Assembly: GCA_965261545.1 (NCBI GenBank)
Contig: CBDHDF010000007.1
Span: 352,001 to 416,000, forward strand
Reading direction: 5' to 3'
Length of the DNA stretch: 64,000 nucleotides
Source of the DNA: Bdellovibrionales bacterium
Lineage (GTDB): Bacteria; Bdellovibrionota; Bdellovibrionia; Bdellovibrionales; UBA1609
The position numbers and the translations under genes are program-made. This document shows positions 1 to 64,000 of this stretch, in pieces. Position 1 is the stretch's first letter. Each line of letters opens with the position of its first letter. The notes under the pieces are model-generated. The model worked only from the letters and a program-made list of their open reading frames with translations. It searched no databases and was not told where the DNA came from.

Positions 1-2851
1 GCTTTAGAAAAAAGGGATGGGAGCCTCTTCCCTCAAAAATGTCTAAAAGAGGGGTGTTATACTCTAGGTTGAGGTTGACGATTTTTCTCCCAAAAAAATT
101 TCCAGATGGGTAGCCTCGGACGAGAAAAGAGGAGTTGATAAGAGTCGCTAAAGTGTTGCCCACCGTTCGGTCTCCGATGGTAAAGTTGGTGAGTTGAGGA
201 GCAAAAGCTACCTGTGAACGCAAAATTAGATCTTGACTGTCGGGAAGAAAGTGGGAGCCATAGTAAATGAAAGAGGCCGCTGTACGTCCATAGGATCTTT
301 CATTCAACCCCTTGGTTTTGTAGTGGCTATAGGAAAAGGATCCGCTGTAGCTACCTGGAGAGGGTTTGTTCCTGCCAAGTTCAAATAGATTGGAGTAATG
401 AAGTCCCACAGAGCCGCCAATTCTTTCAATGGCAGGTGTGGAAGGTTGATCTGTTTTTATCAACTCTCCTGCAAGTAGGGTCTGCCAACGGTGACTGAGC
501 CCAGGGATATAAAAATCTTTATAAATGCGTCCATACTTATGGGTCAGTGGGTTTTCTCCGCTGATTGAAAAAGGCTCATTTTGAATGAGATAGGAGATAC
601 CTGTTCGGGAATCTCCTGTGGAATAGAAATAGTTGAATCCCCCTCCCACCTTTTGGGTTACGGTGTCTGAAGCTAAGCTTAAGGTATAATTATGTCGTTG
701 CAATGGATCGGCAGCAGACGTGATACCCTGGAATAAGAAACCATCTTCAATGGGGTACAGCATGGGCAGCCAGTATCGTGGTAAAAGGTAGGTGAAGGGG
801 CGGTATTTATGGGGAGGCAGGGATTCTTGGGATGCCTTTGCGCTTATAGGTGCCTCATCTGTGGTCTTTTCTGTAGAGGGCGCTCTAGATGTTTTTTTTT
901 CCTTTGAGGGCTTATTGTTAGGGGGGCGGGGCTGCACACTCTCCGAAGGTTGGGCCAGCACACTCCCATAGGGTGGGGTGAGCATATTTTCGATAGCAGG
1001 AGGTTTTGTTTCTTGCAGGCTGGATTGAATAAAAATCCGAGGTCCCCAAGGGGTGAGCTTGGTGAAGTAAACTTGTTGGCCCGTGGGATCAATATCTCCG
1101 TTGATGATTTCTGTTGTGGTATTGGTGATGGGGTAGGCATGGCTTAAATGGGAAGGGGATGGCGCAGATGGCGTAGGTGTGGGTGGTGGCGCAGCAGGTG
1201 GGGTGGCGGCGGACCCCGTGGTTGGCGGCGGGGGTGCTAGGTATAAATTGCTGACCCCTGAACGTCTTGAGGAAAATAAAATTCCCTTGGAGGTTTTGCG
1301 AGGGTGTCCCACCGATGAAAAGTCTTGAAGAACCCCATGTTTTTTGTATGTATTTAAATTGTAAACATAAAATTTTTCAGATCCAGAGAGATTTCTTTCT
1401 ACAAAAAGAATTTCAGTGTCGCTTACAAATTCAGGTCTCGACAGGCGAATTTGAAGTTTTGGTTCGTAGAGTTTGAGGGAAGTGCGATCTGTGAGGTTGA
1501 GGAGGTAAAGAGCTGTTCCCCCTGGTCTTAGTTTAATGTAAGCCACTTTTTTTCCATCTGAAGAAACGCTGGGCTCACGGGCCCTTTCCCCAAAGGTCAA
1601 TTGAGAGCTTCTTTGGTCTTTCAGATCATATTTGTACAAGTCGTAAAATCTAGAGTGACGGTCAAAGATGTCTAATTTGTCATAAATAAAAGATTGTCCA
1701 TCGGGAACCCAACTGATCTTCAAAAAATCCGCTCCCTGAAGAGTGTCTACGGAGCGTCCTTGTTTGTCGAGAATCACCAATTCTGATCCCCGGTACCGGT
1801 GAGAATTCATTATGGTGAGATGTTCTCCCGTGGGGCTAAATGCAGGGCTGTGTTGGGTGTCACCGTCAAACAAAAAAGGGTGGTTTTTTACAATACCTTG
1901 AGATTGAATTTTTAAAATTTGTTCTTGGGCCTTAAGGCGGACTTCATCGTAGGAACTTTTTAAAAGCTGATCGTAGCTTTTTCCCAGGAGCCTTTTGGGG
2001 GAAGGGTTGAGTAGGTAGGGAACCCGACGACTATGGGAATGAAGAAGTTGCTCCACGACATCAACATCTTTTTGGTGGATGAGGTATCTCCAAAGCACAG
2101 ACCCCATGAGGTATCTGCGCCTTCCATAGGGCCAAGTGGGAATGTTCTCATTGATACGAGCGAGACCTTCAGTTTGGAGGCGATTTCCTTCAACAAGGGC
2201 TCGTAGGGCCGCAGAAACTTCGGGCGATCGAAGGCGACCATGTTTGGTCCAGCGAGTTTCCATTTCAACAGCTAAGCCTTCGTGAAACCAGCCAGGGAGT
2301 AGGTTATTGGGGTTGACAATGCTGCCAAAAATAGCCCTGAGAGGCACATAAAAACCATGGGCCATCTCCAAAGCCAAAATATGGCTGAATTCATGAATCA
2401 TTAAGGTCAAGCCCCAGTTATCGTAGTGACTTGTTGAGGACATGCTTTCGGGCAGGGTGGGATAGACAACGATTTTTGGGTAGGGAGTCGTTGTGGCGTA
2501 GCCGTTGGCTGTATCACTGAAGTTATCGATCACCACAACTGTTTTTGGTGGTGCCTCCTTAAACAAGGGAACAAGAAGGTCGTAGGACATCTCGGCATAG
2601 TGAGCATATTTTGAGCCTAGTTCATCTTGTCCTTCGGGGTATACAATTTCAAAGTGAGGAGTGTGGTAACTCACCCATTTTCCCTTGGGGGAAAGTGAAA
2701 AAGCTTTGGGAGAGAGGGTGAGAGTTATGGCCCCAATGAGGGCGCTCATCAAAGCAAAACTCTTAAAATAGGGGAAAGCCCAGTTCCAAAAACTGTGAAG
2801 ATAGACTTCCAAAAAAGTCCAAAGGGAGAGGGGTGTCATAACTATTATCAT
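1..2851 (-). CDS. Large secreted/outer-membrane-associated protein (TolB/PD40-like propeller region, HExxH motif, possible BamA/TamA-like C-terminus); 3' end outside window
   Basis: Not in the ORF track, presumably because it runs off the window. I translated the start and end by eye: ATG at 2851 (alternative 2839), hydrophobic N-terminus, LMIHEFSHILA near 2376-2405, Pro/Ser-rich linker near 1130-1240, frame still open at position 2. Not every codon was checked. Confidence 0.65.
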   Translation of the reverse strand, partial: MIIVMTPLSLWTFLEVYLHSFWNWAFPYFKSFALMSALIGAITLTLSPKAFSLSPKGKWVSYHTPHFEIVYPEGQDELGSKYAHYAEMSYDLLVPLFKEAPPKTVVVIDNFSDTANGYATTTPYPKIVVYPTLPESMSSTSHYDNWGLTLMIHEFSHILALEMAHGFYVPLRAIFGSIVNPNNLLPGWFHEGLAVEMETRWTKHGRLRSPEVSAALRALVEGNRLQTEGLARINENIPTWPYGRRRYLMGSVLWRYLIHQKDVDVVEQLLHSHSRRVPYLLNPSPKRLLGKSYDQLLKSSYDEVRLKAQEQILKIQSQGIVKNHPFLFDGDTQHSPAFSPTGEHLTIMNSHRYRGSELVILDKQGRSVDTLQGADFLKISWVPDGQSFIYDKLDIFDRHSRFYDLYKYDLKDQRSSQLTFGERAREPSVSSDGKKVAYIKLRPGGTALYLLNLTDRTSLKLYEPKLQIRLSRPEFVSDTEILFVERNLSGSEKFYVYNLNTYKKHGVLQDFSSVGHPRKTSKGILFSSRRSGVSNLYLAPPPPTTGSAATPPAAPPPTPTPSAPSPSHLSHAYPITNTTTEIINGDIDPTGQQVYFTKLTPWGPRIFIQSSLQETKPPAIENMLTPPYGSVLAQPSESVQPRPPNNKPSKEKKTSRAPSTEKTTDEAPISAKASQESLPPHKYRPFTYLLPRYWLPMLYPIEDGFLFQGITSAADPLQRHNYTLSLASDTVTQKVGGGFNYFYSTGDSRTGISYLIQNEPFSISGENPLTHKYGRIYKDFYIPGLSHRWQTLLAGELIKTDQPSTPAIERIGGSVGLHYSNLFELGRNKPSPGSYSGSFSYSHYKTKGLNERSYGRTAASFIYYGSHFLPDSQDLILRSQVAFAPQLTNFTIGDRTVGNTLATLINSSFLVRGYPSGNFFGRKIVNLNLEYNTPLLDIFEGRGSHPFFLK

Positions 2852-3107
2852 GAATTATATCCGCGGGAATGGCTAGGCGTGTTTATTGTTTTGGCTAAAC
2901 GCATCGAATCTGGCGAAGGCAGAATTAAAGTCTAGAATGGATTAAAATGACCTTCGAATTTATCATGGGTAACACCAAGAATTATTATTTGTAGAAAACT
3001 TGTCTTTTTTTAAGGTGACTGCTACATGTGGCTGTATAGAAATGATGAAGTTTTAATTTTCACATGATTTCTCAAAATTTCAAATAATTTCTCAAAAAGG
3101 GGGCCTT

Positions 3108-6100
3108 ATGTCACAACGAAGTACTTTTACGACGATTCTGATGGTTACGAGAGTTCATATTATTTTGAACATCCTTTTAAGCATGGCCTTGGTCCAGTTT
3201 GTCTGGGCTTCTGAGCTTCCGGATCACTTGGACCACCAAAAGCATGAACAGATTTATAAAGAGGCAAAAAATGTCTCCGATCGTGAAAGACTTTTAGCGG
3301 AACAAATCCAAAGTGAGTGGCAGGCTCATGTGAGAGAAAAAGACAGGGTGGAGGGTTTGATTTCTTCCCATGGGGAAACCATTTCCAATCATCAAAGAGG
3401 CATAGAGCAGTTTAAAAATAAGAACCTTTATTTACAAAGCGAAATTGAAAAACTTCGCTCTGAGATCCCCTCCCTAGAGGCCACTTACAAGAGCAACCAA
3501 AGTCGTATGGGGGCCCTTGAATCTGAGCGCACCCTTGTTGTCAGTGAGGGCAAAAAATTACAGTCTCGCCTCCAGGAGGTGACTGGGGAACTCAATCAGC
3601 AAGAGAGACAAGTTCGTTCCATAGAAAGGGAGCGAGAGAATATGGCTCAGCACTTAGGCTCTATCAATCAAAGTATTGACTACATAGAAAGTGATACGAG
3701 TCAAAAAAGCCGCGAGCGGAGCAACAATGAGATTCGTATTTTTAGAATTCAATCCTATGACATACCTCAGGCTCGAAGGGAAAAGCAGGCGGCGAGGCAA
3801 CGGCATAGAAGACAAAAGGAAACAGTGGCAAATCTTGAGGGCACTAGGAAGGAGGTTTCTCGTCAGGTGCTTCGTTTAGAAGAGGATTTTCAAAGGGCTG
3901 AGCAAAAGGTTCAAAGGGAGAGGCGAGCGGTGGCTCCTGTTCGACGCGCTCTTAAGCAGGCGAGAAAAGAGGCGCGGGAATCAGGCAATCAGTTCAAGAG
4001 AGCGCAGGTTCAATACGCCAAGTTGGAGAGTGAAGTGGAGGGCTTTCGACAGCGGCACAACGGTATGCATCAGCAAATGCAAACAAAAAATCAAAATAAA
4101 AAGCAACTTGAGGGCCGAGTCCAAAATGTCACAAGTCGTATAAGAAAGCGTCGACAGGCCGTCAAAACTTTGACGCATCAGCATGAATCTAAGAAGGAAC
4201 AAATAAATAACCTTAAGTCCAATACAAGTATGGATCCAAAGCAGAAAAGAAAGAAGCTTGAACAGCTTCAAGGCGAGGCTCGTCGGATAAAAAAGGATTT
4301 AAAGCTTAAGAAGAGCCAATTGCAAAAGGCCAGGCTCCAGAGGAAGAAAATTAATGGCAAAATAAGTAAGCTGGCTGTGGAAATTCAAGGGCTAAGAGAA
4401 AGTCTAAAAGATATTGAATCTCAAATACAGGGGAAAGAAAGGGAAAAGCAGCAAGTGGCCCTTGTGGTTCAGAAAAAACAAGCAGCCTGGAATGTGGCCA
4501 AGCAAAATGAGGCTCAAGCCAAGCGTCGATGGGATCGAAATTCTGAGGCTCTTAAGCTGGCAAAAACTGAGAAAGAGACTGTTCGTGCCAATTTTGATTC
4601 TGTGAAAAGTCGTTTTACAGCTTTGGAGCGAGAATATAAGCAAGCCTCTAAAGACTTGAGTCGTGCCCGGAGGAGATTGGAGAGGGCAAGAACCCAATTT
4701 GTTGAACTTGAAAATGAGGTGTCCAACCTTATAAGAAGAAACCAAGACTTGAATCGACGATTGGTGAAACTTGAAGGAGAGCTTCGCCGTGCTAAGGAGA
4801 ACTTTCGATATGCCCAGCAGCAGCTTCAAGAAGTGGAGAGTCGTTTTTTAGAGGCTCGTCGCATAGAAGAAGGCATAAGACTTCGAAAAAATGAGATTGA
4901 GCAGAAGGTGGCTAATAATTCTGCTAAAGAAGGTTTTTTAACCAGTGAAATAGATCGTTTTTCCCAGGAAAATTTAGAGCTAAAAAACAAAGTCGCCAAG
5001 CATCGATCCACCATTGTGAGCCATCGAGATAGTATGGGCCGTAATAGGGTCGAAGTTGAAAGACTTACAGGGGAAATTTCTAGCTTGGAGGCTTCTGTAA
5101 GCAACTTGAAAGAGCAAGTTGTCGATCTTGATGGTAAAATCTCTTTTTCTCAGGCCCAGTTTGAAGGGCAAGATAAAGTCGCTCAAAGAGCTGAATCTAT
5201 CACTGTTGAAAAACTGGCTCGGTATAAGGACGTGAAGGGGGCCTTTGATGCTATTTTGCATGATGCCCAGGCCCAGGGCCGTCTTCAGGGTCGTAAGCAA
5301 GGGCCACAGAATGGATATCAACAGGGATTTCAGGACGGTGCTATCGCTGGCGAAAAGCAGGGTCATATCATTGGAACCGGTGAGGGGCTTATTTTTGGAT
5401 ACAATGAAGGGCACAAAGATGGGGCTGTAAAGGGAGAGAGGGATGGCTACAAGCGTGGTTTTGAAACTCCTTCCCATCATGAAGCTGGCGTGGAAGCAGG
5501 GCGAACTCAAGGGTTGGCCGACGCCCAGGTCGAGGCTCAAAAGACAAACTACCCTGAGGGGCGTCGCTATCAACGATCTCAGCGGATGATGCAATTACCT
5601 AAAGAGGAAATCACTTTGGATAATAGCCCCGCCCAAGTTCAAGGTGATCTTAGGGGTGATTTCCAGGGCCTTACAAACCTATTCCCCATGGGGGCTGGTC
5701 GTAATGTGAACAGGGTCCACGGAGTTCGCAGAGGGGAATTTTCTGTAGGGGAATTCTCTTCATCTGAATGGGAAACGAGGGTGTCACAGCTCCATCCACT
5801 CTTATCATCAGAAGAAGGCGAGAATGAAAGCTGCGTGGCCATTCCCGGCGTGATTGTTCCAAAGTTTGAGGTGCCGCCTAACAGTGTTCGCTGTGAGTTC
5901 CAATACAGTGTTTTTAACAATACATGCAAGGCTTCTTTTGGGGAGTTCTATCAATCCACCTATATGAACAGCTATCAAGGGGCTCACTCTAAATCCATGG
6001 TCGCAAGCTGTGAAGAATCCAGAGAGACAGCCTTTGAAGAAAATAAAACGCTTCGGTACCAAGAGGGTTACAACGAAGCCTATCCCGTGGCCTTTGCCAA

Positions 6101-6989
6101 AGGTGAAACCATGGGAGCTAAAGATGCCCACAAAGAAGGTTTTGTATTGGGTAAGAAGCAGGGTTTTGAGCAAAATATTGAGGAACAACGAAAGGTTTTT
6201 TTCCAAAAGGGTCAGGATGATGAAAATAAGTATTTTGATTATAATGCCGTGGTTCAAATGCAATCAGCTTCTGTGAGAAAGATAAGTTTAGAAAATCCCC
6301 ATATCATTGTTGCCGGCGATGAACTCATGTTGGATATAAAAATGGCTAATTTTGGTTTGGGTTCCACCAACCATGGAGATGTCAAAGCTCGGGTCGAAGC
6401 CTTGACACCAAGTTTTCTTGTGCCTTCTCAGGGGTGGATCGATCTTGTGAGTTTATCAGGGGATGCTTTGATTCATGTACTGAATGCACTTAAAGTACAG
6501 GTTCGTTCCGATGTGGCAAAGAACCATGTAGCTCAGCTTAAAGTCACTTTAAGGAACAGTGAGGGTGACTTCAACTATTTCATTTTGGATATTCCCATTC
6601 GAGCTCAAATTCGTGTCAATGTGAAAAATAAAGATTCTTGGTCCCTTCGGCCTGAAATTGGAAGGAGAGTGCGTTTAAAAATTAAAGTCACCAACATAAG
6701 TGATATCAGTGGCATCAGTCATCTGCAACTTTCTTGGTCGGTGAAGGATAAGAAAAAGGCTTCGTGGATTCGTTTTCGAAAGCCTAGCCCTATCCAGATA
6801 TCAGCTTCCATGGAACATCCTTTTCGTCCCAATGAGTCAAGGTTTGTTAAAATCTACTATACCGTTAGGAGCCATATGGCTGGGGGGCAAAAAATTCCCA
6901 TGAATTTTCAAGTGACCAGTGGTGGTCTTCTTTTAGGAAAAACCACGGTCATTTTGCGTCCCAATACTCCCGGTAATAATGGGCCTTAG
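3108..6989 (+). CDS. Secreted very long coiled-coil protein with GxxxG repeats and C-terminal beta-rich (Ig-like) domains
   Basis: 1293-aa ORF. Signal-peptide-like N-terminus, about 700 aa of Q/E/K/R-rich heptads, then a GxxxG run (GRLQGRKQG...GYQQGFQDG) and a beta-rich C-terminus. Confidence 0.8.
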   Translation: MSQRSTFTTILMVTRVHIILNILLSMALVQFVWASELPDHLDHQKHEQIYKEAKNVSDRERLLAEQIQSEWQAHVREKDRVEGLISSHGETISNHQRGIEQFKNKNLYLQSEIEKLRSEIPSLEATYKSNQSRMGALESERTLVVSEGKKLQSRLQEVTGELNQQERQVRSIERERENMAQHLGSINQSIDYIESDTSQKSRERSNNEIRIFRIQSYDIPQARREKQAARQRHRRQKETVANLEGTRKEVSRQVLRLEEDFQRAEQKVQRERRAVAPVRRALKQARKEARESGNQFKRAQVQYAKLESEVEGFRQRHNGMHQQMQTKNQNKKQLEGRVQNVTSRIRKRRQAVKTLTHQHESKKEQINNLKSNTSMDPKQKRKKLEQLQGEARRIKKDLKLKKSQLQKARLQRKKINGKISKLAVEIQGLRESLKDIESQIQGKEREKQQVALVVQKKQAAWNVAKQNEAQAKRRWDRNSEALKLAKTEKETVRANFDSVKSRFTALEREYKQASKDLSRARRRLERARTQFVELENEVSNLIRRNQDLNRRLVKLEGELRRAKENFRYAQQQLQEVESRFLEARRIEEGIRLRKNEIEQKVANNSAKEGFLTSEIDRFSQENLELKNKVAKHRSTIVSHRDSMGRNRVEVERLTGEISSLEASVSNLKEQVVDLDGKISFSQAQFEGQDKVAQRAESITVEKLARYKDVKGAFDAILHDAQAQGRLQGRKQGPQNGYQQGFQDGAIAGEKQGHIIGTGEGLIFGYNEGHKDGAVKGERDGYKRGFETPSHHEAGVEAGRTQGLADAQVEAQKTNYPEGRRYQRSQRMMQLPKEEITLDNSPAQVQGDLRGDFQGLTNLFPMGAGRNVNRVHGVRRGEFSVGEFSSSEWETRVSQLHPLLSSEEGENESCVAIPGVIVPKFEVPPNSVRCEFQYSVFNNTCKASFGEFYQSTYMNSYQGAHSKSMVASCEESRETAFEENKTLRYQEGYNEAYPVAFAKGETMGAKDAHKEGFVLGKKQGFEQNIEEQRKVFFQKGQDDENKYFDYNAVVQMQSASVRKISLENPHIIVAGDELMLDIKMANFGLGSTNHGDVKARVEALTPSFLVPSQGWIDLVSLSGDALIHVLNALKVQVRSDVAKNHVAQLKVTLRNSEGDFNYFILDIPIRAQIRVNVKNKDSWSLRPEIGRRVRLKIKVTNISDISGISHLQLSWSVKDKKKASWIRFRKPSPIQISASMEHPFRPNESRFVKIYYTVRSHMAGGQKIPMNFQVTSGGLLLGKTTVILRPNTPGNNGP

Positions 6990-7101
6990 GAAAGAGGGAG
7001 ATGCTTAGGAAAGAGAAGGGGGAGAGTGATGTTTAGCCTTTTTTGTGGAACCGAAATTAAAAGGTCACCCTATCATTATTTTGAAAGTTGGTGGGGGTGG
7101 A

Positions 7102-9009
7102 TTAGCATGATGGACCTTTTGACCAGTTACAGTTCAGCAAGATATAGCTTGAGTATTCATAGAATTTAAGGAGGTTTTCATTGAGTTCAATGGTGTCAAT
7201 GACGCTACTTTTGGTCATTCTCAGAGCCTTATTATAGGGGAGCAAAACCACGCGCTGAATATTGTCTTGGTTGTGAAGCAGAGAAGATCCGAGCCATTTA
7301 AAGTCACTCCATGGTACCGGTCTATGTGCATACACGGCTTTATTATGAGCTTTATGCCGAGATCCATGAAACCCAGACCCATTGTAGGAAACTATTTTTT
7401 TGTTCACATCTAAAAGACTTAAAACTGTGGGGGCGAGATCTAAGTGAGACCCCAAAGTTTCACTGATATAAGGCTTTATGAGATTTTGAGAGTACATGAT
7501 GAGGGGAATGCACTCACCAGAACAATTTTGATTGATTTCCATGCCAGATTCATGGTCTCCAAAAATAAAGAAAATTGTATTTTCAGCTAAATAGGTCGAT
7601 TGAATTTCTTGAAAAAACGTTCTTAAAGCGTCGTCGACTTCACTCATAGTTACAAGGTACTTTTTTTGAAGCGTTTCTAAATTTGTATTTGAGAAATCAA
7701 ATTTCTCCCAACTCTTTGGATAGAAGTTTTTAAAGGGGCCATGGGACTGCATGGTGATAAGATAAGTAAAGAGTGGAGAGGGAGTCGTGGAGTTCATTTC
7801 TTGAGGCAAATCTCTAATTTTCTTAATCGTTTGCACAAAAAAGGCTTTATCTTTGGATTTCCATCCAGAGGCATTGCCCTTATAGTCTTTAGCATCCCAA
7901 AAATTAGTCAGACCAATTTTCTGATAATTGTTTTTGCGGTTAAAGAAAGTTCCAAAATTCGCATGGGCCGCAACGGTTTGGTAACCACGGTCTTGCAGAA
8001 TTTTAATAAGATTTTCTTTTTTAATGTAGTCAGATTTGGCATGGCTGATTCCCGGCACACCTTCTTGAGGTATTAAACTTAAAAATGTGGCAAGCTCAGC
8101 GTCACTGGATCCACCGCCTCCATGTTGGGCATAAAAGTTCTTAAAATAGATGGACTTATCCCTAAGACCCCTGAGAAAGGGCATGATCTCCACGCCATTC
8201 ACTTTATAGTCGATGACGTCACGATCTAAGGATTCCACTTGAATCATGATAAGGTGGGGTCTGGAGGGAAGATTGTGAAAAGCTTTAGAAACCATAGAGG
8301 TTTTTGAGAAGTTTCCCTGGCCCTGCTGATTCACGGGTCCCGGGTACTTAAAATTTGAGGAGTTTGATAACTTATGGTGACGGAACATGGTATAAGTAAA
8401 GTAATATTGCTTAAAATAAGTGGAGATAAGCCCCCTTCGAGTGACATGTTGAGCAGCATCATAGATTCGCGTCTTTTGAGGTTCACCATGGTCCGCAATA
8501 AAAATATCCTTTAAAGGGTATAAGTTCCAAATCAATATGAGGATGACAAAAACTTTGGCCTTTCGTGTCCAAGTTGACTCTATGTTTTTTATGAGAGGTA
8601 TGGAAAGAACTAGGAGAACTGTGAGCAAGAAAACAACGAGCCACTCCTTAAAGCCCATAAATTGGATGACAATATGGTCAATAACATGGGCACCTTCATG
8701 AAAATTTTCGATAAGTCCCAAAGGGGGGAGGACTCCCTTGTATCCATTGTGAATAAGTATGGCAATGGCTAAAAAATGAAAAGTCAGTAAGAAAATTGAA
8801 GAGGCGATCCATGCCATCCTCCGTGTTTTGCAAAAACACCATAGAGTGCAAAGATAAAGGGCACCAGGAAAGAGGGAGTAGGGGATGTAGAACTTAATAA
8901 AATGTATATTTTTGAGAATGATGTTGGGATCTGAAGTGAAGGGAAAATAAAGATCTGTTGTGAAGAGAAGGTGAACGCCCGCAAGCATCAAGATAGCTAA
9001 ATAGATCAT
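7102..9009 (-). CDS. LTA synthase family / sulfatase-like membrane phosphotransferase
   Basis: 635 aa with N-terminal TM helices; motifs IMIQVESL, GGSSDAE, TMQSHGPF, FGDH, SHLDLAPTVL. Confidence 0.85.
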   Translation of the reverse strand: MIYLAILMLAGVHLLFTTDLYFPFTSDPNIILKNIHFIKFYIPYSLFPGALYLCTLWCFCKTRRMAWIASSIFLLTFHFLAIAILIHNGYKGVLPPLGLIENFHEGAHVIDHIVIQFMGFKEWLVVFLLTVLLVLSIPLIKNIESTWTRKAKVFVILILIWNLYPLKDIFIADHGEPQKTRIYDAAQHVTRRGLISTYFKQYYFTYTMFRHHKLSNSSNFKYPGPVNQQGQGNFSKTSMVSKAFHNLPSRPHLIMIQVESLDRDVIDYKVNGVEIMPFLRGLRDKSIYFKNFYAQHGGGGSSDAELATFLSLIPQEGVPGISHAKSDYIKKENLIKILQDRGYQTVAAHANFGTFFNRKNNYQKIGLTNFWDAKDYKGNASGWKSKDKAFFVQTIKKIRDLPQEMNSTTPSPLFTYLITMQSHGPFKNFYPKSWEKFDFSNTNLETLQKKYLVTMSEVDDALRTFFQEIQSTYLAENTIFFIFGDHESGMEINQNCSGECIPLIMYSQNLIKPYISETLGSHLDLAPTVLSLLDVNKKIVSYNGSGFHGSRHKAHNKAVYAHRPVPWSDFKWLGSSLLHNQDNIQRVVLLPYNKALRMTKSSVIDTIELNENLLKFYEYSSYILLNCNWSKGPSC

Positions 9010-9127
9010 TAGGGGTTACTTATATGCGTGAGGTTGAGTAAGTCAATGCCTTATAATGCTCTGCACACCTAACAGGGCGCGTGTTTTCAGAGGGGGGGGC
9101 TTCTTCGAGTTGAAAAAAATGGACGCA

Positions 9128-10105
9128 TCATTTTTTTTTTGAAGTTGATTTTTTTGATGTTGGCTTGGCTTTTGGGGGGTGGGAGCCTTGGGGTTGGGGG
9201 GAATTTATTTCAGGCAAAGGCTTTCTTTTTCTCATAAATCTGATAATTCCCACCACACTGAAAGTCATGAGAAGCACGGAGATGATTTCAGCTTGAGTGA
9301 CTTGTATGAAGCTGAAATCATATCGTACATTGACTCTAATTTGCTCAATAAGAAGTCTCTCAAAGCCCAGAAAAAAGAGGCCAAGACTGAATAGCCACCC
9401 AGGCTGGAACTTATGCCTACGGATGAACCAGAAAAATAAGAAGAGAACGACGCCGGCAAGAGCCTCGTAGAGAGGGGTCGGGTAAACAGGAGCTTCCAGT
9501 TGAACACCTATGACGTTGTTTGTGTAAGGGTGGGCCCAAAGCCCTTCGGGCCACCATTGTGGTTTGAGGTCGAGGTTGGCAACAATTCCCCAATCACCGT
9601 CTCCTGAGAGGTGGCAGCCCATGCGTCCCACAGCGTAGCCGATAAAAAGGACGGGTGTGACAGCATCGCAGAGAACCTTGGCAGGATGTCCACGTTTTTT
9701 TACAAACCAAATGGCTACAGTAAAGCCAAACAAAAGGCCACCAAAAATGGTCCAACCACCCCGTGAGAAGAACATTTCAAAGGGGGATTGGAGAAATTCA
9801 CGAGGGTACTCGAGCAAATAAAAAATTTTAGCTCCCAGCATCGCAAAGAAAATGGAGACTATGCAGAGATTTTGTGCAAACTCACTGGGGGAGCATGGAA
9901 GTTGTATGACCTTAGAATTTTGGAGGCGTTTCAATTCGAGGCTAAAAATGTAAATTCCCAAGATAAAGCTAAGGGCGACACATAGTCCGAATGTGGGAAT
10001 GTATTGAGTGAAAGGAAATTCGATGCCTGTAAGTGCGTATAAGATATCTTTTAAGAAAGGAAAGGACATAGAGTTCATTTTATGACAAGTAAAAAAATGA
10101 CTCAA
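9128..10105 (-). CDS. lgt: Prolipoprotein diacylglyceryl transferase
   Basis: Motifs GRMGCHLSGDGDWG, YPTPLYE, ERLLIEQIR; multiple TM helices. The true start may be a few codons downstream. Confidence 0.9.
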   Translation of the reverse strand: MSHFFTCHKMNSMSFPFLKDILYALTGIEFPFTQYIPTFGLCVALSFILGIYIFSLELKRLQNSKVIQLPCSPSEFAQNLCIVSIFFAMLGAKIFYLLEYPREFLQSPFEMFFSRGGWTIFGGLLFGFTVAIWFVKKRGHPAKVLCDAVTPVLFIGYAVGRMGCHLSGDGDWGIVANLDLKPQWWPEGLWAHPYTNNVIGVQLEAPVYPTPLYEALAGVVLFLFFWFIRRHKFQPGWLFSLGLFFLGFERLLIEQIRVNVRYDFSFIQVTQAEIISVLLMTFSVVGIIRFMRKRKPLPEINSPQPQGSHPPKAKPTSKKSTSKKK

Positions 10106-10230
10106 CGAATAACTACCTGAGTTATTTGTAACTGCTTAACTAGTCGCTGTCGCGAAATTAAAAAGGGCCGTTTATGTGCCCTCATTTGGACTTGGGCTCT
10201 GAAGTAGCCTCTTTTTAACTTTCCCTTGTT

Positions 10231-11628
10231 CTACCCACCCTTGAAGCTTGGAGTTGGCATCGTCACCGCTAAATTTCTCATAATTTGGTGCAGATTGAAC
10301 CCCATGGTCGAGCGATACCCCGAAGCCAGTGTGGCCCCATCCCCTTTCATCTTGCTTCTTGCTAATCCAAAGTTTTTGACATGCCCTATGAGAGGTTCGA
10401 CCCCCGACCTGCGATTGTATAATTCTTCTTTCTGGGGGGCTTCGACCTGTTCTTTTACGTTGGCAGGTCTTTGAATTCCATCTGCATTTCCCACAACATC
10501 TTTGACGAGATTGACGTTGGCTTGTGAATAATACCCCTTGTCTGTTGTAACTGACTCTAAAATATCTTCGCCAAATATTTTTTGATGTTCTTCCAATATA
10601 GCTGGCAATAACTCCTTGTCGTCCATTCTCACAGAAGTGCAAGTATAGGGAACAATAAAATTTCCACCAATCCGCCCGACTTGGAAGACCCTCCCAAACT
10701 CCTTGTCTTTGCCTAACTTCCCCTTTTTGATACAGGCGACCGCACACAATTTGAAGGCAAGGATTTTGCCAGGCTTGATGGTGTGAGTTCTTACAAAATG
10801 GGCCACGTCCAAAAGGTATCTCCAAGCCTTGTCTCTCACTTCTGTGACGGCTTCTCGGTGGTTCCAAGGAAGACTCGCTAGAGCCTGTGGAGAAAGATTT
10901 TCTGCAAACCTTATAAAGGCTTTTAACTCTGACTTTACAAGACTGTGAAGGTCTGAAAATACCTCCCTCTTCTTCTCTAATACACAATTTTTGGCTAGAA
11001 AAAAATACTTTCGAGCGGCCTTGATGATGGCTTTGATATCTATGGTTATACCCGATGGTAAGTAGGTCTTCTGCTTTTCTTGAAGATACGAAAGAATTTT
11101 GTAACACTTCTGAGCCAACTTTTGCAAAAGACTGGCATCGGAGGGATAAGCCATATTAGCTTCCTGAACGGTCGAATCGACATCCAAATGAGAGGCGTCT
11201 GCAAACCCCAGGGATTGAGCCAAGCGAAGAATATAATCTCCTATTTCTTTGTGAGTCTCTTCCGTCAGTCGATTGCGAAATTTTTCTATTTTCGTATGAT
11301 CGGGACAACACCATTTTTTGAGGATATTTAGACCACAAAAAAGCTGATAACTGGCCGTCTCTTTTATCCGTTGCTCCACCCCTCGATCCGTGAGTTTGAA
11401 TAGAACCTGAAGCAGCAGCACGGCTAGATGAACTCTTAAAAAGAGCTTTCTTCCTAGCCACCAAAAACCCTTTGCAGTCGTGGCTTTTAAGTCGGGCATG
11501 ACCAGACACGACAGATAGCTCCAATCGACGTGGTTGGCCAGTTGAATCAGAGGATCGGATTCTGTGACGATAATAGATACCTTGGCAGGGTGGACCTTGG
11601 TTTCGAGGCCTTCTGGGCATAAACTCAT
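10231..11628 (-). CDS. IS5-family DDE transposase
   Basis: 465 aa; VDSTVQEAN, DKGY, RRSGVEPLIGHVK. Confidence 0.9.
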   Translation of the reverse strand: MSLCPEGLETKVHPAKVSIIVTESDPLIQLANHVDWSYLSCLVMPDLKATTAKGFWWLGRKLFLRVHLAVLLLQVLFKLTDRGVEQRIKETASYQLFCGLNILKKWCCPDHTKIEKFRNRLTEETHKEIGDYILRLAQSLGFADASHLDVDSTVQEANMAYPSDASLLQKLAQKCYKILSYLQEKQKTYLPSGITIDIKAIIKAARKYFFLAKNCVLEKKREVFSDLHSLVKSELKAFIRFAENLSPQALASLPWNHREAVTEVRDKAWRYLLDVAHFVRTHTIKPGKILAFKLCAVACIKKGKLGKDKEFGRVFQVGRIGGNFIVPYTCTSVRMDDKELLPAILEEHQKIFGEDILESVTTDKGYYSQANVNLVKDVVGNADGIQRPANVKEQVEAPQKEELYNRRSGVEPLIGHVKNFGLARSKMKGDGATLASGYRSTMGFNLHQIMRNLAVTMPTPSFKGG

Positions 11629-11684
11629 AGCGATAATCCTTTATCATGAGGTGAAACATGGTAATAAGGTTAACAGGAGGCCCA

Positions 11685-11770
11685 ATGAAAAAGAAGCAAA
11701 TCATTCAACCAAGAAGGAAAGAACTTGAAAAGGCTATTAGTGATTTTTGTGACCAATATATAAACGATGA
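11685..11770 (+). pseudogene. Truncated passenger gene of element M
   Basis: Identical to the 5' part of 49382-49822 (AGGAGG RBS, MKKKQIIQ...) and cut after YIND. Confidence 0.8.
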
Positions 11771-11984
11771 CGACACATCCTCGCCCACAGGACGAGGGTG
11801 TGTTTTGACCCTAAGGGTCTACTTAATCCTGCTGGCCTACCTTTCCTCTGCTCATCAAAATGAAAATTGATAGCTTTGGAGGAACCTTAAGTAAAAGATA
11901 TGCATGGTCCTCCTGAACATTCAACTAACGCTACATCCTGACCTTTCAAACTCAAACAAAACCTTGGAATGAATGAACTTACCT
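11771..11984 (-). pseudogene. IS200/IS605-family remnant: degenerate tnpA fragment plus terminal hairpin
   Basis: Minus strand reads LNVQEDHAYLLLKVPPKLSI (decayed HUH motif region). Hairpin ACACATCCTCG...CGAGGGTGTGT lies at the junction. Confidence 0.7.
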
Positions 11985-12057
11985 TGAGGTGGACCCCAAT
12001 GTCAGACTGAAAAACTTGATTTTTAAGCTACACCACAGCGCACAAAGAAGCCCCGTG

Positions 12058-12480
12058 TTAATGTGTTAAATCCACCTCTCCCATATGCACCTGATAAGGG
12101 GTGCAATCCTGAAGAGACTGGTGTGGCCTTTTATTATTATAAAAATTAAAATACGTTTTAAAACCTTTGTTGGCTTGAACCATTGATTTGTCTTGATAGC
12201 CTTTCAAGTAAACCTCTTCGTACTTAACAGACCGCCAAAGCCGCTCGATCATGATGTTGTCTAAACACCTGCCTTTGCCGTCCATACTGATCGAGATTCC
12301 ATGATTTTTCAATAATTTTGTGAAAACCTCAGAAGTGAATTGGCACCCTTGATCAGTATTGACGATATCAGGGCAACCAAATGTTTCTATGGCTTCCTCA
12401 AAGACTTCTAAACAAAAAGTTGTCTCAAGGCTATTAGAAAGTCTCCAAGACAGAACAAATCGGCTAAACCAATCTATCAC
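12058..12480 (-). pseudogene. IS3 OrfB integrase core, C-terminal fragment
   Basis: IDWFSR, NTDQGCQFTS, DNIMIERLWRSVKYE, RPHQSL. Confidence 0.9.
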
Positions 12481-12494
12481 AGCTACCCATAGGT

Positions 12495-13905
12495 CAATGC
12501 CGTTTCCTTAAGCCACCACACCCCTCTGCGTTAAGCTATTTCTTTTAAAAGAACTCCCAGCCCTTTTGATAGACCTTTCATAGCTTCTTTTGAAGTGCCT
12601 CCTCTTCTCCATTGAAATCTTCATCAGCAACTTTATCTGCTTCCTAAATTTCTGATAGAGCCCCGCAACAAAAAGAGGGATGCTATCCATTATGAAATCA
12701 AGAATCAGTTTAAAGTTAGGTTTTTTGTAGTCATTTTTCACCAACTGATTCACACTGTCTTCATCCTCATTTATGCTCATTTGAATCTTTGTATAATTGA
12801 AGAGCCAAAAATAAGAATACAGCTCTTGCAATATTCCATTAAGGCTTGTTGAGTGCCACTGCTCCATTTTCATTGTCGATGTAAAATCACGAAATGTCGT
12901 TTCTATTTCCCAACGACGAGAGTAAAGAGCAACCATATCCTTCTTGTCCAAGGAGCCATGCGGAAGATTAGTGGCCAAAACAGAGAACTCCCCAGTCTTT
13001 GGGTTTTTATACTTATAGAGATGAATGACCACCCCCTCAATAACCATTTGTGAATACCAACCTGGGCCATTAAATAAATTTACGATGGGGATAAAAGTAG
13101 AGCCTCGCTTACAACGCGCAATAAAGAAGTTACTGGCTTGAGCATGGGCCTTAATAATCTCTGTAGATAAATAAAGCCTATCGTAGAGAGTTATGCTATT
13201 ACTCTCAAAACTACCTATCATTTGAATAGCATTGGCGATTTCGTTGAGAGCGGGAGAAAAGCAAAGATTCTTTGTCACACCCGATAAAACGTCATAAGCA
13301 TGAGATAGATACATACGTAAGAAATGAGTTTCCATCTCATTTGGGCAAGGGTACCCACAATAACCCTCCTTTAAAAGATCTTTAGAGCGAGGAAGTGCTA
13401 ATTGGTCGCCATCTATGGCATAGATATAAAAACCATGAAACGTTTTTCTCAATGGTTCGTAGTCTGTAATCAGAGATTCAAAGATATCTTTGAAAAATAG
13501 GTAAGAAATACTTTGACGTATCTTGCTGAGACTGCTTTTGACTGGCATGAGAAGCAGGTCACCAAAATGAGTCCATACCGTCTTAAGAGCGATTTGGTAG
13601 CCTTCGTAATTTGTTCCGGAAATAAGATAGATAATGGTAAAAAAGAAAATTTGAGGATTAAATTTTCGATTCCTTTTTTGTTTTTCTGGATCGACAAGGT
13701 GCTCTGGCTTGAAGGAAGAATCAAGTTTTGGTAGAATAAAATGGTCATCTGTGACGCGAACTCGTCATTTGGGGGCTTTCGAGATCAATATTGGATTGCA
13801 TGTGACTTACTCCTTGGTTGAGGGTTGGGTGTAAAATAAAACAAGTCTTATTCTTGTCGATTTATCTAATGATTTCAAGAGATTTTTCTTAAGGAAACGG
13901 CATTG
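12495..13905 (-). mobile_element. IS4-family element A
   Basis: 18-bp IR CAATGCCGTTTCCTTAAG; 10-bp DR ACCCATAGGT at 12485-12494 and 13906-13915. Confidence 0.9.
12508..13548 (-). CDS. IS4-family transposase (N-terminus possibly frameshifted)
   Basis: AIDG, YDRLY, LYSRRWEIETTFRDF (YREK-like). Upstream ORF 13470-13748 in another frame may be the lost N-terminus. Confidence 0.8.
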   Translation of the reverse strand: MPVKSSLSKIRQSISYLFFKDIFESLITDYEPLRKTFHGFYIYAIDGDQLALPRSKDLLKEGYCGYPCPNEMETHFLRMYLSHAYDVLSGVTKNLCFSPALNEIANAIQMIGSFESNSITLYDRLYLSTEIIKAHAQASNFFIARCKRGSTFIPIVNLFNGPGWYSQMVIEGVVIHLYKYKNPKTGEFSVLATNLPHGSLDKKDMVALYSRRWEIETTFRDFTSTMKMEQWHSTSLNGILQELYSYFWLFNYTKIQMSINEDEDSVNQLVKNDYKKPNFKLILDFIMDSIPLFVAGLYQKFRKQIKLLMKISMEKRRHFKRSYERSIKRAGSSFKRNSLTQRGVVA

Positions 13906-14084
13906 ACCCATAGGTGTTCGTGGTTTTTTTCTAATTTTAATTCCGAATTAATGGAAATACTTTTCAAGCCTCCTTTTTTACATAGAGGGAAGTGGGCGAT
14001 TTATAAATATTTATAGATGGTATTTTGAGAAATGGACGCAGATTGACATTTGATATCCACGACAAGCCATGTGTTTTAAGAGAC

Positions 14085-14549
14085 TTAATTGTGTAACGAA
14101 AGAACTGTGGACTTTTGGGAACAACAGAATTTAAATTTCTTTCCACTTCCGCATGGACAGGATTGATTTCTTCCAATTTTTTCGCTTTGGTCATTTTTCT
14201 GCTGTGATGCAGACATATCTTCAGTTACAATTTTTTTTTGCTTTTCATCTTCCAAATCCTCATCCAAATTATCAAAAAGAATATCTCCTAGATTCTGGTG
14301 AAAGTAACGATTTTTAAATTGAGATATGAGCATCATAAAAATACATGTAAGAACCAAAAGTGTGAGTGAAGCAAAAAACAAAGAAGATGCTTGCATCTGA
14401 GTTAATGGGAGGATGAGTGCCAGTAAATAACCAAATCCAAATACCAATAAGGAAATAAGAAGAGATATAAAGGATCCCAAAGAAAGTAATATTAAAAGTC
14501 CAAAAATCATTGCTATTTTTTGCTCCTGTCGAATACAATGAATCCGCAT
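14085..14549 (-). CDS. Membrane protein with C-terminal SEC-C zinc-binding motif (passenger of B)
   Basis: Two or more TM segments followed by KIGRNQSCPCGSGKKFKFCC. Confidence 0.85.
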   Translation of the reverse strand: MRIHCIRQEQKIAMIFGLLILLSLGSFISLLISLLVFGFGYLLALILPLTQMQASSLFFASLTLLVLTCIFMMLISQFKNRYFHQNLGDILFDNLDEDLEDEKQKKIVTEDMSASQQKNDQSEKIGRNQSCPCGSGKKFKFCCSQKSTVLSLHN

Positions 14550-14654
14550 AGATACAAGTGAGTTATCTACAGACTTAATGATTCTCGCGTTAGTATCTTA
14601 ATAGGTCAAGATTAATTGGAGGAAATTTTTATTTTTTAAACGCAGGGGGCAAAT

Positions 14655-15899
14655 ATGAGCACGGAAGCTCAAACACTTAAAACGATCAAAAAATGTTTCA
14701 AGAAAGTTATTCCTGAAAAGGACTCTCGGGCAACCATTCCACCTCTTGAGTTTATTGTGGCTCTTGTCTTGTCATTCCAGGGAGACTCTAAGACATATTC
14801 AATAGAGGGAATTAGGAGGTTTATGATAAGTCATTTAGGATTAAGAATTGAAAGACACAGCTTCTGGGAAAGACTCTCTAGAAAAAGATTAAAAGAGCTT
14901 CTGAGTAAACTGGTTGAAATGCTCATGATAAAGCTATCTCATGGAGCTTTTCATGGGAGCAAAGCCATATTATTACAACTGGGAGTCTCAGACGTTCTTC
15001 TTGTTGACTCAAGCACAATAAGCCTTTGGGATGGAGCATCTGAGAATTTTCCAGGGACAAGAACAAACGCAGGAATTAAATGGCACGCTTGTTTCAGTTT
15101 ATTCAGTGGTATAATGACTTGGTTCGAATTAACTCCGTCTTCCACTAACGATAGGAAGTGCTTTCCTGATATAAAGGAACTCGTTGGAAAATTAGTCATC
15201 TTTGATTTGGGATATTGGGACTATGGCTTATTGTCATCTATTCATGAAGCTAAAGGATTTTTCTTGTCTAGAGTGAAGTCAAATGCCTCTATTCTTATTG
15301 ATGCTGTTGTTGAAGGTTTGCCAGATTACTATGTTGGAAAAGAGTTCTCTGATATTAAACTCAAGAAAAAAAACGATGTTGTTGAATTTATAGGCAGTGT
15401 CTTGTCCAATGGTAAATGGGTAAGTTTGAGAATTGTAGGCTTCTGGAATTCCTCCGAAAAACGCTATCATTGGTATTGCACGAATTTAGATGTGGCAGCG
15501 GAGTCCATATATCCAATTTATCGTTTACGTTGGCAATGTGAACTTATTTTCAAATCTTGTAAGAATTCTTTGAATGCAAATCAGATCACCTCAAACGATC
15601 AAAATATCATAGAGAGTCTTCTTCTTGCTTCATTAGCGGCTCACCTCACATCAAGTGTTGTTTTGAGGATAGGAAGAACTAAACTCAATAAGGAACAAAA
15701 TGACTCCACATCGTTTCAAAGAGTTGCTAAGGTTACCGTCTTATTAGCCTCTGATTTTATCAAATATCTCCTAAGCTCATCTCAAAAGTATTTAAATATT
15801 TTGATAGAGAAGATCAAGATATTCTCCCATGAAATTTATGACACAAACTACCGACGGCGAAAAACATCAATGAATATGGCTAAAAAGGTCTTGCTATGA
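14655..15899 (+). CDS. IS4-family transposase
   Basis: 414 aa; VDSS, FDLGYWD, YRLRWQCELIFK. Confidence 0.9.
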   Translation: MSTEAQTLKTIKKCFKKVIPEKDSRATIPPLEFIVALVLSFQGDSKTYSIEGIRRFMISHLGLRIERHSFWERLSRKRLKELLSKLVEMLMIKLSHGAFHGSKAILLQLGVSDVLLVDSSTISLWDGASENFPGTRTNAGIKWHACFSLFSGIMTWFELTPSSTNDRKCFPDIKELVGKLVIFDLGYWDYGLLSSIHEAKGFFLSRVKSNASILIDAVVEGLPDYYVGKEFSDIKLKKKNDVVEFIGSVLSNGKWVSLRIVGFWNSSEKRYHWYCTNLDVAAESIYPIYRLRWQCELIFKSCKNSLNANQITSNDQNIIESLLLASLAAHLTSSVVLRIGRTKLNKEQNDSTSFQRVAKVTVLLASDFIKYLLSSSQKYLNILIEKIKIFSHEIYDTNYRRRKTSMNMAKKVLL

Positions 15900-16025
15900 A
15901 AGAATAAAAAACCACGAACACCTATGCACAGCTACCAAGTAAGCAAAGCCACCAGACAACCTTATAAAAGTAATATCAGTAGCCCACACTTGGTTGGGGG
16001 AGCAGATATTAAGCCCCTTAAGTAG

Positions 16026-18579
16026 CAATGGCATTCGTTTTTGCAGAAGATTTTTCCACATTTTTCTGACTCCCTCTAACATACTGAGTTAAGGGGGCTT
16101 TTATCTTTTTTCTTTTTCCGAAAAAAAATACTTGAGTCCACCCCATCGTTGTGTCACATTATATTTGAACCATTCCCAAAGGGGAGAGACTCAAATGGAC
16201 CCACGCATAGAGACATTGCCTTCAACAACTTTTTTTGGAAGACGCTTGACGCGCAAGCAAATTGCCGACATTCAAAAGACGGTGGCGCTATTTCCTTCTT
16301 TAAGTCGCCGTGAACTGGGTTATACAGTTTGTGAGCATCTTGGTTGGCTAACTCCCAAAGGTGATCATCGCATCCAATCGTGCCTTCGTATGCTTGAGAC
16401 GCTAGAGGAACTTGACATTCTATCCCTGCCAGAAAAAGACATGTCAAAGCGGAGTGTCCCCTCCAAAAAAATCACTTGGACACACCGAACAGATGAAAAG
16501 CCTCTCATCAACGATAAACTAGACTCATTGACCCCACTTTCTTTGCAAATCGTAACTGATCAAGAGGCCATTAAGGAATGGAATGAAGTTGTCGATCGGC
16601 ATCATTATCTCAATTACAGACGTCCCTTTGGTCCCCACTTACGCTATTTCATCTTAGATAATTGTGGGCGAAGATTGGGTTGTCTTTTATTTGAAGCTGG
16701 CACATCCACGTTGCCTTGCCGTGATGAATGGATCGGTTGGCAAAATCGAGCTTACAAAAAGCACTTGAATTTAGTGGTGAACAATAGTCGATTTTTGATC
16801 TTTCCCTGGGTAAAGGTTCGCCATCTTGCTTCGATGGCTTTATCTATGGCAACTCGCCAACTTCCCACAGACTGGGAGTTAAAACATGCTTTCAAACCTG
16901 TACTCATGGAGACTTTTGTCGACCTTACCAAATTTAATGCCACGAGCTATCGTGCTGCCAACTGGCTTTATTTGGGCAAAACAAATGGGAGTCGTGCCTA
17001 CAAAAATGTAAAGGGAAAAACTCAAAAAGGTGTTTATGTTCAACCTCTGACAAAGAATTATCAGTCTATCTTATTGAATGGCCCCCAATGCGCTATCAAG
17101 AAACCCGTCGGGAAACCCACCATCAAGCCACATAAGAACTTGGCTGAGCCTATGCTAGAGGACTCTTTTGTGCATCTTTGGCAAAACATCATCAAGACAG
17201 TGGTTATCATTGCAGATGAGTACGACCGAACCTGGCAAAAGCGTCAACGTGTCTTGAATACATTGTTGATTATACTTTTCATCTTCCGACTTGTTTTCTC
17301 TAAAGGAAAACAAGGTTATGATACAACTTTGATTGAACTTTGGGAGCAGTGTCGCATATTAGACATTGAACTCCCTCAACCTAAACCAGTTCGGGCATCC
17401 ACTATGTGTAGTGCACGGGCTAAAGTAGATGAAAATATATTTAAAGTTTTGCATGATGAAATTCTTAAACAAGACGGTATATCCAATTCTAGTACCTTAT
17501 GGAAGGGCCATAAGGTTTTCGCAGTGGATGGATCGAAAATAAATTTACCACGTCAACTCGTAGATAATGGGTATCAGCAACCATGGGAAAAAGCATGGTA
17601 CCCTCAAGGTCTTGTCAGTTGCCTGTACCAACTACAGTCGAAGATTCCTGTGGATTTTGATCTCTTTGCCCATAACAATGAGAGAAAGGCTGCACAAACT
17701 CATTTCAAAAAATTGTTTGAAAACGATGTTGTGGTTTATGATCGTGGCTATTATTCCTACGAAATGCTTCATGAGCATAAGGTGCGAAGTCTGCATGCGG
17801 TGTTTAGGATAAGGAGAAATGCCAACACTGTTTTTGATGAATTTATTAATAATGATCAAAAAGACTCAGTGATCCAAGTCATTTCTAGCAAGCAAATTCT
17901 GAAAGAACTACATAAAAAAAAGCCACAAGACGACTTCAAAGCCTACGCTTTGCGTTTGGTCAAATATAAAATTGGACAAACTACTTTTGTTCTAGGAACA
18001 ACCTTAATGGATCAAAAAAAATATTCCATTGATGATCTGGCCAATCTCTATCATGGACGCTGGAGTATAGAGGAACTGTACAAAATATCCAAAGAACTGA
18101 TGACCATTGAAGAGTTTCATTCTCAAAGTGAAAGGGGAGTCAAACAAGAATTGTTTGCACACTTCACACTTATCACTCTGACAAGATTATTTTCCAACTA
18201 CACGGAAGACCGTCTTAATACATCTCAATCCCATAGTAAAAAACAAACCATGCAGACAAACTTTAAAAACAATTTACTGACAATTGCAAGAAATATTGAA
18301 GGTCTTTTTCTTCAACAAAAGGTAGTGCTTAGTAAAACCCTCAATTGCATCATTACAAATATGAAGACCTGCCGACAAAGGCTACGTCCGAATAGGCATT
18401 ACGACCGAGTTTCTAGAAAACCCATCGGAGTATGGAGACCCAGTAAAGAGGTTAGGGGGGCTATGGCCAACGGATAATCACATGGATCAAAGAAAAAAAC
18501 TTGGGGTTAGCCCACCCCCGAGGAGTTAGAGGTTCAAATCCTTAACCGAATGGGATCTCTCACTAAACGAATGCCATTG
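16026..18579 (+). mobile_element. IS4-family element C, copy 1
   Basis: IR CAATGGCATTCGTTT; 10-bp DR CCTTAAGTAG at 16016-16025 and 18580-18589. Confidence 0.9.
16132..18477 (+). CDS. DUF4338 (DruA-like) domain fused to IS4 DDE transposase
   Basis: N-half: HHYL, NNSRFLIFPWV, ETFVD, SYRAANWLYLGKT. C-half: AVDGS, YDRGYY, LYHGRWSIEELYK. Likely start is the ATG at 16195 after GGGGAG. Confidence 0.85.
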   Translation: MSPPHRCVTLYLNHSQRGETQMDPRIETLPSTTFFGRRLTRKQIADIQKTVALFPSLSRRELGYTVCEHLGWLTPKGDHRIQSCLRMLETLEELDILSLPEKDMSKRSVPSKKITWTHRTDEKPLINDKLDSLTPLSLQIVTDQEAIKEWNEVVDRHHYLNYRRPFGPHLRYFILDNCGRRLGCLLFEAGTSTLPCRDEWIGWQNRAYKKHLNLVVNNSRFLIFPWVKVRHLASMALSMATRQLPTDWELKHAFKPVLMETFVDLTKFNATSYRAANWLYLGKTNGSRAYKNVKGKTQKGVYVQPLTKNYQSILLNGPQCAIKKPVGKPTIKPHKNLAEPMLEDSFVHLWQNIIKTVVIIADEYDRTWQKRQRVLNTLLIILFIFRLVFSKGKQGYDTTLIELWEQCRILDIELPQPKPVRASTMCSARAKVDENIFKVLHDEILKQDGISNSSTLWKGHKVFAVDGSKINLPRQLVDNGYQQPWEKAWYPQGLVSCLYQLQSKIPVDFDLFAHNNERKAAQTHFKKLFENDVVVYDRGYYSYEMLHEHKVRSLHAVFRIRRNANTVFDEFINNDQKDSVIQVISSKQILKELHKKKPQDDFKAYALRLVKYKIGQTTFVLGTTLMDQKKYSIDDLANLYHGRWSIEELYKISKELMTIEEFHSQSERGVKQELFAHFTLITLTRLFSNYTEDRLNTSQSHSKKQTMQTNFKNNLLTIARNIEGLFLQQKVVLSKTLNCIITNMKTCRQRLRPNRHYDRVSRKPIGVWRPSKEVRGAMANG

Positions 18580-18979
18580 CCTTAAGTAGGTAGTTCCTGT
18601 CCAGGGAAGAAAGTTAAGTAGTTTTAAGTATTTACATGCCTTCCCTTTAGATTTTATGCTTTAAAATGGAGTCCATCAAACATAATCCGTGTAAATTCAG
18701 TTACTTACATAAAACGGAAAAATAAAATAAGTTCCCCCCCCCTCTCTTGACGAACCTTTCACAGCCCCTCCCTTTCAGTGACTTATGTGGCTATCAACTG
18801 GTTACTTGATATGAGAGGAAGAGTTGGATCAACCTGTGTTTCCACCGTGGTGATTTCAAACCTCCTTCAGGGAAATAACATTACGTTGCGCATCAACTTC
18901 AAAAAATACTTGACGTGTTTTTTCAGAGAAATAATTTTTGATATTTTATTCTTCATTTATTTTTTATGTAGGTTTTAGG

Positions 18980-19224
18980 GGGTGTGCTAATAATATACTG
19001 TAGAAATTACCGTCCTTTAGTCTAACTTAATACTATCAGTTTAAGAAGAATCTACCCACAAGATTGACTCTGCAAGTGCTTTGTATTGAACTTTTAAGGG
19101 ATTGATGAAAATTTTAAGGCCTTAAACCGACAGTGTCGAGCTCAACCTATGACTAAATGCTGATTGAAGAGGGCACAAATTGACGCTGTGGGTATATAAT
19201 CTACAGTATATCGTTAGCACACCC
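18980..19224. mobile_element. 245-bp MITE (IS1595-like ends)
   Basis: IR GGGTGTGCTAAnnATATACTGTAGA; 8-bp DR GTTTTAGG; absent from D copy 2, which shows the empty site. Confidence 0.85.
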
Positions 19225-19392
19225 GTTTTAGGAGGCGTGGGAACCTCTCTATGAGGTAGAATTCTTATCCATGTTCTCCGAGAACCTCTCTGATTTTTTT
19301 CTTCTTAAAAGACATCCTTGCTCACTTTTTTCCCTCAAAAAAACGTATGTTAATATAAAAATTAAAGAGAAACTTTCACCAAAGGGGGGACT

Positions 19393-20757
19393 ATGCGCCA
19401 TTTGAAGAAGACACAGTTGGGACTCTTTTCCCAATATCCTAACCACCAACTCAGTACAGAATTGCAGCAAATTAATAACATCATTGATCGCCATCCAGAG
19501 TTTGCCCATATGGTTCATGAAGACCTTGTTAAAGAAAAGAAAGATTCTGGTGATATTGGTATGACATCGGAGCAAGTTCTCAAGGTGGCTATTCTTAAAT
19601 CCATAAGAGGTCTTTCCTATCGTGCGTTAGCCTTTAATCTTGTCGATTCAGTATCCACCAGAGCTTTTCTGGGCCTTGAATTGGAAGAAAATTACGCTCA
19701 CTCCACCTTACAGGACTTGATTGTTCAAATAAGTGAAGAAACTTGGGGAATTATTAGCGCCTCTTTAGTTTCAGATGCAAGAGATCAAAAGATTGAGCCG
19801 TGTAAGAAAATGAGATTGGACAGTACAGTGACGAAATCAAATATTCATCATCCAACGGATGCATCGCTTTTATATGACTGCATAAGAGTTACAGAAAGAG
19901 AATTTAAAAAAGTTCGTAAAAATGTCATGAAAGATTTTTGGCGACTTATTTCAAGAGAAGATCTTAAGAGAGCAAAAACCTTGCTTTACAAAATTAATAA
20001 TTCCAAAAATGATGCGGAAAGACTACCTTGCTATAAGGAGCTTTTAAAAATCGCTACCAAATTGAACAAAGGATTACCTGATACCATCAGAAAGATAAAA
20101 AAAGAACAAAAATGTGTGAAGATGAATGCTTTGAAAAAGAGTCTAAAACAGTTAGAAAATGTTGCCTTCTACCTGGAAAAAATCATCTTTCAAACTCAAA
20201 AAAGAGTTATTGAGGGGAAAAAAGTATCTTCTGAAAAAAAGGTCCTATCCATCTTTGAACCGCATACAGACATTATTGTAAAGGGGCAAAGAGAAGTCGA
20301 GTTTGGGCATAAAATCTTTCTGACCTCAGGGCAAAGCAACATGATTTTAGATTGTCAGATCCCTGATGGCAACCCCGCAGACTCTGATATGTTTTTAAAA
20401 GTTATGAATTCAGTGACACAAACCTATGGGGCTTGCCCTGTAAAAGTAAGTGCAGATGGTGGGTTTGCTTCAAAAGAAAATCTTGAAGAGGCCAAAGAGA
20501 TGGGGGCTAAAGATGTTTGCTTCCCAGAAAAAAAAGGAATGAAAATATTAAAGATGGTTAAAAGTGCTTGGGTCTTTAAAAATCTTCTCAATTGGAGAGC
20601 CGGAATAGAGGCTGTTATTTCATTCCTTAAGAGATGTTTTGGTATGAGAGTTGCTTACTGGAAAGGGCATGATGGTTTTAAGAGGTATGTAAAGAATGCC
20701 GTTTGTGCCTATAATTTTGTTGTCTTGGCAAGACATGAATTATCAACTGTCACCTAA
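19393..20757 (+). CDS. ISNCY/IS5-like DDE transposase
   Basis: 454 aa; LDSTVTKSNIHHPTD, ADGGF, WRAGIEAVISFLKR. Confidence 0.9.
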   Translation: MRHLKKTQLGLFSQYPNHQLSTELQQINNIIDRHPEFAHMVHEDLVKEKKDSGDIGMTSEQVLKVAILKSIRGLSYRALAFNLVDSVSTRAFLGLELEENYAHSTLQDLIVQISEETWGIISASLVSDARDQKIEPCKKMRLDSTVTKSNIHHPTDASLLYDCIRVTEREFKKVRKNVMKDFWRLISREDLKRAKTLLYKINNSKNDAERLPCYKELLKIATKLNKGLPDTIRKIKKEQKCVKMNALKKSLKQLENVAFYLEKIIFQTQKRVIEGKKVSSEKKVLSIFEPHTDIIVKGQREVEFGHKIFLTSGQSNMILDCQIPDGNPADSDMFLKVMNSVTQTYGACPVKVSADGGFASKENLEEAKEMGAKDVCFPEKKGMKILKMVKSAWVFKNLLNWRAGIEAVISFLKRCFGMRVAYWKGHDGFKRYVKNAVCAYNFVVLARHELSTVT

Positions 20758-20997
20758 ATTTATCCATTAGGAATAACAGCAATGGACCAGGTCGAAGGTG
20801 CTAAAATCTTCCAAAGGTAGGGGTGCGTCTTCAAATCGAAAAAACTAGGGCGCAAGTCGCTTAAAGACCTTTTTCCCCTTAATCTGTAGAGTTTGTGTGG
20901 CAAATCTCCAACTCTCACTCCCCCATTGAGGCATTGGGAGGCTCAATGGGGAGTGTCAGAGAACAAAAAATGGGCCTTTCTGGACAGAAACTAGGTA

Positions 20998-21324
20998 GGG
21001 ATAAACCTTATGCTGATGGTTTCGCTGACTGGTGTTTGGACCTGGGAAGATAGCGAAAAGACACATCTTTTCCATGAGCCGCTGAATCCTCTTGCGGTTG
21101 ACCCCATGGCCATTAAGTCTTAAGTGAGCTGCCATTTTACGGCTCCCATAAAAAGGGGTCTCCAAGTACTGTTTGTCAATTAAACTCATCAGTTTTAAGT
21201 TGTAGGCACTCTCAGGTATGGGCTTGTAGTACAAGGCTCCCTTAGAGAGTCCTAGCAACTCACATTGGCGAGTGACACAAATATTTGGATGTTTCCAATT
21301 GATAGCGGCTTTTTTCTCAGGCAT
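20998..21324 (-). pseudogene. IS3 OrfB N-terminal fragment
   Basis: RQCELLGLS, PFYGSRKM, NRKRIQRLM, VYPYL; interrupted by D. Confidence 0.85.
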
Positions 21325-21607
21325 TGAAGCTCTCAGATTTTTTTTTTAACCAATCATTTTCAACCTTTAACTGCCCTATTTGCCGATACAATTCATCAAT
21401 GGTTTTTCTTTGTTCTTCTACCTCGTTGTTGTCCTTTTTTTTGCTCGCTAAGGCCTTAGGAATGGCTTCAATAGCTTGCTTCTTCCAATCTTGGATTTGG
21501 ATGCGGTGAACTCCATGCTTGGAGGCCAACTCTGCCATTGTGTCAGTCTCACGAATGGCGTCAAGTGCGACTCTGGCCTTAAATTGTGCGCTGTGTTTCT
21601 TTCTCAT
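21317..21607 (-). CDS. IS3 OrfA (HTH) with A-run frameshift window
   Basis: [15 protein letters not shown]...WLKKKS; A10 run at 21338-21347 on the minus strand. Confidence 0.9.
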
Positions 21608-21623
21608 TATCCCCTCCTATGAG

Positions 21624-24177
21624 CAATGGCATTCGTTTAGTGAGAGATCCCATTCGGTTAAGGATTTGAACCTCTAACTCCTCGGGGGTGGGCTAACCCC
21701 AAGTTTTTTTCTTTGATCCATGTGATTATCCGTTGGCCATAGCCCCCCTAACCTCTTTACTGGGTCTCCATACTCCGATGGGTTTTCTAGAAACTCGGTC
21801 GTAATGCCTATTCGGACGTAGCCTTTGTCGGCAGGTCTTCATATTTGTAATGATGCAATTGAGGGTTTTACTAAGCACTACCTTTTGTTGAAGAAAAAGA
21901 CCTTCAATATTTCTTGCAATTGTCAGTAAATTGTTTTTAAAGTTTGTCTGCATGGTTTGTTTTTTACTATGGGATTGAGATGTATTAAGACGGTCTTCCG
22001 TGTAGTTGGAAAATAATCTTGTCAGAGTGATAAGTGTGAAGTGTGCAAACAATTCTTGTTTGACTCCCCTTTCACTTTGAGAATGAAACTCTTCAATGGT
22101 CATCAGTTCTTTGGATATTTTGTACAGTTCCTCTATACTCCAGCGTCCATGATAGAGATTGGCCAGATCATCAATGGAATATTTTTTTTGATCCATTAAG
22201 GTTGTTCCTAGAACAAAAGTAGTTTGTCCAATTTTATATTTGACCAAACGCAAAGCGTAGGCTTTGAAGTCGTCTTGTGGCTTTTTTTTATGTAGTTCTT
22301 TCAGAATTTGCTTGCTAGGAATGACTTGGATCACTGAGTCTTTTTGATCATTATTAATAAATTCATCAAAAACAGTGTTGGCATTTCTCCTTATCCTAAA
22401 CACCGCATGCAGACTTCGCACCTTATGCTCATGAAGCATTTCGTAGGAATAATAGCCACGATCATAAACCACAACATCGTTTTCAAACAATTTTTTGAAA
22501 TGAGTTTGTGCAGCCTTTCTCTCATTGTTATGGGCAAAGAGATCAAAATCCACAGGAATCTTCGACTGTAGTTGGTACAGGCAACTGACAAGACCTTGAG
22601 GGTACCATGCTTTTTCCCATGGTTGCTGATACCCATTATCTACGAGTTGACGTGGTAAATTTATTTTCGATCCATCCACTGCGAAAACCTTATGGCCCTT
22701 CCATAAGGTACTAGAATTGGATATACCGTCTTGTTTAAGAATTTCATCATGCAAAACTTTAAATATATTTTCATCTACTTTAGCCCGTGCACTACACATA
22801 GTGGATGCCCGAACTGGTTTAGGTTGAGGGAGTTCAATGTCTAATATGCGACACTGCTCCCAAAGTTCAATCAAAGTTGTATCATAACCTTGTTTTCCTT
22901 TAGAGAAAACAAGTCGGAAGATGAAAAGTATAATCAACAATGTATTCAAGACACGTTGACGCTTTTGCCAGGTTCGGTCGTACTCATCTGCAATGATAAC
23001 CACTGTCTTGATGATGTTTTGCCAAAGATGCACAAAAGAGTCCTCTAGCATAGGCTCAGCCAAGTTCTTATGTGGCTTGATGGTGGGTTTCCCGACGGGT
23101 TTCTTGATAGCGCATTGGGGGCCATTCAATAAGATAGACTGATAATTCTTTGTCAGAGGTTGAACATAAACACCTTTTTGAGTTTTTCCCTTTACATTTT
23201 TGTAGGCACGACTCCCATTTGTTTTGCCCAAATAAAGCCAGTTGGCAGCACGATAGCTCGTGGCATTAAATTTGGTAAGGTCGACAAAAGTCTCCATGAG
23301 TACAGGTTTGAAAGCATGTTTTAACTCCCAGTCTGTGGGAAGTTGGCGAGTTGCCATAGATAAAGCCATCGAAGCAAGATGGCGAACCTTTACCCAGGGA
23401 AAGATCAAAAATCGACTATTGTTCACCACTAAATTCAAGTGCTTTTTGTAAGCTCGATTTTGCCAACCGATCCATTCATCACGGCAAGGCAAAGTGGATG
23501 TGCCAGCTTCAAATAAAAGACAACCCAATCTTCGCCCACAATTATCTAAGATGAAATAGCGTAAGTGGGGACCAAAGGGACGTCTGTAATTGAGATAATG
23601 ATGCCGATCGACAACTTCATTCCATTCCTTAATGGCCTCTTGATCAGTTACGATTTGCAAAGAAAGTGGGGTCAATGAGTCTAGTTTATCGTTGATGAGA
23701 GGCTTTTCATCTGTTCGGTGTGTCCAAGTGATTTTTTTGGAGGGGACACTCCGCTTTGACATGTCTTTTTCTGGCAGGGATAGAATGTCAAGTTCCTCTA
23801 GCGTCTCAAGCATACGAAGGCACGATTGGATGCGATGATCACCTTTGGGAGTTAGCCAACCAAGATGTTCACAAACTGTATAACCCAGTTCACGGCGACT
23901 TAAAGAAGGAAATAGCGCCACCGTCTTTTGAATGTCGGCAATTTGCTTGCGCGTCAAGCGTCTTCCAAAAAAAGTTGTTGAAGGCAATGTCTCTATGCGT
24001 GGGTCCATTTGAGTCTCTCCCCTTTGGGAATGGTTCAAATATAATGTGACACAACGATGGGGTGGACTCAAGTATTTTTTTTCGGAAAAAGAAAAAAGAT
24101 AAAAGCCCCCTTAACTCAGTATGTTAGAGGGAGTCAGAAAAATGTGGAAAAACCTTCTGCAAAAACGAATGCCATTG
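21624..24177 (-). mobile_element. IS4-family element C, copy 2
   Basis: Same IRs as copy 1; its own 10-bp DR CTCCTATGAG at 21614-21623 and 24178-24187. Confidence 0.9.
21726..24071 (-). CDS. DUF4338-IS4 fusion transposase, copy 2
   Basis: Same protein as 16132-18477 except one visible S/P change (QVISSK vs QVIPSK). Confidence 0.85.
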   Translation of the reverse strand: MSPPHRCVTLYLNHSQRGETQMDPRIETLPSTTFFGRRLTRKQIADIQKTVALFPSLSRRELGYTVCEHLGWLTPKGDHRIQSCLRMLETLEELDILSLPEKDMSKRSVPSKKITWTHRTDEKPLINDKLDSLTPLSLQIVTDQEAIKEWNEVVDRHHYLNYRRPFGPHLRYFILDNCGRRLGCLLFEAGTSTLPCRDEWIGWQNRAYKKHLNLVVNNSRFLIFPWVKVRHLASMALSMATRQLPTDWELKHAFKPVLMETFVDLTKFNATSYRAANWLYLGKTNGSRAYKNVKGKTQKGVYVQPLTKNYQSILLNGPQCAIKKPVGKPTIKPHKNLAEPMLEDSFVHLWQNIIKTVVIIADEYDRTWQKRQRVLNTLLIILFIFRLVFSKGKQGYDTTLIELWEQCRILDIELPQPKPVRASTMCSARAKVDENIFKVLHDEILKQDGISNSSTLWKGHKVFAVDGSKINLPRQLVDNGYQQPWEKAWYPQGLVSCLYQLQSKIPVDFDLFAHNNERKAAQTHFKKLFENDVVVYDRGYYSYEMLHEHKVRSLHAVFRIRRNANTVFDEFINNDQKDSVIQVIPSKQILKELHKKKPQDDFKAYALRLVKYKIGQTTFVLGTTLMDQKKYSIDDLANLYHGRWSIEELYKISKELMTIEEFHSQSERGVKQELFAHFTLITLTRLFSNYTEDRLNTSQSHSKKQTMQTNFKNNLLTIARNIEGLFLQQKVVLSKTLNCIITNMKTCRQRLRPNRHYDRVSRKPIGVWRPSKEVRGAMANG

Positions 24178-24246
24178 CTCCTATGAGGGGCTTTTTACCC
24201 GCTGCGGTGTAACTTAGCAACCAGTCTGTTTTTGGGGTCCACTATA

Positions 24247-25299
24247 CTTGGCTCCTCTTTTCGATGACTTTTTGCTGAAATGACTTTCTCAACTCCACGA
24301 ACCCTAATGTCACTTAAAGCTGCATCTACAAAAAATGAGCAAGCCTGCTCCAAAGAAGCTGTTGAATACCGTTTTCTTAGATTGAGTATCCCCTGAACAC
24401 GACGAAGATACATAAGCGGATGGCGAGGCTCTTTGATAAGCCGCTCGGCAACTTTGTGAATGCTTTCTCCAAGGCTTGATGCCTCTTTAAGTACATTTTG
24501 TGGCGTTTGCTCTAAAATGGCCCGGTGGGACTCAGGGAGATGAGATTTTGTCGTAAAGTAGCGTCCTCGACTTCCCTGGGGGATGTGATGTATCGCCACC
24601 CGCTCTAATTCTGAATAAACCTCCAAGCATTGTTGGCTAATACGAATATCTAACTTCTTGCCGCGATGCTTATAAGGAACAGAGTAAAAATTGTAGTTAT
24701 ATTGAATGTGACAATCCGGATGAACCTTGGAATGCTTCCAGAATCCACTCTCATAGCGTCTTTCAGGAAGAGGATTCAATTTTGACTTCTCAAAAGATTC
24801 AAACTTCTGTCGACGACTCAACCCATACTTTTTTTGAATACGATCATTGAAAATAGCTGCCAAATGCTTCAACTCAGCGTTGATGTCTGCTAGAGAATAC
24901 ATTTGCCGCTCTCTTATCTGGGGCCAAGACCAGCGCCAAAAGACTCCAAGGGTATTTTCGATAAGACTCTTGTCTTTGGGGCGAGATGGCCTCATCGCCA
25001 AAGGAGCCACATTGTAGTGATCACACAAGAGGTGAAACTCAGAGTTAATATCGGGGTCATAAGTATCAGCTCTTGTCACTTGAACCTTTGCGTTATCAAA
25101 AGCAATGGTTCCGGTCACACCACCAAAAAACTCAAAACCAGAAGCTATGGAGGAAAAAACATCTTCCCGCTGCTCTGTTAATGTGGCGCATGGAAAGAAA
25201 AACTGACTCGATGGAAGTATCATTCCAAATAATCGACATGGGATGAACTCCCCAGTCTTGGCATCTGTATAGCCAAAACAAGAGTCTTTTCCCTTATAG
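24247..25299 (-). pseudogene. Internal fragment of IS21 element E istA
   Basis: Reverse complement of ~50847-51899; cut by the IS3 end on one side and the IS1634 G end on the other. Confidence 0.9.
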
Positions 25300-25458
25300 C
25301 CTGAATTCTACAAAAATGGTAACAAGGATTCTGGCCTAAGGTCCTGACATTGTGAAGCGACGGCTGGGATTAATATTTGTACTTACATTGAACGCCTTCA
25401 AAATATCTTTTTGCTTTTTTGACACTTCACCAAGTATGGGAGTGCCTGTGGCTAGCTC

Positions 25459-27357
25459 CCTGAAATCCCTAAAAGTTGTAACTAGGTTTAATGTATTGCG
25501 TTAACTTTCCTCTCTTCCTATGGAATTGGCTGCTGTCAACGGTTTGAGAGGTTTAATAGTATTAATATATTTAATATGATTCATAAGAATTTGCTGCGAA
25601 AGGTCCTCTTCGTCCCCATTGGATAGATGAGGCATAGTGGTAGCCACAGCCACCGTCACATTTGAAACAGATAAAAAACATCATTTTGTCTTGGGAAGCC
25701 CATCTATTTGGAAGGCTGAAAAAATATCCTTTTGTTTTTTAGACAGCTCTCCAAGCATCAGATCACCTGTAGCTAATTCATAAAATTTTAATCGGTCCAT
25801 CATTTTGTAAATTTCTATTTTAGACATTTTTTTATATAACTTCTTATCTTTCATAACAGTATCAATATGTGAAATTAAAATTAAAGAGAGAAAATTAATA
25901 AAGATGCTTCCCCTCATATTCATGAGAGAATGAACTCGACTTCTCCTTCCATTAATATCATGCTTGAATGAGAAAAATACTTTCTCAATGATATCTTTGT
26001 TTCGATATAAACTCAATATATTTGTTTTCTTTAAATCATGACTATTTGTAATTAATATCATAATACCCAGCGTAGAAGATTCTTCATTAATATTTTCTTC
26101 ATTTAAAGAAATCTTAAATGGAGTGCAATCAGAGATATTGAGAAACCTTTTTTTATTTCCTAAAGTTTCTTTCATATAGGAACTAGCTTGTTCTTCTGAT
26201 TTCAAATCTTTCTCAAGAAAGAGTTTCATAAAATCAAGCAACTCTTTCATTAACACAGATTCCTCATAAACCCTTCTTTCTTTGTCTAAGAAAATATGAG
26301 CCGTACAATCAAATCCTCCGATTTTTATTGATTCTTTGCAATGCGAATAAATTTCCTCATTAAAAGTAAAAGAGCATGATGGAGATTTTATTTTCTCATT
26401 TAAAGCCACAGCAAGCTCTCTTGAGAGTTTTGTTCTAAAACTCATGGGTATCAAATACTTCAATTCCTTACGATGCAGTCCCTTAATATTTTCTACACTA
26501 GAAAAACCCTTATCCATAACTAAACAATCTAAATCTAATTTATAACTTGTTATGATCTCAATAATATTCGATAAAGTTTTGACATCCGGTATACTTCCAG
26601 GATAGATTCTGTACGCTATAGGCGTATGAGTTTTATTGTCTTCAGATTTCCTACTTATCAGACCTAAGTTTATTTGTTCGAGATTCTCTCCATCTCTGTT
26701 GTAACCTTTCTCTAAAAATTCATTATTCATAGAGTAGGAAGAAAAGGATGTGATGTCAAACATTACCGTACCAGAACCCTTCACTTGATTTATCCATTCG
26801 CTAAAGAAAGATTCTATCTTTTTTTGATCTCTCCCAAGATCACATAAGAGATTGCTTATTTTTTGTGACGACATAAAATTTTTCTTTGAAACATAAGCTT
26901 CTTGACACCACATATCGTAAAGATAAAAGGGCTCTCTTTTGATTATTTTAAAAAAAGCTAAATGCAAATAATGTTCGTAATTATCTGGATAAATTTTAGA
27001 CAATGTTTTTAGAAGATTTAGTTGTTCGCATATTTTCTCTAAGAAAAATAAGGCTCCCACATTATAGGAGCCTATGGGAATCTTTTTTCTTTTGGTCTTA
27101 ATTTGACCTGTAAACTCATCCTTTCTTCCAAGGTAGATGCGTTTTTGCCTGGCCTGCTTTTTTTCCTTGTCCCAAAAGCTTTCAACTTTATAGACATAGG
27201 TTTTTCCCTTATTTTTTTGCTCAAAAGTGTATGACATCGTTAATATTGTAACTATGCTTTTGAAGAGATGACAATCTCTTAATCAAAGTGAAGGCCTTCT
27301 CAGACAATAATCAGGACTTAAGTCCTACACCTAGTTACAACTTTTAGGGATTTCAGG
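25459..27357 (-). mobile_element. IS1634-family element H, copy 1
   Basis: IR CCTGAAATCCCTAAAAGTTGTAACTAGGT; 6-bp DR TAGCTC. Confidence 0.9.
25681..27237 (-). CDS. IS1634-family transposase
   Basis: 518 aa; FDITSFSSY, GYNRDGENLEQINLG, VMDKGF, YRNKDIIEKVF. Confidence 0.9.
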   Translation of the reverse strand: MSYTFEQKNKGKTYVYKVESFWDKEKKQARQKRIYLGRKDEFTGQIKTKRKKIPIGSYNVGALFFLEKICEQLNLLKTLSKIYPDNYEHYLHLAFFKIIKREPFYLYDMWCQEAYVSKKNFMSSQKISNLLCDLGRDQKKIESFFSEWINQVKGSGTVMFDITSFSSYSMNNEFLEKGYNRDGENLEQINLGLISRKSEDNKTHTPIAYRIYPGSIPDVKTLSNIIEIITSYKLDLDCLVMDKGFSSVENIKGLHRKELKYLIPMSFRTKLSRELAVALNEKIKSPSCSFTFNEEIYSHCKESIKIGGFDCTAHIFLDKERRVYEESVLMKELLDFMKLFLEKDLKSEEQASSYMKETLGNKKRFLNISDCTPFKISLNEENINEESSTLGIMILITNSHDLKKTNILSLYRNKDIIEKVFFSFKHDINGRRSRVHSLMNMRGSIFINFLSLILISHIDTVMKDKKLYKKMSKIEIYKMMDRLKFYELATGDLMLGELSKKQKDIFSAFQIDGLPKTK

Positions 27358-28068
27358 TAGCTCATACAACTTGAGACGGTCTAATATCTTATAAAGTTCG
27401 GCTTTTGTCATTTTTTTGTATAGCTCATTTTTCTTCATCACATGATCAACCCATGTAATCAAAATTAAAGAGATAAAATTAATGAAAATACTTCCTCTCA
27501 TTGCGATCAACGAATGTGTCCTATTTCTTTTCTCATCTATGTCATGCTTAAAAGCACGAAAAACCTTTTCTACACAATCTTTTCTTCTATATAATCTTAA
27601 AATTTCATCCCGATCCATTTGAATGTTATTAGTGATGAGAATCAAGCAGCCCATCTTTATCATCTCATCTCGAAAAACATTGAGGTTTCTCTCAATTACA
27701 AATTTATTCTCGGATTCTTCAATGAAAAAAAAATTTTTCTTAGTTTTTAATGTCTCTTTCAAATAAAGAGATGCATCATCCTTACTTGAAAAATTTTTTT
27801 CTAAAAAAAGATTTTCTAAATCTGATATCTTTCTTATAAAAATAGACTCCTGATCAGACCGCCTCTTACCTTCTAAAAAAACATGAGCCATACAACTTTC
27901 ACTTCCAATTTCTATTTCTTTCTTAGAGTAGGAGTATACTTGCTCATAGCCCCGATGGGCGGATCAAAACCATCCATTTGTGGGCTAACAAAACCATCCA
28001 TTTAAAAACTTAATATCTGACAAGGCGTATTATAGAATACTTCCTAGAAAACAACCTGGGAGGGAAGG

Positions 28069-30330
28069 ATGAACGTCTTGAATAAACAAAAACAAGAAGA
28101 GATATTAACATTAATTATAGCAGGTCGCTCCTTTCGTGAAATAGCGAAAAGGCTACATGTCAGTCGATTTACAGTTTCAGAATATGCTAAAGCCCATAGT
28201 GTCATTGCGAAAAAAGGGCGCACAGGAGGTGTGGAGCCAAAGTCTCTACCTTTTTCAGGTCCCCCTGAAGCAGAACCATCATCTTCAGGGTCCCTTGAGG
28301 TTTGCTCTGTAGAGTCTTCAAGTGCTTCTGTAATCCAGATCCAAGAGCCCGATGAAGTTTCGGTTTCCTCTACAGAGGCCAATCAGCGGACACTCCTTGG
28401 GGAATCAGGCCTAACACCAGTAGAATCTCATTCAGCACCCCCTGTGGAGCCATGCTCAACTTCTTTGGCCGTGTCTGATTTGGTTAGCATGGGCCCCAGT
28501 GTTTGCCAAAAGCCCCCATCTCCAACCACCACCATGGTGGAAACGAATTTAGCTGCTCCTACAGAAACTGGATCCACCGACTGTGTAGCTCATTTAATCG
28601 AACGAGACAAGCCAGTTCCACCCTCACCTATGGATACAAAGCAGGCTTTTGCCAATGAAAAGCCACCTACTCTTTCTTCTTCGGAATTAGGTTTTGTTGT
28701 CCCCATGGAAGTAACAAAACCCTTTGAGACAGCACCACCTGAATTGAAAAAGTCTCTTACTGACCAGGCTTCCCCAAAGCACCCTCAACGATCTTCCTAC
28801 CATCAGTCGGCTTGTGAGCCCCACAGGGCTTGGATTGAAAATCAGGCTTTGAACTTAGAGCGCAATCGAATGGCCATCTACCAAGATTTAGTGGAGAAAT
28901 TTGGTTTTTCTCACTCCTACGACAGCGTGAAAAAATTTGTAAGGAAGCTGAAGAAGAGTACTCCCAAACGCTATGATCGCTTGGATTTTCCCCCCGGAGA
29001 GGAAGCCCAAGTGGATTATGGCCAAGGGGCTCTGACTGTTCACCCCCGGACAGGCAAATATAGGCGGCCTCGCCTTTTTGTGATGACCCTCAAGTACTCT
29101 CGTGCCTCTTTTCGCAAGGTTGTTTGGAAGTCCAGCCAAGAGACGTGGAGCAGACTCCATGAGGAGGCTTTTCATTATTTTTTGGGCTGCCCTCAATATG
29201 TCGTCTTAGACAATCTCAAGGAAGGTGTTATTAAGCCAGATATCTATGAGCCAACGCTGAACGCCGTTTATGGCGCTGTACTGACTCACTACGGGGTCGT
29301 TGCTGACCCGGCAAGAGTTCGTGATCCTGATAGGAAAGGAACCGTTGAGCACGCCATTCACCACACCCAAGACACAGCACTGAAGGGTCGTTCATTTAAA
29401 ACCATTGAGGAGCAAAATGAGTGGCTCATGCACTGGGAGCACACTTGGGCTCGCCCTCGGGTCCATGGTCGCACCAAGCGAGTCGTTTCTGAGATGTTTG
29501 AAGAAGAGAGCCCCTTTCTCAAAAAGCTCCCCCAAAAGAAATTTGATTTTTTTAAACAAGAGATACGAACAGTTGCAGACGATGGGCTCATTCAAGTGGG
29601 AAACAGTTACTATTGCGCCTACCCTTCTGATCTAAAGAGCCAAGTCATTGTGCGTATTTATGATAAAGACATAGAGATTATGGACCCTGCTACGATGAGT
29701 GTTATCCGCCGCCACCAAAAAGCCACTCTCCCGGGGAGTCTCTCTTTGCTAGACAAAGATCGTGTTTATAATCCATCTCGCCATGTAGAAAATATTTTAG
29801 CTGATGCGGGTCAGATTGGCCCTCAAACAAAAGCTTTTTGTCAGTCATTACTCAGGGTGGATGAGAGAGTTGGAAACAGGCAGATGCGTGGGGTGGTGTC
29901 CTTGGCTAAAAAATATCACTCTGATCTTATTGAAAAAGCAGCCATTCAGGCTGTGAGCAGAGGGGTCTTATCTCTTAGGGTCTTTAAAAGGCTTGTTGAG
30001 GAACTACAGCCCCCTGTGGATGAGAAAAAGATGGAATCCCACCTCACCCAAGACCACGACATCATTCGAGCACCATCCGAGTATGCCATCTACTGGGATT
30101 TACATGCCAACAACGAAATCTACCACTCACCCTTACACCCTCAGCCTAACACCAACACACACAGAACCAACAAAACTTCCAAGAGACCTTCTCATTGCTC
30201 TTACAGGATGAAAAGGATTTCAAGAAAAGCAAAAAATGTGAGAGACTCCTCAAAGCATCCAAGCTCACGGAAAAGTCCACCCTCACCGGCTTTGATTGGA
30301 ATTTTAACCCAAAAATACCCAAGCCAATGA
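28069..30330 (+). CDS. istA: IS21 transposase IstA with long low-complexity insertion
   Basis: N-terminal HTH, about 200 aa P/S/T-rich stretch, PGEEAQVDYG, VLDNLKEGV, KGTVEHAI. Confidence 0.85.
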   Translation: MNVLNKQKQEEILTLIIAGRSFREIAKRLHVSRFTVSEYAKAHSVIAKKGRTGGVEPKSLPFSGPPEAEPSSSGSLEVCSVESSSASVIQIQEPDEVSVSSTEANQRTLLGESGLTPVESHSAPPVEPCSTSLAVSDLVSMGPSVCQKPPSPTTTMVETNLAAPTETGSTDCVAHLIERDKPVPPSPMDTKQAFANEKPPTLSSSELGFVVPMEVTKPFETAPPELKKSLTDQASPKHPQRSSYHQSACEPHRAWIENQALNLERNRMAIYQDLVEKFGFSHSYDSVKKFVRKLKKSTPKRYDRLDFPPGEEAQVDYGQGALTVHPRTGKYRRPRLFVMTLKYSRASFRKVVWKSSQETWSRLHEEAFHYFLGCPQYVVLDNLKEGVIKPDIYEPTLNAVYGAVLTHYGVVADPARVRDPDRKGTVEHAIHHTQDTALKGRSFKTIEEQNEWLMHWEHTWARPRVHGRTKRVVSEMFEEESPFLKKLPQKKFDFFKQEIRTVADDGLIQVGNSYYCAYPSDLKSQVIVRIYDKDIEIMDPATMSVIRRHQKATLPGSLSLLDKDRVYNPSRHVENILADAGQIGPQTKAFCQSLLRVDERVGNRQMRGVVSLAKKYHSDLIEKAAIQAVSRGVLSLRVFKRLVEELQPPVDEKKMESHLTQDHDIIRAPSEYAIYWDLHANNEIYHSPLHPQPNTNTHRTNKTSKRPSHCSYRMKRISRKAKNVRDSSKHPSSRKSPPSPALIGILTQKYPSQ

Positions 30331-30836
30331 TCTTGGAATTAATGAACTTGAAGTTCATCAAGCAGGGGGAGGGAGCCTTGCTTATTGGCTCCCCTGGAAC
30401 TGGAAAAAGCCACATTGCAAAAGCTATAGCCACCAAGGTCTGTTCCATATCAAATTACAAGGTTTTGTATCAAGAAGCTCACAAGCTCTTTGAAAATCTC
30501 TTTGAGGCCAGGCAGCTGGGGCGCAGAAAGAGGTTCTACACCCAACTCATCCATGTGGACCTGTTGATCATTGATGATCTTTTTCTTAGAAAGCGCATTC
30601 CGCCAGAGGCTTGCGATGACTTCCAGGAAATCATTCTGGATCGATACTCAGCGAGAAAAAGCACTCTTATTACCTCCAATCGCATTATTGAGGACTGGGG
30701 AAAGTGTTTGGGCGATAATACCGTGGCCTCTGCCATCCTGGATCGCCTTCTCCACTGCAGCCAACTATTAAAATTTGAGGGAAAAAGCTACCGATTGAAG
30801 GAAGCTTCAAACCGACTTGTCAAGATAAAAAATTAA
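30195..30836 (+). CDS. istB: IS21 helper AAA+ ATPase IstB (short N-terminus)
   Basis: Walker A GSPGTGKSH, Walker B LLIIDD, ITSN, AILDRLLH. Confidence 0.85.
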   Translation: MLLQDEKDFKKSKKCERLLKASKLTEKSTLTGFDWNFNPKIPKPMILELMNLKFIKQGEGALLIGSPGTGKSHIAKAIATKVCSISNYKVLYQEAHKLFENLFEARQLGRRKRFYTQLIHVDLLIIDDLFLRKRIPPEACDDFQEIILDRYSARKSTLITSNRIIEDWGKCLGDNTVASAILDRLLHCSQLLKFEGKSYRLKEASNRLVKIKN

Positions 30837-31024
30837 ATGTAGGGTGAGCCCATCTTGTCAGATCACCCTAAATGGATGGTTTTGTTAGCCCACAAATGGA
30901 TGGTTTTGTCCGCCCCTCCGGGCTCATAGAAAGCAAATAATGATCCAGGAGATAATAACTTGTCATGCAAGTCAAATAAAATTTCTTTAGATTTCTGAGT
31001 GCTGAAGCTCATAGGAACTATATA

Positions 31025-33169
31025 GTTCCTGTCCAGGGAAGAAAGTTAAGTAGTTTTAAGTATTTACATGCCTTCCCTTTAGATTTTATGCTTTAAAATG
31101 GAGTCCATCAAACATAATCCGTGTAAATTCAGTTACTTACATAAAACGGAAAAATAAAATAAGTTCCCCCCCCTCTCTTGACGAACCTTTCACAGCCCCT
31201 CCCTTTCAGTGACTTATGTGGCTATCAACTGGTTACTTGATATGAGAGGAAGAGTTGGATCAACCTGTGTTTCCACCGTGGTGATTTCAAACCTCCTTCA
31301 GGGAAATAACATTACGTTGCGCATCAACTTCAAAAAATACTTGACGTGTTTTTTCAGAGAAATAATTTTTGATATTTTATTCTTCATTTATTTTTTATGT
31401 AGGTTTTAGGAGGCGTGGGAACCTCTCTATGAGGTAGAATTCTTATCCATGTTCTCCGAGAACCTCTCTGATTTTTTTCTTCTTAAAAGACATCCTTGCT
31501 CACTTTTTTCCCTCAAAAAAACGTATGTTAATATAAAAATTAAAGAGAAACTTTCACCAAAGGGGGGACTATGCGCCATTTGAAGAAGACACAGTTGGGA
31601 CTCTTTTCCCAATATCCTAACCACCAACTCAGTACAGAATTGCAGCAAATTAATAACATCATTGATCGCCATCCAGAGTTTGCCCATATGGTTCATGAAG
31701 ACCTTGTTAAAGAAAAGAAAGATTCTGGTGATATTGGTATGACATCGGAGCAAGTTCTCAAGGTGGCTATTCTTAAATCCATAAGAGGTCTTTCCTATCG
31801 TGCGTTAGCCTTTAATCTTGTCGATTCAGTATCCACCAGAGCTTTTCTGGGCCTTGAATTGGAAGAAAATTACGCTCACTCCACCTTACAGGACTTGATT
31901 GTTCAAATAAGTGAAGAAACTTGGGGAATTATTAGCGCCTCTTTAGTTTCAGATGCAAGAGATCAAAAGATTGAGCCGTGTAAGAAAATGAGATTGGACA
32001 GTACAGTGACGAAATCAAATATTCATCATCCAACGGATGCATCCCTTTTATATGACTGCATAAGAGTTACAGAAAGAGAATTTAAAAAAGTTCGTAAAAA
32101 TGTCATGAAAGATTTTTGGCGACTTATTTCAAGAGAAGATCTTAAGAGAGCAAAAACCTTGCTTTACAAAATTAATAATTCCAAAAATGATGCGGAAAGA
32201 CTACCTTGCTATAAGGAGCTTTTAAAAATCGCTACCAAATTGAACAAAGGATTACCTGATACCATCAGAAAGATAAAAAAAGAACAAAAATGTGTGAAGA
32301 TGAATGCTTTGAAAAAGAGTCTAAAACAGTTAGAAAATGTTGCCTTCTACCTGGAAAAAATCATCTTTCAAACTCAAAAAAGAGTTATTGAGGGGAAAAA
32401 AGTATCTTCTGAAAAAAAGGTCCTATCCATCTTTGAACCGCATACAGACATTATTGTAAAGGGGCAAAGAGAAGTCGAGTTTGGGCATAAAATCTTTTTG
32501 ACCTCAGGGCAAAGCAACATGATTTTAGATTGTCAGATCCCTGATGGCAACCCCGCAGACTCTGATATGTTTTTAAAAGTTATGAATTCAGTGACACAAA
32601 CCTATGGGGCTTGCCCTGTAAAAGTAAGTGCAGATGGTGGGTTTGCTTCAAAAGAAAATCTTGAAGAGGCCAAAGAGATGGGGGCTAAAGATGTTTGCTT
32701 CCCAGAAAAAAAAGGAATGAAAATATTAAAGATGGTTAAAAGTGCTTGGGTCTTTAAAAATCTTCTCAATTGGAGAGCCGGAATAGAGGCTGTTATTTCA
32801 TTCCTTAAGAGATGTTTTGGTATGAGAGTTGCTTACTGGAAAGGGCATGATGGTTTTAAGAGGTATGTAAAGAATGCCGTTTGTGCCTATAATTTTGTTG
32901 TCTTGGCAAGACATGAATTATCAACTGTCACCTAAATTTATCCATTAGGAATAACAGCAATGGACCAGGTCGAAGGTGCTAAAATCTTCCAAAGGTAGGG
33001 GTGCGTCTTCAAATCGAAAAAACTAGGGCGCAAGTCGCTTAAAGACCTTTTTCCCCTTAATCTGTAGAGTTTGTGTGGCAAATCTCCAACTCTCACTCCC
33101 CCATTGAGGCATTGGGAGGCTCAATGGGGAGTGTCAGAGAACAAAAAATGGGCCTTTCTGGACAGAAAC
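31025..33169 (+). mobile_element. ISNCY element D, copy 2
   Basis: Same ends as copy 1; 6-bp DR TATATA. Confidence 0.88.
31571..32935 (+). CDS. ISNCY/IS5-like transposase, copy 2
   Basis: Same protein as 19393-20757. Confidence 0.9.
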   Translation: MRHLKKTQLGLFSQYPNHQLSTELQQINNIIDRHPEFAHMVHEDLVKEKKDSGDIGMTSEQVLKVAILKSIRGLSYRALAFNLVDSVSTRAFLGLELEENYAHSTLQDLIVQISEETWGIISASLVSDARDQKIEPCKKMRLDSTVTKSNIHHPTDASLLYDCIRVTEREFKKVRKNVMKDFWRLISREDLKRAKTLLYKINNSKNDAERLPCYKELLKIATKLNKGLPDTIRKIKKEQKCVKMNALKKSLKQLENVAFYLEKIIFQTQKRVIEGKKVSSEKKVLSIFEPHTDIIVKGQREVEFGHKIFLTSGQSNMILDCQIPDGNPADSDMFLKVMNSVTQTYGACPVKVSADGGFASKENLEEAKEMGAKDVCFPEKKGMKILKMVKSAWVFKNLLNWRAGIEAVISFLKRCFGMRVAYWKGHDGFKRYVKNAVCAYNFVVLARHELSTVT

Positions 33170-33321
33170 TATATAGCTCAAGCCTTGTTTGTTCATATTC
33201 TTTATGTTTTCTTGACTATAAAACCCTTTGTCCATCACTAAAATATCAAGATTTAACTTATATCTACCCACAAGATCTGTTACATTCCTCAGTGTCGTTA
33301 CATCCGTAATACTGCCAGGGT

Positions 33322-33390
33322 CAATGCCGTTTCCTTAAGAAAAATCTCTTGAAATTATTAGATAAATCGACAAGAATAAGACTTGTTTTA
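33322..33390 (+). mobile_element. Solo left end of IS4 element A
   Basis: CAATGCCGTTTCCTTAAGAAAAATCTC... is the reverse complement of 13837-13905; truncated by the IS256. Confidence 0.85.
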
Positions 33391-35278
33391 GAGCCTGTAA
33401 ACTATTTTGTGTAACTGCCGAATCATATTAGGATGAACTATCATCCTGAAAGGAGAAGGCAGAATGGATATCAAGACAATAGGCAAGGAACTAGCGAAGA
33501 ACGTCAAGACCCAAAAGGATTTATCCGACATAACGGGTCAACTGATGAAGGTTGTTTTAGAGACGGCCCTTAATGCGGAAATGGACGATCACCTAGGTTA
33601 TGAGAGGCATGAGAAGTCTGAGACCCGCAAATCCAACACTCGCAATGGTTACAGTAGAAAGACCATAAAGGGAGAGAAAGGCGAGGTGGAGCTTCAGGTC
33701 CCCCGTGACCGAAGTGCCTCCTTTGAACCTCAAGTCATTCCCAAGGGTAAGACTCGTCTTGAGGGCTTTGAAGACAGTATCCTGACCCTCTATGCGAGGG
33801 GAATGACGACCAGGGATATTCAAGGAGCTATCAAAGACCTCTACCATGGTGCAGAGATATCCCACTCAGTGATAGCCAACGTGACGGATGCTGTTATTGA
33901 TGAAGTTACGGCTTGGCAGAACCGCCCCTTGGATAGCACTTACCCTATCGTATTTTTGGACTGTATCGTGGTGAAGGTCCATCAAGACAAGAGAGTTATT
34001 AATAAGGCGATTTACCTAGCTCTTGGTATTACAGAGGAGGGTCAGAAAGACTTGTTGGGCCTATGGATTTCTGAAAATGAGGGTTCAAAGTTTTGGTTGA
34101 GTGTTTTGACTGAGCTGCAAAATCGAGGGTTGAAAGATGTATTTATATTTTCTGTAGATGGTCTTACAGGTTTTCCTCAAGCCATTTCAGCGGCTTTTCC
34201 CAAGTCTAAAGTGCAACTGTGCATTGTCCATATGGTCCGCAATTCCCTTCGCTATGTTCCTTCCAAGGATATGAAAGCTGTCGCCCAAGACCTCAAGTCC
34301 ATTTATGGCTCTACGACTCTGACAGAAGCTGAAAAGGCCCTTGAGGAATTTTGTACCAAGTGGTCTTCAAAGTATCCTAATATTGAAAAGTCTTGGCGTA
34401 GGAATTGGGACAATCTCATCACTATTTTCGATTATCCGGATGAAATCAGAAAGATTTTTTATACCACAAACGCCATAGAGTCGTTAAATAGCGTGATCCG
34501 CAAGGCGATCAGAAATCGTAAGATATTTCCCAGTGATCGGTCGGCTTTAAAAGTTGTATATTTAGCGATAAAAATGGCCTCTAAGCGATGGACACGACCA
34601 TTACACAACTGGAAGCCAGCCATGAACAGGTTTGCCATTGAATACGGTGACCGTTTTGACAACTAAGTTTTTTAATAAGGTCCACCACCTGCCTTATAAG
34701 GGGGCTTAAAAGCCCCTCTAAGGCGTTGACAGAAGTACTGGAATACCGAGACTATGGTTAGGGTAATATAGTATGGGAACCTAAATACATGCCCTCTTGG
34801 TGCAGATTTGGGTTTCCATTTTTTTTCATATTTCATCCCAATTCTGGTATTTCTCGAATATCCTAAGTTAAAAAAAATAAAAAAAAGGGGGTAATATAGT
34901 ATGGGAACCTAAACACATGAACCCTTTGATGAGATTGGAATTTCCATTTTTTTGAGAGAGCCATTGCTGATTTTTTTTCAACCAAGATGATAATTATTTA
35001 TTTGAGTTCTTTCCAGTTCTGATATGATCCCATTACGGCTCCATAATACAATCAAAAGTCCAGAGTAACTAAAGAGGCCATTATATAGACCAGCGAAGAT
35101 GTCCACCTCCCCATTAACTTATAATGCATTGTGACTGACAAAATCGCTTGAAGGAAAAAATGTCAATTATACATTGACGAATAATATGGGACTGTGCTTT
35201 TTACCAGGAGTGGAGCCACATAAGTGGCTTTAAGATTTAAGAAAAAAATTGCAGTTACACAATTATTTTTACAGTCCC
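33391..35278 (+). mobile_element. IS256-family element J
   Basis: IRs GAGCCTGTAAACTATTTTGTGTAACTGC / GCAGTTACACAATTATTTTTACAGTCCC; no matching DR; ~610-bp 3' non-coding region. Confidence 0.85.
33464..34666 (+). CDS. IS256 (Mutator-like) transposase
   Basis: RNGY, VPRDR, VFLDCIVVKV, QLCIVHMVRN, YTTNAIESLN. Confidence 0.95.
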   Translation: MDIKTIGKELAKNVKTQKDLSDITGQLMKVVLETALNAEMDDHLGYERHEKSETRKSNTRNGYSRKTIKGEKGEVELQVPRDRSASFEPQVIPKGKTRLEGFEDSILTLYARGMTTRDIQGAIKDLYHGAEISHSVIANVTDAVIDEVTAWQNRPLDSTYPIVFLDCIVVKVHQDKRVINKAIYLALGITEEGQKDLLGLWISENEGSKFWLSVLTELQNRGLKDVFIFSVDGLTGFPQAISAAFPKSKVQLCIVHMVRNSLRYVPSKDMKAVAQDLKSIYGSTTLTEAEKALEEFCTKWSSKYPNIEKSWRRNWDNLITIFDYPDEIRKIFYTTNAIESLNSVIRKAIRNRKIFPSDRSALKVVYLAIKMASKRWTRPLHNWKPAMNRFAIEYGDRFDN

Positions 35279-35777
35279 TTGTCATGTTTTAAGATTATAA
35301 AGAAAGAGCCTTATTATTTTTATAAGTATTGGTGTGAAGAGTCTTACGTTTCCAAAGAAATTTCTATGGGATCTACCAAAACTAGTAGACTTTTACACTC
35401 TATTGGTCAAGACGAGAAAAAGATAGATATTTTTTTTACAAATTGGATAAAAGATCTTAAATCTACTGGCTCTATCCTATTTGATATTACATCTATTTCT
35501 TCTTATGGCTCCAAAAATGAATTTTTGGAGCGAGGTTACAATAGAGATGGCGAAAATTTAGAACAAGTAAATTTGGGTTTGATTGCAGAGCTTCCAGCAC
35601 TAATTCAATAGGCTTACCTTTAGCTTACAGGGTATACCCTGGCAGTATTACGGATGTAACGACACTGAGAAATGTAACAGACCTTGTGGGTAGATATAAA
35701 TTAAATCTTGATATTTTAGTGATGGACAAAGGATTTTATAGTCAAGAAAACATAAAGAATATGAACAAACAAGGCTT

Positions 35778-37650
35778 ATTGGGTAGAAGGGCCGGTTACC
35801 CGACCCAACCCCCGTTCCCACCCATCGTGCCCAATTAAGGCAATAGGCGGACGATAACTCTACTCACTCAACTATATCAATACAGTTTGTGTACTATGCG
35901 AACCCTTGGTGGAGGAAAGTTAGCAAGGAACCTGTTAAACTTATTCCAATCAAAAGATCTTCGCTGACTACGTCTGTTCATCCATTTGAAGAAAATCCTA
36001 ATGGCGTAGTGAAAGAAATTCTTCACTCCTTTGTAATTATCGGAGACAGCATAGTACTGGGCGTGTCCTCTGAGCTTCTTGCAAAACCTCTCCCACAGCT
36101 CGCACAATGTACCTCTGTGACGGTTGGCTCGGCACCACTCTTTGACTACCTGTAGCTTCTTCCTTATTCTACGTCCATTGGATTTAATCTTGGGCAGTAT
36201 GCGCCCTCTGCGTTTACTTATGTAGAAGGTGAAACCTAAGAAGTCGAAGGTACCTTGCTTCTCACCTCGTCGAGCCTTGGCTTTAGAAAAGGTGATACGC
36301 TTGGTTTTCTCTACATTCATCTTAAGGGAAAACCTCTCGGTTCGTCCTTGGAGTGATCTGTAAACCTTCTCAGCATCCTCCTGAAGTTCACAGCAGAATA
36401 TGATGTCATCGCAGTAGCGATACATTTCCACTTGTCCTCTCGTGTACTTCTTGACTGCACCTTTGAACCAAATGTCAAAGGCGTAGTGTGCAAAGATATT
36501 CGAAAGGACGGGGCTGACACATGAGCCTTGAGGTGTACCCTCATCGGTCATCCTGAGCTCCCCATCAGACAAAACTCCAGCCTTCAGCATTCTCACAATA
36601 TACCTTATGAATCTTTCATCCGTGATTTTCATCTTGAGTATGGACACTAATTTCTTATGGTCGATAGAACCAAAGTAATTTTCTAAATCCAAATCAATGA
36701 TATAGCCCACTTTCCCATGATAGAGATGCTGGTAGCACTGCCTGATGGCAGTGTGACAGCCTACTCCTCGACGGAATCCAAATGAACAGTCTTGGAAAAT
36801 CGGTTCATAGATGGCTTCGAGAATTTTACTGAACATACGCTGGACCATCTTATCCTCTAGGTTGCTGATCCCCAGTGGCCTGAACTGGCCGTTGTCTTTG
36901 GGAATGAGCACTTCTCTGACCGGGGAGGGGCAGTAGGTCATAGTTTTCATGCGAAGAATTAGATTATCTATATTCTTGGCAAGGTCTTGCCTATACTCCT
37001 CCTTGGTCACTCGATCTATTCCCACGGCCTTCCTCTCATCCAACTCGTGGAAACATCTGGTGAGTGACTCCCTGTTCACGTGAGGCATAAGCCCCATGAA
37101 AACCATCTCGGGATTCTTACCAGATAGTTGAGCTACCTTCTTCAGTTTCGTTTCCGTAATATTATTGGACTTTGTCTCTCCCACTTACGTTTCCCTTCCA
37201 AAGTTAAAATTACCTGAATCCCTTCCCTCCACGGTCATTACTCGCTTCATCAGTACTATGGATTCGCTGACTCCCCCACAGCTATTTCACCATCCTTGCT
37301 GTTTAGGCTTGTTTGGCAATACCCCATCCTAGGGAACTATGAGGGTCTCCCACGTTCACAAATACATCTTCAAGAAGTGCCGTGCTCTCAGACCCCGGCG
37401 GTGCCACCCTGTTCTCCTCAGTTAGAGCAGAATGATGTTGTCTTCCACCTTACTCACAGTGTCGACCACCACACATGGAATACTTTCGAGGCTCAATCAC
37501 TTCAACCTTGCGGCTTACGGCCCTTCTTTCTTGCTATCTACGCTTAACTCATGTCATTACCTCCTTGAGCCCAAGACTCGCTGCGAGGTGTGCTGAGGCA
37601 CTTCCTCGTGTGGACTTTCACCACCGATGTATTTGCGCTTCGTGGCGCAC
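35778..37650 (-). ncRNA. Group II intron (complete)
   Basis: 5' GTGCG at 37650; 3' ...CTACCCAAT at 35778; domain V at 35816-35851. The uninterrupted junction TAGCTC|AAGCC is present in G copy 1 at 33174-33184. Confidence 0.92.
35877..37184 (-). CDS. ltrA: Group II intron reverse transcriptase/maturase (no endonuclease domain)
   Basis: RPLGI, SFGFR, GTPQG, RYCDD, FDFLGFT; maturase X domain ending WMNRRSQRRSFDW. Confidence 0.92.
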   Translation of the reverse strand: MGETKSNNITETKLKKVAQLSGKNPEMVFMGLMPHVNRESLTRCFHELDERKAVGIDRVTKEEYRQDLAKNIDNLILRMKTMTYCPSPVREVLIPKDNGQFRPLGISNLEDKMVQRMFSKILEAIYEPIFQDCSFGFRRGVGCHTAIRQCYQHLYHGKVGYIIDLDLENYFGSIDHKKLVSILKMKITDERFIRYIVRMLKAGVLSDGELRMTDEGTPQGSCVSPVLSNIFAHYAFDIWFKGAVKKYTRGQVEMYRYCDDIIFCCELQEDAEKVYRSLQGRTERFSLKMNVEKTKRITFSKAKARRGEKQGTFDFLGFTFYISKRRGRILPKIKSNGRRIRKKLQVVKEWCRANRHRGTLCELWERFCKKLRGHAQYYAVSDNYKGVKNFFHYAIRIFFKWMNRRSQRRSFDWNKFNRFLANFPPPRVRIVHKLY

Positions 37651-38165
37651 GAGCTATATAGTTCCTATGAGCTTCAGCACTCAGAAATCTAAAGAAATTT
37701 TATTTGACTTGCATGACAAGTTATTATCTCCTGGATCATTATTTGCTTTCTATGAGCAAGTATACTCCTACTCTAAGAAAGAAATAGAAATTGGAAGTGA
37801 AAGTTGTATGGCTCATGTTTTTTTAGAAGGTAAGAGGCGGTCTGATCAGGAGTCTATTTTTATAAGAAAGATATCAGATTTAGAAAATCTGTAACTATTC
37901 AGGGGGTGCCGCATTAATTCGAACAATTTTTTTAAAAAAAGTATAAAAATTCTTGACAAGTTTTTGAAGCAAACGACCTCTTTCATTTGTTCTTTATCGA
38001 ATATGTTCCTACATATGGCTTAAACTCTCTGAGAGCCATAGTATTGAAAGATTGTGAAACATAGGTCGCGGGGGGCACTTCTCATTCCTTTTGCTTCTTA
38101 GAACGAATCCTAGTGCATTTTTTTTTAATGAAAAAAAGGCATGTTAATATTTTCATAAGGTAAGT

Positions 38166-38788
38166 ATGAAAATAGAAAATATTGACGTGTCTTCAGCCAT
38201 AAATAAAATCAGGAAGCTTCTTAAGAAAGAGAAGTCCCTTTCTCCCGCTTTTATTGTGGCCATTGAGTTGTTGATCAAAATCATCACTATTCTAGTAAAT
38301 CAAAAAAAATTAAATAGTCAAAACAGTAGTATTGCCCCTTCTCAAGATCCGAATGGCCCTAAAAAGAAACCTAAGGAAGAAACTGGTAAGAAGCCAGGAG
38401 GACAACCCGGACACGAAGGAGCTACTTTAAAACCCGTGGATACTCCAGACAAGGTGGAGTTCATTTCTATTAATAAAGAGGAACTTCCTCCAGGTGATTA
38501 CATTTCTTCTGGAGTTGAAAAGCGTCAAGTATTTGAGGTAGACCTTTCTGTGCATGTCACGGAGTATCAAGGAGAAATCCTCGAAGACCAAGATGGGAAT
38601 CAGTGGGTTGCAGGTTTTCCAGAAGGAATCAATAACCCAACTCAATATGGCCCTTCTGTGAAAGCTCACTCAGTTTATATGTCCCAGTTTCAGTTAATCC
38701 CTCATCTTCGAGTCGCAAGTTACTTTAATCAATGGGGTCTATCACTTGCTGGATCTACGGTACACAATTTTAACAAATCTGCCTTTGA
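38166..38788 (+). pseudogene. IS66 transposase N-terminal half
   Basis: NSQNSSIAPSQD, KKPGGQPGHEG, RQVFEVD. Confidence 0.88.
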
Positions 38789-38874
38789 TGTTAGCTGACA
38801 ATTAAAATGCCCCACCGTCGCCAATGAAAAGTGGCCACTTTTCAGAGGAGGACCTATGGTGATTTTTGGCATTG

Positions 38875-38985
38875 TCAACCGAGACGCATATAATCAATTG
38901 ATATTACTCATAAAAAGGCTCCGAGCTGATCAACCGAGACGCATATAATCAATTGATATTACTCATAAAAAGGCTCCGAGCTGAT
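38875..38985. repeat. 55-bp tandem duplication in K left region
   Basis: TCAACCGAGACGCATATAATCAATTG...CCGAGCTGA occurs twice. Confidence 0.9.
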
Positions 38986-39272
38986 AAGAACTCCTTTTGG
39001 GTTCTTGTCGACCTGGAAAGGGGCTCCGTGTTGGAGAGTCCTTCCATGACAGCCTATTCAGGTTCCATATTTCTCATTTGTAGACTGTTTCTGGATTTCA
39101 ATGAGGTTAAATATATAGTCAAGAAAAGCCTGTTTAGGCTGTGCCCATTTTCTAAAGTATTTAAATTCCACAAGATTCCAACATTTGCCTCAATTTTCAT
39201 GGAATTTCTTTCTGAAGACAGGCTTCCCTTAAAGCCGTCGCCAATTAAAATGTCCCACTTTCAATATGGAGG

Positions 39273-40877
39273 TTGTCGCCAATGAAAAGTGACCAATCTT
39301 CAGGGAGTGTTCAAATACTAGACAATGAAGTCTCTTCTTCTGATATAGATACTAAGCTCACAGAGTCCCTCCCTTTTGCAACTCAAAAGGTTAGCAATGA
39401 GGAGGATCTTATGATTAGTCAATACACTTTCGGCCGCATTCGTGACCTGAGTCACAGTGGTAAAAATAAGACAGAAATATCTCGTGAATTAGGGATCAAT
39501 CGTAAGACGGTGCGCAAGTACTGTGAGTCCAACACCCCACCGAAGTACAAGGCGAGGTCCAAAAGAACTCGCCCAGATCCCCTTAATGGATATATGGATC
39601 GGGTGAAGTACTTTTTGAAGTTGAACCCAAGTAACACCGCCCGTGAAATATATGAGCTATTAGTTGAGGAGGGTTATCGTGGGAGTGAGAGAACGGTTCA
39701 GAGAAGAGTTTGTGAGATTCTTGGTTCTCGCCCCAAGGAGCGTTTTTTCAGCCAAAGATATGATCCTGGAGAACAGGCTCAGTTTGATTTTAAGGAGAAG
39801 GTTGCTTTACCATTTGCCGATGGTGTTCAGATCGTTCATCTCCATTTTGGAACATTGCCTTGTAGTGGCACCTGTTGGGTTCGTGCCTACCCCTTTCTTG
39901 TCTATGAGTGTTTCATCGATGGGGTGCATGCTTTTTTTGAAAAGATAGGTGGGATGAGTGCGAACATCCGTATTGATAATTTATCTCCCTGTGTGAAGAA
40001 AGTTCTTAAAGGAAATCAGCGAATTTACACCCAATCTTTTGATCGAGCCATCCAATACTATGGATTTAAGGTTCTTCCCTGCCGCGCAGGGAAGGGCTCT
40101 GACAAGGGAGATGTGGAGCGTGATATTCGAACCTTCAGTTCTCGGATAAAAAATATTGTTAGAAACAAAGGAATTGTTTTTAAAGACTGGGATCATTTGA
40201 ATCAGTTTTTAGAGTCTTATATGGATCAGCATCAGAGTGACTCCACCAAATCTCGCTTTGAGGAGGAGGCCAAAGTTCTTAAGCCTTTGCCTCCACGAGA
40301 TGAAGATATTCTCTGTAAGGTGAATATTTGTCAAAGTAATGGTTATGGGACTTTGAGAATAGGTAAAACCACATATTCCATACCTGATGAGGTGATCCAA
40401 TCTCCCTGTAAAACCGTACAGGGTCCCTATCATGTCACGATCTATCGTGCAGGAGGGAAGCAAGAAATTGTCGCTCGCCATCAAAGAAAACCTGATGGGG
40501 AGCATAGTCTTCTTCTTGAACATATCCTTCCCTCTTTAGTTCGTAAGCCGCAAGCCATGGTAAGATGGGCTCACCGATCCATTCTTTTTCCAACAAATGT
40601 GTTTGAAAATTTTTATCAATACCTCAAGCAACAAGATTCAAGCCGTGCCGAGCATGAATATTTAAGAGTTATCAACTTGATTCAGCATGTGAGTTGGCAG
40701 GACTTATCTACAGCCATGGAGCTTCAATTAGAAAGTCGTGAGATTTTCGACTTTAAATCCATAAAAGATTTGCTCTTAGGCAATCCCACCAAAATTAATT
40801 TGAATGACCAACAAAAACCACTTCAACCTAGATTGTCTCAATATGACAGTCTTGTTCCAAACATAGGAGGTTCTTAA
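39273..40877 (+). CDS. istA: IS21 transposase IstA
   Basis: HTH (ISRELGINRKTVRKY), PGEQAQFDF, RIDN, KGDVERDI. Likely start is the ATG at 39411 after GAGGAGG. Confidence 0.9.
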   Translation: MSPMKSDQSSGSVQILDNEVSSSDIDTKLTESLPFATQKVSNEEDLMISQYTFGRIRDLSHSGKNKTEISRELGINRKTVRKYCESNTPPKYKARSKRTRPDPLNGYMDRVKYFLKLNPSNTAREIYELLVEEGYRGSERTVQRRVCEILGSRPKERFFSQRYDPGEQAQFDFKEKVALPFADGVQIVHLHFGTLPCSGTCWVRAYPFLVYECFIDGVHAFFEKIGGMSANIRIDNLSPCVKKVLKGNQRIYTQSFDRAIQYYGFKVLPCRAGKGSDKGDVERDIRTFSSRIKNIVRNKGIVFKDWDHLNQFLESYMDQHQSDSTKSRFEEEAKVLKPLPPRDEDILCKVNICQSNGYGTLRIGKTTYSIPDEVIQSPCKTVQGPYHVTIYRAGGKQEIVARHQRKPDGEHSLLLEHILPSLVRKPQAMVRWAHRSILFPTNVFENFYQYLKQQDSSRAEHEYLRVINLIQHVSWQDLSTAMELQLESREIFDFKSIKDLLLGNPTKINLNDQQKPLQPRLSQYDSLVPNIGGS

Positions 40878-41659
40878 TGAATCACGAAGAACTTATAGGT
40901 TCTCTTAAAAAACTCCGACTTCCAGCGATGGCGGATGAATATGTTGCAACGGCTAGAGTTGCCGAAAAAACAAAAAAGACGTATGAACAGTATTTAGGTA
41001 TACTCGTTCAAAATGAGCTTGCTGACAAGCATTCCCAGAGAGTGAAAAGATTGCTTAAGGGGGCCAAGCTTCCTCAACTTAAATCACTCCAAACTTATAA
41101 CTTCCAGAAAAGAACGGGAGTGACAGCTCAGCAAATTAATTGGATGGCAGAGGGAGAGTGGGTCAGAAAAGCCTGTAATGTTGTGTTTTACGGAAGCTTT
41201 GGAATGGGGAAAAGTCATTTGGCCATGTCCCTAGTTCGTTCACTCTGTGAACAAGGCTATCGATGTTTATGGGTCACCACTCATGAACTTATTGAAACAA
41301 TGCGTGAAAGCAAGAAAGAACTCTCATTGAATGCTCTTTTTAAGAAATTAGACCGTTTTGATCTTATTGCTTGTGATGAACTTGGCTATACAGCTTCCTG
41401 CACAGAGGGGGCAGATCTTTTCTTTCAATTCATATCTCAGCGATATGAAAGGAAAAGTCTCATGATCACTACAAACTTAACATACTCTGAATGGGATAAG
41501 GTGTTTCTTAACCCTATTACCACCGCTGCTGCTGTTGATCGAATCATTCACAACTGTGAAACCCTCAACATTGAAGGAAAAGAAAGTTGGAGAACCGAAT
41601 CGGCAAAAGCCAAGTCTAAACAGAGCAAAGAGGAAAGTTCAACCAAAGAAGTTCATTAG
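40877..41659 (+). CDS. istB: IS21 helper ATPase IstB
   Basis: GSFGMGKSH, IACDELGY, ITTN, AVDRIIH; TAATG coupling with istA. Confidence 0.92.
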   Translation: MNHEELIGSLKKLRLPAMADEYVATARVAEKTKKTYEQYLGILVQNELADKHSQRVKRLLKGAKLPQLKSLQTYNFQKRTGVTAQQINWMAEGEWVRKACNVVFYGSFGMGKSHLAMSLVRSLCEQGYRCLWVTTHELIETMRESKKELSLNALFKKLDRFDLIACDELGYTASCTEGADLFFQFISQRYERKSLMITTNLTYSEWDKVFLNPITTAAAVDRIIHNCETLNIEGKESWRTESAKAKSKQSKEESSTKEVH

Positions 41660-41686
41660 AGATCCCCACTTTTGGGGAAGGAACTC

Positions 41687-41784
41687 GCCAGTTATCCACA
41701 AAATTTATCCACAGCAGCACTGCGTTGCTAGACATCGGGGTCACAGCCGCAGTGTCGCCATGGATAAATTTATGGATAACTGGC
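41687..41784. other. Conserved ~100-nt imperfect palindrome with DnaA-box arms (in IS21 K)
   Basis: GCCAGTTATCCACA...TGGATAACTGGC; homologous to 54229-54334. Confidence 0.8.
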
Positions 41785-42094
41785 TTTTACCGTACTATTT
41801 ACTCGTCACTCTTGCGGAGCTTTAGACATTAGCTGCGCCAAGGAATCCTGAAAAATACTCCATTTACCTCTGCCATAGGGCTGAAGGATGCATTTGGGGT
41901 CATGCCAAAAGTGGTGGGCAGAAAATCATTCCTCAGAATCTTGTGGCATAGTCCGAGTTAAATGATGAGCAAAATAAAGACACTTGACTAAACTCTGAAC
42001 GAAGAATAACTAAATCAGTACATCATCAACTGGCCGTTTTTCATTGGCGACGGCTTCTAAAAATGGCCAATTTTAATTGGCGCCTAACATTTGA

Positions 42095-42908
42095 GGCTCT
42101 GGAAGCTTTTGAGGAGTGGGCAAAGGAAACTCTTCTGAACTCACCTTTGATTCATGCTGACGAAACTGGAGTGAATGTTAATGGGAAGAGGCTGTGGTTT
42201 CACCTCTTGTCCAATGATACTGTGGTTCTCTATCAGGTGGACGAAAAAAGAGGCGCAGAGGCTATGGATCGCATGGGAATTCTTCCAAAATACACAGGGA
42301 TTGTTTGTCATGACCATTGGAAACCTTATTATACATATACTTCCTGCATTCATGCCCTTTGCAATGCGCACCATTTAAGGGAGCTTCAAAGAGCTTGGGA
42401 GCAAGATGATCAAAAATGGGCAAAAGAAATGAAGTCTCTTTTAGAGACAATAAACAAAGAGGTGCACGATACGCAGAACCAATGCCTTTCACAAGACCGA
42501 ATTGAATATTACAAAGAGAAATATCGAAATATTCTCTTCGAAGGGGAAAAGGAATCTCCATTAATGGAGAGGACAGAGAAAAAAAAGAAGGGAAAGGTTA
42601 AACAATCCAAATCTAGAAATTTACTAGATCGACTGAGAAACTTTGAAGATGATACCTTGCTATTTATGAAGGACCCCATAGTTCCATTTACGAATAATAT
42701 AGCAGAAAATGATCTGAGAATGACCAAAGTTCAGCAGAAAATATCTGGGTGCTTTCGTTCGTTGATGGGAGCCAAGACATTTTGTAGAAACCGAAGCTTT
42801 CTCCTGACTTGCCAGAAAAATGGCATAGAACCTAAAGATGCTCTAAATATGCTATTTCAAGGAAAACTTCCCTCATTTATGACTCGAATTCGCCCACCCC
42901 CTGAATAG
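42095..42908 (+). pseudogene. IS66 transposase C-terminal half
   Basis: HADETG, HDHW, LCNAHHLREL, FTNNIAENDLR. Confidence 0.9.
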
Positions 42909-43511
42909 TTACAAAATTTTTCAAGTAAGGATGATGCATCTCTTTATTTGAAAGAGACATTAAAAACTAAGAAAAATTTTTTTTCATTGAGGAATCCGAG
43001 AATAAATTTGTAATTGAGAGAAACCTCAATGTTTTTCGAGATGAGATGATAAAGATGGGCTGCTTGATTCTCATCACTAATAACATTCAAATGGATCGGG
43101 ATGAAATTTTAAGATTATATAGAAGAAAAGATTGTGTAGAAAAGGTTTTTCGTGCTTTTAAGCATGACATAGATGAGAAAAGAAATAGGACACATTCGTT
43201 GATCGCAATGAGAGGAAGTATTTTCATTAATTTTATCTCTTTAATTTTGATTACATGGGTTGATCATGTGATGAAGAAAAATGAGCTATACAAAAAAATG
43301 ACAAAAGCCGAACTTTATAAGATATTAGACCGTCTCAAGTTGTATGAGCTAGCCACAGGCACTCCCATACTTGGTGAAGTGTCAAAAAAGCAAAAAGATA
43401 TTTTTAAGGCGTTCAATGTAAGTACAAATATTAATCCCAGCCGTCGCTTCACAATGTCAGGACCTTAGGCCAGAATCCTTGTTACCATTTTTGTAGAATT
43501 CAGCTTTCTTA

Positions 43512-44342
43512 ATGGCACTTTCAGACAGGTTAAAAAATAAATCAAAGGATGAAAAAATTGATGTTCAGAGACTACGTCGGCAAATAGCTTTTGATCGTTT
43601 ACTTGCCAGATTATTTCATATAGAGCCAAGCCCTTGGGTTCTGAAGGGTGGATACGCAATGGAGCTTAGGGTAAGTCATCCCAGGGCGACCAAAGACATC
43701 GATTTAGCAGTAAGAACAGGTTTTTTTGAAGCACCCCCTTCTGAATCCCTCAATATGACAATTCTAAAAGAGCTCAGAACAAGAGGCAGCGAAGATTTGA
43801 ATGATTTTTTTATATTTCAGATTTCTGATCCAATAATGGACTTGGAAGCGGCTCCATATGGAGGAGCAAGGTTTTCAGTTGAAGCTTTGGTGGATGGCCG
43901 TTTATTTTCAAAGCTTCACTTGGATGTGGGTCTTGGTGATGATCTGATTGAACCTGTAGATATAGTGATTGGTGAAGATTGGTTGGGCTTTGCCGGTCTT
44001 CATACAAAAGGGATTCCCACATTATCAGTAAACCAACAGTTTGCGGAAAAGTTGCATGCTTACACTCTGCCAAGAGGAGGAAGAAGGAACTCTCGTGTCA
44101 AAGATCTTATTGATATGACCCTACTACTCAGATCAGGAAAGTTAAAAAAAGAAAAGGTTATAGAAGCCATTGAGAGAACATTTAAGAGAAGAGTGACCCA
44201 TGAAATCCCCCATAAGTTGTTGTCGCCGCCAGATGAGTGGAGAGAGCCGTTTTCAAAGTTAGCCAGAGATTGCGAGTTGGTTTTAAGTTCAGAGGATGCC
44301 TTTAGAGAGCTTAACTTGTATTTTTTAACCCTTTTTACTTGA
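43512..44342 (+). CDS. AbiEii-family nucleotidyltransferase toxin, probably 5'-truncated by G; no antitoxin seen
   Basis: WVLKGGYAMELR, RATKDIDL, AEKLHAYT, SRVKDLID. Confidence 0.85.
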   Translation: MALSDRLKNKSKDEKIDVQRLRRQIAFDRLLARLFHIEPSPWVLKGGYAMELRVSHPRATKDIDLAVRTGFFEAPPSESLNMTILKELRTRGSEDLNDFFIFQISDPIMDLEAAPYGGARFSVEALVDGRLFSKLHLDVGLGDDLIEPVDIVIGEDWLGFAGLHTKGIPTLSVNQQFAEKLHAYTLPRGGRRNSRVKDLIDMTLLLRSGKLKKEKVIEAIERTFKRRVTHEIPHKLLSPPDEWREPFSKLARDCELVLSSEDAFRELNLYFLTLFT

Positions 44343-44439
44343 CTTGGATGGCATACTTATAGTACTTGAATTCGTGGTCGTTTTTATACACAACACTCCT
44401 TCTTTTTTATTTTTCTGATGTAACTACATGTTTCCCCCT

Positions 44440-44514
44440 TATCCCGAGGCCCCGTCCTCTCACAGAACTGTGCATACGGGTCCGTACACAGCTCCTCATG
44501 CTAATCGAACCCAT
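44440..44514 (-). ncRNA. Orphan group II intron 3' fragment (domain V and start of domain VI)
   Basis: Minus strand GAGCTGTGTACGGACCCGTATGCACAGTTC followed by TGTGAGAGG, directly after a ...WVRLA* ORF end. Confidence 0.7.
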
Positions 44515-44546
44515 TGTTAGGCGCCAATTAAAATTGGCGCCTAACA
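44515..44546. mobile_element. 32-bp palindromic scar made of two IS21-K right-end tips
   Basis: TGTTAGGCGCCAATTAAAATTGGCGCCTAACA; the first 23 bp are the reverse complement of 42067-42089. Confidence 0.75.
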
Positions 44547-44850
44547 CAAGGTGAATGGGCATATCTTCATTATGCCACTTCGCTTGGATCAGAGTTTTCG
44601 AGAGATAATCTTACTCTCAGATGGAAAACTTCTCCGATATGTTTTGAAAGTTTATCTGTACTCCATTTTTGTCTATTTGCCACAAAATCGGAGACCGCTT
44701 GAATGGAAAGGCCAGATTTTTCAGAAAAGCTTTGAAGCCCCATTGCTTTGATCGTTTCACGAAGAGCTGTATCCACAGCAAGCCCTTCTGCTTCAACGAT
44801 GTTTAATAAGTAGCTTTTGGCGTACTCAGGGTTTTCAAATTTCTTAGCTA

Positions 44851-46749
44851 CCTGAAATCCCTAAAAGTTGTAACTAGGTTTAATGTATTGCGTTAACTTT
44901 CCTCTCTTCCTATGGAATTGGCTGCTGTCAACGGTTTGAGAGGTTTAATAGTATTAATATATTTAATATGATTCATAAGAATTTGCTGCGAAAGGTCCTC
45001 TTCGTCTCCATTGGATAGATGAGGCATAGTGGTAGCCACAGCCACCGTCACATTTGAAACAGATAAAAAACATCATTTTGTCTTGGGAAGCCCATCTATT
45101 TGGAAGGCTGAAAAAATATCCTTTTGTTTTTTAGACAGCTCTCCAAGCATCAGATCACCTGTAGCTAATTCATAAAATTTTAATCGGTCCATCATTTTGT
45201 AAATTTCTATTTTAGACATTTTTTTATATAACTTCTTATCTTTCATAACAGTATCAATATGTGAAATTAAAATTAAAGAGAGAAAATTAATAAAGATGCT
45301 TCCCCTCATATTCATGAGAGAATGAACTCGACTTCTCCTTCCATTAATATCATGCTTGAATGAGAAAAATACTTTCTCAATGATATCTTTGTTTCGATAT
45401 AAACTCAATATATCTGTTTTCTTTAAATCATGACTATTTGTAATTAATATCATAATACCCAGCGTAGAAGATTCTTCATTAATATTTTCTTCATTTAAAG
45501 AAATCTTAAATGGAGTGCAATCAGAGATATTGAGAAACCTTTTTTTATTTCCTAAAGTTTCTTTCATATAGGAACTAGCTTGTTCTTCTGATTTCAAATC
45601 TTTCTCAAGAAAGAGTTTCATAAAATCAAGCAACTCTTTCATTAACACAGATTCCTCATAAACCCTTCTTTCTTTGTCTAAGAAAATATGAGCCGTACAA
45701 TCAAATCCTCCGATTTTTATTGATTCTTTGCAATGCGAATAAATTTCCTCATTAAAAGTAAAAGAGCATGATGGAGATTTTATTTTCTCATTTAAAGCCA
45801 CAGCAAGCTCTCTTGAGAGTTTTGTTCTAAAACTCATGGGTATCAAATACTTCAATTCCTTACGATGCAGTCCCTTAATATTTTCTACACTAGAAAAACC
45901 CTTATCCATAACTAAACAATCTAAATCTAATTTATAACTTGTTATGATCTCAATAATATTCGATAAAGTTTTGACATCCGGTATACTTCCAGGATAGATT
46001 CTGTACGCTATAGGCGTATGAGTTTTATTGTCTTCAGATTTCCTACTTATCAGACCTAAGTTTATCTGTTCGAGATTCTCTCCATCTCTGTTGTAACCTT
46101 TCTCTAAAAATTCATTATTCATAGAGTAGGAAGAAAAGGATGTGATGTCAAACATTACCGTACCAGAACCCTTCACTTGACTTATCCATTCGCTAAAGAA
46201 AGATTCTATCTTTTTTTGATCTCTCCCAAGATCACATAAGAGATTGCTTATTTTTTGTGACGACATAAAATTTTTCTTTGAAACATAAGCTTCTTGACAC
46301 CACATATCGTAAAGATAAAAGGGCTCTCTTTTGATTATTTTAAAAAAAACTAAATGCAAATAATGTTCGTAATTATCTGGATAAATTTTAGACAATGTTT
46401 TTAGAAGATTTAGTTGTTCGCATATTTTCTCTAAGAAAAATAAGGCTCCCACATTATAGGAGCCTATGGGAATCTTTTTTCTTTTGGTCTTAATTTGACC
46501 TGTAAACTCATCCTTTCTTCCAAGGTAGATGCGTTTTTGCCTGGCCTGCTTTTTTTCCTTGTCCCAAAAGCTTTCAACTTTATAGACATAGGTTTTTCCC
46601 TTATTTTTTTGCTCAAAAGTGTATGACATCGTTAATATTGTAACTATGCTTTTGAAGAGATGACAATCTCTTAATCAAAGTGAAGGCCTTCTCAGACAAT
46701 AATCAGGACTTAAGCCCTACACCTAGTTACAACTTTTAGGGATTTCAGG
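44851..46749 (-). mobile_element. IS1634-family element H, copy 2
   Basis: Same IRs as copy 1; 6-bp DR TAGCTA. Confidence 0.9.
45073..46629 (-). CDS. IS1634-family transposase, copy 2
   Basis: 518 aa; near-identical to 25681-27237. Confidence 0.9.
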   Translation of the reverse strand: MSYTFEQKNKGKTYVYKVESFWDKEKKQARQKRIYLGRKDEFTGQIKTKRKKIPIGSYNVGALFFLEKICEQLNLLKTLSKIYPDNYEHYLHLVFFKIIKREPFYLYDMWCQEAYVSKKNFMSSQKISNLLCDLGRDQKKIESFFSEWISQVKGSGTVMFDITSFSSYSMNNEFLEKGYNRDGENLEQINLGLISRKSEDNKTHTPIAYRIYPGSIPDVKTLSNIIEIITSYKLDLDCLVMDKGFSSVENIKGLHRKELKYLIPMSFRTKLSRELAVALNEKIKSPSCSFTFNEEIYSHCKESIKIGGFDCTAHIFLDKERRVYEESVLMKELLDFMKLFLEKDLKSEEQASSYMKETLGNKKRFLNISDCTPFKISLNEENINEESSTLGIMILITNSHDLKKTDILSLYRNKDIIEKVFFSFKHDINGRRSRVHSLMNMRGSIFINFLSLILISHIDTVMKDKKLYKKMSKIEIYKMMDRLKFYELATGDLMLGELSKKQKDIFSAFQIDGLPKTK

Positions 46750-46772
46750 TAGCTAATACTTCATCATAGCTT

Positions 46773-46949
46773 TTACTTCTGTTTGCCATAATAACTCCAA
46801 TACTCCATGGCTTTTTTTATGTCTCTACTTTGTGTTCTTTTGTTTCCACCAATTAGGAGAAGAATGAGTTGGTCACCACCCTCTCCAAAATACACTCTCC
46901 CAGAAGCATGTGGGATCTTAATTTCAAAAACACCATCCTTTAAATTTTT
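46773..46949 (-). pseudogene. RelE/ParE-like addiction-module toxin, 5'-truncated
   Basis: KNLKDGVFEIKI...RVYF...LILLLIGGNKRTQSRDIKKA; upstream part replaced by a MITE. Confidence 0.8.
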
Positions 46950-47216
46950 CATAGTGGTCCCTTTAATTGGTCCTAGAAATCGAACCATTTTGAAACAAAA
47001 CATCTCAAGTCGCTGAAATAACATGTGAAAAATGAGTGAAAATTGTCAACTTTCTACTCAAGTTATCAGGACCTTAATCCGATATTGTATAGGAGGTTGA
47101 CAATGAAATGTAAAAATTGTGGATCAGAAAACACCATAAAGAAGTCCAGCTAGTTTAGCAACTCTCTTTTCGTCACTTTCTCATTTTGAATAGGACCAAT
47201 TAAAGGGACCACTATG
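46950..47216. mobile_element. 267-bp MITE-like element with perfect 26-bp IRs
   Basis: CATAGTGGTCCCTTTAATTGGTCCTA at 46950-46975 and its reverse complement at 47191-47216; no exact DR. Confidence 0.7.
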
Positions 47217-47259
47217 CTTTAATTTGAAGAAGATCATAGTCTGGGAAGATTAAATTTGA

Positions 47260-47604
47260 ATGGCGAATTCTAAAAACAAAAGCTCGAAGATGTCGAAGCC
47301 CGGCTTTATTCCACAGAAGTTAAAACCATGGATTGAAGCCCGGAAGCAATTCCACTTGTCGCATGCGCAGATTCAGATGGCCCGAGAACTCGGTATGAAC
47401 CCTAAAAAATTGGGAGGTATGGCAAACCACAAGCAGGAGCCATGGAAGGTGCCGTTGCCTCAGTACATTGAGCATCTTTACCAAAAGCAATTCGGTAAGG
47501 ATACTCCTGACGACGTGCGCCCCATCGAAACTAAAGTGGTTGATAAACGCAAAAAGACGGAGGCAAAGAAGAGAATAAAAAGTTCAAAACGTGAAGACGT
47601 ATAA
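47260..47604 (+). CDS. Small basic hypothetical protein, possible integron cassette gene
   Basis: 114 aa, WIEARKQFHLSHAQIQMARELGMNPKK; followed by attC-like sequence. Confidence 0.75.
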   Translation: MANSKNKSSKMSKPGFIPQKLKPWIEARKQFHLSHAQIQMARELGMNPKKLGGMANHKQEPWKVPLPQYIEHLYQKQFGKDTPDDVRPIETKVVDKRKKTEAKKRIKSSKREDV

Positions 47605-47650
47605 CATGTCATTCAAGTTGACACTATGTTGAGGCAGGAGCGACGCCTAT

Positions 47651-47738
47651 GGGCTTGTCCAAAAATAAGTTGAACAATTCTAAGTTTTAAGTCGAAGATA
47701 AAAGATTTAAACTGTCCAATTTATTTATGGACAAGCCC
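47651..47738. mobile_element. 88-bp MITE
   Basis: IR GGGCTTGTCCA(A/T)AAATAA; 3-bp DR TAT. Confidence 0.7.
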
Positions 47739-47868
47739 TATGAACCTCAATGTTCACATTATTTTTATCCATACATAAAATAAAAATGAAAATGAAATAT
47801 CCTAGTTGTTCAAGTTATTTGGTTAAGAGCCCTTAGTTAGTCGCTGTCGCGAAATTAAAAAGGGCCGT

Positions 47869-49401
47869 TTATGTGCCCTCATTTGGACTTGGGCTCTGAA
47901 GTAGCCTCTTTTTAACTTTCCCTTGTTCTACCCACCCTTGAAGCTTGGAGTTGGCATCGTCACCGCTAAATTTCTCATAATTTGGTGCAGATTGAACCCC
48001 ATGGTCGAGCGATACCCCGAAGCCAGTGTGGCCCCATCCCCTTTCATCTTGCTTCTTGCTAATCCAAAGTTTTTGACATGCCCTATGAGAGGTTCGACCC
48101 CCGACCTGCGATTGTATAATTCTTCTTTCTGGGGGGCTTCGACCTGTTCTTTTACGTTGGCAGGTCTTTGAATTCCATCTGCATTTCCCACAACATCTTT
48201 GACGAGATTGACGTTGGCTTGTGAATAATACCCCTTGTCTGTTGTAACTGACTCTAAAATATCTTCGCCAAATATTTTTTGATGTTCTTCCAATATAGCT
48301 GGCAATGACTCCTTGTCGTCCATTCTCACAGAAGTGCAAGTATAGGGAACAATAAAATTTCCACCAATCCGCCCGACTTGGAAGACCCTCCCAAACTCCT
48401 TGTCTTTGCCTAACTTCCCCTTTTTGATACAGGCGACCGCACACAATTTGAAGGCAAGGATTTTGCCAGGCTTGATGGTGTGAGTTCTTACAAAATGGGC
48501 CACGTCCAAAAGGTATCTCCAAGCCTTGTCTCTCACTTCTGTGACGGCTTCTCGGTGGTTCCAAGGAAGACTCGCTAGAGCCTGTGGAGAAAGATTTTCT
48601 GCAAACCTTATAAAGGCTTTTAACTCTGACTTTACAAGACTGTGAAGGTCTGAAAATACCTCCCTCTTCTTCTCTAATACACAATTTTTGGCTAGAAAAA
48701 AATACTTTCGAGCGGCCTTGATGATGGCTTTGATATCTATGGTTATACCCGATGGTAAGTAGGTCTTCTGCTTTTCTTGAAGATACGAAAGAATTTTGTA
48801 ACACTTCTGAGCCAACTTTTTCAAAAGACTGGCATCGGAGGGATAAGCCATATTGGCTTCCTGAACGGTCGAATCGACATCCAAATGAGAGGCGTCTGCA
48901 AACCCCAGGGATTGAGCCAAGCGAAGAATATAATCTCCTATTTCTTTGTGAGTCTCTTCCGTCAGTCGATTGCGAAATTTTTCTATTTTCGTATGATCGG
49001 GACAACACCATTTTTTGAGGATATTTAGACCACAAAAAAGCTGATAACTGGCCGTTTCTTTTATCCGTTGCTCCACCCCTCGATCCGTGAGTTTGAATAG
49101 AACCTGAAGCAGCAGCACGGCTAGATGAACTCTTAAAAAGAGCTTTCTTCCTAGCCACCAAAAACCCTTTGCAGTCGTGGCTTTTAAGTCGGGCATGACC
49201 AGACACGACAGATAGCTCCAATCGACGTGGTTGGCCAGTTGAATCAGAGGATCGGATTCTGTGACGATAATAGATACCTTGGCAGGGTGGACCTTGGTTT
49301 CGAGGCCTTCTGGGCATAAACTCATAGCGATAATCCTTTATCATGAGGTGAAACATGGTAATAAGGTTAACAGGAGGCCCAATGAAAAAGAAGCAAATCA
49401 T
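47869..49401 (-). CDS. Candidate overprinted ORF (up to 510 aa) in the -1 frame of the IS5 transposase
   Basis: Stop-free across the whole transposase; codon-junction bias described in findings; expression unproven. Confidence 0.45.
   Translation of the reverse strand: MICFFFIGPPVNLITMFHLMIKDYRYEFMPRRPRNQGPPCQGIYYRHRIRSSDSTGQPRRLELSVVSGHARLKSHDCKGFLVARKKALFKSSSSRAAASGSIQTHGSRGGATDKRNGQLSAFLWSKYPQKMVLSRSYENRKISQSTDGRDSQRNRRLYSSLGSIPGVCRRLSFGCRFDRSGSQYGLSLRCQSFEKVGSEVLQNSFVSSRKAEDLLTIGYNHRYQSHHQGRSKVFFSSQKLCIREEEGGIFRPSQSCKVRVKSLYKVCRKSFSTGSSESSLEPPRSRHRSERQGLEIPFGRGPFCKNSHHQAWQNPCLQIVCGRLYQKGEVRQRQGVWEGLPSRADWWKFYCSLYLHFCENGRQGVIASYIGRTSKNIWRRYFRVSYNRQGVLFTSQRQSRQRCCGKCRWNSKTCQRKRTGRSPPERRIIQSQVGGRTSHRACQKLWISKKQDERGWGHTGFGVSLDHGVQSAPNYEKFSGDDANSKLQGWVEQGKVKKRLLQSPSPNEGT
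47928..49325 (-). CDS. IS5-family DDE transposase, copy 2
   Basis: 465 aa; AAAGGA RBS; near-identical to 10231-11628. Confidence 0.9.
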   Translation of the reverse strand: MSLCPEGLETKVHPAKVSIIVTESDPLIQLANHVDWSYLSCLVMPDLKATTAKGFWWLGRKLFLRVHLAVLLLQVLFKLTDRGVEQRIKETASYQLFCGLNILKKWCCPDHTKIEKFRNRLTEETHKEIGDYILRLAQSLGFADASHLDVDSTVQEANMAYPSDASLLKKLAQKCYKILSYLQEKQKTYLPSGITIDIKAIIKAARKYFFLAKNCVLEKKREVFSDLHSLVKSELKAFIRFAENLSPQALASLPWNHREAVTEVRDKAWRYLLDVAHFVRTHTIKPGKILAFKLCAVACIKKGKLGKDKEFGRVFQVGRIGGNFIVPYTCTSVRMDDKESLPAILEEHQKIFGEDILESVTTDKGYYSQANVNLVKDVVGNADGIQRPANVKEQVEAPQKEELYNRRSGVEPLIGHVKNFGLARSKMKGDGATLASGYRSTMGFNLHQIMRNLAVTMPTPSFKGG

Positions 49402-49822
49402 TCAACCAAGAAGGAAAGAACTTGAAAAGGCTATTAGTGATTTTTGTGACCAATATATAAACGATGAGTATAAAAACCTCTGTCACGGTGTAGTAGCAAG
49501 AATGTCTCGAAAAAGACAAGTCCCTTACATGACAGGAAGAGTAGAAATTTGGGCTGCGGGGATTATTCATGCCATTGGGAGAATTAACTTTCTTTATGAT
49601 AGCAAGACGTCACCATATGTTTCCATGGATGAGATTGTTGAGCACTTCAACACATCAAAAAGGACAGTGGGGCCAAAAGCAAAAATCATCATGGATATGT
49701 GTAAAATGAACCATTTTGACCCAGAATTCTCTACTCGCTATCTTCAGGAGAGGAGTCCATTTAAAAATCTTATGCAAATTGAAAATTATATTTATCAAAA
49801 AGACCACCTTGAAGCTGAATGA
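49382..49822 (+). CDS. DUF6398-like passenger protein
   Basis: AGGAGG RBS; IWAAGIIHAIGRINFLYD motif; lies inside the IRs of M. Confidence 0.75.
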   Translation: MKKKQIIQPRRKELEKAISDFCDQYINDEYKNLCHGVVARMSRKRQVPYMTGRVEIWAAGIIHAIGRINFLYDSKTSPYVSMDEIVEHFNTSKRTVGPKAKIIMDMCKMNHFDPEFSTRYLQERSPFKNLMQIENYIYQKDHLEAE

Positions 49823-50015
49823 TGGATTTCTTAAGTCTATTTCGCGACAGCGACTAGTTAAAGAGATAGTTATTGTTCAAATATAACTATTGCGATTCCA
49901 CCCTTTTTAAAGTGACTGTGTAGAATATTGAAAGTCATGTCTTTAGCTCCTAGGCTATCTGTCCAGCAGCGCAAAGTCACAGAATCTCCTGATTCGTTCA
50001 TTTGAATACGGTCAA

Positions 50016-50289
50016 TGAGGTGGACCCCAATGTCAGACTGAAAAACTTGATTTTTAAGCTACACCACAGCGCATAAAGAAGCCCCGTGTTAATGTGTTAA
50101 ATCCACCTCTCCCATATGCACCTGATAAGGGGTGCAATCCTGAAGAGACTGGTGTGGCCTTTTATTATTATAAAAATTAAAATACGTTTTAAAACCTTTG
50201 TTGGCTTGAACCATTGATTTGTCTTGATAGCCTTTCAAGTAAACCTCTTCGTACTTAACAGACCGCCAAAGCCGCTCGATCATGATGTT
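50016..50289 (-). pseudogene. IS3 right-end fragment
   Basis: Near-identical to 11985-12258; cut by IS21 E. Confidence 0.9.
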
Positions 50290-50435
50290 TGCAAAATTTC
50301 ACCTAGTTTGACCCACCCAATTTCACCTAGTTTGACCCACCCGATTTCACGAAGTTTGACCCACTGAATTTCACCAAACATTGACCCACTTAGATCTTCA
50401 TAGATATTCTTTCTGCGCTACGCATTAACGAGGAG

Positions 50436-51966
50436 GTGTCTATGGGCAAACAAGGTAAGAAAAAAGGAGCAAGAATGATCAACAATATTAAGAAATACAT
50501 AGAGCTTGGACTCAGTTCGAGACAAATAGCTCGAGCTATGGGTGTTAGTCGGAACACTGTGAAGAAGTATGTGAAGGATAGTCCCGGAGGCCCTAACAGC
50601 CGCTCAAAGGGGTCGCATGGGCCCTACCAAGCCCCATGGTCATCCAAGGTGAATTGGACAGATGTTCGCCTCAAGCAAAGCCTAGGGACTCAATTGGCTC
50701 ATTACTGGGAGCGACATATTCAGTCCGAGATTGACGGTGTGAGTTATCTTTCTTTTTGGAGAGAGTTTCGTCGGAGGCACCCAAGTATAAAGCTTGATAT
50801 GCACCAGACATTCACCCCTGGTGAACGGAGCCCGGAGTGAGTTTGACTATAAGGGAAAAGACTCTTGTTTTGGCTATACAGATGCCAAGACTGGGGAGTT
50901 CATCCCATGTCGATTATTTGGAATGATACTTCCATCGAGTCAGTTTTTCTTTCCATGCGCCACATTAACAGAGCAGCGGGAAGATGTTTTTTCCTCCATA
51001 GCTTCTGGTTTTGAGTTTTTTGGTGGTGTGACCGGAACCATTGCTTTTGATAACGCAAAGGTTCAAGTGACAAGAGCTGATACTTATGACCCCGATATTA
51101 ACTCTGAGTTTCACCTCTTGTGTGATCACTACAATGTGGCTCCTTTGGCGATGAGGCCATCTCGCCCCAAAGACAAGAGTCTTATCGAAAATACCCTTGG
51201 AGTCTTTTGGCGCTGGTCTTGGCCCCAGATAAGAGAGCGGCAAATGTATTCTCTAGCAGACATCAACGCTGAGTTGAAGCATTTGGCAGCTATTTTCAAT
51301 GATCGTATTCAAAAAAAGTATGGGTTGAGTCGTCGACAGAAGTTTGAATCTTTTGAGAAGTCAAAATTGAATCCTCTTCCTGAAAGACGCTATGAGAGTG
51401 GATTCTGGAAGCATTCCAAGGTTCATCCGGATTGTCACATTCAATATAACTACAATTTTTACTCTGTTCCTTATAAGCATCGCGGCAAGAAGTTAGATAT
51501 TCGTATTAGCCAACAATGCTTGGAGGTTTATTCAGAATTAGAGCGGGTGGCGATACATCACATCCCCCAGGGAAGTCGAGGGCGCTACTTTACGACAAAA
51601 TCTCATCTCCCTGAGTCCCACCGGGCCATTTTAGAGCAAACGCCACAAAATGTACTTAAAGAGGCATCAAGCCTTGGAGAAAGCATTCACAAAGTTGCCG
51701 AGCGGCTTATCAAAGAGCCTCGCCATCCGCTTATGTATCTTCGTCGTGTTCAGGGGATACTCAATCTAAGAAAACGGTATTCAACAGCTTCTTTGGAGCA
51801 GGCTTGCTCATTTTTTGTAGATGCAGCTTTAAGTGACATTAGGGTTCGTGGAGTTGAGAAAGTCATTTCAGCAAAAAGTCATCGAAAAGAGGAGCCAAGA
51901 GTCTGCCGTCAACCTAATGAAAATTTAAGAGGTTCAGAGCACTGGGAGAATGCTTGCCGCCACTAA
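50436..51966 (+). pseudogene. istA: istA frameshifted by a 7-bp insertion
   Basis: Deleting 50831-50837 joins the two ORFs into PGERSEFDYKG. Confidence 0.85.
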
Positions 51967-52047
51967 TCACATAGCCCCGGTGGGTGGTTCTCAACCACCT
52001 AACGGGTCATTTTGACCTCCATAAGAGAGGTCGTATAGGAGAAGAAA

Positions 52048-52211
52048 ATGATTAAACAAACAGAAAATTTATTAGAGATATTAAAAATGAGGGGAGTTTT
52101 AGCAACCTTGAGCCAGAGGCTCAAAGAAGCTGAGGAGCAGGATCTTGGTTACGAGGACTTTCTAAATGTCATCTTTGAGGACGAAAAAATCCATCGTGAA
52201 AATCAGAAGGT
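52048..52211 (+). pseudogene. istB: istB 5' fragment
   Basis: LKMRGV...LGYEDFLNVIFEDE; cut by IS1634 F. Confidence 0.8.
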
Positions 52212-52900
52212 CCCGAGTTTGACAGCAGCATCTGCGTCAAACGAATGATATTAAAGGATTAACGCATATAGTTGTATTTTGTTTATCCACACTTGTGGGC
52301 ATTAAGGATTCTGGGAGGGATGGGGACGCCTGCGGCTTTAAATAAGGAGTTGGCATTGCCAGTGATATCTGTGCGGGTCCAAATGACTTGATCACGAATT
52401 TTAACAGGGATAGCCCTAACTTCCTTGAGTTCCCTCATGGCCTCTACAACAGTTAAAGGTCGCTCTTTAACATGACCAATGCCTATGGCTGGGCTTTTTA
52501 GGTTCATCTTCTTATCTCTTAAACATTTTGTAAGGTGAGCCTCACAAAGATAAGTTAAAAAGCATAGAGTTAAATGTCCAATAATCCTCTGGTCTGTCCA
52601 ATGGAAAACAGGACGTGTTTTCAAAGTCCCTTTTAACTCACCAAAAGCATCTTCAATTTTCCACAATTCTTTGTAGTTGATAATAATCTCATCTGCCGTC
52701 AAGTCTTTGACATTTGTAAGGACGGCAAAAAAACCATCAATTTTTTGGGTATATCCGAGTTTCTCAACAGAAAATGGGCCTAATTTCGACGTCGCAGAAT
52801 TACCGCATTAAAAACCAAGAAAATAATTCAATTTCCATGATTTATCCCCCTCATTACTTTACCCATAACAAAACCATGGTTTAATCTCTTAATTTACTTA

Positions 52901-54166
52901 TTGGAAAATAATACAGGAGATGCCATGGTCTTGAATAAGTTTATTATAAAGATGTTGAAATTATCATTCTTAAAAGTGACTTGGGTTAAATTTAAAAATC
53001 GAAATCAAGAACTTCACTTAGGGGTTAAACCCCATAAGAATGGCTGCCGCTGTCCTCATTGTGGACGCCGCTGTAAGATACTTAGATGCTTAGAAGAAAG
53101 AGTGTGGCGAGATATCGTCGTGTGCGGTACCCCCATTTATTTCCATTATTCTCCGAAGGAAGTTCTGTGTCCCACTCATGGTCGTATTATGGAGAGAATT
53201 CCTTGGGCCGACCACTTCAGTCGAGTCACCTATCGTCTGGAACTAACAATTCTGACCCTGACCAAGCAGATGACCCAAAAAGCCGTTTCAGAGCTTGTCA
53301 AGATACCCACATCCACCTTATCTGATCTTATTCATCGAATCATCCACAGGGAACGAGATGGTCACAAAATTCGTGGTTTGGAGGTCATTGGAGTCGATGA
53401 AATTTCTTATGCTAAGGGAAGGAAGTTTATTACCTTGATTTACGACATGAAGAAAGGCTGTGTCGTTTGGATTGGAAAAGGTAAGGGTAAGGAGACAATA
53501 GACTCCTTTTTTACAAAGGAACTCAGCCAATATCAGCGAGACAAAATTAGAGTGGCTTGTTGTGATATGGCTCAAGGCTACATCTCCTCTATCAAGGAGC
53601 ATTGTAAGAATGCTACTCTCGTTTTGGACAAATTTCACATTATTCAATCCCTCAACAGGGCTGTGGATGAGGTGAGAAAAGAAATTTGGAGAGATGCCTG
53701 CAAGAAGGACAGAAAGGCTATTAAGGGAACTCGCTGGTTGATAGCCTACAGTTCATCCTCTCGTAGTAAGGCCCAAACTCGTAAAATTAACCTCATGGAG
53801 AAATCTAACAATAAAATATTCAGAGCATGGCTGCTTAAAGATAATTTTGAGCATTTCTGGGATTATGTGAGTCCAGGTCATGCTGCGAATTTTCTGAATG
53901 CCTGGATCACTCGTGCCTTAAGATCACGCATTGATTCTATGAAAAAGTTTGCCTTGATGCTCAGGAAGCACCAAGAAAATATTCTTTCCTTCATTAAAGA
54001 TCCTGTCACAAATGCCAAGGCTGAGGGAATCAATCGCCTTCTAAAGATCATAAAAAATCGGGCTTCAGGATTTAAGAACCTACAGGGTTTTGAGAATATG
54101 ATTTACTTGTGTGCTGGGGATTTGGATATTGTTGGAAGTTTCCCCAAGCGTTTTTGTACATTATAG
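52901..54166 (+). CDS. ISL3-family transposase
   Basis: CPHC zinc finger, IGVDE, CDM, LDKFH, TNAKAEGINRLLK. Confidence 0.92.
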   Translation: MENNTGDAMVLNKFIIKMLKLSFLKVTWVKFKNRNQELHLGVKPHKNGCRCPHCGRRCKILRCLEERVWRDIVVCGTPIYFHYSPKEVLCPTHGRIMERIPWADHFSRVTYRLELTILTLTKQMTQKAVSELVKIPTSTLSDLIHRIIHRERDGHKIRGLEVIGVDEISYAKGRKFITLIYDMKKGCVVWIGKGKGKETIDSFFTKELSQYQRDKIRVACCDMAQGYISSIKEHCKNATLVLDKFHIIQSLNRAVDEVRKEIWRDACKKDRKAIKGTRWLIAYSSSSRSKAQTRKINLMEKSNNKIFRAWLLKDNFEHFWDYVSPGHAANFLNAWITRALRSRIDSMKKFALMLRKHQENILSFIKDPVTNAKAEGINRLLKIIKNRASGFKNLQGFENMIYLCAGDLDIVGSFPKRFCTL

Positions 54167-54228
54167 TTTTTATTGTCGATCAACATTTCTTTTTCCAATT
54201 CACCTCCCCATACTAACTCCGCCAAGAT

Positions 54229-54334
54229 GAGTCAGTTATCCACAGACTCATCCATGGCGACGCTGCGGCTATGGCCCTCGGAGCCACAATAAAGCAGCGC
54301 TGCTGTGGGTGAGTCTTGTGGATAACGGCGGCTC
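54229..54334. other. Conserved ~100-nt imperfect palindrome with DnaA-box arms (in ISL3)
   Basis: GTTATCCACAGACTCA...TGAGTCTTGTGGATAAC; homologous to the reverse complement of 41687-41784. Confidence 0.8.
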
Positions 54335-55952
54335 TCCACACAAGTGATTTGGTAGCCCTGTCCTCCGTGTTTTTATGTACAAATCTTAGGAATAACCTGT
54401 ACATCCAGTTTTTAGCTATTTCCCTAGGGAATTTGGACTTTAAGCTCCGAGAAACTCGGATATAGCCAATTTTTTCATCTAATTCTATTTGTTCTGCATT
54501 TAATTCAGGTTTTTTATTTTTGTCGTCAGCCATCTTTACATATTTCTTATAACCTTTATTGGAAACAAAAGTACTAGACTGAACACCTTTAGAAGATAGT
54601 TTTCCTTCGATCTTTTCAAGAAGGGATTCTCTAGATTTTTTATCCCTCTCTGCTCTTTTCCTAGACCAAGTCACAATACATCTATGCCCCCCATGGTCTG
54701 TTTCGTAAACAGCAAGCTCATTCTCATATACCCAGCTAAAACGATTTAAATCATAGACCTCTTGTTTCTTTTCTTTTTTTAAAGATCCAAGCTTCATACC
54801 AACAATAAACTCGCTTTGATCCTCACTGAGTTTGTCAGTATTAGCCTTTGATAAAAGCCCCCTATCAGCCACAAAAATGAAACGGCGTACATTAAACTTT
54901 TTTCTCATTTTATCAACAATATCTGAAAGCGTCTTGCCTTCAAAAGTATTACCAGGGAAAACCTCAAAACCTAAAGGGATGCCATCCCGATTCACCAACA
55001 AACCAAAGACAACTTGGGTGCAGTCTGATCGTCTCTCTTTACTATAGCCAAATTGACGAAGTTTCCCTAAGTCTGTTCTTGTACTCTCGAAGCGTAAGGT
55101 TGTTAAATCATACAACACAATGTCTACTTGGAAATTAAATAAATCTCGCCCCACCCAATAAAGCGAGTTCTCTATTTCATCCTTATGGGAGGCAAGTAAG
55201 TCCATAGACCGATAAATATGCTGGAGACTCAAATCACCCTTAATCATGTCTGGGTAAAAAGATTTTTGCCAATACTCAAAAACCTTTAACTTGGAACTAG
55301 GAGCAATAAATCGGATGGCAACTAAGGTAAAAATCACCTTACATAAATCAAATTGAACTTTCTCATGAGAATCTTTTATGTCTTTGAGGGTCTTATTGAT
55401 ACCCAGTTGATCAAACAACTTTTGTAAAATCAGCAAGGGACCCAAAATGAAAGTCTCTTCGATGTAAAGCTCCTTAGCCAATTGACTCACAGTGAGAAGC
55501 TCTCGGTGGCGGGATACGGCCTGCGCCAAACTATTAATCTTATCCTCTCCTCCTTCTCCAGCCTTACCTAAGGACATGAGCATGCGTTTTTTGGATTTGC
55601 CTTTTTCTCTGTAGGACTCCACAAGGTGGTAGTAGCACTGACCTTTTGAGTTTTTAGTCGTTTGGATGTACATGAGGATATTTTCTACATATTTCTATGA
55701 TATATCAATATTTAAAACGATAAAATCCTATTTTGTTTTCTACACTTTTTTTACGTCAATTTTAATTTTTCCAGCAGCTACCATTATATTTCAGTACAAC
55801 CCCAATTTCTGGAAATTTCGCATTTTAACGCAGATGCTGCTGTCAAACTCGGGATGTAGTAGATACATGTATCTTCGAGTATTGACAAGGGGGGCAAGAA
55901 TCATTTATCGCATATGGCAACGGACGAGATGTTCGAGTTCTAAATATTCAAG

Positions 55953-56870
55953 GTGTTCGAAATATTGAAACTTTGGCGATCTGCACAATACTGTATTCTT
56001 ACTTGGTTTTTACGGGCACTTGCCTGGTGTCCTCCCATCTGGCACGTTCCCATGGGGAGATGTCTTGGAGCCTTGGCTCAATGCCTCGCCGTACGTCGAC
56101 GACAAATTGTCGCCATCAATCTAGCTCACTGCTTTCCCGAACTCAGCCCTGAAGAGCGTAAGTCCCTTCTCCAAAAACATTTTTTCTCCCTAGGGCTTGC
56201 TCTCATTGAAACCGCCATGGCCTGGTATGCCCCAGCCTCCTTTTTACGAAAGTGGGTGGATATTGAGGGAGGTGAGCATCTTCATGCCGCCATGGCCAAG
56301 GGAAAGGGGGTTCTTCTTTTAGCCGGTCACTTTACAACCCTGGAAATATGTGGAGCTCGCCTTGGCCTAGAATTTTCTTTTATAGACTGCATGTACCGCT
56401 CCCATAAAAACCCATGGATGGAGCAAACCATGCAAAGGCGAGGGCGTTTTGGAGTCCATCTTATTGACAACAAGAATGTACGAAAACTCCTCCATCGCCT
56501 CAAGTCCAATCGAGCTATATGGTATGCCCCTGACCAGGACAGGGGCCTTCACAATCCATCCGTCTTTGCCCCCTTCTTTCAACGGCCCACAGCCACTCTC
56601 ACAGCCACTTCTCGCATTGCCAAGGCCAGCGGAGCCCCTGTCCTCCCTTTTCGAATGGAACGAAGCCCTCTCGGCAACAGATGCTTCTATCGGGCCATCA
56701 TTGAGCCTCCACTCCCCCACTTTCCAAGTGGTGATGATTTGGTCGACGCCACACAGGTCAACAAAGTCATTGAAGGATGGGTGCGCCAGTGTCCCGAACA
56801 GTACTTTTGGGTGCACCGCCGATTCAAAACCTCACCCCCAGGAGAACCTAGTTTATACGGCCATCTGTGA
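55953..56870 (+). CDS. lpxL: Lipid A biosynthesis lauroyl/late acyltransferase
   Basis: LLLAGHFTTLE, WYAPDQD, FAPFF, PEQYFWVHRRFK. Confidence 0.85.
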   Translation: MFEILKLWRSAQYCILTWFLRALAWCPPIWHVPMGRCLGALAQCLAVRRRQIVAINLAHCFPELSPEERKSLLQKHFFSLGLALIETAMAWYAPASFLRKWVDIEGGEHLHAAMAKGKGVLLLAGHFTTLEICGARLGLEFSFIDCMYRSHKNPWMEQTMQRRGRFGVHLIDNKNVRKLLHRLKSNRAIWYAPDQDRGLHNPSVFAPFFQRPTATLTATSRIAKASGAPVLPFRMERSPLGNRCFYRAIIEPPLPHFPSGDDLVDATQVNKVIEGWVRQCPEQYFWVHRRFKTSPPGEPSLYGHL

Positions 56871-57060
56871 GTTCAGGCGACTTGATGTGGCCTACCATCG
56901 TATGGACCTCATAAATAAACGAGACCAATTCGAGCAATGCTGCTTAATTGTAATGGTAGGGCTAAAAGTATTGATTTGTTCACCATAACTCAGTAGAATG
57001 TAATTAATTCCTGCTTTTAATTTAAGCTCTTAATTTAAAATTTAACTAGAGGAGTATAAA

Positions 57061-58326
57061 ATGAACAAAGCTATTGTTTCTTTTTTGATGGTATTTCTGA
57101 TGGCCACCACTATTGTTATTTATCAAAATTGTGATTCCTCTTTGCCTCCTTCAGACACCAACGAGAGATTAAGCATGACTAAGAATAAGATTCGCTTCAC
57201 CAACGCACCACAAATTGACCTTCCATCGAATACGCTGCAAGGTTCTGGAACCTGCTCTTTCACCAGCGAAGATGATGACGCCGGTCATCTCACTTGGACC
57301 GTTGCAATGACTTCTTGTCCCGTTTGCACTCCCTACACTTTTATCGAAAAAAATGGCTGTGACGATGGAACTTTTAGCCACGCAAGGCCTCTTCCTCTAT
57401 CTATACATGCAGATTCAGCGCAAGATACCTACACAGTTAAGGTGGCCCTCACTAACAGCACCGCAAAATCCCCCATTCAACACACTCTCAACGCTGTGAT
57501 CACAGGGTCTCCCACTCCCCCAGGACCAACTCCCCCAGGACCAACTCCCCCAGGACCAACTCCCCCAGGGCCAACTCCCCCAGGACCAACTCCCCCAGGG
57601 CCAACTCCCCCAGGACCAACTCCCCCAGGGCCAACTCCCCCAGGACCAACTCCCCCAGGGCCAACAACTCCATCTATCACCAAAAACTTACCAACGGCAC
57701 AACTCACAGCCATAGCAGGCTCCAATATCCCCATGAACATCACGGTTTCAGGCAGTGGTAGCTATAGATATCAATGGTTTGTGAATGGGGCCCCTGTCTC
57801 TGGAGCCACTAAAAATAATCTACGCCTCAACCCCATTCAACTCACAGATGCCGGCCGATACCATGTGGTCGTCACTCTTCCTAACGGAAAAACTCTCACA
57901 TCCAAGGCCCGTCCCATCAAGGTGGTAGAATATCGTTGGGTGAATACGACAGACTCTAAAACGACAAAATACAGTCACATTAACAAAAATCATCGACAGG
58001 TCTGCGAGGCAGATAATTCTAGCATCGCCACGGAGGACCAAGGTTATGGGATTTGTGCCAGTGGAGAAAACAGACCCCGCCAAGGAACCAACTACCTAAG
58101 GATCAGCTATAAATTCGGAACCTCGGGCGCAAATCAAAGAGGAGGAAATACTATTGCCACCTATTCATATGATGTCTCATGCAACAAGGCAGGCTGTACC
58201 ACCGGCCAAGGATACGCCTGTTGGTATAACCAAGTCATCAATGGTCGCCAGCACAACCAACGCCGTGACAATGACAAAACAGACCGTGTGGTGGCCTATC
58301 TATGCCGAAGAGTTCAGACCCCTTAA
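57061..58326 (+). CDS. Secreted/lipoprotein-like protein with PTPPG linker and Ig-like domain
   Basis: GAGGAG RBS; hydrophobic leader ending YQNC; YQWFVNG...DAGRYHVVV Ig motif; Cys-rich C-terminus. Confidence 0.85.
   Translation: MNKAIVSFLMVFLMATTIVIYQNCDSSLPPSDTNERLSMTKNKIRFTNAPQIDLPSNTLQGSGTCSFTSEDDDAGHLTWTVAMTSCPVCTPYTFIEKNGCDDGTFSHARPLPLSIHADSAQDTYTVKVALTNSTAKSPIQHTLNAVITGSPTPPGPTPPGPTPPGPTPPGPTPPGPTPPGPTPPGPTPPGPTPPGPTPPGPTTPSITKNLPTAQLTAIAGSNIPMNITVSGSGSYRYQWFVNGAPVSGATKNNLRLNPIQLTDAGRYHVVVTLPNGKTLTSKARPIKVVEYRWVNTTDSKTTKYSHINKNHRQVCEADNSSIATEDQGYGICASGENRPRQGTNYLRISYKFGTSGANQRGGNTIATYSYDVSCNKAGCTTGQGYACWYNQVINGRQHNQRRDNDKTDRVVAYLCRRVQTP
57511..57660 (+). repeat. 10 x 15-bp coding tandem repeat (PTPPG)
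   Basis: CCAACTCCCCCAGG(A/G) units. Confidence 0.95.
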
Positions 58327-58356
58327 TGACGCCGATAATCTGATGCTAATGCTGCG

Positions 58357-60909
58357 ATGGTCTTGAGTTTAAAGAAGAGAAAGAGCCAAGATTTACAGGC
58401 GCCTAAACCTCCTCGTCCATGTCACCTATTCTTTCTCTTGGCCGGATTGTCAGGTTCTTGTGGCTTAGCCTATGAAATCATTTACTCACGACTTTTTTCA
58501 AACTACTTTGGTGATACCTTTTTGGTTAGTGGCATTATTCTTTCCTCTGTTTTCATGGGTATTTCCTTTGGAGCCTGGAAAAGTGGCCAATTTATAAATC
58601 GGCTTGCTTATATTGAATATGGTATCGGTCTTTATGCCTTTTGCGTGCCCACTCTTTTCTCCTTCTATGGTTTTTATATCTCCGATTTCGGTGGAAGTTT
58701 GACACTCAAGATTTACCAACTTGTTGTGCTTCTCTTTATCCCAAGCTTTCTTATTGGCAGCTGCGTGCCATTATTTTCTCAGTATATCCACACTTTTGGC
58801 CGCCACAAAAATTTTGCATTTGCAGCTGTCTATGCCACCTATAACTTTGGAGCTTTTCTAAGCGTCATAGCCATAGAGTTCATCCTACTCCGCCAATGGG
58901 GGATTTTATGGACCTCCTATTTCATTGGGATCATCAATATCTTTATTGGCACCACTCTATGGTTGTCAAAAAATCAAGTAAAGCTTGAAGTTTTTCAAAA
59001 ACGACATTTTCATCGTCCTGTGGCTATCAGCTTATTCTTGGCGAGCTTTGCTAGCGGTATTTTTCAACTATATGTATTGCAAATATCATCTCACATTTTT
59101 GGTCCTCTTCACGAAAACCTTGCTATTATCTTGCTATCGGCAATACTCGGAATTGTCATAGGGTCTCTACTCGCCAAGAACAAAACTGGATATATCCAAA
59201 AAACTCTTTCCTTAGAAATATCTCTGATTGCAAGTGCCTTTGCTTGCTTGCTTTTCTTACTCCTTTTGTCTTCTTTTATATCCACGGCTTTTTCAGTCTT
59301 GCACATCTCCTATCTAAAAGAATGGCCATTGATCACAAAGACTTTGTTGCTAACAATCTATCCTCTCCCTTTATTTATAACCTTTGGAACATGGTTGCCC
59401 CTGGTGGTAAAATATCATAAAAATCACGTTGATATCTCTGGTTCAGCTCTTGCTTTATCTAGCCTCGCCAATGGATTAGGGATGCTCTTTATGTTTCTCC
59501 TTCTGTATCGTTATTTAACCCTTCTACAAATCGGTATTTTTATTTTTGCTCTACTAACTCTCAGCTACTTGATTTTAAATCAAAACCAAAAAAATCATCC
59601 AAGAAAAAGTCCAAAGCATAGTACAAAAAATAGTCCAAAGAATCCAAGGAATAGAAGGAATAGTCAGATAAATTTTGCAAGAGTGATTCAATGCTTTTTT
59701 ATCGCCGGGGTTTTCATCCCAGGTATTTTCTATCTCTGGCCCCAAAAAACTCTGCTTCTTGGTGAAATGGCCTTATACAAATATAAATCACTTGAAATGA
59801 TAAAGGAAAACTTTAAAGAAGTTATTTTCTACAAATCTTTTGATCAGAATGCATCTATTATTTCATTTAAAGATGGTAAAAAAATGCTTATACTCAATGG
59901 CTATCATAGCCTAACATTTCATCCTCCTTATAGTAAAACAGTTCTCCACGAGATGATCGTTGGCGCTTCCCCTGTTCTTTTTAGCCAAGACACAAAACAG
60001 GCCCTCGTATTCGGCCTCGGGTCTGGCATCACGGCCGGCGCAACAGCCAAGCTGTACGACTCTACAAAGGTTGTTGAAATTAATCCTGCTATGCTAAATA
60101 TCCCTCAGCATTTTAAAGAAGAAAATCAAAATATTATAGCGGACAAAAACGTAGATATCGCCCTAGAAGATGGCATTTCTACTTTGTTGAATGAAAATAA
60201 GTTCTACGATGCCATTATCAACACAGTCACAAGCCCTAAATACTATTCATCAAGTAAGCTCTACACCCAAGAATTCTATCAAATTGTCCTATCCCGACTC
60301 AAAAAAGGGGGTGTTTACTCAAGCTATTTTTCTTTAAACGCATCTCCAGGTGGCATTAGTGTTATGTTGAACACATTGGAATCCACTTTTGATAAATGTC
60401 GTTATTTTATTTTATTCACTGGGTACTTTAATGTCGTATGTGGAATGAACACAGCCACCCACCCCTCCACCCATCGGGGTTCTGGGTTGTCCTATATGCC
60501 ACCAGAAATCATCATGGAACGCACAAGAAGGTCCTATTTAATGAAGCAATTTCGTAAATTTAAATTTCAAGATGATTTGCATAAGACGATGCGCGCCCTG
60601 GAAATTGATTTGAGTGATAATTTCTTCCAAAGATCTTTACCAGATATAAACACACTCAATTTACCCCTACTAGAATTTATGTATCAATCACCTTTTAAAG
60701 TCAATGTAGACGCTGAAAAAATAATAGATGCAATTACGAAGAACATTGAATTTCGACAAACGAGAGATTCTTCTGATTCCAATGGTTCCGAATGGAAATA
60801 CGCCTGCCGCACAATGCAGAATATGAGCACCACCCACTTCTCCCAAGCTATTCCAGCACCTTTTGAAGAATTCGACTGCCGAGATTCTTCCATGCAAGGG
60901 GGCGAATAG
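58357..60909 (+). CDS. Membrane-fused spermidine-synthase-like SAM-binding protein
   Basis: LSGSCGLAYE, many TM helices, LVFGLGSGITAG, VVEINP, LYTQEFY. Confidence 0.85.
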   Translation: MVLSLKKRKSQDLQAPKPPRPCHLFFLLAGLSGSCGLAYEIIYSRLFSNYFGDTFLVSGIILSSVFMGISFGAWKSGQFINRLAYIEYGIGLYAFCVPTLFSFYGFYISDFGGSLTLKIYQLVVLLFIPSFLIGSCVPLFSQYIHTFGRHKNFAFAAVYATYNFGAFLSVIAIEFILLRQWGILWTSYFIGIINIFIGTTLWLSKNQVKLEVFQKRHFHRPVAISLFLASFASGIFQLYVLQISSHIFGPLHENLAIILLSAILGIVIGSLLAKNKTGYIQKTLSLEISLIASAFACLLFLLLLSSFISTAFSVLHISYLKEWPLITKTLLLTIYPLPLFITFGTWLPLVVKYHKNHVDISGSALALSSLANGLGMLFMFLLLYRYLTLLQIGIFIFALLTLSYLILNQNQKNHPRKSPKHSTKNSPKNPRNRRNSQINFARVIQCFFIAGVFIPGIFYLWPQKTLLLGEMALYKYKSLEMIKENFKEVIFYKSFDQNASIISFKDGKKMLILNGYHSLTFHPPYSKTVLHEMIVGASPVLFSQDTKQALVFGLGSGITAGATAKLYDSTKVVEINPAMLNIPQHFKEENQNIIADKNVDIALEDGISTLLNENKFYDAIINTVTSPKYYSSSKLYTQEFYQIVLSRLKKGGVYSSYFSLNASPGGISVMLNTLESTFDKCRYFILFTGYFNVVCGMNTATHPSTHRGSGLSYMPPEIIMERTRRSYLMKQFRKFKFQDDLHKTMRALEIDLSDNFFQRSLPDINTLNLPLLEFMYQSPFKVNVDAEKIIDAITKNIEFRQTRDSSDSNGSEWKYACRTMQNMSTTHFSQAIPAPFEEFDCRDSSMQGGE

Positions 60910-61025
60910 GGAAGAAATCCCCAAAGTAAACATAAGAATAAGCTGGGGCATGGGACAAAAGTCTAGTGGTGGTTATAAAGGTTTGCCAATAGGTGGAGCA
61001 ATCAGGTTAGAATGTAGCTACTCCC

Positions 61026-61970
61026 ATGAAAACCATTCTGACGCTCTTTTTAGTTACTTTTTTCTTAACAGCTCTGTGGACTGTCATACCTCAAGAAGGA
61101 TTTGCCCAAAGTAGCAAAAAAAGGGAAAAGAAATCTTGGAAGTCAGCTCAACTCAAAAATGAATCTCCTGTGTATGAAGCTCCCAACTTTGATGCTCCAG
61201 TGAAGGTATTTTTAAGCAAAGGAAAAAAAATTCGTTATTTACCAAAGCGATATAAGGGCCCCGGTGGATTTGGTTTCTTCTATAAAATCACACTACGTCG
61301 AGGTGAATATGGATATATTGTTGAAGATGACATTGATATCTCCAAAGCAAAAACTTCAAAAAAAAAATCCAATGATTCCAATAACTCCAATAAAAAGTCT
61401 TTTTCTTTCCTAGAGGGGAACCCTTTCTCAAAGCCCTCCTTTAGTGAGGAGGAAAACATGGACTTTGATTCCTCCATATATCTTTCGAGGTATATAGGTC
61501 TCACCTATAATTCAATAAACTACTCAGAGATTATCAATCATCAAAAAAGGTCTACCTTCTCCCAATTTTATGGTTTGAAGCTGTCGGGCCCAGAAGTTCT
61601 TATCGGTGCCCCCTTGGATCTCAACCTAATGACACTTTTCTCCCCCCCCCGTTCATATCGATATTTTACAACAAAGGCCACAGGGTTTACATTGATTGCA
61701 GATCTTATATTTATGCTCCCAATGGCTGAGTGGAACAACTTCATGATTTACTATGGAATAGGTCCTCTCCTCACTTACACTCGCTACAATTTAGTCCCCC
61801 ATGGAAATCAAAAAAAAGGGCGGTACGAAGAAATTCGCTTAGGAGCCTCTTTTCCACTTGGCTTGGCTTTTAGATTTAAGCATAAATTCCTTCTCAAGGC
61901 TGAGGTAAAGTACTATGCTGAAAGCCAAAAATACTTGGGCTTTCAACTGGGTTTGCAATACGCCTACTAA
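61026..61970 (+). CDS. Secreted SH3-like plus outer-membrane beta-barrel protein
   Basis: Signal peptide; VYEAPNFDA...GEYGYI; C-terminal amphipathic strands ending GFQLGLQYAY. Confidence 0.7.
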   Translation: MKTILTLFLVTFFLTALWTVIPQEGFAQSSKKREKKSWKSAQLKNESPVYEAPNFDAPVKVFLSKGKKIRYLPKRYKGPGGFGFFYKITLRRGEYGYIVEDDIDISKAKTSKKKSNDSNNSNKKSFSFLEGNPFSKPSFSEEENMDFDSSIYLSRYIGLTYNSINYSEIINHQKRSTFSQFYGLKLSGPEVLIGAPLDLNLMTLFSPPRSYRYFTTKATGFTLIADLIFMLPMAEWNNFMIYYGIGPLLTYTRYNLVPHGNQKKGRYEEIRLGASFPLGLAFRFKHKFLLKAEVKYYAESQKYLGFQLGLQYAY

Positions 61971-62104
61971 TAAAGTACTACTAACTCAAGTGAATGAGGG
62001 GCACCCATCATGGAGGAGCAAGGCTGGCTTCTCCACCACACCCATAAATCTCTTCATGGGAAGAGTTCGAGTATAACACTAAGCGTAAAATAACTCGAGG
62101 GAAT

Positions 62105-64000
62105 ATGAACTCTGAAAACATGAACATTGAAGTCTTATCCCAAGAAGTTGTGAATCAGATTGCTGCTGGAGAGGTCATCGAACGCCCTTCTCACCTTGTG
62201 AAGGAACTGGTGGAAAACAGCCTCGATGCGGGAGCCACTGAAATTGAGATTGAATTTGCCTTCGGTGGCAAACAAGTGAGGGTTCACGACAATGGCAAGG
62301 GAATTTCAAAAAAAGACCTACCTTTAGCTCTCATCAGGCATGCGACAAGTAAGATTCGTTGTTTCCCAGATATATGGTCTTTGAATAGCTATGGCTTCCG
62401 TGGGGAGGCTTTAGCAAGTATTGCCGCTGTTTCCAAGGTGAAATTGTCCTCAAAAACTGATCTCCAGGAAACCGCTTATCAACTGGATTCACATTTCGGA
62501 AAATTTGAAGAGCCTGTGGCCATTGGTGGTGAGTTGGGAACAACCATTGGAATCAGTGACCTTTTTGCCAATATTCCCGCAAGGCTCAAATTTTTAAAGT
62601 CTGAAACCGCTGAGGGAACTCAAATCAAAAATGTTTTAAAAGCCATGGCCATGGCCTACCCCCATGTAAACTTCCGTGTGCGTCAAAATGGAAAGCTCCT
62701 TTTTTATTGGCCCACCTGTGAAGATAGAAAAACCCGGGTTCAGCAGGTTCTTGAGCAAGAGGACATGTATTTGGGACAGGGGTACTCGGGAGGAATTCAA
62801 GCTGAAGCCGTGGTGTCAAGCCCTAACAACACGGCGAAAACCCGAAGGCAAATGTGGATGTTTGCCCAAAATAGGTGGGTTCAAGATAGCAGTATACAGG
62901 CAGCCACCATGGATGCTTACCGAAGCCTTCTCATGCATGGAGAATATCCCATTGCCGCCGTTTGGGTGACTTGCAATCCCGATGAGGTGGATGTAAATAT
63001 TCACCCCACAAAGTCACAGGTGAAGTTCCGCCAGCCTTCGGATAGTTTTAAATCCGTTTTAAGAGCTGTGCGTGGTTGCCTTGAAAAAGCTCCCTGGCTC
63101 CATAAGAGCTTGGGTCAGAATTTGGGACTGAAAAAAGACTTCTCACAGAAAAATCTCTCACAAGAAGAGAAGACAGGCGAAGTCTCTCAACAAGTTTGGG
63201 GTTACGGTTTGAAGTCTTCCGATTTCAACAAAACCCAATTTCAGCAAAAAAGTTTTGATTGGGTGAAGCCTCCTCCAAGTGACAGCAGTGATCACAGTAA
63301 CAGTCGTGACAGCAGTGACAGTCGTGATAGTGATGTCCCTAGATCACCTGATATGCCAATGCTTATACCTATAGTGAAACCTCCTCCAAGTGACAGTGAT
63401 TCCTGTCACTATGGCGGAGAAGTAAGAGAATCTTTCCAAGAATATATTCCCACTCAAACTGAAACTAAAGCTCAAGCTCAAACTCAACCTAAGACTCAAA
63501 CTAAGGCTCAAGCTGAAACCAAGATTCAATCAGAATGCCAAAACCGCTGGTCACATTTACAGATATTAGGCCAAGCGGACCTCACCTATATTGTGACTCA
63601 ATCTGATGGATCCATTTTATTTGTGGACCAGCATGCAGCCCACGAACGGGTGGCCTATGAAAGACTGATGAAATCTTGGTCCATGGGAAACTTTGAAGTG
63701 CAACAATTCCTTCTACCAGAAACCATTTCACTCAGTGAAGACCTTGTCCAAACCATTATTGAAATCAAAGACGAGTTGCTAAATATGGGCTTGTCTGTGG
63801 AGGCAACAGGACCACAAGAAATTAGTGTGACCTCCAGTCCTAGCATCGTCAAACCGGGAGCTTTGCCCAAGGTTTTTGAACAACTGGCTTCAGAAAAGCT
63901 AGAAAAAGGTGGAAGCTTTGCCTTTGAAAAGTATGTGAGAGACATTTTTGCCACCATGGCTTGTCACTCGGTCATTCGAGCGGGGCAAGCCTTAAGTCAT
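62105..64000 (+). CDS. mutL: DNA mismatch repair protein MutL (3' end outside window)
   Basis: Translated by eye: NQIAAGEVIERP, KELVENSLDAGA, HATSK, GFRGEALASI, DVNIHPTK, DQHAAHER, ACH. Alternative start at 62120. Confidence 0.95.
   Translation, partial: MNSENMNIEVLSQEVVNQIAAGEVIERPSHLVKELVENSLDAGATEIEIEFAFGGKQVRVHDNGKGISKKDLPLALIRHATSKIRCFPDIWSLNSYGFRGEALASIAAVSKVKLSSKTDLQETAYQLDSHFGKFEEPVAIGGELGTTIGISDLFANIPARLKFLKSETAEGTQIKNVLKAMAMAYPHVNFRVRQNGKLLFYWPTCEDRKTRVQQVLEQEDMYLGQGYSGGIQAEAVVSSPNNTAKTRRQMWMFAQNRWVQDSSIQAATMDAYRSLLMHGEYPIAAVWVTCNPDEVDVNIHPTKSQVKFRQPSDSFKSVLRAVRGCLEKAPWLHKSLGQNLGLKKDFSQKNLSQEEKTGEVSQQVWGYGLKSSDFNKTQFQQKSFDWVKPPPSDSSDHSNSRDSSDSRDSDVPRSPDMPMLIPIVKPPPSDSDSCHYGGEVRESFQEYIPTQTETKAQAQTQPKTQTKAQAETKIQSECQNRWSHLQILGQADLTYIVTQSDGSILFVDQHAAHERVAYERLMKSWSMGNFEVQQFLLPETISLSEDLVQTIIEIKDELLNMGLSVEATGPQEISVTSSPSIVKPGALPKVFEQLASEKLEKGGSFAFEKYVRDIFATMACHSVIRAGQALSH

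Follow-up and report, generated by a model that had tools for sequence, protein, structure and literature searches.

The window (the whole 64,000 nt stretch of DNA that was analysed) contains a complete IS5-like insertion sequence of 2015 bp on the reverse strand (47840..49854), whose ends were set by comparing the flanks of five copies. Its terminal inverted repeats, located by an inverted-repeat pair search and by copy comparison, are perfect and 16 bp long; one lies at the transposase-distal end (47840..47855, GTCGCTGTCGCGAAAT) and the other at the passenger-side end (49839..49854). The 6 bp target-site duplication TAGTTA abuts the element on the left (47834..47839), with its right-flank copy at 49855-49860. 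The genome has about five full, near-identical copies, plus fragments, and each full copy has its own 6 bp direct repeat abutting the inverted repeat (TAACTA, TAACTA and AAGTTA, read on the transposase strand). A truncated copy, M1 (10135..11770, reverse strand), lacks the passenger-side end.

The element encodes a DDE transposase of 465 aa (47928..49325, reverse strand), in which Pfam recognises DUF772 (PF05598, 42.4 bits with a cut-off of 23.1) and DDE_Tnp_1 (PF01609, 27.7 bits with a cut-off of 23), both above gathering score. It therefore has the N-terminal DUF772 and the DDE_Tnp_1 catalytic domain of the IS5 family in the broad sense, as well as that family's inverted repeats, target-site duplications that differ between copies, and multiple copies. 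The transposase belongs to neither of the named neighbour families, as its scores against the NCBIfam models transpos_IS5_1 (NF033578; 174.3 bits) and transpos_ISNCY_1 (NF033593; 141.3 bits) lie under their equivalog cut-offs of 275 and 325, respectively.

Divergent from the transposase gene is a passenger gene of the DUF6398 family (49355..49822, forward strand; Pfam PF19935, 131.9 bits), a family on which a full-text literature search found nothing. Its true start is probably an internal ATG at 49382 with GGAGG just before it, as read by eye. The close relative L121 (1593 bp) has the same inverted repeats and no passenger, which makes the passenger an add-on. The initial annotation's description of a three-ORF IS accordingly holds for the window copy, and the third gene is no fixed part of the element.

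Within the element, the transposase ORF is enclosed by a second, stop-free reading frame on the same strand, at an offset of +2 (equivalent to -1). From its first ATG, this -1 frame runs for 510 codons (47869..49401, reverse strand) to a TAA at 47869-47871, terminating 30 nt inside the IS tip. ORF analysis confirmed its extent across the transposase, as the initial annotation had reported it, together with in-frame ATGs at 49401, 49356, 49344 and 49317, or -76, -31, -19 and +8 counted from the transposase ATG. Judged by analogy to relatives, translation would more likely begin at 49344 or 49356; neither of these two ATGs has an obvious Shine-Dalgarno sequence when read from the sequence.

The absence of stops from the -1 frame is far outside what the transposase protein and its codon usage allow for. 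Across 20,000 synonymous-codon permutations that kept both, the frame contained 28.0 ± 3.6 stops with a minimum of 15, and none of the permutations reached the observed count of 0. The other frames are ordinary: the +1 frame has 32 stops compared to 28.5 expected, and the three antisense frames over the transposase have 22-25 stops, ruling out an antisense gene. Further, in a genome-wide survey of 1835 stop-to-stop ORFs with 300 codons or more, eight have three or fewer stops in their -1 frames; six are copies of the window IS (five with no stops and M1 with one), and the other two, with 2 and 3 stops, belong to tandem-repeat protein genes, of which they are alternative frames. A control IS from the same genome, a true ISNCY_1 element with at least five copies, has 38 stops in its -1 frame compared to 44.8 expected. 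The single stop in M1 results from a GCC>GCT change at 11158, which corresponds to 48855 of the master copy; the change is silent in the transposase and converts CAA to TAA in the -1 frame, as the initial annotation had noted.

Purifying selection strips TAA, TAG and TGA, and these alone, from the -1 frame along the whole transposase gene, in the window IS as well as across a deep clade of IS5-like elements. In particular, when 20 open members are pooled, TAA is found 0 times where 245 are expected, TAG 0 times where 66.5 are expected, and TGA 0 times where 158.6 are expected; in the same members, TAT, TGG, TGC and TGT occur at or above expectation, and TAC is slightly under it (80 compared to 95.5). 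Codon junctions do not avoid T in general, as only the three stop triplets are absent. A cause at the level of DNA, such as avoidance by the element of the TAG-type sites that it targets, is likewise rejected because these triplets are as frequent in the +1 frame as expected. The price of openness is synonymous alone: third positions carry C, not T, before codons starting with AA, AG or GA.

The same property extends across distant relatives. Among 87 distinct homologous transposase ORFs, 43 have no stops in the -1 frame, 8 have one or two, and 36 have near-expected numbers, although the relatives share ancestry and are non-independent, so that these counts overstate the support. The stop counts cover these 87 ORFs; a homologue search gave 1214 homologues. 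The 43 stop-free homologues would each be expected to have 7-29 stops, cover a GC range of 0.39-0.61, and include relatives down to about 24% transposase protein identity; the GC-rich homologues have the fewest expected stops (about 7-13). For example, the expected counts are 27.9 in the window element, 24.1 in L002, 16.3 in L003, 20.6 in L004, 28.4 in L006 and 19.7 in the distant L125, and each has 0. Together, the shuffles, the open homologues at identities as low as 24-28% and the decay in the dead copy M1 support the earlier proposal that selection keeps the frame open.

On a transposase tree (a quick IQ-TREE reconstruction), the open state occupies the deepest branches and has been lost about five to six times. 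The 36 closed relatives still have intact transposase ORFs, and they include two copies on one contig and near-identical copies across several metagenome contigs. Scattered stops in diverged intact homologues, which the initial annotation had named as evidence against selection, are thus present in derived clades (36 of 87) and absent from the others. The open frame must be dispensable, because several derived clades lost it while their transposase ORFs stayed intact. Moreover, it is not a trait common to the named neighbour families, as the true NF033578 and NF033593 members examined are not open (33 stops compared to 38.4 expected in L130, 25 to 34.7 in L131, 38 to 47.2 in L153, and 38 to 44.8 in L154). 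A Legionella pneumophila plasmid homologue with 38% identity is also not open, with 30 stops.

A candidate start codon recurs together with the openness of the frame. A contiguous ATG, GTG or TTG is located at -36 to -10 in the -1 frame of 35 of 48 open elements, compared to 5 of 32 closed ones; in the other two frames of the open elements, a start codon falls in this interval in 2 of 48 and 9 of 48 cases. Between relatives, the start codon at position -22 swaps between ATG, GTG and TTG. No canonical start is present within -36 to -10 in the remaining 13 of 48 open elements, and the -1 frame of L003 lacks any ATG. Shine-Dalgarno-like pairing of -5 kcal/mol or stronger is found at 50% of these -1-frame starts; the figure is 23% for control positions and 56% for the starts of the transposases. 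This enrichment is modest and biased upward because the best of several candidate starts was taken. A search for RNA runs containing the element listed none, a result that is neutral as to its expression. At its other end, the -1 frame stops about 60 nt beyond the transposase stop in most members, which is roughly the chance distance and indicates that the constraint tracks the transposase ORF.

The frame's hypothetical product is S/R/G/Q-rich and basic (pI 10.5, 19 Cys), and the initial annotation had suggested that a basic protein of this kind is what the frame encodes. Its properties were compared to a constrained null, in which synonymous shuffles of the transposase were kept stop-free in the -1 frame. 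Across 16 deep open pairs, identity in the alternative frame equals this null (z from -0.0 to 3.3), and the same is true of 9 closed pairs used as controls (z from -2.0 to 3.5). Net charge (0.1010 compared to 0.1003 in the null) and hydropathy (-1.023 compared to -1.012) are likewise what the transposase frame and the absence of stops impose. A few residues do depart from the null (Tyr, z = -6.3; Thr, -6.0; Ser, +5.3), which could stem from a bias in codon context or from weak selection acting on the product. An alignment of 16 -1-frame products has no invariant column, and AlphaFold2, supplied with the 16-row alignment, returned no confident fold (pLDDT 34.0, pTM 0.15). The 510 aa product has no matches in Pfam or NCBIfam, and a search of 5.8 billion proteins found no homologue apart from a chimeric ORF, which comes from the genome of the window itself.

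Synonymous sites of the transposase are saturated and free to evolve, and the dS and dN/dS of open pairs are as in closed relatives. Specifically, the 32 open pairs for which dS is defined (of 33 examined, with dS up to about 2) have a dN/dS of 0.064-0.183, and 45 closed pairs have 0.056-0.655, or 0.056-0.24 when two near-identical pairs are left out. The free synonymous sites, the missing homologues and the missing fold, together with pairwise conservation at the null level, speak against the suggested conserved basic protein, and a conserved hidden protein is rejected on these grounds. By the usual marks of dual coding, the second frame is open beyond chance, and purifying selection on its amino acid sequence is not detected.

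What selection acts on would then be the passage of ribosomes. The frame may be translated from its own start, with selection on uninterrupted ribosome passage, in a regulatory or mRNA-protecting role, and not on the product; we hold this mechanism to be about evenly balanced between right and wrong. Translation in the -1 frame would initiate 16-28 nt upstream of the transposase ATG, which would place both starts within one ribosome footprint, so that initiation at one would shut out the other and transposase output would be held low by the ratio between them. The selected property would be ribosomes passing unbroken to the end of the transposase gene, whatever the polypeptide, which would be an unstructured basic S/R/G/Q-rich chain, functionless by itself. 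Most likely, these escort ribosomes would keep the rarely initiated transposase mRNA covered; untranslated transcripts are exposed to Rho-dependent termination (polarity), and ribosome cover would protect the mRNA from this and from decay. An open -1 frame would also avoid termination and re-initiation within the transposase gene. Escort translation cannot be essential, since 36 of 87 relatives are closed yet have intact transposases. The initial annotation had offered, as alternatives to a protein, regulation of the transposase or suppression of polarity through translation of the frame, and as far as sequence can indicate, this idea would fit the data best.

A genuine overprinted protein, long, intrinsically disordered and basic (e.g. 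a nucleic-acid binder or a transposition modulator), is unlikely, though it deserves serious consideration. If its function were set by length and bulk composition, its sequence could drift freely, and overprinted viral proteins are typically disordered. The upstream start codon within the -1 frame, the full length kept in 43 of 87 relatives, the high pI with its S/R/G/Q-rich composition, and the few residue frequencies that depart from the null are all consistent with such a protein. However, even where transposases are 50% identical, identity in the alternative frame does not exceed the constrained null, the dS of the transposase is not lowered, and charge and hydropathy are exactly as the transposase frame imposes. 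No structure is predicted for the product, which contains 19 Cys; the frame ends about as far past the transposase stop as chance would have it, without a conserved C-terminus; and gene finders have never called a homologue.

Frameshifting, by -1 ribosomal shifts or transcriptional slippage, is an improbable source of the pattern. Such events would create N-terminal transposase fragments with -1-frame tails that regulate transposition by the logic of IS1 and IS3; product ratios under frameshift control are common in IS elements, A6 runs are present in the transposase gene, and an open -1 frame would make any slip yield a long product. A single shift site, however, would require openness only downstream of the site, whereas the frame is open upstream of the transposase ATG too and has a start codon there. 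No conserved slippery heptamer was seen by eye in the aligned N-terminal or A-run regions, and both Pfam domains lie in one frame, with no catalytic domain in the downstream one. It is very improbable that the frame is an untranslated by-product, arising from robustness to frameshift errors or mutations (which would avoid truncated DNA-binding fragments) or from an unrecognised codon-context constraint. Each T-ending codon has a C-ending synonym, so openness has no protein-level cost and weak forces could suffice; Tyr codons (TAY), which a single mutation can turn into a stop, are likewise rarer than in the constrained null. Against this, it is unlikely that second-order selection could keep 16-29 sites at exactly zero while synonymous divergence went to saturation, the purge hits stops and not T/A or T/G junctions, and the linked upstream start codon is left unexplained. 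Chance or base composition has a negligible probability. GC-rich genes generally have long alternative ORFs, and the low expected counts of the GC-rich members are the one specific point in its favour, but it is refuted by synonymous shuffles of the window copy (0 of 20,000 below 15 stops) and of every homologue; moreover, the open frame recurs in independent lineages over a GC range of 0.39-0.61, and the window IS is a genome-wide outlier.

Overall, an open frame without a conserved protein, in the window IS and in dozens of distant relatives, points to an undescribed control of such elements. A more specific reading, somewhat less probable than an even chance, is that an IS5-like clade carries an "escort" frame of about 500 codons, kept clear of stops since ancient times, with its own start one ribosome footprint upstream, acting as a sequence-independent regulatory ORF over a whole gene. 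If so, it would be a new post-transcriptional control of transposition, combining anti-polarity or mRNA shielding with start-site competition, and an ORF could be under strong selection for openness alone. If -1-frame translation controls the integrity or initiation of the transposase mRNA, it would add a new layer that keeps IS transposition low and not zero, and would provide a natural system to study ribosome-dependent protection from Rho or RNA decay, in which the repeated losses (36 of 87 relatives) are built-in comparative controls. The finding is also a warning that a long conserved ORF need not be a functional protein. Gene finders and dN/dS overlap screens seek conserved second-frame proteins, and a frame under strong, ancient selection only against stops would be invisible to them; a simple genome-scale screen is suggested, combining a stop deficit relative to synonymous shuffles with the absence of amino acid conservation. 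A full-text search, which extended to sources other than subscription journals and ISfinder/TnPedia, turned up no account of an IS transposase gene overlain along its full length by a stop-free alternative frame, and the novelty of the finding is accordingly provisional.

Several known systems share parts of this arrangement. The closest in build are the IS5 (NF033578) and ISNCY (NF033593) groups, which have DUF772 + DDE_Tnp_1 transposases of about 450 aa, short terminal inverted repeats and target duplications at TAG-containing sites; unlike the window IS, the true IS5_1 and ISNCY_1 members examined have no open -1 frame. Two-ORF elements with programmed -1 frameshifting include IS1 (InsA/InsAB') and the IS3 family (OrfA/OrfAB). 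There, as proposed here, a -1 frame of the IS sets transposase output, and translation choices at the 5′ end fix a product ratio. In IS1 and IS3, however, it is the -1 frame that contains the catalytic domain, after a short overlap, whereas the window IS has its whole DDE transposase in one frame and its -1 frame encodes nothing recognisable.

Nested genes are carried by phages of the phiX174 type, and astA spans a few dozen codons. The astA gene (EAST1) is embedded in the IS1414 transposase gene (McVeigh 2000, cited in PMC3454372). Like the phiX174 nested genes, astA resembles the window frame in being a second ORF, in another frame of the same strand, inside a transposase or essential gene; it begins at an initiation codon of its own, as the window frame would. 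ORFs of this type are short with a defined, conserved product, whereas the window-type frame covers the whole gene and both flanks (480-540 codons) and conserves its openness only, not its sequence.

In leader peptides and in upstream or overlapping regulatory ORFs, the act of translation matters and not the peptide, as in attenuation, translational coupling and anti-polarity. The window frame has the features of such an ORF: its openness is kept and its sequence is not, its candidate start lies where initiation of the main gene takes place, and its effect would presumably be exerted in cis through ribosome occupancy. The difference is one of scale, as known regulatory ORFs have tens of codons and end near the main start, whereas the window frame has about 500 codons and would have to remain free of stops until that gene ends.

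The transposase gene of the window (465 codons, 47928-49325, minus strand) lies wholly inside a second, stop-free ORF of 510 codons on the same strand (47869-49401), offset by +2 and thus in the -1 frame; the in-frame ATGs initially annotated at 49401, 49356, 49344 and 49317 are in place. The protein matches Pfam DUF772 and DDE_Tnp_1, both above their gathering scores; in NCBIfam it scores highest with IS5_1 (174 bits) and ISNCY_1 (141 bits), short of the equivalog cut-off in each case. Comparing the flanks of five copies delimits a complete IS of 2015 bp (47840-49854) with perfect 16-bp inverted repeats and a 6-bp target duplication, which is TAGTTA at the window copy and differs at other copies. 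The -1-frame stop therefore lies 30 nt inside the IS tip. With these domains, inverted repeats and target duplication, it qualifies as an IS5-like IS. On the transposase strand, the duplications at copies in the window's genome (G000) are TAACTA, TAACTA and AAGTTA; TAGTTA is read on the window's plus strand, TAGCTA in a related element (L121), and TATCTA and TAGTTA flank the remaining G000 copies, which suggests a preference for a near-palindromic site containing TAG/CTA. Separately, a predicted protein of 425 aa (P0003) aligns with the transposase at 99% identity across 76% of its length and, at 76%, with 19% of the -1-frame product as well; it is apparently a chimeric ORF joining the two frames in a frameshifted or degraded IS copy.

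Between the transposase start and the inverted repeat at the opposite tip from the -1-frame stop, the IS carries a divergent passenger gene (DUF6398, 131.9 bits; 49355-49822, plus strand). Although on opposite strands, the passenger and the stop-free frame overlap at their 5′ ends. The L121 element (1593 bp, positions 1383-2975 of its locus) has the window's inverted repeats (1383-1404 and 2954-2975) and no ORF of at least 80 aa at the passenger position; the passenger is therefore acquired cargo of about 420 bp. In L121, a -1-frame GTG at 1479 precedes the transposase ATG at 1501, and the transposase stop at 2877 precedes the -1-frame stop at 2927. Adjoining the window IS is a short ORF (50089-50283, minus strand) that we take to resemble the C-terminal end of an IS3-type integrase, and nearby is another (50436-50840, plus strand) with a helix-turn-helix-like N-terminus, presumably similar to IS21 IstA; these presumed resemblances suggest an IS-rich patch.

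When synonymous codons are permuted among positions with the same amino acid, keeping both the protein and its codon usage, the -1 frame of the window transposase is expected to contain 28.0 ± 3.6 stops, compared to 0 observed; its +1 frame has 32 stops, compared to 28.5 expected. This shuffle, called for in the initial annotation, yielded at least 15 stops in each of 20,000 permutations and never an open frame, and there is virtually no likelihood that the frame arose by chance. Across the genome, 8 of 1835 stop-to-stop ORFs of at least 300 codons have three or fewer -1-frame stops. Copies of this IS account for six of them (0 stops in five, 1 in the truncated copy M1); the remaining two, with 2 and 3 stops, belong to tandem-repeat protein genes, as alternative frames left open because the repeated unit lacks stops. 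One such gene (C10:488645-489733, GC 0.63) encodes a Gly/Thr/Ala-rich repeat; the other, outside the window on the minus strand of C7 (reverse-complement coordinates 153300-155438), encodes a protein in which a unit of about 23 residues, built around a PDTSGW(N/S)TSNV motif, recurs many times. M1 (10135-11770) has 6 differences from the master copy and is presumably immobile; as first annotated, its stop results from a transposase-silent GCC>GCT change at 11158, which turns CAA into TAA in the -1 frame. Further, the genome has a similar-sized second IS, a true ISNCY_1 (NF033593, about 410 bits), in at least 5 copies (L154 and L157-L160, at C2:94726-96027, C2:358556-359857, C2:410949-412250, C2:570922-572223 and C11:375229-376530). 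Its transposase frame is open for 463 aa, and its -1 frame, counted in L154, is not open (38 stops versus 44.8 expected).

Homologues were collected from relatives' whole genomes (61, plus 401 genomes of the phylum), a species-representative genome collection and metagenome contigs (80 loci kept of 409 confirmed). Stop-to-stop ORFs of at least 380 codons matching an HMM of alignment A1 were kept, exact duplicates and ORFs containing N were dropped, and each ORF received 300 synonymous permutations. The tree set comprises 87 ORFs with HMM scores of at least 300; lower-scoring homologues outside it include the distant L125, the G008 family and true IS5_1 members, among others. Over the 87 ORFs, stop counts are bimodal: 43 have 0 stops in the -1 frame (7-29 expected, GC 0.39-0.61), 8 have 1-2 stops, inside the last 100 nt in three cases, and 36 have 4-77 stops, mostly near expectation; the +1 frame is near expectation in every homologous ORF. 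The observation made in the window is confirmed and extended to relatives. Open lineages reach down to 24-28% identity with the window transposase, and 0 stops are found in L006 (28.4 expected), in the L002/L003/L004/L119 clade (16-24 expected) and in the more distant L125 (19.7 expected).

In a quick maximum-likelihood tree, the deepest branches are open and the closed state occupies derived clades, requiring about 5-6 changes; one closed clade of 27 rows includes Candidatus Arcanobacter copies with 44% identity to the window. Some closed lineages have significant stop deficits (L082, 18 versus 39.6; L122, 20 versus 36.7; the G008 family L005/L015/L017, 42 versus 58.7), and L123, L131 and L135 also fall clearly short of the shuffled expectation, as though an ancestral open frame had only partly decayed. 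On a plasmid of Legionella pneumophila, a homologue with 38% identity has 30 stops and is thus closed, as are all true NF033578 and NF033593 members examined. Closed clades have intact ORFs and several copies, and the open frame is therefore not essential for transposition. The plasmid with the L. pneumophila homologue is conjugative (L145, NZ_CP016875.1 15237-19601); a reverse transcriptase/maturase gene lies directly ahead of the homologue, and a tyrosine recombinase and a Tn3-family transposase lie downstream of it, together a mosaic of mobile elements.

A -1-frame stop arises when a codon ending in T is followed by one that begins with AA, AG or GA. Because C can replace that final T synonymously in every case, this is the sole alternative frame that can stay open without cost to the transposase protein. 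Summed across 20 non-redundant open members, the -1 frame has no TAA (245 expected), TAG (66.5 expected) or TGA (158.6 expected), while TAT, TGG, TGC, TGT and TCN reach or exceed expectation and TAC is slightly under (80 versus 95.5). As only these three triplets are missing, the purge is stop-codon-specific; as it is also frame-specific, translation is the only process known to us that can read it. It is highly improbable that the open frame is a by-product, whether of a non-translational process or of robustness. The shuffles, the homologues and the triplet counts show that strong purifying selection, of ancient origin and directed only against stops, acts on the -1 frame over the full length of the transposase gene, and the initial annotation was right that selection keeps the frame open.

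The same annotation proposed a basic protein product, which the evidence does not support. The window's product has a pI of 10.5, is S/R/G/Q-rich and contains 19 Cys; it matches nothing in Pfam or NCBIfam, has no homologue among 5.8 billion proteins save the chimeric ORF of its own genome, and receives no confident AlphaFold2 model (mean pLDDT 34.0, pTM 0.15). Against synonymous shuffles that additionally ban -1 stops, the amino-acid identity of 16 deep open pairs (0.12-0.30) equals the null (z from -0.0 to 3.3), similar to closed control pairs (z from -2.0 to 3.5, n=9), and a 16-sequence alignment has zero invariant columns. Among closer pairs, Nei-Gojobori dN/dS of the transposase is 0.064-0.183 in open elements (32 pairs with defined dS of 33 examined, dS up to 1-2) and 0.056-0.655 in closed ones (45 pairs; 0.056-0.24 without two near-identical pairs at 0.28 and 0.655). 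Complete turnover of synonymous sites has therefore not produced a single stop, nor has it been slowed as a second coding constraint would slow it. As an explanation, a disordered basic protein able to function with any sequence is unlikely; net charge (0.1010 versus 0.1003) and hydropathy (-1.023 versus -1.012) are close to the constrained null, and the residues that deviate (Tyr, -6.3 z; Thr, -6.0; Ser, +5.3) possibly do so through codon context.

In open elements, the -1 frame begins a few tens of nt upstream of the transposase ATG, usually with a start codon 16-28 nt upstream and most commonly at -22, whose identity varies among ATG, GTG and TTG at the same position among relatives. A contiguous start at -36 to -10 is present in 35 of 48 distinct open elements versus 5 of 32 closed ones, and in 2 and 9 of the 48 for the other two frames, counts that are not independent because the elements are kin. 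It is absent from 13 open elements, and in L003 the frame contains no ATG at all. SD-like pairing (-5 kcal/mol or lower) precedes 50% of -1 starts (n=36, best candidate taken), compared to 56% of transposase starts and 23% of control positions (n=400). At the other end, the frame of most members closes about 60 nt beyond the stop codon of the transposase, approximately where chance would place the next stop. Taken together, the sequence comparisons show that the selection against stops goes along with the upstream start codon, does not act on the encoded sequence, and has been lost repeatedly.

We infer that the -1 frame is translated, and that its importance lies in keeping ribosomes from being released until the transposase gene ends. 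Frameshifting that yields trans-frame fusion products is improbable, and a regulatory reading is favoured. A single ribosome footprint covers both start codons, which should therefore compete. The likeliest reading, with perhaps an even chance, is that -1-frame ribosomes act as escorts on a seldom-initiated transposase mRNA, where they would shield it from Rho-dependent termination and decay and would spare termination and re-initiation events inside the gene, and where the ratio of the two starts would keep transposase synthesis low.

In the full-text literature, with ISfinder, TnPedia and subscription journals outside reach, no description was found of DUF6398 or of a full-length stop-free frame over an IS transposase; provisionally, the frame is newly described here, as a type of overlapping or regulatory ORF. 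It resembles overprinted genes such as astA inside the IS1414 transposase gene (cited in PMC3454372), but lacks what defines such genes, a conserved second product. Like regulatory leader or overlapping ORFs, it is sequence-independent and overlaps the main start; unlike them, it has about tenfold their length and has to extend to where the main gene ends.
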